The notes beneath the pieces were generated by a model. That model was given only the letters and a program-made list of their open reading frames with translations. It ran no database searches and had not been told where the DNA came from. 64,000 nucleotides of DNA from NCBI GenBank assembly GCA_002104945.1, contig MCFH01000002.1, positions 434,001 through 498,000 on the forward strand, written 5' to 3'. Made by a program: the position numbers and the translations under genes. The stretch comes from Piromyces finnis finn (lineage: Eukaryota > Fungi > Neocallimastigomycota). How positions within the stretch are numbered: position 1 is the stretch's first letter; each line of letters begins with the position of its first letter. Below are positions 1-64,000 of the stretch, in pieces.

Positions 1-121
1 TAAAATACAAAAGTATTTTAAATGTTATTATAAAATTTAATATAATAACAAAATAGAATATTTGTAAATAGAATTGAAAATTTCAATATAAAATAATTAT
101 ATAATATTATTTTTATAAAAA

Positions 122-3100
122 ATGGAAAATGAACAAGAACAAATTATTATGAACACAGAGGATATTACCTCTAGTAGTTGGAATGAGAAGAAATGGTTAT
201 GGGTATTTATAATAAATTAATAATAATAAAAAAAAATAGTATCATAATATTAATAAATATCTTTATTAAAGATTCCAGATCCAGAGGAAGGATATGTTGC
301 ATGTGAAGTATTAAAAGAAAATGGTGAAGAATTAAAAGTCAAAATTGTTAATGGACCTGTAAAATATCATGTTAAATATAACAATTAATATCTATTTTGT
401 TTAGTTAACTTTTTTTTTTAATTTTTTTATTATAAAAATAAAAATATAATTAGGAAAAAATTGTAAATATAAACGAAACAGAAAAAATGAATCCACCAAA
501 ATTTGATAGAGTTCCTGATATGGCAGATCTTAGTAATTTAAATGAACCATCTGTTATTCATAATTTAAGATTAAGATACTATTCTAATATGATTTATGTA
601 ATAATTCTATTCCTTTTTGGAAAAAAATTAATAAATATAAATATATATATATAGATTATAATAAATTTATTTTTAATCTATAAATTATGATATGTTATAG
701 AGTTATTCAGGTCTTTTTTTGGTATCAATTAACCCATATAAAAACCTTCCAATCTATAATGATGAAATTATTAAATCATATAAAAATATGAAAAGAGCTG
801 ATATGCCTCCACATATATATGCAATTTCCGATCTTGCCTATCGTAATTTACTTCAAAATAAAGAAAATCAATCCATTCTTATTACGTAACTATTATATAT
901 TAATTGTATTTTAATTCATTATTTTTTACTTATGTGATATATCATATCTATTATAATTAATATTAAAGTGGTGAATCTGGTGCTGGTAAAACGGAAAATA
1001 CTAAAAAGGTTATTCAATATTTAGCAGAAATTGCCGGAGGAAAAATTATTGTTAATGAAAATACAAAAGATGTTTCTAGTAAGAAAATTAGAAGATTGTC
1101 AAATGCTACAAAAGGAAAGCAATTCATTGGTTCATTAGAAGAGCAAATCCTTCAAGCTAATCCAATTTTAGAAGCTTTCGGTAACGCACAAACTGTCAAA
1201 AATAATAACTCATCTCGTTTCGTAAGTATATAATATTTTTTTTCATCTAATTTATATATTAATATCTTTAAAATTTAATGGTTTATTTTGTTTGAAATTA
1301 TTCATTCATTATAGGGAAAATTTATTAGAATTGAATTTCTTCCTTCTGGTTATATTGGTGGTGCAAAGATCGAAAAATATTTATTTGAAAAATCTAGAGT
1401 AACTTATCAAACTAATAAAGAAAGAAATTATCATATTTTCTATCAGTTAATTAAAGGTGCTTCAAAAGAAACAAAGGATAAATTACTTTTAAGTGATTCC
1501 TTAGATGATTATAAATATATTAAGAATTCAAAAAAAACTATTGAAGGAGTTGATGATGTTGAAGAATTTGAATTATTAAAAGTAATTATTATTATTATTA
1601 TTATTATTATTAAATATTTATTTAAATATGATTTATATAATATATATATTTATAAATAAACCATATTATATAAAATAAAAATAGGAATCTATGCTCATTA
1701 TGGGTATTGATGAAGAAGAACAATTGAATTTCTATAAAATTATTGCTGTTATTCTTCATTTGGGTAACATTAATTTAACAAAAGATAGAAATGATCAGGC
1801 ATTATTAGCTGATACAGTTGATATTGAAAAAGTATGTCACTTATTAGAAGTGTCCGTTGATGACTTTACAAGAGGTTTATTAAAACCAAAGATTAAGGCT
1901 GGTAGAGATTGGATTACTCAAGCTAAAGATGTTACTCAAGTACAATATTCTATTGGTGCTTTCGCAAGAGCTTTATACGATAGAATGTTTAAATATTTAA
2001 TTACTTGCATTAATAAAATTTTAGATAAATCAAATTCAAATTCATCATTTATTGGTGTTCTTGATATTGCTGGTTTTGAAATTTTCGAGGTATATATATA
2101 TTTATACATAAATTCTTAATTATTTTAAATCAAAATACATTATTAATATATACTAATCTAAATTTAAATAATAATAGAATAACAGTTTCGAACAATTATG
2201 TATTAATTATACTAACGAAAAACTACAACAATACTTTAATCATCATATGTTTATTATGGAACAAGAAGAGTATTTAAGAGAAGGAATTGAATGGAAATTC
2301 ATTGATTTTGGTTTAGATTTACAACCAACAATTGATATTATTGAAAAAACATCGGTACATTTTAATTTTAAATTTCTAGAAGATAATATTTATTTATACT
2401 ATCAAGAAATAAAAATATAGTTTAAATAATTCAACTTTTAACACTTTTTATTTTTTATTTAAATATATATATATTATAAAAATTAAATAGCCAATTGGTA
2501 TATTTTCTTGTTTAGATGAAGAATGTGTTATGCCAAAGGCAACCGATGAAACATTTATTAGTAAATTAAATACTTTATGGAAAGATAAATCTAGTAAATA
2601 TGAAGTACCACGTTTCAATAAAGGATTTATTCTTCATCACTATGCTGGTAAGGTTGAATATGATACTCAAGGTTGGTTAGATAAAAATAAGGATCCATTA
2701 AATGAAGAAATAACAAAAATGGTAGCCAATTCACCAAACAAGTTTGTTTCTAATTTATTCCCTGATTATCAAGATTCAAGCTCAAACAATGAACCACAAA
2801 AATTCTCAAGAATTAAGAAAGGTTTATTTAGAACATTTGCTCAAATTCACAAGGATCAATTAATTGATTTAATGGAAAAATTAAATTCAACTCAACCTCA
2901 TTTTGTACGTTGTATACTTCCAAATACTGAAAAGAAGCCATTGAAGTTTAATAATATTCTTGTACTTAATCAATTAAAATGTAATGGTGTATTAGAAGGT
3001 ATTAGAATTTGTCGTGCTGGTTTTCCAAATAAAATTACTTTCTCTGATTTCAGAGCTAGATATGAACTTTTGGCTTCAAAAGAAATTCCAAATGGTTTTA

Positions 3101-6100
3101 TGGATGGAAAAAAGACTGCTCAAATTATATTAGAACATATTAACCTTGATCCAAATAGATATAGAATAGGTAATAGTAAGGTTTACTTTAGAGCTGGTGT
3201 GGTAAGTTTAAACATATATTTACTATAAATATTCGATATTTGATGTATATTAAAAAGCATTATATATATTATTTTTGATAAATAATTTATTAAATATATA
3301 AAGTTGGCTGAATTGGAAGAATTAAGAGATAATTGTCTTTCAAAGAGTGTTACATTAATTCAAACAGTTTGGAGAGGTTATTCATCAAGAAAAAAATTTA
3401 CATCTTTACTTAATAAACTTAGAGCTATTCAAGTAATTCAAAGAAATGCAAGAGTTTATGTTGCTTTGAGGGAATGGTCATGGTGGAAGTTATATACTAA
3501 AGTAAGACCCTTATTAAATGTTTCAAGAGTAGATGAAGAAATGAAGAAAAAAGAAAACTTAATAAAAGAATTAGAAGAAAAGGTTAACAATGAAACGAGT
3601 CAAAAACAAAAATTAGAAGCGACTCAAAAAGATTTGGAATCCAGAATTACTGAATTAGAAAATATTATTAACAGTGAAAGAAGAGCAGCTGCTGATCAAG
3701 AAGAAATATTTAATAGAGCTCAAGAAAAGATAGAAAGTCTTGAAGAAGATTTAAAGTTGACAAATAGTGAATTGGAAAATGCTGAAAATCAATTTAAGGA
3801 TTCCATGAAAAAAAATAGTGAATATGAAGAGGAACTTAAGAATTTAAAGATTTCATTGAATGAACAAATTATTAAAACAAATAAAAGTGATACAGAGAAA
3901 GCTATGAAAGATCAACAAATTGAGCAATTTAAATTAGATATAGAAGCAAATAATGAATCAATTTCAAAACTTCAAGAATTAAAAGAGAAATATGAAGCAG
4001 AAATTAATCAATTACATGAAAACATTAACGCCATTGAAGGAAGTAAGAATGAGTTAGAAAGCAATAAATCAAAACTTCAAAACACTTTAGTTTTAACTCA
4101 ACAATATTTGTCTGAAGAAGAAAATAAAAATACCAATCTACATAATGAAAACAATAATATGAAAAAAGAATTAAACAAAATAAAAGAAATGCTAGATGAA
4201 ACATCAAATAATAAGTCTAAGCTTGAAGAAGATCTTACTTCTAGAAATAAGGAAATTAATGATTTAAATGAAAAATTGCAAAATGAATTAAATGAAAAGG
4301 AAGCATTAGAGAAAAAGTTGAAAGACATTACAATCAAGCTTCAAACAAGTGAAGCTAACTATCTTAATGAAGTTTCTGAAAAAGAAAAAGAAATTTTCCA
4401 AAAGAAAAACTTAGAGAAGGAGATTAATGAACTTCATGATCTTATTCAAATTAAAGGTGATGAAGAAACTAAGCAAAGTGAAGCAAATAGAATAAGGGAA
4501 AATGAAATTCAAAACTTAAGAATTCAACTGAGTAATCTTCAAGCTGATTACGATAATTTAAGAAGAACGAGTAATTCAACAATAGAAAAATTAAGATTTA
4601 CTCTTCAAGATTCTAAAGAAGATTATGATAAATTAATGGCTCAAAAACAAAAATGTGATCAAACTATTTCAGAACTTAATGAACAAACCAATAAATTAAA
4701 TGAAGACATTAATAATGCTGAAAAAGATAAACGTTCATTAAATAATAATTTAAATTCTGCAAACAACAAAATCACTGCTTTAGAAGATGAAATTGCTCAA
4801 ATGAAAGAACAAGATGAAAGAAAAGCTCAACAAATTTCATCCTTAAATACTAAAATCGATGAGTATGAAAAATCAAATCTAAATTTAGATCATGATAGAT
4901 CAAGCTTATCACGTCAAAATAACGCTCTTCAAAATGAACTTGATCAAGAAAGAGAAAAGAATGAAAACTTAGAAAGTATGAATTATAAATTAAAATCTAA
5001 TATTAGTGATTTACAAAGTAGAATTGAACAAGAAGAATCAAGTAAGTTAGACGCTCAACATCAACTCCAATTAAAGAATGATGAATTAGAATTATATAAA
5101 AAGAATAGTGAAAAAGAAATGGAAAAATTAAAAACAAATTCTGATACAAACAAACAAAAATTAGAAGAAACAATTAAGGAATTAAGAGATCAAATATCTA
5201 CTTTAGAAATTAATAATAAATCTTTGGAAAAGGCTAAGGTTCGTTTAACTGCTGAAAATGAAGATCTTCGTCATGAGATTGAATGCCAAAGCAACACCAC
5301 TCGTGCTGCAGAAAAGAAAGCAAAACAAATAGAAAACCAAGTTTCTCAATTGAATTTAGTACTTGAAAGTGAAAAGAAAAAGAATGAACTATCCGAATCT
5401 AATATTAGAAAGTTAAATTTACAAATAGAAATGTTGAATAGTAATATTGATGATAAGAATCAACAAATTAATTCATTGAATAATGCAAAGGCCGAAATGG
5501 AAAGTGAACTTCAATCCTTAATTGATGAAGTTGGAGATGGTGGTAAAAATGTTATTGAATTGGAGAAAACTGTTAAAAAGTTACAAAATGAAATTGATAG
5601 CCTAAAATCTCAAATTGAAGAGATGGAAGAAACGAATAATCAAATAACTACTATGAAAGAAAATGCAGAAAATCAATTAGTAGAATATCGTAAAAAAATG
5701 CAAGGTGAATTAGATGCAAAGGACTCTCAAATGGATGAAATGAGACGTATGTTATTAAAAGAAGTTAATGCCCTTGGTGAACAATTAGATGAGGTTACTA
5801 CACAAAAGAATGATTTGTTAAAATCTAAGAAAAGATTAGAAATGGAATTAGAATCCTTAACATCTAATATTGATAATACTGAAAGATCAAGAATTGATTA
5901 TGAAAAAGCTAAAAAGAAGGCTGAACAAACTATTAAAGAACTTACTGCTACACTTGAAGCAAAGGATAGAGAATGTAGAAATTACATTGAAGTAGCCAAA
6001 ATTCATGAACAAAAGTCAAATAGTATGCAAACTGAATTAGAAAATGTTACTAACATTTTAAGTTCCTCTGAAAAGTCACGCGACCAATTAAAGAATCAAG

Positions 6101-8397
6101 TTGATAGTCTTTCCAAGGAATTAGATGATAATATGATTGAAATAGATAACTTATATAGTGCTAAGAAGAATCTTGAAAAACAAGTGTTTGACTTAAAGGT
6201 TGAATTAGAAAGTTCTGAAGACAGGGTTAGAAGTTTGGAAGACAATGTTGGAGATATGAATACCGATGAAATTAAGTCAAAGATTAAATTAGAATATGAA
6301 GAAAAACTTGAAAAATTAAATGAATCAAGAAGAGCTCTTTTAGCTTCTCAACGTCTCCAACAACAAGAAATTGAAGAAAAGAATAAAGATATTAGATCTT
6401 TAGAAAATCAAAAGAATATATTACAAAATGACATTGATGATTTGAATTCTAAACTTGAAGAAGAAATTTTAAGAAGAAATGAGGAAGAAAATTCCAAGAA
6501 TAAGGTTATATCTGAACTTAACACTACTCAAGAAAAATTATTTAATGAAACTAATAAGAATAAAGAATTATTCGATTCAGTTACCTTCTATAAGAATAAA
6601 TCTGATAAATACTTAGCTAAACTTGAAATTGCAGAACTTTCTAAGATTAAAACCGAAAAATCAGAAAGTATGCTTAAGATTAAGTTAAGAGATACTGAAG
6701 ATAATTTACAAACTACTTTACAAGAAGTAAAACATTTAGATGAAAGAAATAAATTATTAGAGAAAGAATTATTAGAAATACAAGATAAGATGGTTGAAGA
6801 TTCACTTGATTTAAATGATGCTCTTACCGAAAATCAATTAATTAAACAAGAACTTGCAGACTTAAAGGATAAATACAAAGAGGATGTTACTGAAAGTGAA
6901 GATGCTATGACTGAATTAAGAAAAAGATTCGGAAAAGAAAATCAAGTTCTCCGCACTGAATTAGATATGGAAAGATCAAACTTTATTAAGATTAGAGAAG
7001 ATAAAAGAAAGCTTGAAATGGAATTAGATAATGCAAATGATAAATTAACAAAGGAAATTTGTGATAGAATGAACTGGACAAGAGAAAAAGAAAAGGCTTA
7101 CGAAAAAATTGATGAATTATCACAAGCATGTTTAGAAGCTACTACTCAACAAGATGAATTAAGAAACCAAATTGGATTACAAACATCTGAAATCCGTGAA
7201 TTAAAGAATAGTTTAGAAGATTCAGAATCTAAAAATACAAGTATAATAAAAGAAAAGCATGCTTTAGAACATGAAATAGAAGAATTAAATGAAAAACTTT
7301 CTGATATAGATAGTAAGAATAAATTCTATGAAGAGCAAATTGAAGAACATAAAGCTAAGATTGATGAATTGAATGATACCCTTGAAGAACAAACAATAAA
7401 GGTTAATGAAATGAACGAAAAATTACTTAAAGCTGAAAATGAAGCAGCAGAAGCATCTACTCGTTTAGAAAGAGAGAAAAAAGAAAGTCTTGACGTTGAA
7501 AAGAACAAATACGAATTAGAAAGAGAAATTACCGATTTGAATGCAAAATTATTTGATTTAGAAAATTATGTTGTTCCAGATAGTAAGAAAACAATTAGTA
7601 AATTAGAAAAGAGAATTAATGAATTAACAAATAAATTAGAAGTAATTACAAAAGAAAAGACTCAATACTCTCAAAATGTTAGAGCAAATGAAAGAACAAT
7701 ACGTGAATTACAACTTCAATTAAATGAAAAGAATAAAATGCTAGAAAAATTAGAAGAACAGAAACAAAAGACAGATGAAAAGATGAAAGAATTTAAGAAT
7801 AATTTATCAGAAGCTGTATATACAAAAATATATATTAATAAATATGTAAAATATATATATAAACATTCCATAACTAATAATTAAATTTTTTAAAAATTAT
7901 AGGAAATTACTATCAATAACCTGAAAATTAAGCGTCATCATCTTAAGAAAAAGGTTATCGATTACCAAGAAAAATTAGCAAGGTAATTTTTTTTATTTTT
8001 TTAAATATTACTGATTTATATAGAATTATAAAAATAATTATTTACATTTTCAATATTTATTTTTTATACAAGTTATGAAAGCTCTGGACCAATAGCTCCA
8101 AAGCAACTTAGTGGTAGTAAGGATGATAACTTAAATAATGTTGAAGATCCAAAATCAGTGTCTAGTTCAATATCAAATATTGCCAATTCTAGAATGAGTT
8201 TATTAGGTAGTGATATGGATGAATCTGATATGCCTCAAACCAGTTTTAATAACGAACAAAATGACGATTTAGAAACTGGTATTAATGATATGTCACCAAT
8301 TAATTCTAATATCAGTTCTAAAAGACCAAGTATGGCTAATATTGAAGATACACAAAAAGAAAGTACACTCTTACCACCACAACCTGAAGGAAATTAA
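122..8397 (+). CDS. MYO1: Class II myosin heavy chain (multi-exon: motor domain, IQ region, long coiled-coil tail)
   Basis: Spliced exons give [39 protein letters not shown] (P-loop), NNNSSRFGKF (switch I), [13 protein letters not shown] (switch II), [15 protein letters not shown] and [22 protein letters not shown]; ~1500-aa coiled-coil exon 3304-~7816; GT-AG introns. Symbol follows S. cerevisiae naming for class II. Confidence 0.95.
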
Positions 8398-8685
8398 ATT
8401 TCTAAATTTCATTACCCTTATTAAAATATATTTTCTATTTTCTATTTTTTAATATTATAATATCAATAATAATATTAATAATATTATTAAATATAATTTT
8501 AAAATTAAATGAAAATAAACTATTTTTTTTCTTTTTAATCCAACAAGTAAAATCATATAATCAAGTTTTTTTATAATGTATATTTTCTATTAATGTAACA
8601 TTAACTTTAATTATTAATAAAAATTTTTTTAAATATTTTAATATTTTTTTTCATTTTTTTAAAAAAAAAAAAAAAAAGAATAAAA

Positions 8686-11177
8686 ATGAATCAATACTAT
8701 GAATTATTAAATAGTAATGTTTATGATAAAAAGAATATAGTAAGTTTTTATATTCATTTCATTTATTTAATAAAAATATAAATAAGAATTTAATTTTTTT
8801 TTCCCAAAATATTAATAAGGTAACATATAGATGGTTAAGTCGAAAGATAAATGTGAATGTTAATCAAGCAAAAGAGTAATAATAACTATATTGTTTTAAT
8901 TCTTTTTATTATTATTATTATTATTATTTTATTTTTTCTTTATGTTTAAATTACCTTTGTAAGGAAAAAGAAAAAAATAAAGTAATATAATATAATGTTA
9001 TATATTTAATGTAAATTAATTTCCTTTTAAAAATGTATATGAATACTTTTTCAAATTAGAATTCTATATGAATTCAAAGCCAGTGAAAATGATAAAATTC
9101 ATTGTGTTTATTGTATTTCAGGACAACTTATAAAAAACAATGAATTATCAATTGAACTTATACCAGAGGAAAAGTTGGAAGGTTTATACATAATAATATA
9201 AAAAAATATTTAGAAATATATATATGTATAGAATTTAACTTATATAACTTAAATTATTTTCTTTATTACCAAATTTTTTATAAATATATGTCAAAATTGT
9301 CAAAATTATAAGAAACAAAACAAAAATTCCAAAATTACTTTATTCATATTTATAGTGTTGAAGCTCAAAGTTTAAAAGTATTTCTGTTACTTAAAATTAA
9401 CAAAATTAAAAAGATTTACATTAAATGAATTTTTTTTTTAAATGTTTGAATATTATTGAAAAAAAAATATATTATACAGGAATTAGATCCATTAATTGCA
9501 GAAAATTATGATATAATTAACAATATTGATGATAATCTACAAGAGTATAATACTTTTTATTCCAATATTATAAATTATAAATTAATAAAAATTGAAATGT
9601 TAAATAGTAACAAAATTTATTTCGGAATTATATTATTTTATTTAAAAAAAAGTTATTCCATGATTCATTGTGATTATATACATAAAAGAGAAAGAAAAAT
9701 AGAAGGTACATCTATTGATGATATACAAAATGAAAAACCAGAATCCTCTATTAATTCTAAGTTTAATAACAGTAATAATAGTTTAAAGGTATTGAAAATT
9801 TAAACAATTAATAATGAATTTGCGTAATAAGAATAAATACTAATTATAGTGCATTGATATTTATAATTAATTAGGATATTAAAAAAGAAAAGAATGATTT
9901 ACTCAAAAAAATATCAAAGTGAGCTTAAATAATTATTTAAAATATATTATAATTTATAAAATACATAAATAAAATATATATATAATGGCATTACTGCTTC
10001 ATTATTATTTAATATAAAAATTAAAAATGAATATATTTATCATTAATTATATTTAAATAGTAATAAAAAAGCTAGCAAAGCTAAAGATGCTAAGGCATCA
10101 TTCTTTGAAAAGTTTAAAACAAAATCAGTGTTTGAAGCTGATAATGATGTTTCAAATAAGAAGCAAATAAAGAAAGAAATCAAAAGTTCAATGGATAAAT
10201 TCTTAAAAGACAAAGATACCGTAACTTCAGTAAAGAAGGAAGAAGAAATTTCTGAAGAAAAAGCTGAACCAATGAAAATAGATGTAGAAGAACCAAAAAT
10301 AACAAAAGAAAAAAAAATAAAAATGATAGAAGAAGAAAATAAGAATATGGAAGTTGACAAGGGTAAACAATATAATTCATTAAATAATATATTGTTTTCT
10401 TGAAATCTTTATTATAACGCTAATTATTATTTTTTTTAATAAAACATTTCCTTTTATTAATATATTTAATAAATATTAAAGAAATTGAAGAAGAAAATGA
10501 AAGATTAAGACATTTATTTGATGATGATGATTTATCTACACCAATAAATAGACCATCTGGTAATAAGAAGATTGTTATAGATGATGATGATGATGATGAT
10601 GATGAAGAGGAAGAAAATGAAGTTGAAGACGACAATTATAATATTATTTCAAATGAACTTGAGGAAAAACCAAAAAAATTAGTTAAATCAGGTAAATATT
10701 TGTTATTTTATAAAACAATATATAAATATTATATTAATTTTATTTTTTATATTACAATTACAAAAAAAAAAAAAAAAAAAAAAAAAGATGACCCAAGAGA
10801 AAAAGGAAGAAAAAGATATAGAGTTGTTAAATCAAAAACATATATTGATGATAAAGGATATTTAGGTAATTATTTTAATTAATTATTCATTATTAATTAT
10901 TATTTATTATTTATTATAAGTTATTAACACAATAAAAAAAAAATAATTATTCTCAAAATTAAAAGTTACAGAAGATGTTTCAGACTGGGAATCAGCAAGT
11001 GATAATGAAGAAACTATTGTACAAAAACCAAAACAAAAATCATTATTTGATATGCATAATCATAATAAAAGAAAAAATGACGATACTGATAATGATAATG
11101 ATAAAAAAGTTAAAAAGAGAAAGGGAGGAACAGAAAAGACACAAAAATCTATTCTTAGTTTCTTTGGAAAGCGTTAA
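8686..11177 (+). CDS. POL32: DNA polymerase delta subunit 3 (Pol32/Cdc27/POLD3), multi-exon
   Basis: N-terminal MNQYYELL...VTYRWLSRKINVNVNQAK; C-terminal VVKSKTYIDDKGYL-VTEDVSDWES and terminal PIP box QKSILSFFGKR*; internal exon boundaries partly inferred. Confidence 0.88.
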
Positions 11178-11995
11178 AACAGAATAATAATAATAATAAT
11201 AATAATATCATATTCATTTTAAAATACTCGATTCTATTTCATATTTTTGATATTACCATTCCATATATTAATATATTATTTATTTTATATTAACAATATA
11301 TGTTATAATTTTCATTTCAGCACAAATATATAAATATTTTTAAGATAAAAAGTAATGTAATTAATATATATATTCAAAACAAATTGTAAATGGAAACATT
11401 ATTATTGAAAAAAAGAAAACGAATGTAAAAGTATAATGTAAATTATTTATTTTTAATTTCTATTTATTTTATTTTTACCTTCCCTGCATATATATAGATA
11501 ATGAAATTGAACTTTAGTAATAATAACAAAATAAAAAAATAATTACAGAAGATAATATTTATTAATTTGTGTAACAATCAATTTTTTAAAAATAAAAGAA
11601 AATAACATATTAATATGGATAAAAATATAAAATATCAATAATTAATATTTATTTATACATATTATCTATATGAATTAATAATTTAGAAAATCCATTTAGT
11701 CTTAGGCATTAATTGGTATAGCTCATTTATATCAACGTTATTTTCCTATTTAATTATATCATTGTAATGAATACGCAAATTATTAAAATAATCAATATAT
11801 ATATATTTTTATTTCCTTTTTAGCAACATTATTTAAATGATTTTTTATTATTAAAACTTTTACATAATCCTAAAAGAATTTTTTTAATTTCATTTAGAAT
11901 TATTTCTACATAATTATTTATCCTTTAATGCAAATATTTAGTATCTATATTTTATTATTATAGATATGGATACTTTATGTTCTGGCTTTTTTCAC

Positions 11996-11996
<1 letters not shown>

Positions 11997-12066
<70 letters not shown>
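11997..12066. repeat. (ATT)n microsatellite, about 23 units
   Basis: Continuous ttattatta... tract; produces the spurious poly-Leu ORF 11977-12177. Confidence 0.9.
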
Positions 12067-12067
<1 letters not shown>

Positions 12068-12578
12068 CCAATAATTTACTATTTATTTTATCTTTTTTTT
12101 TTTTTTTTTTTTTTTTAATTTTTACCATTATTCATACATACTACACTAAATACACACTTACCTATAATATTTTATAAGCTGATGAATCCAATTATGCAAA
12201 AATTAATTTTAGGATATTACAAATGAAAAATAACAGATTGAAAAACACATATAAATTATATATAAAATATTTATGATTTATTTAAACTTAAATTATTTTA
12301 CATTATTTAGAATGAAGCATATTAATGAAAAAAAAAAAAAAAAAAAAAAAATTAAAAATAATAGATTACGCAAAATACTTTTTATAAATATTTATTTAGT
12401 CTAATATTATATAACAACTTTATTTAAAATATGAAACATGAATAAAATTATAAATTATTTATAAAAAAAAAAAATAAAATAAATAAAAAATAAAAATAAT
12501 TATGAAATTTATTGAAAGGTAAATAATGTAATATAAAACATTTGATTATATTGAATATTTATATGGTATTGATTTCTT

Positions 12579-15500
12579 TTAATTTGATTCTGGATTTTTT
12601 TCTTCAACTATAACACTTTCAGATGTTTGATGTTCTTCTTTATATTTATTTAATTTAGCTTTGTATTGTTCATTCTTTTTTCTTTCAATTTCTTTTCTTG
12701 CATTTTCGAAAACTTCATATTTTTTTTCTTCATCTTCATAACTACTGATACTTGATATGCTACCAGATTTTTCATAAACATCTTCATCATCATCACCATC
12801 TAAATGAGAATCAAATAATAAATTGGTATCGGTGATCTTTGCACTTTCATTAATTTGATTATAAAGTTCATTAAGATAAGATGGTGAAGTTGGAGCTGTT
12901 AATCTTTCTTTAAGAGATGCTTGATCTTCTTCTTCAATATTTAAAGTAGAAAGAGCAGGTGGTACGTTTCTTCTCTTACTACTAAAACTTTCACTTCTAT
13001 GATATTTTTCTCTAATAGAGACTTGTAATACAGGTTGATTTCCTGGTAATTGCTTCAAATTTATTAATTCTTCTTCTGGAATTTTTAAAGTTGGTTGATT
13101 ACTTGGAAGTTTTTTTACTTCGTATAATTCTTTTTCGGAGGATGAATCACTTTCATCAGCTTCCATTATAAAAGAAGCAGTATCTTCATCATTACTCTTT
13201 ACAATTTCACTTTGTATGTTTTCATGTGAAAGTTTAACCACTAACTTTGGCATTGTACTTTTAATTTCAATTGGTGTAATAACTGGTTCATTTTTTAATT
13301 GATGTTCTTGACTAGCATTGTTATCTTCTGGAGTAGTATTTACTACTAATTTTGGTAATGTTGTTGTAATTTCCTTTGGTTTACAAAATTCTTCAACTTC
13401 TTTTCTTAATCTTTCTCTTTCTAAGGCTTCTTCCCTTTCAATTTCCAATAATTCTTCTTCAGATGGAGTTAAATGACTTTGAGTACTTTGACGTCTTTGT
13501 GGAGCCGGTGATTGAGTTGGAGTAAAGGATTTAAACCAATTACCAAACTTTCTAAAACCACTTCCAGAATCACTAGTCATACTTTTACTTTTACGAAGGG
13601 TAATATTTTCAAGTTTTTCATTTTCTTTTTCCATTTTTTCCTTTTCTTCTTCCATTTTCATACCTTCTTCTCTACTTAATCTTTCCTTTTCATTACTTTC
13701 TTCTTCAGTTTCGAAGGTATCACTTGTCACAATAAAACCGAATTTCTTTAAAATAAGTGGAATTTTTCTTCTGTAATCCAAGTGACCATTAACAATTTCA
13801 TCTAAACAAATATTTTCAATACGATCAACTGGAATTGGAGCTAAACCAGCAACTGTACTAAAACTACCACTACTAGCTCTATATAAGAAACCAAGAACCC
13901 AATCATGAGTTATATATCCATTTACGAATCTACCACTAACAACAGAACAACATTGTTCCCAGTCTTTTTTGGACTCCATTACTGGAGTACCAATAATAAA
14001 TACATCTTCAACGATTCCATACATATTCTTTTCAGCTAATTCTCTAAGACAATAATAAATAACTCTTGCACCAAGAGAATAACCAATTAATGTTACTGGT
14101 CTATTTTCTTGATAATTACCAATTAATGTATCTGCTAATACTAAACCCGTTTTTTGTGCTTTACTTAAACCAATACCCCATGGATTATCTACAGTATAAT
14201 TTAACTTCATCATCCATATTGGTAATGACATTGCAGCAATCACAGGAAGAATAGTTGCACCTAATAATTGCTTCATACCAATACCAAATAACTATATAAT
14301 AAAATGATTGGTAAAAAGAAAAAAGAGATGGACTTTTAATTTTCATTTCCTTTTAATCTTTTTTATTAATAATAAAAATTAAAACATTTAGACTTACCTC
14401 CGATGCAATGATATTAATAGCATTACCTAATTCTTTAAGTTCTTTAGATTCCCATTGTAAACAATAATGATCACCATAAACATTTTCTGGTAAAACGGAC
14501 CATGGCAAAAAGAAATCATTATTATCCACTGTGGTATTCCAACCAGAAACAGTAATTAAAACATTAATGAAATGATTTTTTGGTTTATCTTCTTCTTCCC
14601 CAGCTTCTTTTGTATTTTGAGATTCATTTGAGGATATTTCTTCGGTTTTATTATCAGTATTATTCTCAATCTTTTCGTTTTCAATGTTTTCATTTTCATT
14701 TTCTTTTTTTTCTTCTTCTATACATTTTACTTCATTATTATTGGTTTCATCCTCTTTATTCAAAGATATACTTTTTCCTTCTTCATATTTCTTTCTCCAA
14801 TTTTCAATCTGTACGAATTCAAATTCAGACACACCTCTTGTACGTTTAGCCATTTTCATACCAGTAAGAGATGCACCTGTAAGAGTACCTGCCGAAGAAA
14901 TTAAGGCAATACCACCAGTTGAACCTAAAAAGGCTGTAGTACCATGAACACCTAAATGAATCATACTAAGAGTAGCACCTAAACCTGTTGAAATCAATGG
15001 AGCCGCTAAGCCTGCTGTTAAACCAATAACAAGACCACCACTAATAGAAGCAAGACCCATATACAACCATCTTTTCTTTTTATATTCCGAGGCACGATTA
15101 TCAATAGAAGTTTCATCACGTCTTAATTCATCTACCTCTTCTTGAGACGATTTAATTTGGAAAATAATTTCTTTTTCAATTTTTATTAAATTATAATCAT
15201 CAACATGTAAAAAGCTAGCAACACGCTTTAATAATGCTCTAGAACGAGCATCATATCTACCATCACCAATACTAAGTAAAAATAAGTGAGAAAGAATAAT
15301 GTAACGTATATCAGAAACTTCTAACATTTCTTTTAAAGTAATATTATAATTCTTTTGTAACTCATCATCTTTTCTTCTTAATTCACTTAATTCTGTAATT
15401 GAAGAAGATGGTGTAGGCGATGATGATCTTTCTATAGAATTGTTTGATTCATCATTAGAATTAGAATAATCAACTTTTTCTTCTTCTATTTTTTGTTCTG

Positions 15501-16302
15501 AAGTTAAAGATTGATCTTCATCATCAAGAATTTGATTTATAGAATCGTTATTTACAATAGTTGAATCTTCAATACTTGTTTCATTAGTTTCCTCATTAAT
15601 AACAATAGTTTCTTCGGGTATAGTTTCTGTTTCTTCCTTAATTTTATTTAATTTATCATTATATTTTTTGATATCATTATTAATATATTCTCTCTTTTTC
15701 TTTTCTAAATCTTTTCTTTTTTCAATTGCGTTTTCAGCTTCTGAAATAAGAGGACTAGCTAAATCTTCTGGATGAATACCATGTATTGCTAAAGATTCAA
15801 CTAATTTTTGTTCTTTAAGAAACAATTAAAATTAAAATATTTCAATACATTTATTAATACAATAAAATTGTTAAATGATTAGTATATTTTAGTTTTTTTT
15901 TTTTTTTTAATTTTTATCATTATAAATAATATATAAAAATTATTATTATTTGAAACATTTACCTTCAGTTGGAAAATTTAAATATGTAAATAACTTTTTT
16001 ATAAGCATATCAGACCATTCATTATAACTTGATAATGCCTTTTTCATTGGTTTTTTAGTAGTGCTATCGATAAAATTATTATTTTTAAAATCCATTATAC
16101 TAATATAGCATAAGCCTACATATCCTATTAATTGACTTTCTGTGAACATTTTTTGAATTGAGCCAATAGCCTGTGAGCTAGTTCTATAAGTTTCTCCATT
16201 AGATATCATAGAACCAGCTTCAGAGTTTGCTTTTTTGCTACCTTTTATACTTTCATCAACCAAGGTTGAATTTGACTCTATTTTTGTTGAATTTGATTCC
16301 AT
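12579..16302 (-). CDS. DUF726 / TMCO4 (yeast Mil1)-like membrane-associated alpha/beta-hydrolase-fold protein, 3 exons
   Basis: ORFs 15946-16302, 14353-15825 and 12579-14276 join via GT-AG introns; motifs GRYDARSRALL, GGLVIGLTAGLAAPLI, RPVTLIGYSLGARVIY (GxSxG), VVSGRFVNGY..DWVLGFLYR and GHLDY. Confidence 0.88.
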
Positions 16303-16819
16303 TTTTATTTATAATTTCTACTTTTATTGAATTTATTTAAATATATATTTAAACTGTAAATTGTAATAATTTATTGTTTCTTATATATATGGTATTATTT
16401 AAATTTTTCCTGAATCCAAATATAATTTTAAACAATTCAATTTTAATGATACTTCACTTTTATTTGTTTATCTTTTTTCTTATTTATGAATATATTAGTT
16501 TACTTTTTAAAATAAACTATAGACTTTTACTGATGTATATGATATTATATAAAAATAAAAGAATAAAAAAAATGGTTTATATATATACATATTTTTTATT
16601 TTTTCATAATTATTTTATTTATTACATAAAAATTTTAAAAAAAAAAAAGATTTTTAGTTTATTTAAAAAAGATATTAATATATTAATATTATTATTAATA
16701 ATATAAAAGTACTATTTACTATATGTCAAGGGTAGATTATGATTTATTCTTTTTTCACTTTCTGTATAAAAAAAGTAATAATTGATGGAGTTTAGGTTTT
16801 TGTTTAATTTTAAAATGTC

Positions 16820-16852
<33 letters not shown>

Positions 16853-18639
16853 AGAAATGTATATTTTTAAATTTAATGGTTTTAATCAATTAAATTTCAT
16901 TTTTAATGTTTATATAAAATTTTTAAAAATTAGTTTAATATATATATATAAATAATACAGATTTTATAGCATAATATATAAATATGCTTTTTATTATTAA
17001 ACTATAATTTCAATATTTTTTTAATTTTATTCTTAACACTAATGTTCAAAAGTATAATTTTAAAAGTAAAAAAAAAAAATAATAATTTTACCTATTATAT
17101 ATAAAATATTTATAGTATCGTTCTACCAGTACTTTTTATATTAATATATAATAAATAATATCTAAATATAAAGATATTAATATTTAATATCAAAAAAAAA
17201 AAAAAAAAAAAAACACCTTTTCAACCAAAAATAATTATTTGTATATAATAATTATTACTTATTCTTTAATAATAATAATAATTATTTTTTTTTTTTTTAG
17301 ATTTTAAAATACAAATTTATAATATTTATATTTATATAAAATATATAAAATATTTTATATAAAATATTATTATTAAATTAATTAAAAAACAATATATTAT
17401 AATATATTAAATGTTATTCACTAAATAGTATAATTTCAATTATTTTTTAGTTTATTTTATTCTATTAACTTTTTATATAAATTACATGATAAAACCAAAT
17501 AAAATTATTTCATTTATTTTTTAATTTATTTTATTGTATATTATAATATATTATAAACTAAATTATTGTATTAATAAAAATAATAAATAATAAAGTTATA
17601 AGCGAATTGATTTTTTACAATAACTAATAATTTTAATTATTAATAAAATTTTTATCTCAAATTTATTAAATAGATTAATATATTGAATTATAATATATTT
17701 AATATATTAAATATTAAGAAATTTTGTAGATTATAAATTAAAAATGATTCACCTATTAAATAGATTTAATTTAATTAAATGTTGTACAAAATACAAATAA
17801 AGAAATAGTTTAATTAGATGTTACACGTATCTAAAATTTCCTTTTATAAAGAAAATTAATTATTTTTTCAGAAATAAAAAATAAAGTAAAAATTGAAATG
17901 ATATTAATAGTAAAGTACCTTTTTTTTTTTTTTACAGAAAGATGATGTTATTAAAGGTTTAATTTAAAAAAAATAATTTTTAGCATTCTTTATGGTTTAT
18001 TATATTATATATTCAATATAGAATATGAGAGCTAAAAAGTTACAATTTATAAAGAATAAGATTTTGTATAAAATATTATTTATATTGTTTTTCTTCTTCA
18101 ATGATAAAAAAAACTTTTCATTGTATAAAGATAAAAACAATATAAAAAAGTTGTTTTATTATATTCCTAAAATAATAAGCTAAAGAATACATAAGGAACA
18201 TAAAATATTAAAAAATTATTCTTTTATACTCAAATAAATATATATTAAAAATTTATTAAAAATATATTAAAATTTATAGTCAGCGGCATATTAAATTGTC
18301 TAATTAAAAAATTTCCTTTTTTTTTTTTAATTTTTTATTTAAAATCTTTCTACAAAAATAAAGGTAGTACAAATATTAATATTAAAAATTAACCAATAAA
18401 AATTTAAAAATGATAATTTAACTTTTTGATTTTTTTTAATTAAATTCTTTTCTTTCCTTCCTTCTCTTTAGTAGTTTTCATTATTTCCTTCTTTTTAGTT
18501 TTGCATTGTCAATTTTAATATTTATTTTTATAATATTTGAATTATAATTAATTTTAATTTGTATTTTTGAATTTTGGTTGTTAAATTAATAAGTAAAATG
18601 ATCATTAATATTAAAAAAAAAGTTTTTGTTAAATAAGAA

Positions 18640-19245
18640 ATATTTACATTCTCTCTACTATTGTTACTTAAAATGGAAATAACAATAAATTAAAATTTAT
18701 CTTTATTCATTTTAACATCAAGTCATAATAAAACAATATATTTATAAAATATCTAATATAAGTTCAAATCAACTATTATTATTTTAGAAAACATAAATAA
18801 TAATTTAATACTATTCGAACTCTTTAACTATTTTAACATCTTCATTCTTTAATTTTTTATTAAAAGTCTATTATTAAAAATTACTTGTACTATCCATCAA
18901 ATTTCATACATAACAAAAAACACTTATTCATATAATAAAATGTAAAAATTAACATTAATCTATAATAAATATATAATAAATAAATAATTATTGAAAGTTT
19001 TAAAAAGTTTATTAAAATTTAAAAGATTTTTATATAAATCAATGAATCAAATAAAGTTTTTTTTTAACAAAAATACAATAAAAAAAATATTAACAAAAAG
19101 ATGATAGTCTAATGTAATTATTAAGGCATTTCATCCGTACCTACTTCTATTGTCAATGTTTTTATCCTTGATCTTTCAAGTATTTTACAATTTTAAGGTT
19201 TCCGATAATTGTAATTACCCTTAATGCATTATAACCACTTTTTTT
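18640..19245 (-). pseudogene. Decayed ankyrin-repeat gene fragment
   Basis: Minus-strand translation near 19130-19240 gives GYNALRVITIIGNLKIVKYLKDQG*, then after a frameshift IDNRSRYG*NAL (ankyrin consensus G.T/NAL..A...GNL.IVKYL..G..I). Many stops; the 18640-18900 portion is only weakly supported. Confidence 0.45.
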
Positions 19246-19556
19246 TTTAAAAAAAAATATTTTATATAAAAAAAGTTTTATTAATTTAAAGAGTGTTAGG
19301 AACATATATTTTTCTTAATAATAATAATAATAATAAAACATTAATAGTTTTGATATTATAAACAATTATGAAAATTAAGTGAAAAAAAAAAAAAGAATAA
19401 TTCATAAATATTAAAAGAAAATTTGAATGTTATGTTATATAAACTATTTACAAAAAAATATTTAATTTTATTATTGTTATTATTATTATATTTTTATAAA
19501 AAAAATCTAAGATTTTTTTTTTTTTTTTACAAATAAGGAATTTAATAATTAATTTG

Positions 19557-22500
19557 TCATTCAATTCTTCTTTTTACTTTATCTAATAATTTGTTGATTT
19601 TTTCAAAATAAAATCGATATTGATAATTGTAGAATTTATTTAAACCATATAGATACTCTCCCGTTATATCATCATCATTGATAGCTATACCACAATCAAT
19701 TAAATATTGAATTATATTTAATTTCTTATGTTTGATGGCTAAGATTAATAAATTATTCCTTTGATTATTTGGGAAATTGGTATCTAAATGACATTGCTCT
19801 ATTAAATATTTTAGTGAACTTATTTTATTATGACTAATGATATATTCAATATATTTCATAGGATCTGAAGTATTTAGCAACAAACCATAATTTATTCCTT
19901 TTTTTGTTAAAAAATTTACCATATTTTCATTATCATAATCAATAGAATAGGTTAAGAGATTATCATTATCATCATCATATACTCGATTAACATCAAAACC
20001 TTTACTAAATAAAATATTCAAAAGCTTTTCATTATTATTCTTAATTAATCCTCGAATGACAAATGATATTATGTTTTTAATATTTAGCATATCATTATCT
20101 AAAATAAATTCCAGAATTTCCCCTTCTTTATTATCATTTCTTAGACTTAACATTCTAAAAATTTTACTTTGGTGTGTTTCTAAATTGAAATCGATTCTCG
20201 GTTTACAACTAGCTAAAAATCTTATGACTTCCATATCACTTGATTTCAAAGAATTTATAAACAGGTATGAGAATATATTTGATTCTCCACTGATTGACAA
20301 ACCTCGACTAATTAAATATTTAATTATGGGTAAAGAATTCATTTCGATTGCACGATATATAGGTGAACTTTCACTTTCTACACGGTTAATAATCTCTGGA
20401 TCATTATCAATAATTGCTTTCATATATTCAAATGTATCCTTCTTACATTCCATAGCATATAATAATAGTGACGTATCATTATTTTTAACATCATTTGGTA
20501 CAGAGTTACCATTATTAGTATAAAATTTAAAACAAGACATTTTAAAACTTTTATCTTCCAATGATGACTCATCAAGCTTAAGTAGTGAGATTAAGGGGGT
20601 TTCATCATACATATTGGTTTTTTCCATATAAAAGGCAGGTTTAGATTTATTTTTATCATTCATTTCAATATTTTTTTGATCAACAGCAAAGAAAATGTCT
20701 TTATTTCCTACTGAAATTATAATTTCTATCATAGAGTGAGTTCTTTCAAGATAATTTGGCTTAAATTCTTTAAATGCATAATAATCTAATAATAAATTAA
20801 ATGTTTCCAGGTCTTCTTTTAATATTGCATAATAAATAATATAGTAACCGTAAAAATCAACATCTAATATATATTTATTATTTTCTTTTTTATCATTACT
20901 TTTTAAATGATTATAAAGATATAGAAAGATATCCTTTCTATCTAATAAATAAGCCAAAGTAATGGGAGAAAATCTATTATTATTATTATTAATACAAATT
21001 TTTTTATTTTGACTTCTAATTACGTTCCAATTAGAGTTATTGCTAGATAGAATTGATTTAACAGTTGATAATTCATTTCGATATATTGCTTTAATTAATG
21101 GAGAATAATTCTCCTGCATATCTAGTTCTATTGATTCCTTATATTTTAATAATATACTTGCTGCTTTGTATTTATAATCAAGAAGTGCAACAGAGAGTAA
21201 AGAATTTCCATAACAATTTTTAATATTGATTTGTGGAATAAGACTTAAAATGTATTTAAATATATTTATATTATCATTATTTCTGGTAGTGTTCTCTAAA
21301 GCTACAAAAATTGGATAGTCATTATTTCTATCAGGAGTATTAATATTTGCTGATTTTAATTTAGTGTTTTCTATTAAAAATTTTATTAATTTAAAATTAT
21401 TTATATTGATAGCCATATTTAGTATGAGGATTAAGTATTGTAGATCTTCTTGACTGATTATTGAAATATTAAGATTAAAATTCTCTTTTTCATCTTCAAT
21501 AGAACCTTGCATTAATTTTTCTAAAAGATATACAATAATTTTTTTAATTTTATACTTATTGGTAATCAGAAGAATGTTTTCAAATGTCCTGTTTTTTATT
21601 ACATTTCTTTTAGGATGTTTAAATAATTGATCAATAAAACATTTAATTGCTTGTCTTCCTAGATCTTCCAAAAAGTATAGATTCTTATAATTAAGAGTTT
21701 CTTCAAAAATCTTACTTTTTGAGTTCAAAAATTCACAATATAAAATTCTCCATATTATCTCCTCTCCTCTATTGATCATAGCATGATGTAGTAAATTATT
21801 TTTTATTAATCTATCATATAATATTTCATTACTGTTACCATCATAATAAAAAAGTAATTTTATAATACCAAGATTAGAACGATTTGTCATTTCAACGGCT
21901 TTTTTATATACTATATCAGTAATTTTAATTTTCTTTTTTTGGTCTATAATCAGTCTCTGTAGTTGGTAATAAGTCAAACATGTCCTATTTTTGTATAGAT
22001 TAAGAAAGTTTAAAATATAAGAGTTATTATTTACAATACACTCAAATAATGTCTTCAGTTCAATATAATTACTATTACTGATCCATTTAAATAACATTTT
22101 CTCAGTATTTAGATATTTAAGACAACTGTTTTTATTTAAATATATCATAGTTCTTTTATTAATACATTTTGAAATATTTAGATAATCACCAATATTCTGA
22201 TTAGAATTACATAAATAATTTATATTAGCACCATAACTTAACAATAAATCAGCAGCTTTAAAATTTTCACAAGCAATTGCTTCAAAAAGTGGTACTTTGA
22301 ACTTTTTTTTATAAATAAAATCTGAATCTTTCTTAGCTATAATTGTGTAATTTACATTATTATATTCTCCATTCCTGATAATATATTCCACCATTTCTGG
22401 AGTTTGACCTTGCTCTATTGAATATATTAAGATATCAAAATCTTCATTTTTTTTAAATTCTTTTAATTCTATGTCATGATTATTAATATGTTCATTAAAT

Positions 22501-22571
22501 ATTTTTATATTATCCCCACATTCATTCAAAAGTTTTATAATTTCTTTTTTTCTGCTTTGATAGTTATCCAT
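19557..22571 (-). CDS. Ankyrin-repeat protein, 1004 aa, coding region intronless
   Basis: Uninterrupted ORF with repeated ankyrin motifs (VPLFEAIACENFKAADLLLSYGANIN, NINTPDRNNDYPIFVAL, YGNSLLSVAL, DETPLISLLK). Confidence 0.85.
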   Translation of the reverse strand: MDNYQSRKKEIIKLLNECGDNIKIFNEHINNHDIELKEFKKNEDFDILIYSIEQGQTPEMVEYIIRNGEYNNVNYTIIAKKDSDFIYKKKFKVPLFEAIACENFKAADLLLSYGANINYLCNSNQNIGDYLNISKCINKRTMIYLNKNSCLKYLNTEKMLFKWISNSNYIELKTLFECIVNNNSYILNFLNLYKNRTCLTYYQLQRLIIDQKKKIKITDIVYKKAVEMTNRSNLGIIKLLFYYDGNSNEILYDRLIKNNLLHHAMINRGEEIIWRILYCEFLNSKSKIFEETLNYKNLYFLEDLGRQAIKCFIDQLFKHPKRNVIKNRTFENILLITNKYKIKKIIVYLLEKLMQGSIEDEKENFNLNISIISQEDLQYLILILNMAININNFKLIKFLIENTKLKSANINTPDRNNDYPIFVALENTTRNNDNINIFKYILSLIPQINIKNCYGNSLLSVALLDYKYKAASILLKYKESIELDMQENYSPLIKAIYRNELSTVKSILSSNNSNWNVIRSQNKKICINNNNNRFSPITLAYLLDRKDIFLYLYNHLKSNDKKENNKYILDVDFYGYYIIYYAILKEDLETFNLLLDYYAFKEFKPNYLERTHSMIEIIISVGNKDIFFAVDQKNIEMNDKNKSKPAFYMEKTNMYDETPLISLLKLDESSLEDKSFKMSCFKFYTNNGNSVPNDVKNNDTSLLLYAMECKKDTFEYMKAIIDNDPEIINRVESESSPIYRAIEMNSLPIIKYLISRGLSISGESNIFSYLFINSLKSSDMEVIRFLASCKPRIDFNLETHQSKIFRMLSLRNDNKEGEILEFILDNDMLNIKNIISFVIRGLIKNNNEKLLNILFSKGFDVNRVYDDDNDNLLTYSIDYDNENMVNFLTKKGINYGLLLNTSDPMKYIEYIISHNKISSLKYLIEQCHLDTNFPNNQRNNLLILAIKHKKLNIIQYLIDCGIAINDDDITGEYLYGLNKFYNYQYRFYFEKINKLLDKVKRRIE

Positions 22572-23023
22572 TATATATACTTTAATTTTTATTATATCTA
22601 TAAAATAAAATAAAATAAAAAAAGCAATTTAATTTTTTTTATATCATTTATACATTTAATACATTTAAAAATGTTTAATCAATCTATTTTATTATTTAAT
22701 TCTTTTCAATTTATTTTACAGAAATAAATTAAATAAGATATATAAGAAGTAGGCCAATTGTTATTTTAAAATATATTAATATTTATTAAAAATTTAAATT
22801 TAAAAAAATTTAGTAAATTTTTTTGTGTATGGACTATGAACAATAAATTTATTGTTGTAATTTTGAATTATATATATATAAATTATAAATTAAAATAAAA
22901 TGAGTTATTTTTTATAATTAAATGGAAATTTAATTTGAGTATTTTAGTCAATTTTTTTTTTTACCATTTTAGTTTATTATTGTTATTATTTTTTATAAAT
23001 AGTAACAATATAAATAAGGAAAA

Positions 23024-25981
23024 ATGATTCAACTATTAAGAAATGAAATTGTTTCAATTATGAAGCAATGTATTTATAATACAACTCTTTTAGAAAAATT
23101 CATTAAAAGAAGAAATATTAATTTAAATGATTTAAATGATAAAAAATGGGATTTAATTATAGTTGCAATAAAAAACTTTCTTTCATTGGAAGTTATTAAA
23201 TTTTTGATAAAGCATGGAAAATATAAAAGTTTAAATTATAAAATTGAAGAAGAAGAAGAATATAATAATAAAATAAATTATTCAATACCTATTTACTTAG
23301 CTATTTCTACTGAACAATTTAAAGTAGCAGATTTATTAATACAAAATGGTGCAAACATTAACTATAAATTCTACTATAATAATGAGGAAAAGGATCTTTT
23401 TTATTATTTATATTTCTCTGATACTTTAAATAAACGAACAATAGAATATTCAAAAGATCGTAATTTTGATATAACTAGTCTAAAAGATATATTAATGTAT
23501 ATTCTAATGGATTATAAGGATACTGATGAAAAAATTTTGAAAATTGTAATAGATTATCTTATTTTTAGTGATTCATTAATAATCGAATTTCTTCAACATT
23601 ATAGAGACAAAAAATCAATGTCAAACAAAAATATAATTAATATGATTTATAAAGGCTGTACAAACAATTGTAGATCTTTTTATGATTTATTTGATAATAA
23701 AATGTATTTATTTAAAGTACTTTTGGATTATAATATCGCTGATTGTTATATAATTAAAAATATTAAAAAATATGATTTTTTAGAGGAAATAATTTCTACA
23801 AAGTCAATTCCTATATTAGAGAAATCATTACAATGCCTTTTTTCAAATTTTAAAAAGAATGAAATGGAAAAAGTTTTTACAAGAATATTTCCTATTGCTA
23901 GAAATAAAAATAATGAAGGTATATTAATTGAAGGAATGAAATTAGGTATAAAAAAAATATTAACATCATACATTGATGTTTCTACTTTCTTTTACCAATT
24001 AGAAGAGGTTATTTTAGTTTTAAGTCAATTTAACGTTAAAGATGTTATGAAATTTCTTTTGGAAATGTTTTTTAAAAAAGGAGAATTAAACTATGGTAAA
24101 GAACCTGATAATTTTTTCAATAAATATATAGTCAAGTTTAATGATAGCAAATTGTTATCCCTTCTACTCAATGTAGCAATTAAAGTTAGTGATTTTGAAT
24201 GGGTAAAATTATTGTTGAATAATATGAAGCTTAAATCAACAATAAATATCAATGAAAAGGACAGAAATAATGAATATCCGATTTTTGTGGCATTAAATCA
24301 TGTTACACGATATAATGATCATATAGATATATTTAATTATTTAATAGAACTAGGTGCTGATATTACTGTCACTGATAAATTTGGAATAACATTATTAGAA
24401 GTCGCTATAAGAAACAAAAAATATAAAGCAGTACATTACCTTTTAAAACATGGAATCATAAATTATGAAATTAATAAAAACTATTCTCCTATGGTGAATG
24501 CCATTTACCAAAATGATATTAACACTGTAACTACTATTTTAGCCAAGAAAACAAAGAATTCCAAAGATGATAGTCCTCCCACTAAAAAAATTCGTTATCA
24601 GTATGATAAATATGAATATCCACCATTAGTGATGGCCTATCTTTTACATCGGGACGAGATTTTTAAAAAATTATTAGAGTGTTCGGATATAAACCTTAAT
24701 GAATTAGATATTAATGGATGCAGTCTATTACATTATGTCATTCTAAAGGAAGATATAGAAACACTTCACACATTAATTAAGCGTGGAGTTAGAATGGATT
24801 ATCAAGAGAATGACAGATGCATCGGCCACTACCTCAGTGATATTGTATTAAGTATAGGAAATAAAGAGATTCTTTCTATCATCCTCTCCTCCAATAATAA
24901 AAATCAAATAATTCATGAACTTAATGAATATGATGAAACACCACTGATAACTCTTTTAAAAATTAATACTAATTTAATGGATAGTAATTTTAAAATAGAT
25001 ATTTTTAAATATTTAGTTGATTGTGGTGCAAGCATGGAAGTTAAAGAAAGAAATGACAGACCATTGTTTTATTGTGTATTAGATTTGGCAAGTACTGAAG
25101 AAGAGAATGCATTATTGATTGTTCAGTATATGATAGATCAAAAATATGATATAAAAAATATCATGGATGAAACTTATCTATCTCCATTAAATTGTGCTAT
25201 TGAGAAAGGTTCTTTTGCTCTCATGAGGCTGTTATTGGATAACGGAGCCGACTGCTTCTGTTGGAGAACAGAAAGAAATTCTATTTCATCTTTAGCTTTT
25301 GCCATAAGTAATGGTTATATTGAACCTACTAAATATCTTATTCAATATTTAAATGAAAAAAATAAATCACTACAAAGATATACAGGTGTATCGAAAATCT
25401 CTTTAATAAACTCTATAGAAAATCCCAAAACCAGGATTACTATGTTAGAATATTTTCTAAAAAGTGGTCTAATAAGTTTAAAGCATTTAAAGCCATCTAG
25501 AGTTATCCAGATGGTGAAACATTATGATACTATGGAAGAAACTTATGATCTTTTCTTTAAGCATGGTTTAGATATTAATTTTGTTGACGGAATAGATGGT
25601 ACTCTAATAACAAATGCTATTGAAGAATCCAAAGACGCTCTGTTGGATTATTTCTTAAAAAAAAAAATAAACCTTTCTCTATATTGTTATAACAGTCAAT
25701 TTATTGAATATATTATCAAAAAAAACCATTTTAAAATTTTTAAGCAATTAATACAACGTAAATTACCCTATTCACAAATTGGATTAATAGTGTTAGCTAT
25801 TAAATTAAAAAATTTTCCTATTTCAAAATATTTAATTCAACGTATGAATAATATGAACGAAACTGATAAAGAAACCATCCTATTTTATATTACCAAACAT
25901 AAGGAAAATCGAACCTTTTATTATAGAATGTATAAATTGTTAAATAATCAATATAAAAAATGTTTAAAACGATATGAATGA
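23024..25981 (+). CDS. Ankyrin-repeat protein, 985 aa, coding region intronless; paralogue of 19557-22571
   Basis: Uninterrupted ORF; IPIYLAISTEQFKVADLLIQNGANINY, NINEKDRNNEYPIFVAL, SPLNCAIEKGSFALMRLLLDNGAD, DETPLITLLK; motifs collinear with the neighbouring gene. Confidence 0.85.
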   Translation: MIQLLRNEIVSIMKQCIYNTTLLEKFIKRRNINLNDLNDKKWDLIIVAIKNFLSLEVIKFLIKHGKYKSLNYKIEEEEEYNNKINYSIPIYLAISTEQFKVADLLIQNGANINYKFYYNNEEKDLFYYLYFSDTLNKRTIEYSKDRNFDITSLKDILMYILMDYKDTDEKILKIVIDYLIFSDSLIIEFLQHYRDKKSMSNKNIINMIYKGCTNNCRSFYDLFDNKMYLFKVLLDYNIADCYIIKNIKKYDFLEEIISTKSIPILEKSLQCLFSNFKKNEMEKVFTRIFPIARNKNNEGILIEGMKLGIKKILTSYIDVSTFFYQLEEVILVLSQFNVKDVMKFLLEMFFKKGELNYGKEPDNFFNKYIVKFNDSKLLSLLLNVAIKVSDFEWVKLLLNNMKLKSTININEKDRNNEYPIFVALNHVTRYNDHIDIFNYLIELGADITVTDKFGITLLEVAIRNKKYKAVHYLLKHGIINYEINKNYSPMVNAIYQNDINTVTTILAKKTKNSKDDSPPTKKIRYQYDKYEYPPLVMAYLLHRDEIFKKLLECSDINLNELDINGCSLLHYVILKEDIETLHTLIKRGVRMDYQENDRCIGHYLSDIVLSIGNKEILSIILSSNNKNQIIHELNEYDETPLITLLKINTNLMDSNFKIDIFKYLVDCGASMEVKERNDRPLFYCVLDLASTEEENALLIVQYMIDQKYDIKNIMDETYLSPLNCAIEKGSFALMRLLLDNGADCFCWRTERNSISSLAFAISNGYIEPTKYLIQYLNEKNKSLQRYTGVSKISLINSIENPKTRITMLEYFLKSGLISLKHLKPSRVIQMVKHYDTMEETYDLFFKHGLDINFVDGIDGTLITNAIEESKDALLDYFLKKKINLSLYCYNSQFIEYIIKKNHFKIFKQLIQRKLPYSQIGLIVLAIKLKNFPISKYLIQRMNNMNETDKETILFYITKHKENRTFYYRMYKLLNNQYKKCLKRYE

Positions 25982-26764
25982 AATAGACTGGGGTATCGAA
26001 ATATGTATTTATGTATTATGTATTTACCTATTTATTTATTTTTAAAATAAATTAAAAATGAAAGTATTACAAAAAAAAATAATAATAATAATAATAACAG
26101 GAATTGACGTAATTATCATTTGTAATGTAAATATAATGTAAATATAAATGCTTTCTTTTTTTTTTTTTCAATTTTTTTAATTTTAAATTCAATTCATAAA
26201 AACATTAGTATAAGAATTAAATAAAATAAAATAAAAAAACTATCTCTTAAAGCTTTATATATTTTTTCTTGCATGAATAATATATAATATAATATATAAT
26301 ATAATAAATAAAAACTAATAAGTACTCATGTATACTTAATCATAACTAAAAGATTAAAAAAAAAAAAATCCTTTTTTTTATTATTATTATTTTCATTGTT
26401 TTAATTAATGGAAAATAATAAAAAAGATAATTAGATAATAAATAATAATATTTAAAATTATGTTTCACAAATATAAATTTATCAGTTTTATATTTAATTT
26501 AATAAAAAAAAAAATAAACTTTTTTTTTTTATAATCGATAAAAAATATAATTTTATATTTTTTTCTCTATCAAATAAAATAAAAAAAAAAAACATTGTAA
26601 GGAAATTAGATTTATTTCTTTATTATATATTATACTTTACTTTGAATTTCTCTAATAATAATAATATATATTTAAAAAAGAAATTTTGATTAATGAAATT
26701 GTTTTTTTGTTTGTTGATAATTTTATTAATTCTTATCGTTTTAACCAAAGAAAAAGAAATCAAT

Positions 26765-27569
26765 ATGAGTACCTGGACTCAAAAAACTATTTCATTAAAT
26801 GCAAAAAGAAGAGGTTGTTACCTTGTCACTGACGAAGTACTTTCTCATATTCAATCTGAACTTAGTGAATATAAATGTGGTGTATGTATTAATAATGATG
26901 ATGATAACTTTTAAAAAATTTAAAATAATTAATTCAAAAAATATTTATTATAAAAAAAATATGTTTTTTAAAATTATGAAAATATACCAAAATATAGTAA
27001 TTATTAAAAAACTCTTTAATTTACCATTTTTAAATTCATAATTCTATTTACAATAATAATAACAACAATAACAATAATAAAAAGATGGCCAACTTTTTCC
27101 TTCAACACAGTTCAGCTTCAATAACCATTAATGAAAACTGTGATCCAGATGTTCGTAAAGATATGGAAATGATGTTAAATAGAATTGCCCCAGAAAATGC
27201 ACCATATATTCATACTTTTGAAGGAGCTGATGATATGCCAGCTCATGTTAAGTCTAGTCTTTTTGGTTGTAGTTTAAATATTCCAATTAGTAATGGAAAA
27301 TTAGCTTTAGGTACTTGGCAAGGTAAAAAATGATAAATATTTAATAAAATGAATTTTTTTTAAGAGTCCAACATATTCTTTTATATCGAACAAAAATAAA
27401 AGCAAAACAATGACAATATATAACGTTCTATTAACATAATTATAATAAAATAGGAATTTGGTTATGTGAACATCGTAATCATGCTGGTGGAAGACGTATG
27501 GTTATTACACTTCAAGGTGAAACTAGATCATCAAATAGTAAAAGTAATCTTTCTAACAAAAAAAGGTAA
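26765..27569 (+). CDS. UPF0047 / YjbQ-family protein (secondary thiamine-phosphate synthase-like), 3 exons
   Basis: [25 protein letters not shown] / [54 protein letters not shown] / [22 protein letters not shown] are hallmark UPF0047 motifs. Confidence 0.92.
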
Positions 27570-28254
27570 TAGTACAAAAAATAGTAAAGAAAAAGAAAGA
27601 AATAATTAATAATATATAACTATTTTAAAACAAAATAATAATAATAATAATTTTATATTAAAAAATTAAATACAAATTTTAAATTTATTTTATTTCCAAT
27701 ATTATTTTTATCCATTTATATTGATACAACACTTTTAATAATAATAAAAGAAAGTGAGTTATAAGTAATTCAATAAAATAAATTATTAGAATTTACAACT
27801 TACGTATTCCTTCAGTTGCAGTAACAGGGGATAGTACGAAGTGATTTCAAAAAAAAAAAAAAAAAAGTCGTTAATCCTATTAATTCCTTTTTTTTTTTTT
27901 TTTTTTGTTTATTTATTTCAATAATAAAAAATTCCAAATTATAATTCAATATCATAAAAACAATATAATTGAGAATAATAATACATACTTTTAAATAAAA
28001 GTTACGAAAAGTATTATTTTCTATTTTTAAATTAATAATAAATAAATTAAAAAAAAAAAAAAAAGAGTATTATTAAATTAATTTTTATAATTTATATAAT
28101 ATCAATGATATTAATGTAACTATTAGTAGGTAATTAGAATTAAACCATAAAAAATAAAGAATTTAAAAAAACAATTAGTTTTCTAATCACTAGAATAAAC
28201 ATTTTATAATATGAAATGATGAGTGTTATGTAATAATCTGAGAGTAGAAAAAAA

Positions 28255-28330
28255 TCCAAGTATTGCGCAATGGATGCTTGGTTAGTCTTTAAAGGAAAAT
28301 TATAAGGACTAAGCTCATGGTACTGAGCGA
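28255..28330 (+). ncRNA. Candidate structured cis-RNA motif (three adjacent hairpins), copy 1
   Basis: CCAAGTA/TGCTTGG (28256-28281), TTAGTCTT/AGGACTAA (28282-28312), GCTCA-TGGTAC-TGAGC (28313-28328); 72/76 nt identical to 56621-56696. Confidence 0.5.
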
Positions 28331-29532
28331 GTAGAGTTGATAATCTGAGTGTTAGTTGTTATATCATATTTTCCTTACACCTCCAACTTACATTAGATAG
28401 TAGTTGTTATTTATAACCTTTATAACATAATATTTAACTTTATATTGTTTGATTCGGTAGTATTAAATACTGATTTTGAATATTTTTGATTTCTTTTTAT
28501 TTTTAGCTTTCAAAGACATTTTGTTATTCCAGTTTATTACTTATTCTCTTTGTTCTTTTATTCCTTTCTACTCTTTATATGTTGATTAGTCAAATAGTTT
28601 TGTTTTTTTCAGTTAGTTTGTTATTCCTTTCATTTATTCTTGAGTTTCGTTGTGGGTGCGGCTTTCATTACTATAATCATAATTAATCTTTTTATTTTTT
28701 CGAGGGGCACGGCTTTTTTTTCTTTTTATGATTTTATATGATTCTAATAATATTTTTTTTATTTTTTATTTTCTGAAACTCTAGATTTTCCAAGGAATCT
28801 CTTTTCTACTAACATTCTTTTGTATACTTTTTCTATCTCTTTTCTATATATATATATTTTTTATACTTTATATTATATGTATATTTATATATTTGTATAA
28901 TTTTATTAGGTTTATTATGGACTCTAATGGTAAGTATTAACTCTCTTTTTTTTAAACTTTTTTGTTATCAAAGCTTCAATCCTGGAAAATCGAGTATTCT
29001 ATTCTTTATATTATAAATACTACTCTTGTTTCAATTTTATTTTTTAAAAATATTTTTCATGTTTACCCAAAATTCTTCATCTTTTTTTCATTATTTTTTG
29101 ATTTAACTACTTTTAACTCTTATTATCTCTCTATCTTCCAACACAAATAACTTTAATGAATGTTCAAATCCAACAATCAGAATCAACACAATACAATAAT
29201 CATTCAATAATTAATACAAATCTTATAAATATAAAAAGCTTTCAAAATACAGTTATAACACAGAAATTCAAAGTGATAGATATTCAAAATTTATTTTCCC
29301 ATTCAAAGTCTTCAGTAGAGTTAGAACTAAGTTTTTCAACAACTTAGCCAATTTTTCAATTATAAAAAAATTAAAATATTGTTTGACAAATAATCCACTA
29401 GCAATATAATATATTCGTCTTTACTAATACTATTTATATTCTACTAAATATTTTATTTCTTTATCTTATTTATATCAATATTTTCAATTCTTCAATTTAT
29501 TAATATCTATTGTCATAATAAGTTCTTTCAGA

Positions 29533-30920
29533 ATGAACAATACCAATTGTACTGTACCTACCTTACGTTGTGGCCTTCGTTTCTTCGGATCTAACTCCAA
29601 TAAATCATACCTAATTTTTATCCATGATCTTAGTTCATGGTTAAAACAACGACTAATGGAATTTCTTTTAAAGGACATTCAACCTTTCAATGATATTCTT
29701 CAATCCCTTACCAAAAAATATTCACAATCACTCAGTACTTATTTCATTCTAAAAGTTAATGGAAAATGTCCGCTTAAAGCCATGTTACTTATACACTCAC
29801 TTTCTAAAAAACTCCCTATCTCTAGTAAAATATCTTGGAAATTCATTGATATGCTCAAAAACAATAGATCATATAAAAACAAACGATCTATTAAACCCAC
29901 TACTGGTCCACTCTCTGACGATTTCTATTTTAGTCACTTAAGTTCTAATGCTTCCTTTTTCAATTTATGTACTTTCTGGAACATCAATGGTTGGAACCCT
30001 GAGAAAAAGGATGGTGTTTTATATTTCATCTCTGTTTTCAAACCTGTATGTGTCTGCCTTCAAGAAGTAGGTAACAGCCAATTCTTCTGTGGTAACGCAA
30101 TTTCCTCCCCATGCCTACCGAACTATAAGCCAGTACATAGACGTGCTAATCCTAAAGTTCCAGGTATGAGAGGACTTTACATTGATGTTCATAACTCTTG
30201 TTCCTTTACTCCTGAACCTCTTCTATATAAGTACATTATTTCAGTTACAATACTGTCATTTTGGAACCAGAGACGTACCATAGGTAATATTTACTTTCCG
30301 CAAACTAGATGGCCGGATGCTAGATTAATTGTCTTTGATGAACTTGATAAGTCGTTAACAACACATAACAAATTCAACCACCCAGCTATCCTTGTAGGAG
30401 ACTTCAATATGTCAGTTATTAAAATCAAATCTTATATTTCACAACACTTCCCTGATTGGACTATGGATGAGTTAGCTGGTAATAATTTTACCTGGGAAAA
30501 AGGATCTAAATCTTCATACATTGACCATATTATATACAACAAAGCTATGACAGAACATATAAACAAATCTTCAGTTTGCGAAGTTTTTCACAATGTTTCT
30601 GATTTTTGTCTTGTAAAAAAGACTCTTCTGATGGTTTCAAAAAGCTTAAGAAGACCTTTAAGTGGTCAAGTCATATCTGTAACACAAAGTGTTCTGACAT
30701 TCTTATTAGTAATCGCTTTGCTGTTCTAGCTTCTGAGCTTGAAGCTAATTGCAATAGCCTATCGGCTGACGATATGGTTTCCAAATTTTTAGATACTCCA
30801 AAAACTATCGGTAAAGATATAAAAGCCATTGTGCCTGCAGATTTAAAAGGTCCAGCATTCCATTGTCCTCAATACATCAAAAACTTATCACATGAAAAAC
30901 ACCTGGCTTACAAAAATATT
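29533..30920 (+). pseudogene. Retrotransposon ORF remnant: N-terminal domain plus AP-endonuclease, frameshifted near 30603 and truncated
   Basis: APE motifs FWNINGW, CLQEVG, IGNIYFP, LVGDFN, YIDHII and HNVSD (the catalytic His that should follow is lost at the frameshift); the second frame 30606-30920 continues with similarity to the post-endonuclease region of the full-length copy. Confidence 0.8.
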
Positions 30921-31828
30921 ATTTTATTTTTATTTTTTTATATTTAATTGCAATATATATATAATATTTAAATATCAACTATTAAATTTATATACTAATA
31001 ATGTTGATAATAATAATTAGTAAAAAAAAATAAGGATTTATGCAAGAAAGTAAACTATTTCTTTTTTCTTTTTTCTTAGAACATTATTAATAAAAATATA
31101 TCCAATTTTAAAGGTATTTTTTCTATTATATAAAAAAAATCAAATCCATAAAAAAATATCATTTATGTATAAATTGAAAATTTTGAATATATCAATAAAA
31201 TACTTATATATAATTTAATAAATTATAAAAAAAGAAAAAAGCTCTAGAGTATAATTACGTATTAGTATTTATTTTAAAAGCTTTTTTAACTAGCTACTAA
31301 AAAGGAAATGTACCAAATCGAAATAGGTTATATAAATTTTCCATCATATTAAATTATTAATTTAAATCATTTATTACTATCAAACTTTATTGAATATATT
31401 TAAACAGAAAAATGATAAACAAAAATGTTACACAAATCATTTGGTATTTTATGGTTAAGGTAACACAATAGTTGGTACAACAAAGATGTATATTCCTTAA
31501 ATTGTTACACTTTTTTTAATACTAATTATGCTAATCAAGAAGAATAAAAGGAAAATAAACAATATATTTATATCTTTAATAAACTTTTAAAAAATAAAAA
31601 TAAAAAAAACACATAGATATCATACTAAATTAAAGTATTTAAAAAATACTAAATTTCGTATCGATAATTTTTTTACACATTTACATTTCAAATATTTTTA
31701 TACCTATTTACTTATTATTATAAGATAGTAACTTTATTTCGATTCTTTTTAATGAGAGTGATTATTTTTTAGACATTTATGAATAAAAAGATAGTAATAG
31801 TAAATTTTGCTATTTATCAATAAAATAA

Positions 31829-32483
31829 TTATAACATCACTAAAGATACTAAAATTAATAAAATATTACTAATTTTCAGTATTGTTCCCACCACTTTCAA
31901 CTTGTGCAGCATGTTAGACTTTACATTCGTTAGATTCTAAGATAAATAACATATTTGATTTTATATTACTTCATTCAATTTTTACATTTCCATCACTGAT
32001 GAATTTTCTAAAAAGTTTAATTAACAGATAAATTTTTATAAAGTAAAGACTCAGTACACTTCTTTGGTAACGAATGACATTCTTATTTTTATTGCTTATC
32101 AAGTTTATAGAATATGGTTCATTGTTTTTATCAGTTTGACAAAAAACATCATTCCATTGTTTTTATCAATTTGTGTGATAATATTAATTTTTGTAAATTC
32201 AGTGTAATTTTTACATACATGATAATATCATAAAGGATCTTTGACATTCATTTTAATTAATATTATCACACAAACTTTTTTAATTTGGTAAATTGAATTT
32301 TTTGGTATACATTTATAATATTTGGAATTTTCATATTCTTATCTACATTCAGTATTTAAACTATTTGAAAATGACTCTTCTTCATTATTAAGACCTTTTC
32401 TTTTTAGTAACTTTGAATAATCAGCAACATTAGCATAAATTGAAAAAGAAAAATTAAAACTGATAATAAGAGATAAACTTCAT
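31829..32483 (-). pseudogene. Decayed gene for a secreted Cys-containing protein with signal peptide and hydrophobic (GPI-like) C-terminus
   Basis: With frameshifts: MKFIS(L)IISFNFSFSIYANVADYSKLLKRKGLNNEEE..NTECR*EYENSKYYKCIPK..KDPL*YYHVCKNYTEF..ESNECKV*HAAQVESG..LKISNILLILVSLVML*; many stops. Confidence 0.5.
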
Positions 32484-35400
32484 TTTATATTTATTCAATT
32501 ATATGACTAAAAAAAAAATCAAAATATTATAGAATATTTTAATAAACTTTTTTATCTTCATTTTTGTTTCTTCATATTTACCAAAGGAAAAGGATAAACT
32601 ACAAAAAATATATAATTAATTACAATCCAATAGACTGAATTATATTAACCAATAAATTTTCATTACATATTTTCTTTGTACAAATCGGGTGATGATGTAA
32701 GATTATTTAAGATGGCAAAAAACTAATATAAAAAAAAATTTATAATACTAATGTATTTATAATGTTTTATCAATTTATTACAATACATTAATGTATATAT
32801 TATATATATTATGTTGTAAATAAATGAATTAATATTATCTAAAGTATATCCAATCCAATACATTCTAAATACAAATTAAGATACAATATAATAATATATA
32901 TAAATTATACAATTTTTTTATATTATTTATATATGTTATCTTGAATAATATAGAAATTAATACAATAAATTACAATATATATAAAGAATATTAATATTAT
33001 ATTGTAATTGAATTTGTTTTTTAATTTCTATTTATTTACATTATCTATTACATCAAGTTTCAAAAAAAAAAAAAAAAAAAAAAAGAGGCTTGTGGATCAA
33101 AATATTAAAATATTGCTTGATTTAACCTAAAAAACTTTGGGAATTCTAGGCAATTTTTAAGGTACGGAATTAAAAAAAAAAAAAAAGCAGCTTAATTATA
33201 ATTGTAAAAGTATTTTTTTAGGTATAAAACTACTAGATGTTAATAAAAGAAAGAAAAATTTAATAATAAAGCATCACTAATTCTAAGTAGAAAAGTAAAC
33301 AATTAATAGAAAATATAAATTTTATTATATTTTTTAAATATTACCATTATTTTTAAATGATCAGAGATAACAATGGTTTCCTGTTGCTAATCTATACCAT
33401 GAAAATTGTCAAGAAAAAATTTTTTTATTTAAATAATAATTATATATTCAATTATTTTTTATATTTATTTCTATTTATCCATTTAATAAAATAGTAATTT
33501 ATTTAATTATTCATTTATTTAACATATTATTTTATTTACTTTTATGATCATTCATTGAATTAATTCTTTAATTCACATAATTATTACCCAATTTAAATAT
33601 ATATTAAGAGTTTATTGTATCGTATATTAAAAAATATTTCAATTCTTTAATGTCCATTCCTTATTAAAAATTTATTATCTTTGAAGATTTTCACCTTACC
33701 TTATCATTCCCAGTCATTTCAAAGGAAGGTTGTAGTAATGTTATATTTTTTCTCAAAATTCTATATATAAAATATGTATTATTTAAAGTAAAACCGAATG
33801 GTGGATAGCAGTTTTATAGGTAATATAGAAATGAGACTTTTTATATAATAATGTGGTATAAGCATTCATAATAACCCTTTTCGCTTAGAAATAATGTCAT
33901 CATAAGCATTCAGTAACTTTACGCTAAATAAAAAAAGTTTTCTTTTAAAAAAAAATAAAAGATATTGTTTAAAATTATATTTTTTAATAATTAGAAAAGT
34001 CAAGTAATGGAATCTAGGGTAATTTTGTTTTTTGTTTCCTATAATTCTCTCTTTATTTTAAGCAAATTAGTCTATATGACTTCCTGCCTATATTCTTGGT
34101 ATTTTTAATGAATTTTACCAAAAATAAAAAGTTATTTTATTGTTATTATTATTATTAAACTTTGTTTCTTTTATATTTATTATATATAATGTAGTTTAAT
34201 ATATATTATTATATATTATACTATAAATGTAATATATAAAAGATAGGAATGATGAAATTAAATGTTTTTAATATTTTATTAGTTTAAATAAATCATATAT
34301 TATATTAATATATTATTCATATATAATATTTATATAATATTTATATATTAATTTATCAATGAATGAATAATTATAAAATTAAATAAATTTTTGAAGTTTT
34401 ATATTTTTAAAATTCTAATAAATAAACTTTATAATTAATTATTTTATTTTAAAAAATATTATGATTCATTTATTAAAATAAATGAATGAATAAATAAATA
34501 AATTTTAGTTTTTAAAACAAACTATTAATTTGATTTTTATAGTTATTGAAGAATATAGAGCAGGTAAACCATCATTATATAAAGCAATTTATAAATGGTA
34601 TTTCATATAATGTCTTTTTTAACGCTAATACTAATATATATGTTCTATGTGGAAAATTAAGTTTAAGTTAAGGAGAAATCTTTTTTTTTTTTTGATCTTA
34701 TTTTATTTAGTATTTTTTTAAATTTTTCAATATATATACAATATATAAACAGTATGGTTTTTAAATTAAAAAAAAAGAAGTAATATTTTGATGCAATTAT
34801 ATTTAATATACCATAAACTGATTAAATATAATATATTTCAATATAAAATAATATATTACACATATTTTTAATAATGTTGACTATTGAATACAATATGTAA
34901 TATAATACAATTTATATTAAATGTATTCAGTATTTATATTACAATATAATACATTTCTAGCCTTTTATTTAGTGTTAAAAAAAATATATATATTAAATAG
35001 AGATAATAATATATTTAATGTATTTGTAAAGTACAATAAATTGAAAATATCAAATATTTAAATTGTATCATATATTAATAATATGTAATGTATTAATAAA
35101 ATGAAATTTAATTGTTATATATAGATGATGATGAGTAAAGCAGTTTATTTAGTTTATTCATTTATATATACATGAAATTATTTATTTCTTATTTATTCAT
35201 TTAATTATTTTATTGATTAGAAATTTATATATACCATAATTAAAATATATTTACAAGCGGTTTTTATTTTATTTTTTTTTTAAACTTTTTAATTTCAACT
35301 TTTAATATTTTTTAAAAAAGATAATTTAATCTTTTTTTTATTAAAATTTAAAAATGTAACTATATATATTATAATTATATTAAAACTATAAAATGAAATG

Positions 35401-36562
35401 AATAAAAAAGTATATAAGCATGTTATTTTATAAAGATAAATTACTTAGTAGAATAAAAATATTCAGTAGTAAAATATCCAGATTCCTTGAAACACATTCA
35501 ACTTTAATAAATATTATTACATTTAAAAAAAATGAAAATATATATATTTAATCAATTAAAACATTCAAAATATGTTCGATAAATAGTAAAATCAATTTTC
35601 AATTTGAGAATTACTTGAATAAATATTAACAAAAAATATTATTAATAATACTATAATTACTAATTATATTTGAATTATATATATAATTTTAAATGCAATA
35701 AGTATTTCAGTTAAAATTAAAAAGTCTTTTGTTCTATCGTGATTGTTTATATAAATATTTATATATTTTATTCCAGTATATATGTGAACGAAAGAATAAG
35801 AAAAAAAAAAGTTTATTAATATTATCAATATTTAAAGAATATGATGTGATGTCAATTACTTTAAAAAGTATTTTATCAAGAAATCGTAAAATTAAAATAA
35901 GAAAAGATATTACACCGTATTCTTTTCAATTGAATAAATAGAAGATTAGATAAAGTATTTAAAATCAATCCATTATTTAGCTATTACTGTAGTAATTTAC
36001 ATATAATAATTTATATTACAATATTTTATTGATACAATATATTTTAACGTTTACAATTGTAATAGTATATTACAGAAAATATAAAAAGGAAAAATCAATT
36101 ATTACATATTAAAAAAAAGCGTAAAAGAGTTATCATTTTTTACATATACAAAGTAAAAATGTAAAGCTTTTCTCCCTATTTATTAAACAAGAATATAACA
36201 AAATATTATAATAATTAATCTATTTCACGATGAAACTATTTATATCAAGCAAGAAATTAAAAAGGCAATTTAATAAATTTTAAATATCAAAAATACTTTA
36301 AGAACAATATTCACATCATAAAGTATACCATTTTCAATATAAAAAATAAATAATATCATTTAATATTTATCTTTAATAAAATAACAGGCAAATTAAATAT
36401 AACTTAATTTATTAAATAAAAATATATTCTTCTAACACAAATTATATTAATTATATTTTTTATTTGTTATACTTTTTTTTTTTTTTTTTGATAAAATTTT
36501 TCTTTTTCATTTCTTTCCTTCTTCATTTTTAATAAATAGATATATATAGATCATAGGAAAAA

Positions 36563-38711
36563 ATGTCAACATTAGAATCATCATCAAGCCAAGGAGGAAT
36601 GAAAACATATTTATGTAGACATACTTGTGGTTGTAAACTTCGTCATTCTACTGAATTTACTCGCTCATCCGTTTCTTCTCAAGGTGCTTTATGGTATCAT
36701 GAACATAATGAAACTTTACATCCAAAACATAATCTTGACTGTGAATATGAACGTTTCAGAAGTACTAGAAAAATAAAAGATGGAAAAGATAAAACTAAGG
36801 ATATTAAACATGATAAGGTAAATACGACTTAATTATATAAAGAATATAAAGAATTTAAAATTTTAAGAGGAAATACAAAAACCAAGTGAATAGTTTTATA
36901 TTAAAATAGAATAATATTGGTTGGAGCATAGAATATATCAAAATATGTAGATAGCATAAAAAAATATAGAATAACAGATCAGTTTTAAATGATGTATAAT
37001 TTTACAAAGTTTTTTCATATAGATATATAAAAATAAATTATAATAGTTAAATTAAATATTAAATTCTTAGATTACAATATACTGTTAAATAATGGAAATA
37101 GAATCATATTAATAGAGTAAGATAGGGTATAAAAATAATGAAATAGTATTGAAAAAATATATATAGTGTACAATAATATAAAAATTAAATATGATTGGAA
37201 TTGAAAAAATATATATTATAAATAGTTGTGTCTTTTTATTTTAAATTTAAAAAATTAAAATAAAATAAAATAAAATAATAATGAAAAAATAGGCTAGACA
37301 AAATAATTCATCAACTTCATCCATTAATGGTTCTTCAACTTCCAATTCTTTACAAGACATTACTACCACTGGTGGTAATGTCAATTCATCAAACTTTATG
37401 CCAATTCAACCTCAACAAAATTATAATAATATATATCCAAAGTTATTATTCCAACAATATCAAAAAAATACAATAGGAGGTAAGTTAAATATCGAAGGTA
37501 TGCCAGTAGTTAATGGTCATACTGATGTTAATTCTAGAGTCGTAACTAATGACTCTGATTTTTCAAAATTACAAACAATGGCTAATAATACTTCCAATTC
37601 TATGACATTATATTCAGATGACCAATTCAAAAGAAAAGCCTCAATTCAAGAAGATCAAAATAATAAACGTCTTAGAGTTGCTATGGAAGGTATTACTTAT
37701 CCAAATCAATATCAATTTGATGAAACTCAATTTTTAAAAGCTGAAATTAAAGAATTACAAGAACAAATTGATTTCCTTAAACTTCAATATATAGAACAAT
37801 TCCTTCCAAAAGATAAAGTTGACGGAAATAATTATTCCAACAACATAAATTTATTAAAGAGAGTGGTCCCACAATTTTTACATGATATTTGGTTTAAGAA
37901 TTGTAAAAATACTACAGAATACCAAAAAAGAATTATTGAAATTTTAACTACTATCATAGAATTTTTCGATCCAGATAATAACAAGAATAATCAATCACCA
38001 AATCTTGCAAATAATGGTAATGAAAATGTTCAAAATATGATGAACCCAGGTAGTATCATGACACCAGATAATTTAAATAAGGCTCCAACAGATGAACCAT
38101 CACCAGTTGTTGATGCTATTATGAAAGATCCATTAAATCATGCTATTCCAAACCCAGTTGGTGCTGTTAATGCAGTCGGTGCTGTTAGCGCTGTCAGTGC
38201 TGTTAATGCTGTTAATGCTGTTAATGCAATTAATGCTGTTAGTCAAGCCATTGAAAATAATCATTTCATAACAAATACTACATTAAATGATGATGGTTTA
38301 AGTAATACCAATTCTAATACTATTGTTGCAAACAATATCGAATCCTTAGAAGGTATTAACGAAACCGCAAAAAACGCTACTATCCTTAACATTGATGCTC
38401 CAGAAATTGTAAATAGTGCTGAAGCAAAAGCCGCAGAGCTTGCTGCTGTCGCTGCTGCCCCAGTTATAAAACTTGATCCAACTAATGCTACTACTGCCAT
38501 TGATTTAACTGCTTCACTTGGTTCAATTAAAGATGACGATGCAACCGCTACTTTAAATAATACTAGTATTATAAATCCAATTCAATTAACCACCCAAATG
38601 GCTCAAGCTGCTCCAGCTGCTGTAAAGCCTGAAACTAATCTTGTTGGTACTAACGCATTACCACCAACTTTTGCTTTACACGGTAACGAAATAGAAGTTA
38701 TGAAAAAATGA
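36563..38711 (+). CDS. Unknown protein, putative Zn-binding nuclear/transcription factor (at least 2 exons: 36563-36817, 37293-38711)
   Basis: Phase-0 GT donor after 36817; AG acceptor at 37291-37292 in frame with ORF 37398. N-terminal Cys/His cluster, bipartite NLS-like KRK...KRLR, coiled-coil segment, Asn/Ala-rich tail. Confidence 0.6.
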
Positions 38712-39554
38712 ATTTTATTATCACATTTTTTATATAAAAATTCATAACAAAAATTTATAGTTTAACGCATCATAATAGAAAAAAAAAAAAAAAAAAAAAA
38801 GAACAAAATCATTAATATTATTATAATTATAAAACAAATCGCGTTATTGTTGATATAGCATATTCATAGTATCTATTAAAAATTTTTTTTTATATTTCCA
38901 GGATTTTATTTATAATCTATTTCCCTTTTCATTAATAATCATTTTATTTTTTTTTTTTTTATAATATTAAAAGAGAAGATGGGATGATATCTATATAAAC
39001 TTTTTAAAAATAGAAAAATTACTGTTATTTTCATATTAAAAATTTTATTAAAATTATTTATATATTATTTATTTATTTTTTCTTTTTTTTTTTTTTTATT
39101 TTTTATTTATATATTTATATTTAAAATATAAAAAAAATAATAAAAAAAAAGAAAGAAAGAAAGAAAGGAAAGAAAAAGAAAGTAAAAGAAAATAATAGTA
39201 AAATATTTTATATATATATATATAATTTTTTTTTTATTATTATAATTAAATTATACTATTTTTATATAAGTTCTTTATTACATTATTTTTCATATATTTA
39301 AACTCATTGACATGGCATTGTTATATGGCATGACAAAATAATAAACTCAAAAAATAAAAAAATAAATAAATAAAAAAAGTTAAAAAAAGAAAAGTTTTTA
39401 AATATAATGTTTAAAAGTATTAAACAGTAGAATTTTATTATGATGGTAGTATAAATATTTTTTAAAATAATCTTTCTGTACATGAAATTTGAAATTTATA
39501 GTATTGTACCTTTTTTGTATTATAGGATAAAGATAGCATTTTCCATGGTTCTTT

Positions 39555-39587
<33 letters not shown>

Positions 39588-39787
39588 TTTATCAGTTTTT
39601 TAATTTTATTATATAATAAAAAATTAAAGAAAATTAATGTAAGTATATATTAAAAAAAAAATGTTTTACTCATAATATTTTTATTGCTATTTTATTTGCT
39701 TAAAATTAAAAAAAAGAAAAAAAAAAAGTTTATTTACTTTGCATTTTAATTTGCAATACTAATACACTAATATATATATATTTATTA

Positions 39788-39818
<31 letters not shown>

Positions 39819-39983
39819 TTGATTAATTTTTTATTTCTCATTTTCCCTATAAAAATATTTTTTCTTTAATTTCTATATACATTAGTATTAAATATAGAAA
39901 AGCTCAAATAAACAATGATAAAAATAATAATAAAAATGAAAACAAATAAAACAGAATTATTGATACAAAATTAAAATTTATTA

Positions 39984-41004
39984 TTATATGGGTTCTTTTC
40001 CTTTATTCTTTTTGGAAAATATTAATTCATCTTCCGGTAAACATTGGCTGGTATCATCCGAATAGATTAAAGAGGAGACATTAGCCGTCGGTGAACTTAA
40101 TAATACTGCTGATATTGGAGAAGTTGTTGAAATGGATGATACTTTTGAAATAGGTGAGGTCAATTGATCTTGGGAAATAGGTATTTGAGAAGTATGATGG
40201 GTAGAAGGTAAAATGAAATTTGTACTTGGAGGAGTGGTTGGAGGAGCTAATTTTAATTTATAGGTATCATTTTTTTTATTGGTATCTAACAAGGAAAAAA
40301 TATAATTTGGATGAGTAGTAAGACGTTGTTGGGTTGGAGATATGGATGAATTTGAATGGGGAGTTTTCTTTGAATTAGAAAGATGATTCGAATAAAAAAT
40401 TGGAGTTGATTTCATTTTTGTTATGAGGGTTGGTGTGATACTACCACTCTCGTTTGATATAAAGGACGTTTTAGTTGGGGATTGTACTAATTTTGATGAA
40501 CTAGCTTCATCCCCTAGAATAGCTCCTTCTTTTCTATTATAATCATTATTCTCTTGATAATCCATTGATTTGAAAGTAGATGGTAACGTTTTATTTCTTA
40601 TTTTATTTATTCTTTCTGAATTAGATCCCACTTCCGAATGGTTTGAATTTTGATTTCCATTGATTTGATAATATTCAATCTCTGATAAAATTTCATACTT
40701 TATAAAAAAAATTAAATAAATAAACAGAAATGATGAATGATTTATTAAAAAAAAAAAAATAAATTATTGGGTTTATAATGATGCCGATAATGATTATAAT
40801 TAATTATAATTACCTTGGAAACAGAGTTTGTTAATTGTTCAAATTGATCTAATGATGTAATTTGTTGTTCCTTATTATTCGTTGTTAGTGCCTATCATGA
40901 ATAAATAAAAGTAATGATTAATATTTAATATATTTTTATATTTTTAAATAAATGATCTTTTATTATTATTATTATTATTATTAACAATAAGAGAAAAGAG
41001 AGGG

Positions 41005-41046
<42 letters not shown>

Positions 41047-44000
41047 TTTTTCTTTGGAGTTTTTATCTGAAGAGGTGGAGGACGAGGTTTTGAATTATTG
41101 GTAAATGAAGCTTTGGTGGATTTGTCAGATAAATCTTCATTTAATTTTTCTTTGTTGATATGTTTTGGTAAGGTCCCTAACTTTCCTTTGGTTTGTTTAT
41201 GAAATTGTTCTTCCAAAGTCATAGATGGTGAAGTAGGTGAAGTTGTACCTTGAATCCTTTCAGGTAAACCATTATAAGGAATAGAAAGTGGTAGGTAGGG
41301 TTCTACCTTTTTATATGATATTGTTTTAGTTTTTCGTTTAATTATTTGAGGATAAATTGATTTTTGAGAGGAATCATCATTATCACAAATTGGACAAATT
41401 TTTAACCAAAAAGATGATTTTTCATATACTCCTAAACTACTATAGTTAAAACTACCTCGACTAGATTGACTATGGCATATTTCTTGGTCATAAGAAGTAA
41501 AAGAGGTAAAGGAAACATTATTACTGTTTTTATTTTCTTCATTGTATTGTTTTTGATATTTGGAATAAAGTTTACTAAAGAAATTTGGATGATTTATAAT
41601 ATAATCATAAATACAACATTTATGGAAAAGATGTCCACAAAAGAAATAAACTACGGAGTCATCCTGTTTTATTATAATTCCTTTAGCCATGAATTGATGA
41701 TATGCTTGTTTTTCTTTAGAAACAGTGTCATTATCCTCACATCCACTATTAAAACTATCTTTTGCTTCTGGACTTTTGGAACTAATAGGAGATAGAGAGG
41801 AAATGGAAGTATTACTTGAAATAGAAGAAGGGGATGTTAAGGAAGTGATCAACTTTTTATGACAAAGATGACAATGACGACAATCCATTCTAATGGCTTT
41901 ATGAAGATCTTGATTTAAGAAATAGGTATTTTGTGCTATATCCTCCATAGTAATTTTATTGACTGATTGAAGAAGGTTATATTCAAAATTATACATTTCA
42001 ATAACTAAAAGAATAATTTCTTTATATTCTCCATATTTCGAATAATCCTTTTTATCTTCAGATATTAGTTTTACTACTAGTTTTGGGAATGAAATAAAGC
42101 CAATCATACTATTTAAAATAGTTTTAATATAGAATTGAAGGGTATTAGATAAATTAATATCTTTCCATATATCTATAATAATATTCTTATTGACTTTATT
42201 TTTGTTATTTATATCATCATTATCTTTATCATCACACATTTCTGATGTTATAAGAATGTTGCTTTCATTATTTACACTACCCTCACTTTCACGCTTAATA
42301 TTAGTGTCAATAACTTCAGTATTGATTTCATTTGTATTGTCATTAATTATTGAATTCTCGTCATTTTTATTTTCAAAAAATTTCTCTTTATCACAAAATT
42401 GTATTTGATTTTCTTTAGCCTTTTTACTGAAGCGTAAAGTTTTTTTATTTGATTTTTCACGTAATGTGGATTCCATTTTTTTAATCTCTTTTATTATTGG
42501 TGAGGTTTCATCAATGACATACTTTTTGAATTCACAATAAGGTTTTACAAATGTTATAAAAAGCTTATACCAAAGATCTTTACTATTAAAAGATTTTTTT
42601 GCTCCTTTTCTCATATCTGTAGTGACTTTATCATCCTGATATATCGATTCTGAACGTCTGCAAAGATCAATGGCCTTTTTCATTTGAATTTCAATAATTT
42701 CAAATAATGTTTTTATTTGAGGTTTTAAGCGTTCCTCTTCTATTTCACCATACACCGTATAATGAATATCATCTTTATTTAATATACTACTATCTAGTTT
42801 TTTTATTAATTCATTAATTTTGTCAAATTGTTCTTGTATATAATCAAGGAAACAATCCAAAGCTTTATTTATATTACCACATTTTTCCATAATCCAAGCA
42901 CTGGAGTCAACAACATTATACCGACGACAAATTTCACTTATCTTTTCTGTAGAATAAAAGTAAGATTTATAGGTTTCATCAATAAACTTTAAATAGTCCA
43001 TAACTTGTTCTGGTTCACACTGACATATTAATTCGATATAAACTTCATTAATGTCTTGTTCAAATATAAGGAATGGTGATGTAATTTGATACTTTTTAGA
43101 AGCTCCTTCTTTTTTTTCTTCAGTTTCTGATAAGTTAGCTGTTGAAATCTTTTTATAGAATAATACACATAAAATACGATTAATTAATTCTTGAATTAAC
43201 TTATAATTTGTAGAAGAATTTTCTGTAACTAATGTAAATTCATTTTTTGAATTTCTTTTTATCTTTTTATTATTTATTTTGTTCACTTTTGGAGTAATTT
43301 CTATAATATCTGAAGAAAAAGTAACTTCTTTTGGTTGAAAATTAATAACATTATTGCTACCATTAATCAACTTATTTTCTAAAACTTCAATGGCTAAATT
43401 TCCGGATGGTGTAATTTCAATGGTTGGACCGAGAGTGAATATTAATTGAAGAATACTTTTTAAAAAGCGATACTTTAAATCATTAGAAATTAATGATTGA
43501 TAAATAGATAACCATGAATTTGGTGAGAAAAGTAATATTATAACATAAGCTAAGCGATTACAATCAATTTTTAATAAATCTTCAACATTTTCGGTAATAG
43601 TGTTTTTAATGTCATTTAATTGATCGGTAGTTAAATGAGAATAATTAATAATATCGGGATTTGAGCTATTAATGATTATATCTAATTCAGAGTTATTATT
43701 AGAAAATGATGTATAACTTGTAGAAAGGTGAAGAATTTCAAATATGCATTGATATACATCTTTTTGACGATACCTATCAAATAAATAACATTCAATAATT
43801 TTTGAAAAATTCCTTTTTCTAATATAAATATTTTCACATAGTTTATAGTATTTCGCTTTTCTATATTTTTTAATTAGCTTTTCCTTACTTTCAGGAGGAT
43901 TATAAATAGTAAGAATGGATTGTATAGAATGTTGACGAATATCTCTAGATTCCCACACTGTTAATCCTAAGGAATTTACAAATAATGTGGAATTGATTAA

Positions 44001-47000
44001 ATCATCTGTTGAAATTCGTTTTTCGTTATAGAATTTAATATAATATTCATCTTCTTTATAATCCAATAAGAAATTATATATTTTTTCCAAAATATTATCT
44101 TCAAGATAAATAAAAGTTGAAAATTTTGAAATCATGCGACAAATAAATTCATAAAACTGTAATTTTTCATAATTTGAAAATTCATCGTAATTATCAATAA
44201 TATCAAATAAGATGTGAATAATGTACTGATAATTTACTTTCTTCAAACTTTTATCTGCATCATCAAAATCAACATAATCTATATCATTATTGTTCATAAA
44301 TTTATTAGTTTCATTTATAAGTGATGTATCCTTATCAATTTTTAAATACCCTGGATCAAGTATAATTTCTTCATTCATTGAAGCATCTTCAAACGCTGCA
44401 CCTAATACTTTCAACATTTCAGCAGTATTTCTCTTAAAAAGTTCTTTTAAATATGGATATGGAGATATGCCAATAATAATTTCTTTAAACTCTTTTTTAT
44501 ATTGCCATTTAATATAATTTTTGGAAAATAAAAAATTATAACATTGAATCTTTGCTTCTTTAGCATTATCTAAATTAGGTAAACCAAATGGGAATGATTT
44601 TCCACTTAATGAATATGCTAAAAATACATATAACATATATTCCACATCATTTTTCTTTTTATTGTATATCTTTTTAATATTTGTTACTTCTTCTTCATTA
44701 TCTTTATTTATAAATGTATCTATAATTTTAACACTTTTCTCTTTAGATTTTTTATTAACATCACCTTCAGATTTTGATCTCAAATTATCTTTACTATTTT
44801 GTAATTTTAAGTTAGTTTTAATATAATCAATATCATTTTCTGAACGAGTTTTTAATTTAACAAAATTATTGTTGGTATCAACATTCATCATTTGATTTAA
44901 ATCATCATATTTCTCAGATTGGTTTATTTCTTTTTCTTCTATTAAATCCATTAAAATGTCAATTATTGGTGAAATAAAATCTTTTAAAACATGGGAATAT
45001 ATATAAATAAGACCTTTATATAATTTTTTATCTCTAAAAATTTTTATTAAATTATCAATATTAAGAAGTTGAGGATCAATTAATATGATACATTCTTCAA
45101 GGCGTGAGTACCACTTCTTTTCATAAAAATAATTAATAAATGCTTCACTGATTGATGGATTTAAATTATCTTCGGTATATAATTTATCAATTTTATGATT
45201 TAATATATAAATTTCCAAAGTTTCAAAGAATATATCTTGTAAATGACATTCAGAAAACTTATCATAAATATGACCATATAATAAATCAAAACGACCGATA
45301 GTAATACAAACTTCAAAACATATATGTGAAAGATGTTGATATACTGCTTTATCACTCATTTCTGGATTAATGTATTCATAGTCCACTGGAACTACTAATG
45401 TCATGTTCACATAAGAAACCAACAATTTTTCAATATATTCACCAGTATCTATCATTCTTCTTTCATTATCTGTTGGTAAATTCATAACAGCATGCCTACT
45501 ATTATTTTTATAGAAGTCAATTGCTATTGATATTGCTTCAACAATATTACCTGAACGAATTAATGCAGATATTCTTTCTTCCCATGAAAATAAGGAAACT
45601 ATGTAGAATTTAGTTCGACACTATTTAAATTAATAAAAAAATAAATTTATTAACAAATAAATGCATGTATAAATATTTTGTTGATAATTATTCTATTACC
45701 AAAATACATAATCTTCCTTTAAAGGATTGAACACTATGTTGATATGTTATTGCTTCAGATTGTAATTTTGATGAATCTATATTAATACTTTGACATAATA
45801 TCTGTTTTCTACAAACATCTGATTTTTCAATAGAATTCATTAATAGAACATCAAAAATAATAAGATTTTCTTGATTATCCATTAATACAATATACTATTA
45901 TATATAAATATATATATATATATATATAATTTATAGTGAAATAATTCAATATATTGTTATAATGAATTTTCCCATTAAATTAAATAATATTGCTTTATTA
46001 ACACATTATATAATTTATATGATATTAATTTATTAAATTTACCTGAGAGTTCAACCACCTTATAAGTGTGATATTATGCTTAGCCTTCCAATTACCAACA
46101 TTAATAAATTGAAAACTGAATTTATTTTTATATTTTCTATGTTTTGATATACGAACAATTGTTAAGTTATTATTATACGAATATGCTAATAGTGGATCAT
46201 TTACTATTATTAAAATTTAAATAACAATAAAATTAAATATATATATTTAATTTAGTTAGTATAAATAATTTTTAAAGAATTATCAAAATGACATATAAAA
46301 TCTTCATATAATATACCTTTTATACTATTATTTGATACTTTTTCTGTTTTTAAGGCAGGATACCAAGATAAGCATGAGTATGTAACAGGCTCAAAATCGT
46401 TTTCATTATCAAGAACAGAATTTTTATTCCATTTATAACAATATTGAACATTCATTTCTGGTTTCATACTAAATACAGTTATCTTAAATTTACAAGAATG
46501 AAAATGATAAATATTTTAATTTAGAATATTTATATATAAAAATGATAAATATATATATATTAATATATTTACTGCATCTGTTGTACTAAAAGCTACTATA
46601 TTAGTATCTTCTATTGGATGTTTTGCATTTCCTTTTGTTAAAACTGAAAGTGAAAGTATTGGTGAAAAGTTTTGATTGATTTCTATTCCATTCTTTAATC
46701 CATATAATCTTGTTGTGTTAACATAATAAATCATTAATATTTTTTGTATCAAATGATAAAATATCATACCCTAGTATATTGACAATGATTGTATATTACA
46801 TTTTTAATTACAAAAATCATTTTACAAATTTAAGATATTTTTTAGTTAAAATAATTTACATTAATGAACATACATTATTATCAGCACTTATAATTTCAGA
46901 TGGATTTATAAAATCAATAAATGTAATAGTTGAATTTTCTTGGTGCATTTTTTTATTATTATTACTTTTATTATTAATAGGTAATATTTCTTTTATTTTA

Positions 47001-48635
47001 GTTGATTGTTCAATATCCCATATAGTAATTTTACCATTTTGATGTCCTGAAGCAACATATGCATTATCAGGTGATATAGCTATAGAAGTAACTGGTGATA
47101 TATCTATGCCTTCACTAGTAAAGCCAAACATTACTTTAAGATTTTGATTAAGATCATAAATTAAAACAGCGCCATTTGACATACCAAAAACAATATATTT
47201 TCTTATCTTTTTAATATATAAATTTTATTAAGAATATATTTAAGATATTATAATATTTTGGGGATATGATATACCTTTAGTTAATCAAAAATTTTTAATT
47301 ACATATTTATATTTAATTCTTACACAAAAAACTGTTGGCATTCCTATTTCATCCTTAATTCGCTTTGAATACAATTGTTCTGATATTGTTCTTAATTTTG
47401 TCCATTGAAACTTTAAAACAAATTGTAAATATATATAATTGAAATATGTCACTTTTAAGTTTATTTTATATAATGTTAATATAAATATATATATATATAT
47501 ATATTTACAACATCAGATGGACCAGGTGGCATAGTATTTTCTTTTTGATTTCCAAATACTTTAATGGATATATTTGAAAAGTTGGATTTTGATGGAACAA
47601 TAGGATTTGATTCAGAATTTCTTCTATATCTTGATATGCTTTTAGGAGGCACATTATAATAAGAATTCAAATTATTTCTTTTAAATGTAGGAGACGATAA
47701 AGAAGAGCATACACTTTGAGAGACATCTATCTGTTAATATTATATTTAAGAAATTTGATAATTGTTGAATTTAGAAATAAATAATATACATTATTATATT
47801 TATTTTTACATTATTATTTGTGTTTTGTATTTAGTTTATGAATACTTTCTTTAGTATAATAAATACTTAAAATGATTATTTACTGCATTACATTATTATT
47901 GTCGATAAAACTCTGAATTTTACTACTTGTTAATGATTGGATATCATTTATATATTCTTCTGGTAAATCGTTGCTTTCTTTTAAAATTTCATCTAAAGTT
48001 AAACGGTTTTCTAATAAATTGATAAATAAGTATAAATACAATTTACATTTAACATTTTTATATTTTATATATATACCTGTCTTATTAATGAATTGTTCAT
48101 ATAATTTTATTTCTAACACAATTTTCTCTATGATATTCTCTATTTTTGTTAAAATAAAAGTATAATTTGTAGTATTGTCTGAATTACTTTGTGATATTTT
48201 ATTATCTTTTTCAAAATTTAAAAGTTGTTCTTTTAATATCTCCAATTCGGATTTTTTTTCTTTTAATTTACTTGAAGAAATTTTAGGAAGCTCATTTTCT
48301 GGTACAATAATTTTATTAAATTTTGTTTCTAAACACGATATGACCTGAATAGGATCTTAATTTCAATATTATTTTAATAAGTGACATAAAAAAAAAAAAA
48401 AAATGTATTAATAAAATGATAAATAAAAAATTATTCATATTAAAATTTAAATTTCGAATTTGTAAATAAATGATTTATACATTCTTTAATTTTTTTACAA
48501 TTATATAAAACAATAATATTATTATTTCTATCTTTCTATAATATTATTTTCACTTTTTTATTAAAAAAAATTTATAACTTTCTTATTATATATATTTTGT
48601 ATTAGAATTATATCAAAATTACCTGTTTTCTCCAT
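39984..48635 (-). CDS. VPS8: Vps8, CORVET tethering complex subunit (WD40 propeller, alpha-solenoid/CHCR, RING-like), multi-exon
   Basis: WD exons (IVFGMSNGAVLIYD..SPVTSIAISPDNAYVASGHQNGKITIWDI), FFETLEIYIL, KKLYKGLIYIY, YIELICQCEPEQVMDYL, and C-terminal CHLCHKKL..FFCGHLFHKCC..CPIC; terminal exons 40813-40891 and 39984-~40698 inferred from splice sites. Confidence 0.85.
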
Positions 48636-48918
48636 TATTATTTTAACTAACTATTAATATTCCATTACAACTATTAAAATATAAATTTAAATTGTACTTG
48701 TATTTATAAACAACAAAATATAATTTATTATATTATAATATAATGTATATTAAGATATTAAGATATAGATATATTTATAATATTTTATGAAGAAAGATTT
48801 TATTTTATTTTCTTCTTCAGTATATTTAACTATATAATGGAATAATTGAACTTTGGTTTTCAATTTTTTTAATTTAAAATTCTGTAATAAATTTTTTAAA
48901 AAAATAACTATTAATAAA

Positions 48919-48926
48919 GTCACGTG
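48919..48926. promoter_or_regulatory. GTCACGTG E-box (bHLH-type site) in the VPS8 / nucleoporin divergent promoter
   Basis: Exact GTCACGTG in an otherwise almost pure A/T intergenic region of ~380 bp. Confidence 0.3.
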
Positions 48927-49013
48927 TAATGATTCTTTATTCTTTAATTTTTTTTTTTTTTTTTCTTATTTCTTTTTTCTAAAAAACAATTAAATATCAA
49001 TATATAGTATAAA

Positions 49014-50509
49014 ATGGTTATTTGTCAATATTTTTTAAATGGAAATTGTCGTTTCGGCAATAATTGTAGAAATGAACATGTATACCCAAACTCTAATAAC
49101 TCCTCCTTTCGGAATAGTAATTATTAAAATATAAAATTCAAAATTTTATAAATACATAGTAGAAAATTTTAATTCTGTTGTTGCTAATTTTAAAATTGGA
49201 TTCTTTATTAATAGATAATTATAAAAATAAAAATATGCAAGAATCTATAAAAATGTAATATAATATAATTTAATACATTATTAAGTGATAAAAAATACAT
49301 TTATTTATGCATTTAATACATTTTAATACTAATATTAAATAATAAATTATAAGATTAAATTCAGATTTAAATTATGAAAGACCAAAATGGCCTTTCTCTT
49401 CATATATAACAAATAATGGTGGAAGAATTTTATTAGAAAATTTTGATGTATCTCCTGAAGAACTTCGTTATAAATTTTATGTATCTCAAAAAACAGGCCA
49501 AATACAACAATACGTAATAATTAATATACTAAAGTAATAATACGAAAGTTATTTCAAATATTAATGAAATAATATATATATTTTTTTATATCTTGTTCAA
49601 TAATCAATAATAAAGAATATGTATCAACAAGAGTTAAATCAAAAAATAAATAGTGCAATACAGAATATTCTTAATAATCCAGAAAAAGCATTACAAGGTA
49701 ATCTTCAACCAGCAAATGCATTTAGTCAAAGTTCATTTGGTAATTCATCATCAGCCTTTGGTTCAACAGGCTTTGGTAATAATACAACATCAGCTTTTGG
49801 TTCAACAGGATTTGGTAATAAAACTACAAGCGCATTTGGAAATAATACAACATCAACCTTTGGTTCAACAGGCTTTGGTAATAAAACTACAAGCGCATTT
49901 GGAAATAATACAACATCAGCTTTTGGTTCAACAGGTTTTGGAACTAACAATAATGTAAGTGCATTTGGTAATAAAACAACAACAGCACCAGCTTTTGGAT
50001 CAACAGGATTTGGAGCAAACAATACTGTAAGTGCATTTGGCAGTAAAACAACAACAGTACCAGCTTTTGGATCAACAGGATTTGGAACAAACAATACTGT
50101 AAGCGTATTTGGCAGTAAAACAACAACAGCACCAGCTTTTGGATCAACAGGATTTGGAACAAATAACACAAGTGCATTTGGTTCAACTGGCACTGGAAAT
50201 AATACAAATTCAGCTTTTGGTAATAATAATATAAATTCAACATTTGGTAATAATAATACAAATTCAGCTTTTAATAGTAATACTACTTCATCAGTATTTG
50301 GAAATAACTCAGTGACTGCCTTTGGTAATAATGCATTTGGACAAAGCAATAGCATTGGAAATTCAGCATTTTCTTCAAATGGAAATTCTAATGCTTTGTA
50401 CTATGGAGATGAAAAGCAATTATCGCAAGAACAAATTAAAAGTTATGAAAATTCTGATTTTTCTTTTAAGACAATTCCCGAAATACCACCACCACAAAAA
50501 TATTGTTAA
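49014..50509 (+). CDS. AMO1: CCCH-zinc-finger FG nucleoporin (AMO1 / NUPL2 / Nup42-like), multi-exon
   Basis: MVICQYFLNGNCRFGNNCRNEH; ERPKWPFSSY..DVSPEELR; many AFGSTGFG repeats; C-terminal YENSDFSFKTIPEIPPPQKYC. Confidence 0.85.
49790..50170 (+). repeat. Coding tandem repeats in the FG domain: two 63-bp units, then three ~72-bp units
   Basis: 63-bp units start at 49790 and 49853 (third start 49916); 72-bp units start at 49958, 50030 and 50102 (SAFGxKTTTAPAFGSTGFGxNNTV). Confidence 0.85.
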
Positions 50510-51205
50510 TTCAATTTTTAAATTTTAGTTTATTATCTATTAATATCGATAAATTTTAATATATAAATCAAAGAAATAGAAATAAAGTCTTATTGTAAAT
50601 ATTATTTTTAATATTTTATATTTATGAATAAAATATTTTATTTTATTACAATAGAAATAAATAAAATAAAATAAAAAAAACTATCACTTCATTTTTTTTT
50701 TTTTTTTTAAGAGTATATCATATTGATAATAATTATCATATAGCAGTATATAAAAATAAATATGTATTAATTCTTAGATTTATTAATAATTAATAAAATA
50801 TTTAATAATTAATAAAATTTTTAAATATTTTTTAATTAAAATTATTTTTTTTTTAATACTTACTATAAATTTTTAAAAAAATATCGAAACTGATTGGTAA
50901 ATATTTGATTAGCCTATAAAAAATACTACAATTTATGTTTTTTTTTTTAAATATATCAATTTTTAAAAATTAAAATATTTTATAGAAGTTAAAAGCAAAA
51001 ATATATTTACTTTAAATTATTGATATAGACATTTATTTTTATTTAAATTATTATAAAGAAAATTATAGAAAATTTATTAGATTAATACATATTTAAAAGT
51101 AAGCATCATTAAAATATGATATATTTATAGAATAAAAAAATATAATTATTATCTATTACTAATTAATTTTAATGCAAATAAATATAGATATACATAATAG
51201 TTAAA

Positions 51206-54200
51206 ATGGATAAGAATTCATTAAGTCAATTATTTAATGCAACTTTAAGTCAAGACCAAAACATTCGTATGAAAGTTGAATTGGCTTTAAAAGACGTAGG
51301 ATATTAAATATATATAAATATATTGTCATACCCAAAAAATAAAATCATAAATGAGAATTAATAATTAATAATAACTATACATTTGTTATATATAAAGTAT
51401 GAAAAGCAAGAAAATTTCATGAATGTTGTTTTAACAATTATATGTTCAGAAGATGTTGATATGGGAACTAGACATGCTGGTAAAGTATTGATAAATGTTA
51501 TTAAAATTAGGATTATATAGAGAATAACTGAAATCATTATTGACTATCAAATGGATACTCTATTATATAAATAAATTATTAAAATTAATAGCTGCTATTT
51601 ATTTCAAGAATAGAATTAGAAAAGGATGGAATAATAACTCAACAAACTTCATCGGTATTTCTGAGAATGACAAAGAATTTATAAAACTAAATATTATTGA
51701 AGCCTTAAGTAAAGTTCCACAAGTCATTCGGTATATATCTTAAATTAGTATAAATAGCAATAAATTTAAATGAAAAGAAAAAATATTAATTAGTATTTTC
51801 AATATATATATTAATATTAAAATAGTACACAACTTACTTCATCAATAAACATTGTTATTTGTAACGATTGGCCAGAAAAATGGCCTCAATTAGTTCCAAG
51901 TTTAACTGCTTTATTAAGTTCTACTGAATATCAACATAATTATATTGGTGTTTTAGTTTTAAATGAAATAGTTAGAATTTACCAGTAAGTAATTTAAAAT
52001 AATAATTAATAAAAAAAATTAATGAAATTAATAAAAATAAATATATAAAACAGATTTAAAAAAGATGAAAGAGAACCACTTATTCAAGTCGTTGAACACA
52101 TTTATCCATTAACCTTAAAAATTGCTCAAAATGCAGCTAACACTGATACCTTAGAAGCTGCTGAAATTATTAAATTAATTTTCAAAATTTACTCTTCATC
52201 AATTCAAGTAATTAAAAATAATTTGGATTATAAACAATAAAATTCTATATATAATAATAGCTAATTTAATTAATATTATCCTTAAAATTTTTATTAATTC
52301 AATATTATAACAATAAAAAACATTAAAAGTGTGATTTCTTCCCATGTTTACAAAATGAAGCTTCATTAGTTCCATGGGGCACTTTATTCTTACAAATTGT
52401 TGAAAAAGATATTCCAGACGAAGTTTTACCACAAATGAAAGAAGAACGTGAAAAGTACCAATGGTGGAAAGCTAAGAAGTGGGCTTATAAGTGTTTAAAT
52501 AGAATTTTCTCAAGATATGGTAGTCCAAATTCATTAAAAGAATACAGACAATTTGCTGAAGGATTTACCCAAAACTTTGCACCAATTATTTTAAAATCCT
52601 ATTTAAAGCAAACAGAATTATTAGTTAATGGACGCTTTATTTCTTCATGGGTATTACATTTAATTGGTGACTTTTACACAGAATGGTATGAGAAAGAATA
52701 TTATTATTATTATTATTATTACAATAAATTATATATTTGTTTATATTAACATCAACACAAAATTACTATATAGTGTTAAACCAAAAGTTACTTGGCAAAT
52801 TCTTAAACCACAAGTTGAAGCTTTAACTAAATACTTTATTTTCCCACTTATGTGCTTTAATGCTGAAGAACAAGAATTATGGGAAGAAGATCCTGTTGAA
52901 TATGTTAGAAAGCGTTTTGGTAATTATTAATTATAATAAAAAATTAAATATAATTTTAATTAATATAATAAACTTTATAATATTAAATTCATTTATTATT
53001 TATTAAAAGACCCAATGGATGATTTCAAGAGTCCAGTTGCATCTGCTGCTGCTTTCCTTGTTACTTTAGTTAAAGATCGTCGTTCTCGTACTTTTATGCC
53101 AATTTTAGAATTTATCAACAGTATTATTGAAACGTTCGTATTTCATAATTAAATATAGTAATTAATAATATATTCTTATTATTAATAATAATTGTATTAA
53201 ATAAAATAATGGTGATGTTATAATAATAAAAAACAGAAACAAACAACCACAAGATATGAATGCTGCTTATCAAAAAGATGGTGCTTTAGCAATGATTGGA
53301 ATTTTATCCGATTTAACACTCCGTAAAAACTCACCAGTTAAAGACCAAATGGGTAGCTTTTTAATTAATTTATTTGATGATTTTAATAGTCAATTCCCAT
53401 TCCTTCGTGTTAGAGTATGTTAAAAATATAATATAAATTATTTTTAATATTTTACATTATAATATGTAAAATTGAATTATTAATTAATTTATAATATTTT
53501 AATATAATAGATTTGTGAATTAATAACAAAATTTGAAGATCTTGAATTAAATGATGAAGTTTGTATATAAAGTTCTATAAATATATAATATAATGATCAA
53601 CGTATTTAATATATTCAATTACATTATAATTATTATAAAATAGCAAGCTAAGCTCTCACTCCAAGGTGTTATGAACTGTATGCAAAATGAAGAATTACCA
53701 GTTAAAATTGCTTCATGTTTAGCTCTTAGTAGTTTACTCCAATACGAATCAGGTAATTGATTTGTTAATTATATATTTAATAATTTGAAAAAAGTAAAAA
53801 AAAAAAAAAAAAAAAAAAACTTATTTATAAATAAAAAATATAGTTCAAGCTGAAATAGGTCCACATATTGGTGTAATCATGCAAGAATTATTAAAGTTAT
53901 TAAATGAAATTGATATGGATACTTTAACACCATTGATGAACAGAATGGTTGAATTATTTGCTGACCAATTAGCTCCATATGCCACTCAATTATGTGAACA
54001 ATTAGTAAGTAAAATTTATTTAATATAAGTGAAAATAATAAAAGAAATAATATTTCTAATAATCTCTGAAATAATTTAGAGAGACACATTATTAAGAATG
54101 ATAGGAGAAGCTACTGTTGAAAATGCCGATGAAGATGCTGCTGGTAACAAAATTATGGCATCTATGGGTATTTTAAAGACTATCTCAACTGTTGTTTTAG

Positions 54201-56074
54201 CTATGGAAGCTTCACCAAATGTAAAAATATATTTTATAATATGATTACTATATTTTAAAAATGTTATTACATCAAGTATATATTTATTAATTAATTAATT
54301 AATTATAAATATTAGATTTTAGCCCAATTAGAAGTAACTTTATACCCAGTAATTCATTATATTCTTGAAAAGCAAATTATTGGTAAATTGATAATGTCCT
54401 TAAAATTAATATAAAATTAATTATTTAAAATAAAAAGATAAAATAAAAAATAATAGACAAGCATTATTATATAACATTATATATTATAATCATTACATTA
54501 TTAATTCTTTTATAATATTATTTAATTAGATTTATATGATGATATCTTAGAAATTATCGATGGCTTTACTTACTGTCAAAAGAAGGTCTCAGAAGTCATC
54601 TGGAGTACTTTTGATTTAATTTACAAAACCTTTATGGATGATGCCATTGATTATATTAGAGGTATATTTTATATATATAATAAAATGTAATATATGTATA
54701 AATAAGAAATTAATATTAATAATATTTATATTTATATTTATTATAGAAATGTTCCCATGTTTAGATAACTTTATTTCATTCGGTAGTGACGTATTTAATG
54801 CTAATAAAGATTATCAAAACAAAATGTTTGAAATTATCAAAACTATCATGGAAACTGATGCTTTAGATTCTACTGAACGTATTTATGGTTGTCAATTAAT
54901 GGAATCAATGATGTTAAACTGCAGAGGTGTCATTGATAACGTAAGTTTATTAGTAAATATATTGTTTTTAAGTAAACTTATAGAAAATTAAAAATAAATT
55001 TTATTTGATAAAAATAAAAAGTATATTCCAGAATTCATCACTCTTTCCCATAAATATATTGAAACACCAGTAGATGAAGATGAAGGTAGTTTACCAGCTG
55101 GTTTTATCATAACTTGTTTTGAAGTTGTAAGTAAACATAATCTTTTAAAAAAATAATGACTCATACTCGATTTTAAAGCATCAAGAATTATTAATTTTTA
55201 TTTTTTTTTTTCTTTTTTTTTCTTTAGATCATTAATGCAATTTACTATAACCCATTACTTTCTTTAAGCTTCTTAGAACATATTAACTACACTTCAACCT
55301 TCTTCACAAAATGGTTTGGTGCCTTAGATAAATTCAAGCGTGTTCATGATAAGAAATTATGTATTGTTGCCCTTTTAACTTTATTAGATATTCCATTTGA
55401 AAATATTCCAAAACCTTTACAAGATGGATGGAGTCAAATTATGTTTGCTTTAATAAACTTATTCCAAACTTATCCAAAGGCTGTTGAAGGTAAATTATTA
55501 AATTAATTATAATTGTTTTTTTTTTTTTTAATATACAATATTATATAGAAATATATTAATTACATTTTATTGGTATATTCAATATAGAACGTAAGAAGTT
55601 AGAAGATGATGAAGAAAACTATGAAGATGCATATGAAAAATTATTAAATGGTGATGATGAAAATGAAGAATATGTTGAAGTTGAAGGTGATGAAAATGTT
55701 ATTGATGGTGATGGTGAAGATTACTTACAATTACTTGCTGAAGCTGCTGCTAATGAATTCGGTCTTTATGATACATTTGAAGAATTAGAAGAAGAATTAT
55801 ATTTCCAAACTCCATTAGATAATATTGATATTTACATCAAATTCCAAGATATCTTCCAATGTAAGTACAATTATAATTTTTTTTTTCTTTTTGAAATTAT
55901 TATTAATAATATATTTATTATTAAATTTTAGTCATCTCTCAAAACCAAGTACAATCATATGGTTTACTTACTCAATCTTTAAACCCAGAACAACAAGCCT
56001 TCTTAAATAATGTTATGGAAATTGCAAACCAAAATAGAATTCAACAAAGCCAAAATATGGCAAATCCACAATAA
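51206..56074 (+). CDS. NMD5: Importin-7/8 family karyopherin (Nmd5/Sxm1-like), many exons
   Basis: AAIYFKNRIRKGW (IBN_N), NDWPEKWP, WWKAKKWAYKCLNRIFSRYG, LMCFNAEEQELWEEDPVEYVRK, KDGALAMIG, FLRVR, RVHDKKLCI and an acidic C-terminal tail. Confidence 0.9.
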
Positions 56075-56513
56075 ATGAACAAAAATCTTTAATATATCAA
56101 TTTAATAACATTTGTTTTAAATCTACTTAATTATATATACTAAAATTAGAGATATAACAAGAATTACACAAATTAAGAAATATAAATTAGTTACATATTT
56201 TTTAATTAAAAAGATGTAATAATAATAATAATAATAATAATAATTAATATCTATTATTATGAGGTTTTTTTTATTTTAATAATATTTATATTATTTAAGG
56301 ATTTTTTTTTTTTTTTTTATTTTATTTCTCAAACAAAAAAAAAATTAAATAAAATAATTTAAAAACTATTTATCACTTTATGGGAAATTTCTATTTCTAT
56401 ATATCATTAAAAACACAAAATAGCATGATTTTTATTATAAAATTTTTAATATTTAAATATATAAAAAAAATTTATATATTTTTATATACAAATATATTAT
56501 TTAGACTAAGGTT

Positions 56514-56525
56514 TGTACTATTGTA
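56514..56525 (+). repeat. Left target-site duplication TGTACTATTGTA
   Basis: Identical 12-mer at 62118-62129, immediately after the poly(A) tail. Confidence 0.9.
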
Positions 56526-56751
56526 CCCTCTTGGGAACGTGCCTTCATTTATTTAATAAATGGAATTTCTCAAGGGGGTCTACTCATGCTCATGGTACTG
56601 AGAGAGTAGAAAGAATTAAATCCAAGTATTGCGAAATGGATGCTTGGTTAGTCTTTAAGGGAAAACTATTAGGACTAAGCTCATGGTACTGAGCGATTAA
56701 AAAACATTTTATTCATCGAATTTAAGTATTTGATGAATAAGTTGAATGTTT
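56526..56751 (+). ncRNA. Candidate structured 5'-leader RNA (series of hairpins including the conserved triple-hairpin motif, copy 2)
   Basis: Stems CCCTCTTGGGAA/TTTCTCAAGGGGG, CTACTC/GAGTAG, CCAAGTA/TGCTTGG, TTAGTCTT/AGGACTAA, GCTCA/TGAGC and AAACATT-TTATTCATC/GATGAATAA-AATGTTT, read by eye. Confidence 0.5.
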
Positions 56752-57292
56752 GATATTCAGGTAAGTTTGTATAGTATTTAATTAGAAGAGTAATACATTT
56801 TGTTGCTGTATTTTTTCTTTTATTCATGTATTCATGTAGTACTACTCTTCTCTTGTAAGAATCCAATGTAGTCAACTTTAGCATTTGCATTGTATTTTTA
56901 TATTCATGTAGCTATTGTTGTATTGTTTCTTGTAAGAGACTGATTCACTCTACATCATGTAAAAATACTATTCACAAGCTTTCTGGTGTTGACATTCTTG
57001 ATTCAAATTTTTTTACCAATTTAAATATTTAATGAAAAGTAAAGTCAAACAAGTTTAGTGTCAAAAAGCGAATTGAATTTACTAACAACAAACCAAAACT
57101 AGAATTTTTAAAGAAAATTTACAACTAGAATTCAAAAAAAGAAACTTTAAACAAAGCATCGTAACAATTTTTGTACTATCCAGTACTTTTAAGAAGAGAG
57201 AGAGAGACAGATTTTTTTCCATATACGTTATATTTATATTTTTTATTAGTATTTATTTTATATTCAATATTTTTTAATTAGAATTTATTATC

Positions 57293-60200
57293 ATGTCAGT
57301 CCTTTATATTAAAGATAAGAATTATATCAGACGTGGTACCCGGTCTTATGGTATCCCCTTAGATGATATTCGCTCCTTCTTTATCCGTGGTATTCGATCA
57401 TGGTAAGTAATTATGCTATGGGAAAAACTCGAGGTTATTCTAGAAGATAAATTTAATTCAGTTATTAGTGTTAAATATTTTCAGACTTTCAATGATCACT
57501 TTTTCTTAGTCAAGGTTCATGGTTCATCGAAAGATTGTATTAAAATCTTACACATATTAAAGAAGAAACTTTCAGTTACCTCAATTTCCTTTTCAGCTCG
57601 TAGTAGAAGGAATCACAAATACACTTTTTCCACACTCAAACGTAAAATTTTAGTTTCTAATAAACATCAACATTCTATTCAACAATCATTTCAACAATCA
57701 GTTCAACAATCTCATCAACAATCCGATCTTCAACAAGATCTTCAACAAGTTTTCCATCATGAAAATATTCCAGATCTACAGCAAACACAATTTCAATCTC
57801 AACATTCAACAATTAATTCTAATAGTTCTATCAACTCTGATAACAGTTCAATAGTTGATAGTTCTTCAGTTTCACAGCCATCTAGTAATAGTTCTACTTA
57901 TTCCTCTGATGCATCATCCATTAATAACGATGACTTTAATAATAATAATAATAGCAACGATTCTTCCTCATCCAACAAGCCTGATAACTTTTCTTTTTGT
58001 CTTAGTTGGAACACCAATGGGTGGAATCACGAAAAGAGAGATAGTATTAGCTATTTCACAGTTATTTTCAAACCATTATTTTTATGTTTCCAAGAAACTG
58101 GTAATGGTTCTGGTTCGAATACAGATTATCCTTGTCGTGTTACTTTGCGAAACTATAGACACTTTTTCAAGAAAGCTGATGAATCAGTTCCTGGAATGAG
58201 AGGTTTATATTTAGGTTTTCACAATTCGTGTCAAGCCTCACTTGAAAACTTCTCTGGAAAGTATATTATTTCTATTTATACTTTTAGTCTTTGGAATAGA
58301 TTCAAATGCTCGATTGGAAATGTTTATATGCCTCATAGTCATCACAACATCTATGTTGATCATGCAAAGTTAGAAGTTCGCTTGTGGTTACAAACTCATT
58401 CATCCCATCCATCGATTCTTGTTGGTGATTTTAATATGTCTAAAGTTAAATTATCCAACTGGTTATCAACTAATGGATTAGGAGATTGGGAAATTCTTCC
58501 GCTTAGAGGGTCGACTATCTCTTGGACTCGAGGTGATCAATCTTCCGACATTGACCATGCTCTTATCAATTCGAAGATGAAAGATCTTATTCACTCAGGA
58601 TCATTTATAAATAATTTTTATCCTGTATCAGACCATAAGCCACTTCTTATTAATGGTAAAATTATTCCTATGGAAGATTTTTCTAATGACTTTAATGTTC
58701 CTAAGAAAATTCTGAAATGGAATAGATTAAAATGTATTGAGGAAAAGGAATCTATTCTTAGTCATAATAAATTCCAAATTCTTTCAGCAAAATTCAACGA
58801 TCCTAATGTTTCTACAGATGAACTTTCCAAAGAATTTACTTCAACTGCTTTTTCAATTGCAGACGAGCTCAGTATTACTTCAGCAAATAATGTTATAAAG
58901 TCTTCATTTCATATTTCACAACAAATTTTTAATCTTCAAAGAATCAAAATGAAGTTGTATAAGAGATTTAAAAAAGAAAGAATTTATGATATAGATGAAT
59001 TTATTAAAAGAATTAAAATCTACCGTAAGCTCATTGATTACATCCATAAAAGATGTAATGAATTTAGGAAGCAAGAATATCTTCATTGGATTAAAACAGG
59101 ATGTGAGTATATGAAGAGTCATAATCCTAAGAAGGCCTGGAAATGGATCAAGAAAACTGCAAAAATTGGAAAAGATTCTTTCTTTATTGCTCAACCAATT
59201 AAAAATAAAAATGGAGAATTAGTTGTTGCTACGGAAGAACAACTTGAAGTGTGGCATGATCATTTCGAAAACCTTGCATCAGATCCAAGTGGTGTAAGCC
59301 TTGATTTGGAGCATTGGTATGAAGAACCAACGAATAAACGTTTTTCACTTCCTATGCTTGATGAATGGGATATCAACCAAGATATTAGTATTGATGAAGT
59401 CAAGTCAGCTATCCTCTCTACTCCAAATTATAAAGCATCAGGTCCGGATGGTATTCCAATTGAATTTTACAAAGCATTAATTCCATCAAGTAATGATTCT
59501 AATAATGCTACAGGTAATAATTCTTCCGGTAATACCACTTCAGATAATGATGCTCATGGTTTAAATTTTATTCTTAAATTATTCAACCGTATTTGGGATG
59601 GAGACTTTCCCAACTCATGGAATGAATCCAGTATTGTTTCTATTCCTAAGAAGGGAGATTTGACAGATTGGGATAACTATCGAGGTATATCACTTATCAA
59701 TAATGGTATTAAGTTGATTTCCAAAATTGTCACCACTAGAATCTCAGAATATGGTTTAAAGAATAATTTCATTAGACCTGAACAATTTGGTTTTCGAAAA
59801 AAGGAAGAAAGTATCAGTCTTTTCATTTCAATCCAAGAAATATGCCGTAGACGTCAATTAGATAATAAAGAGACATATTTGGCCTTTTTAGATCTCAGGA
59901 AAGCATACGATTCAGTCCCAATCGGTAATATTCTCCATAAATTAGATTGTTTAGGAATCCGAGGTAAGAGTTTACAATTCATCAAAAATTTATATTTAAC
60001 ATCTAAGGCTAATGTCAAATTAGATGGACAATTCTCGAAATCTTTTGATGTGAAGAAAGGAGTCCGTCAAGGATGCCCTCTTTCTCCTATTCTCTTTAAT
60101 CTCTTTATTAATGATATATTTAAAGAGTGCGAAGATCTAGGAGTCAGTTTAGGTGACACTCAATGCTGTGGTGGACTTTTTGCAGATGATATAGTTATTT

Positions 60201-61826
60201 GTGCTCCAACAAGAGGATGCTTAAAAAAGATGCTTAGAAGAGTTAATGAATGGGCCTTGTATAATGAAATGGAATTTGGTATCCAGAAATGTTCAACGAT
60301 GGTGATTCGTCCTGAATCAATAGAAAATCAGATCAAGAGAGATCCAACATTTTACTTAGCAGGACAACCCATTCCAACTACTGATTGTTATACTTATCTT
60401 GGTGTTCCATTTGATAAGAATCTGTCCCCTGTCCCTTAAACCAGTTATTAAAACTCTTAATAACAAAGTTTTGAAAGGACTTTTTTCAGTCAGTAAATTC
60501 TTAAGAAATCCTAATATTCCTATTCCCTTCAAAAAGCTAGTACTTAACTCACAAGTGATTAGCAGAGTTTCATACTTTGCACCATTACTTGGATCCAACA
60601 AAGCTAGGTCTAGGATTGCTCAGAAGCATGTTAACAAAGGAATACGATGGGTTGCCGGAGTTCATAAAGCTGTATCGTTTATATCTTTATACTCTATTTC
60701 AAAAGATTTGAATATTCCTCCATTGTCAGCCAAATGTGCGTTAGCTCAGGTTAGATGTTTTAACAAATGGAAAAACTCAAATTGTATTATCTCACACCTT
60801 GTCAATTACATTCCTAAATTTAGAAAATACACGTGGTGCAAATCAAGTAGGACACTTGATAAAAAACTAAAGAAACATGGAGATGTTAAAGCAGTTAAAA
60901 ACTTTTATTGGAAAGATCTCAAAGGGAATTCAATCAAAGCGCAATATTATGATGATAATAAATTTATTGAAACTAAAGATTTTATTAAATTATGTTATGA
61001 GTACCCAGAGTTTGCCTATGGCTTCTACTGGCTATTGAAAGCAAGAAGCGGATACAAGTTGGATGCTAGAGTTGCCAAAGCTGCTAAATTTGTTGATCCA
61101 GTTTGTCCTAACTACTGTCCATGTTGCAAGTGTGGAGATCAAAGTATTAAACATTGGTTATTAGATTGTCCAACATTTAGAGATATCCGTATTAAACATT
61201 ATGATTCCATAGTCCAGCTATTAAATTTTTTCAGTCAACGTAATTCCAATAGTCCTATCAATAATAATGAAATTGATAATATCAGTAGAGATAGTAATAA
61301 CATTAATAGTAATAGTAACAATAGTAGTAATAACAATAGTAATAGTAACAATAGTAATAATAATAATAGTAGTAATAGAAATAGTAATAATAACAATAAT
61401 AGAAATAATAATATTAGTAATGATAGCAATAGTGAAGATAATAATTCTAATTTAGATAGTAATTTAGTTAATGATAGTAATAGTTCTAATAATCCGGTGA
61501 ATATTAATGTGTATGATTATTCTAGTGTGTGCAGTAAAATATTTAAATTCCTTCTTGGGGGAAGAAGTTTTAACAATATTAATTACAATTCAAGGGAATG
61601 GAAAGAACTTTGTAAGCGTCAGATTCAATCTGGTACTAACGAAGGAACACCATTCTTGACGGTAACCGCGGAACTTCTAACCAAAATCATGCCTTTTGCT
61701 ATTGGCCAGCAATGGTCAATGTTCAAAAGGTTTGAAGCAACATCCAAGAGCGTCAATGCTGAAGAAACAGTAAGACAGGCCAGGAGGGCCAGCGCAACCA
61801 ATGGAGATCATAATTTTGTTCCATGA
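57293..61826 (+). pseudogene. Retrotransposon polyprotein: N-terminal domain, low-complexity linker, AP endonuclease, reverse transcriptase, CCHC Zn knuckle
   Basis: APE: SWNTNGW, CFQETG, GNVYMP, GDFN, IDHAL, SDHKP. RT: GPDGIP, YRGISL, QFGFR, FLDLRKAYDSV, GVRQGCPLSPILFN, LFADD, YTYLGV. Zn knuckle CPCCKCGDQSIKHWLLDCP. In-frame ATG at 57293 with TAA at 57404; ORFs 57413-60439 and 60399-61826 are joined by removing a 7-bp duplication. Confidence 0.9.
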
Positions 61827-62063
61827 CAAAATTTTGATCTTTGGCTCGGTGTCCCATTGGAAGTCAAATACAATTATTATACTTTAGTATGATAGTGGCT
61901 TTCTTACTTTAATTAAAATTACTAGAATACATTATACCCAATTTTTATTCATTTGTGTTTATTTAAACATATTTTTTTTTATTTTTATTTTAATTTTAAT
62001 TTTTTTATTACATGTATTATAATTTTAATTAAATTAATAATAAAGTTTAAAATATTTGATGCC

Positions 62064-62117
<54 letters not shown>

Positions 62118-62119
<2 letters not shown>

Positions 62120-62129
62120 TACTATTGTA
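62118..62129 (+). repeat. Right target-site duplication TGTACTATTGTA
   Basis: Matches 56514-56525 exactly. Confidence 0.9.
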
Positions 62130-62922
62130 ATTTTTTTTCAATTTATTGTACCTAATACACACAACAACCAAGTACATTTTACAATATTCCTATAAATTAA
62201 GGAAAATTAGTTTTATTATTTATTATAAATATTTACTTTAAATAAACAATTATATTAAGGGTAGAAATTATCATTATTATTAAGCTGTTTGTATTTCGTT
62301 ATATTTTTTTACATAAAGTAAATTTTAATGTAAAATACTAAAGATAAAAAAAAAAAAGGTGATTAAAAAGTTTTTACAAAAAAAAAAAAAATATATTGAA
62401 TATTGACGAATTATCATCATCAAATAAAATTCATTCTACAATTCGATTAATATAAACATATATATATGTTAATTATACATTAATTAAATTAAATAAATTA
62501 TTAATTATTATTCATTGAGAAATTATATATAGATAAAAAAATCATGTGTAAAAAGTGATAGAATATTAATCCTCATACAACAAAAATAAAATAAAAATTA
62601 AAAAAAAAATAAAGTGGTCAAAAAAATAACCTATAATTTTTATTTTGAATGATATTATTATCAAATCTTAATTATAATAGTATGAAAAAAATAAGCTGAT
62701 TAAATTCATTTAATAACTAATTAATACCATATTAAATAATAAATAATATAAATATAAAAATCATTAAAAAAAAAAATAAAATAAATAACCAAATAAATAA
62801 ATTAATAAATTATTTATTTGTGAATTTGTCAATTATTCAATATCTCAGAATTATTTAATATATATTATTAGTTATAATTTAAAATTTAAAATAAAAATAA
62901 AATAAAATAAAATAAAACAAAA

Positions 62923-64000
62923 ATGAGCAACGAATTATCAAATTTACAAAATACTCTATCGGGTGCAGTTACTGGATTTTTAAGTGGTGTATTGACAGCA
63001 CCACTTGATGTATTAAAAATTAGAATGCAGGTAATTACAACATAATTTATATCAAAAAATTAGTAATTATTCATAAATGTATATAAAATGAATTATTTTA
63101 TTTTATTAATTTTAAAATTTTGATAAATTTTCATAATTTTTATTATTATATTAATAATATTAAATATCTGTAATTAGCTTCAAAAATCTACAAATGGAGG
63201 AGTATTAAAATATAATCACATACTGAAAAGTATAATAAGGATTTGTAGAGAAGAAGGAATTAAAGTAAGTAATCTTAAAAAATAATAATAAATAGCATTT
63301 ATTTTTGAACCTATTATTGATTTAATTTCTACATGAAATATATTTTAATTTAGGCTTTATGGAAAGGTAATATCGCAGCACAATATCTTTCAATATCATA
63401 CGGTGCTGTTCAATTCTATATATACGAGCAATCTATGAAGGGCTTTAATAAATTGGTATTTTTTTTCTATCTCGATAAATTAATTATTAATAAAATTTAA
63501 TTAATAAATTTGTAATAAATAAAATTTATTTTGAAATATATTATTTACTTTAATCAGAGAGATGAAAAGAAATATCCAATTCCATATGGAGTTCAAAATT
63601 TTGTTTCTGGTGCTATCTCAGGAGCTAATGCTGTTATAGCAACATATCGTAAATAGATTATGCATATATATATTTTTTCGAAAAAAAAATATTTAATTAA
63701 AATGAATATTTCTATATATTATTTCTACAGCATTTGATTTTTTAAGAACAAGATTCGCAACACAAGGAAATATTCATTTATACAGAAATATCCCACAAGC
63801 TACATATTTAGTAATTAAAAATGAAGGTATAAAATCCTTATACAAAGGTGTTGTACCATCAGTAGTATCTATCATACCATATATTGGTACTTCTTTCCAA
63901 ACACATTCAGTTGCACTGGATTATATTAATAGATTTACCGTAAGTAATTTATATCACGTTTTTAAATAAACATATATTTCTCTTTTAATATGATTTTTTT
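62923..64000 (+). CDS. TPC1: Mitochondrial-carrier family protein, thiamine pyrophosphate carrier-like (partial, runs off window)
   Basis: TAPLDVLKIRMQLQ, EEGIKALWKGNIAAQYLSISYGAVQF, TYPFDFLRTRFATQG, EGIKSLYKG (PxD/ExxK/R carrier signatures; motifs typical of TPC1/SLC25A19). Confidence 0.78.

What the first reader, a model, noticed from the sequence alone, without database searches (positions are those of the whole stretch)
56621..56696. Near-identical triple-hairpin leader motif shared by two highly divergent non-LTR retrotransposons: candidate new cis-acting RNA or ribozyme
Seen: the 76 nt at 56621-56696 match 28255-28330 at 72/76 positions. All four differences fall in loops or at a stem top, and the three adjacent stems (CCAAGTA/TGCTTGG; TTAGTCTT/AGGACTAA; GCTCA-TGGTAC-TGAGC) are preserved. 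The rest of the two leaders does not align, and the endonucleases are only ~40% identical by eye. Known: several non-LTR clades (R2, RTE, L1Tc and others) carry 5' HDV-like, hammerhead or twister ribozymes. I could not fit this motif to the hammerhead (no CUGANGA/GAAA), HDV, twister, twister-sister, pistol, hatchet or hairpin cores. Inference: it is a selected RNA module (self-cleaving ribozyme, translation-initiation element or RT/ORF-protein binding site) or an internal promoter, or the product of recent 5'-module exchange between families.
Basis: partly seen in the sequence, partly recalled or inferred. Interest (0 to 1): 0.82.

Follow-up and report, generated by a model that had tools for sequence, protein, structure and literature searches.

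The report
Shared hairpin leader of fungal LINEs
The 76-base match is the tail of a 172-base folded "head" at the exact start of two jumping-gene (LINE) families in the gut fungus Piromyces finnis. The fold is real and conserved, one family recently took the head from the other, and nothing shows that it cuts itself.

Summary
56621-56696 matches 28255-28330 at 72/76, and all four differences lie in predicted loops.

The window's family-A copy is 5'-truncated. Full-length A copies elsewhere share the whole first 172 nt with family B (94.8% identity). The rest of the two 5'UTRs does not align, and the ORFs are 39% identical.

The module is the 5'-terminal leader of poly(A) APE-RT LINEs in Piromyces finnis and is present in several hundred copies. 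It folds into five hairpins.
- **H1-H3 (nt 1-123):** this is the unit repeated in tandem in young B copies. Related LINEs from gut metagenomes keep the same three-hairpin layout from their first base, with different stem letters, a conserved H3 loop (GCGCAAUG) and G.U pairs on the sense strand. I read it as a selected RNA structure.
- **H4-H5:**

The A/B near-identity reflects recent leader capture, not ancient conservation. No Rfam family or known ribozyme core matches. Within the species, stems and loops vary equally.

Best reading: a structured 5' leader that most likely also carries the internal promoter. Self-cleavage is untested and unlikely.

The scan found the same leader earlier on other windows of this genome (s1-183467, s1-173604, s1-185491, s1-190345) and read it the same way.

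The parts
56526..56697 (+). 172-nt 5'-terminal leader module of the family-B LINE; the block shared with family A
   Evidence: The 5' ends of about 30 B copies coincide at 56525/56526. The target-site duplication abuts 56526. It is 94.8% identical to the family-A leader, with nothing else shared. It folds into 5 hairpins, z -5.5.
56526..56578 (+). H1: long hairpin whose base is formed by the element's first bases (CCCUCUUGGGAA / UUCUCAAGGGGG), with an inner hairpin
   Evidence: Each leader type examined starts with CCCY and closes on GGG(G), with different stem letters. The commonest young B subfamily carries an uncompensated G8>A.
56579..56610 (+). H2: two-tier hairpin with apical loop UGGUAC
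   Evidence: L159 keeps the loop UGGUAC with changed stems (CUCA/UGAG becomes CUCG/CGAG; the outer stem differs).
56622..56647 (+).
   Evidence: The loop GCGCAAUG is conserved in L159, L150 and L127, while the stem is completely different in L150/L127 (AACAUUAU/AUAAUGUU).
56648..56677 (+). H4: hairpin UUAGUCUU/AGGACUAA; seen only in P. finnis copies
   Evidence: Variants among P. finnis subfamilies mostly keep the pairs through one-sided changes. No counterpart was found in the external leaders.
56678..56694 (+). H5: GCUCA-UGGUAC-UGAGC; a duplicate of the apex of H2 and remnant of a partial older leader unit
   Evidence: Module nt 63-87 aligns to nt 154-178 at 87-88%. In family A the similarity to the H2 3' strand continues beyond the shared block (GAGCGAGTAGAG).
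56621..56696 (+). The 76 nt of the finding (H3-H5)
28255..28330 (+). Matching 76 nt in the family-A copy
28240..30921 (+). Family-A LINE fragment, equal to A nt 77-2809; 5'-truncated inside the leader and lacking its 3' part
   Evidence: 91.3% to the full-length A copy L121; 5' end at 28238-28240.
56526..62117 (+). Complete family-B LINE insertion, including the poly(A) tail at 62067-62117
   Evidence: 12-bp target-site duplication TGTACTATTGTA at 56514-56525 and 62118-62129. 3' end ...TTTGATGCCGTTAAAA.
57413..60439 (+). Main ORF piece with the APE endonuclease and reverse transcriptase. Intact relatives have one ORF of about 1370-1400 aa; in this copy it is broken by a stop after 57294-57404 and a frame change near 60400.
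   Evidence: Pfam Exo_endo_phos and RVT_1. The N-terminal piece is seen by alignment to relatives. ORF list.
56931..56950 (+). Second conserved 5'UTR block, TGTAAGAGnnTGATTCACTC, downstream of the leader; not part of the finding
   Evidence: Present in nine external loci (seven distinct elements) from both LINE clades, but not in P. finnis family A.

Best explanation
The motif is hairpins H3-H5 of a 172-nt leader that forms the exact 5' end of two poly(A), APE-RT, single-ORF LINE families (A and B) of Piromyces finnis.

Shown:
- The leader starts at the element's first base.
- Its first 123 nt (H1-H3) form a three-hairpin domain. Related LINEs of other gut-fungus-like DNA keep that domain with different stem letters, a conserved H3 loop and sense-strand G.U pairs.
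- That 123-nt unit is reiterated in tandem in the most successful young B copies.
- A and B share only this block, at about 95% identity.

Inferred:
- The domain is selected as a sense-strand RNA structure that acts in cis on the LINE RNA, for example by marking or shielding the 5' end, or by docking the element's own protein.
- The same DNA most likely holds the internal RNA polymerase II promoter that any autonomous LINE needs downstream of its start site. This would explain why extra units are favoured.
- The A/B near-identity comes from a recent capture of one family's leader by the other. The route was either reverse-transcriptase template switching, or nested insertion into a 5'UTR followed by read-through transcription.
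- It is not a member of any catalogued ribozyme class.
For: Element ends and shared block:
- 5' ends and target-site duplication.
- Shared block of 172 nt at 94.8%, with nothing else shared.
- ORFs 39% identical (RT 58%).

Copy number and tandem units:
- 955 genome hits to an 18-mer of the leader, which occurs twice per full leader.
- 44 of 59 sampled copies have a partial upstream unit joined ...GCTTGGT-G-CCCTC.
- Arrays such as [1-68][1-123][1-65][2-123][1-172].

RNA structure:
- Independent folds of six leaders outside P. finnis (four leader types) give H1, H2 and H3 from nt 1-2, with z -3.3 to -4.2; the P. finnis leader gives z -5.4 and a divergent P. finnis variant -3.9.
- On alignment A3, 93% of cells are paired against 40-49% when partners are slid. 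Four pairs changed on both sides, against 0.8 in shuffles (3/500).
- The covariance model built from P. finnis plus L159 finds L150 and L127.
- The sense strand folds more stably than the antisense strand in 9 of 10 leaders, with 42 against 10 G.U pairs.

Recent capture:
- L159 is 49% identical to A in the endonuclease region, yet its leader is far more diverged (stem letters and spacers changed). B-clade relatives carry other leader types.
- A B copy nested in an A 5'UTR with a 13-bp duplication shows that the raw material exists.
Against: - No experiment or transcript data were available, so the start site, the cap status and promoter activity are all inferred.
- Within P. finnis, stems and loops vary equally (3.1 against 3.8 minor alleles per site).
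- The commonest B subfamily carries an uncompensated G8>A in H1, plus disruptive changes at pair 10:44. H1 pairing is therefore not strictly required.
- Only four or five independent lineages are available. The external alignments are partly by eye, and the formal covariation count rests mostly on one divergent sequence (L159).
- The conserved unpaired motifs (ACGT, GGTAC, ATTGCGCAAT) are palindromic and could be DNA protein-binding sites rather than RNA loops.
- The direction of the transfer (A to B or B to A) is unresolved.
Confidence: 0.7

Rival explanations
1. The leader, or its first two hairpins, is a new kind of self-cleaving ribozyme. It would free the LINE RNA 5' end from read-through transcripts, as HDV-like ribozymes do in R2, RTE and L1Tc.
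For: - The compact fold begins at the exact first base of the element in every lineage.
- 5' ends are sharply defined.
- A possible 5-bp contact between the H1 internal loop and the H2 apical loop is present in four lineages.
- Precedent: the first 77 nt of L1Tc are both promoter and HDV-like ribozyme (PMC3185411, PMC3383444).
Against: - No Rfam ribozyme family matches, even at E<=10.
- The first base is C, not the G.U-closed P1 of HDV-like ribozymes. H1 is 10-12 bp long, and no P2 partner follows H2 (reading).
- There is no conserved CUGANGA/GAAA core across lineages.
- Tandem reiteration of the unit fits a promoter better than a cleavage module, because an upstream unit would be cut off.
- The loop-loop contact is not statistically distinguishable from chance.
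Confidence: 0.07
2. The module is purely a DNA-level promoter or monomer. The hairpins would be incidental inverted repeats, for example left by snap-back synthesis at former 5' ends or formed by palindromic factor sites, with no role as RNA structure.
For: - Tandem unit amplification in the most successful subfamily, as in mouse L1 monomers (PMC6454616, PMC9022269).
- The conserved unpaired motifs are palindromes. ATTGCGCAAT equals the textbook C/EBP-type bZIP site (my own knowledge, not tested).
- H1 tolerates mismatches in young copies, and stems and loops vary equally within the species.
Against: - The H3 stem is completely replaced while its loop is kept. Independent snap-back events would not keep the loop.
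- Sense-strand G.U pairs outnumber antisense ones 42 to 10, and the sense strand is more stable in 9 of 10 leaders.
- Inverted repeats spaced by 17-45 nt are not typical factor sites.
Confidence: 0.2
3. The 76 nt are a captured piece of a host small-RNA gene, or a target-site flank shared because both LINEs insert at the same repeated sequence.
For: Site-specific LINEs and small-RNA/LINE chimeras exist in other organisms (my own knowledge).
Against: - The motif lies 96 nt inside the B element, within the target-site duplication.
- All 59 copies classified from the first-listed genome hits, and the 60 copies fetched with A- or B-specific queries, are joined to a LINE leader or body.
- Flanks differ from copy to copy.
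- There is no Rfam match and no tRNA in the window.
Confidence: 0.03

Closest known systems
Pr77 hallmark of trypanosomatid L1Tc/ingi-clade retroposons (PMC3383444, PMC4748587, PMC4035085, PMC8190864)
   Same: A short block at the exact 5' end that is shared by different non-LTR elements of one host group. It acts at two levels: internal promoter as DNA and folded element as RNA.
   Different: Pr77 is 77 nt, folds as an HDV-like double pseudoknot and cleaves in vitro. Here there are 123-172 nt of side-by-side hairpins, with no HDV-like topology, no sequence similarity and no evidence of cleavage or promoter activity.
Mouse L1 5'UTR monomers (PMC6454616, PMC9022269)
   Same: Tandemly repeated units at the LINE 5' end, variable in number between copies and often with a truncated first unit. 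Extra units accompany the most active subfamilies.
   Different: Mouse monomers are about 200 bp, are known as promoters, and are not reported as conserved RNA folds. The unit here is 123 nt, and it is a conserved three-hairpin domain in relatives that carry a single copy.
HDV-like ribozymes at the 5' ends of R2, RTE and other non-LTR elements
   Same: A structured RNA that starts at the element's first base.
   Different: The defining nested double pseudoknot, the 6-7-bp P1 opening with G, and the P1.1/P2 strands are not found. Rfam HDV-like models give no hit.
R2 5' protein-binding RNA motif (my own knowledge of Christensen, Ye and Eickbush 2006; not checked here)
   Same: A folded segment of the 5'UTR RNA of a LINE that is bound by the element's own protein and governs the later integration steps. 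This is a candidate role for H1-H3.
   Different: The R2 motif is a pseudoknot inside a site-specific, restriction-like-endonuclease element. No binding data exist here.

Membership tests
HDV-like self-cleaving ribozyme | Match to the Rfam HDV-like covariance models | tested here: not met
   No match at the gathering score in the window, and none at E<=10 in 56450-56850.
HDV-like self-cleaving ribozyme | Nested double pseudoknot: a 6-7-bp P1 from nt 1, a P2 strand pairing 3' of P4, a short P3 and P1.1 | tested here: not met
   H1 is a continuous 10-12-bp stem. The segment after H2 has no complement to nt 8-14, and the inner hairpin has 7-9 bp (folds, read by eye).
HDV-like self-cleaving ribozyme | Self-cleavage immediately 5' of nt 1 | not testable with these tools
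   This needs in vitro transcription of flank plus leader.
Hammerhead ribozyme | Conserved core CUGANGA ... GAAA around a three-way junction | tested here: not met
   No Rfam hit. CUGAGAG in P. finnis H2 does not fit the core and is not kept in L159, L150, L127 or L126.
Twister, twister-sister, pistol, hatchet, hairpin, Varkud and other Rfam ribozymes | Match to the family covariance model | tested here: not met
   Searches listed only three chance-level hits (two microRNA hairpin models and the ylbH leader, E 0.5-6).
Pr77-type dual promoter/ribozyme | Shared 5'-terminal block across different retroposon families of one host group | tested here: met
   families A and B; relatives.
Pr77-type dual promoter/ribozyme | Promoter activity of the block, and HDV-like cleavage | not testable with these tools
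   No expression data or assay. The HDV-like fold was tested and not met (see the rows above).
L1-type tandem 5'UTR monomers (promoter units) | Head-to-tail repeats of one unit at the 5' end, variable in number between copies | tested here: met
   a 123-nt unit, and 44 of 59 sampled copies with at least one extra partial unit.
L1-type tandem 5'UTR monomers (promoter units) | Each unit drives transcription | not testable with these tools
   This needs a reporter assay or start-site data from P. finnis.
Selected structured RNA (candidate new Rfam-type family) | Same fold in diverged homologues, with compensatory changes and strand specificity | tested here: met
   Caveats: few lineages and partly manual alignment.
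Selected structured RNA (candidate new Rfam-type family) | Lower substitution rate, or pair-preserving bias, in stems among copies within the genome | tested here: inconclusive
   densities are equal in stems and loops. Shared variants in H2-H5 mostly keep pairs (81 cells against 10), but H1 carries frequent disruptive variants. Dead copies decay neutrally, so the test has little power.

The most novel reading that the evidence does not exclude
H1-H2, locked by a loop-to-internal-loop contact at the very first bases of the RNA, is a new compact RNA machine. It could be a self-cleaving ribozyme of an undescribed class, or an exonuclease-blocking or dimerising 5' cap-proximal fold. The self-complementary GUAC and GCGC loops could pair two LINE RNAs. 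On this reading the fold defines and protects LINE RNA ends in anaerobic fungi and promotes leader exchange between families.
Probability: 0.1. Interest if true: 0.8.

Novelty: new variant of a known kind. Interest (0 to 1): 0.45.

Why it matters
LINE 5'UTRs are usually treated as fast-evolving promoters without conserved RNA structure. This is a LINE group from an early-diverging, poorly studied fungal phylum whose RNA begins with a fold that is conserved, strand-specific and absent from catalogues. The same fold is also the unit of tandem amplification and of exchange between families.

It therefore offers a tractable case for asking what the 5' end of a LINE RNA does beyond carrying a promoter, for example end definition, protein docking or translation. 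It also shows how new LINE lineages are built by swapping heads. In practice, the leader is a sharp marker for annotating full-length LINEs in these AT-rich genomes.

Tried and rejected
- **Rfam.** Searched at the gathering threshold over the whole window and at E<=10 over the leader. Only chance-level hairpin hits came back.
- **tRNA scan.** No tRNA, so this is not a tRNA-targeted or tRNA-derived element.
- **First guess of a Dictyostelium TRE element.** I dropped this once the assembly statistics matched Piromyces finnis.
- **Target-site or host-gene origin.** Rejected, because the motif lies inside the target-site duplication and is always joined to a LINE body.
- **Cap-copied extra G at the unit junction.** Only the one inherited junction has it. 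Six other junctions have no extra base, or a different one, so it says nothing firm about capping.
- **'CCGAUGA' as a hammerhead or box-C/K-turn motif in some relatives.** It is simply the 5' strand of their H1-like stem.
- **A second case of leader swapping (L127 against L150).** Rejected. Their whole 5'UTRs align at 66%, in line with their coding divergence, so that leader is inherited rather than swapped.
- **A::B chimeras as proof of template switching.**
  - L006 is a nested insertion with a 13-bp duplication.
  - L005 and L024 are one locus that has been duplicated, and the DNA beyond that chimera's 3' end is uninformative.
  - The mechanism of capture therefore stays open.
- **MAFFT alignments of single hairpins across lineages.** These misaligned the stems and were not used for counts.
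- **H1-loop/H2-loop contact.** Shuffles reach the observed length in 6-60% of trials per lineage, so the contact is only suggestive.
- **nhmmer with the P. finnis leader.** It found only L159 among 52 external loci.

Full report
**1. The observation**

The two 76-nt stretches are 72/76 identical. A 32-nt core of the motif occurs only at these two sites in the window, against none expected. All four differences fall in predicted loops.

**2. Where this is**

The assembly has 56,455,805 bases in 232 contigs. Its three largest contigs are 2.63, 1.96 and 1.65 Mb, and the window is about 22% G+C. These figures match the published Piromyces finnis assembly (Table 2 of PMC5622200), as earlier scan notes also say.

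Both sites lie in non-LTR retrotransposons with an APE endonuclease and a reverse transcriptase.

- **Family B** is complete in the window at 56526-62117, including a poly(A) tail of about 51 nt. It is flanked by a 12-bp target-site duplication, TGTACTATTGTA. Its reading frame is broken by a stop near 57405 and a frame change near 60400, so this copy is dead.
- **Family A** in the window covers only A nt 77-2809, at 28240-30921.

The A and B ORFs are 39% identical over 681 aa, and 58% identical in part of the RT.

**3. The real extent of the shared block**

About thirty B copies start at 56525/56526. Full-length A copies elsewhere in the genome start with the same CCCTCTTGGG(A/T)ACGTGCC... sequence.

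A full-length A copy (L121) and the window's B copy share exactly the first 172 nt at 94.8%. Nothing else in 0.9-1.8 kb of 5'UTR aligns.

An 18-mer of the leader, which occurs twice per full leader, has 955 genome matches. That indicates several hundred leaders. Of the first 100 hits in genome order I fetched 60 that were not already in hand. Of the 59 that could be classified, 57 are B-type and 2 belong to a divergent subtype; the A-type hits on that list had been fetched earlier. None is free-standing.

**4. Anatomy**

The 172 nt fold into five side-by-side hairpins: H1 at nt 1-53, H2 at 54-85, H3 at 97-122, H4 at 123-152 and H5 at 153-169. The sense strand folds at -58 kcal/mol with z -5.5, and the antisense strand gives z -3.9.

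H5 is a copy of the apex of H2. In family A the similarity to H2 continues past the shared block. H5 therefore looks like the remnant of an older, partial unit.

In 44 of 59 sampled copies, nt 1-122 are repeated upstream and joined ...GCTTGGT-G-CCCTC. Some copies carry arrays such as [1-68][1-123][1-65][2-123][1-172]. Many other, independent partial 5' duplications exist.

**5. Relatives outside the genome**

A protein search gave 26 close LINE ORFs (43-69% identity) from JGI, ENA and NCBI metagenome or genome contigs. A scan of metagenome contigs gave 49 loci. They fall into a B-like and an A-like clade.

Where the 5' end is on the contig, the leader again begins with CCCY and folds from its first or second base into H1 (a long hairpin closing on GGG), an adjacent two-tier H2 and an H3. 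This holds for L159, L150/L127 and L126/L133/L176/L178. The Z-type leaders L128/L179 also begin with CCCC and open with an H1-like stem, though I folded only that first part. Each leader was folded on its own, with z -3.3 to -4.2.

Sequence similarity to P. finnis is detectable only for L159, by nhmmer (E 2e-12). A covariance model built from P. finnis plus L159 then also finds L150 and L127.

- **H3** is the clearest case. The loop GCGCAAUG is kept in P. finnis, L159, L150 and L127, while the stem changes from CCAAGUAUU/GAUGCUUGG to AACAUUAU/AUAAUGUU.
- **H2** in L159 keeps the loop UGGUAC with both stems changed.
- **H1** has a different stem in every lineage.

On the alignable set, 93% of cells pair, against 40-49% when partners are slid. 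Four pairs changed on both sides, against 0.8 in shuffles, with 3 of 500 shuffles reaching that number.

The sense strand is more stable than the antisense strand in 9 of 10 leaders, and it holds 42 G.U pairs against 10. This is what selection on a sense-strand RNA predicts, and it is hard to explain by DNA motifs alone.

H4 and H5 have no counterpart outside P. finnis.

**6. Why A and B are nearly identical**

L159 is as far from family A in protein (49% in the endonuclease region) as A is from B (about 40%). Yet its leader has diverged far more than the A and B leaders have from each other: stem letters and spacers differ throughout the alignment. B-clade relatives carry leader types that cannot be aligned at all.

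A 95% match, loops included, between A and B therefore reflects a recent transfer and not conservation.

Two routes fit the data. One is reverse-transcriptase template switching at the RNA 5' end. The other is insertion of one element into the 5'UTR of another, followed by transcription from the upstream leader.

The second kind of raw material is seen directly. At L006/L183, a 5'-truncated B copy sits in an A 5'UTR with a 13-bp duplication.

The direction of transfer is open, because the two hints conflict. The A-clade relative L159 has this leader type, which points to A as the donor. The B 5'UTR keeps the ancestral downstream block that A lacks, which points the other way.

**7. What it does**

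No Rfam family matches. The HDV-like and hammerhead definitions are not met: the first base is C, H1 is a continuous 10-12-bp stem, no P2 partner exists and no conserved core is present.

I find a possible 5-bp pairing between the H1 internal loop (GUGCC in P. finnis, GUAUC in L159, GUACU in L126/L133, CCGUA in L150/L127) and the H2 apical loop in all four lineages. However, shuffles often reach the same length, so this remains only a lead.

Within P. finnis, stems and loops vary equally, and the commonest B subfamily has an uncompensated G8>A in H1. Dead copies decay neutrally, so this neither supports nor refutes selection. It does show that perfect H1 pairing is not needed.

My reading, at about 0.7: this is a cis-acting structured 5' leader RNA, and its DNA also carries the internal promoter. 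That would explain both the conservation of pairing and the advantage of extra units. Alternatives are a purely DNA-level promoter with incidental hairpins (0.2), a new ribozyme (0.07) and a host-gene or target origin (0.03).

**8. Comparison and novelty**

The nearest described systems are:
- the trypanosomatid Pr77 hallmark, a shared 5' block that is both promoter and HDV-like ribozyme (PMC3383444, PMC3185411, PMC4748587);
- mouse L1 monomers (PMC6454616, PMC9022269).

This leader resembles both in role and position, but it shares neither sequence nor fold with them. A literature search found no paper describing non-LTR elements of Neocallimastigomycota; the only two hits mention the phylum in passing.

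I class it as a new variant of a known kind. The same leader was already reported by this scan from other windows of the genome, with the same reading.

Noticed in passing
window 56931-56962; also L126:519, L127:685, L128:420, L133:1477, L150:528, L159:758, L179:348, L181:16: A second conserved 5'UTR block, TGTAAGAGnnTGATTCACTCnAAnTCTTGTA, lies 330-720 nt downstream of the leader start where that start is on the contig. It is preceded by repeated CATGTAG / TTGTAAG motifs. LINEs of both clades from different sources keep it, but P. finnis family A lacks it. Its function is unknown.
   Followed up: partly
window 56708-56742: A further perfect hairpin (UUAUUCAUC...GAUGAAUAA) sits just after the shared block in family B only. 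Rfam gave only a chance-level microRNA-like hit (E 6).
   Followed up: no
L008 (G000:C178:882912 region): A B copy with an internal deletion that joins B nt 234 (window 56759) to window 59079. The 5' break lies 2-3 nt before a GTAAGT that looks like a splice donor. It could be a deletion or a processed variant.
   Followed up: partly
Many loci, e.g. L009, L010, L012, L017, L029, L042, L044: New LINE copies very often sit directly after the poly(A) tail of another copy (...TTTGATGCCGTTAAAAAA(n)|CCCTC...). The result is head-to-tail stacks, consistent with an endonuclease preference for A/T runs.
   Followed up: no
L005 (G000:C198:167491-170595) and L024/L123 (G000:C69): Two loci are 98.9% identical over more than 3.1 kb, flanks included. 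This is a segmental duplication or an assembly duplicate that contains an A-leader::B chimera.
   Followed up: partly
window 57294-57412: The true start of the B ORF (MSVLYIKDKNYIRRGTRSYGIP...) lies upstream of the ATG that the ORF list reports. In this copy it is cut off from the rest by a stop codon. Relatives have one continuous ORF of about 1370-1400 aa with an N-terminal domain of about 190 aa that has no Pfam match.
   Followed up: partly
L128:60-190 and L179:56-130: Another leader type (CCCCGAUGAAGAGG...) is present as two tandem units in L128. Tandem reiteration of the 5' unit therefore also occurs in relatives from other sources.
   Followed up: no
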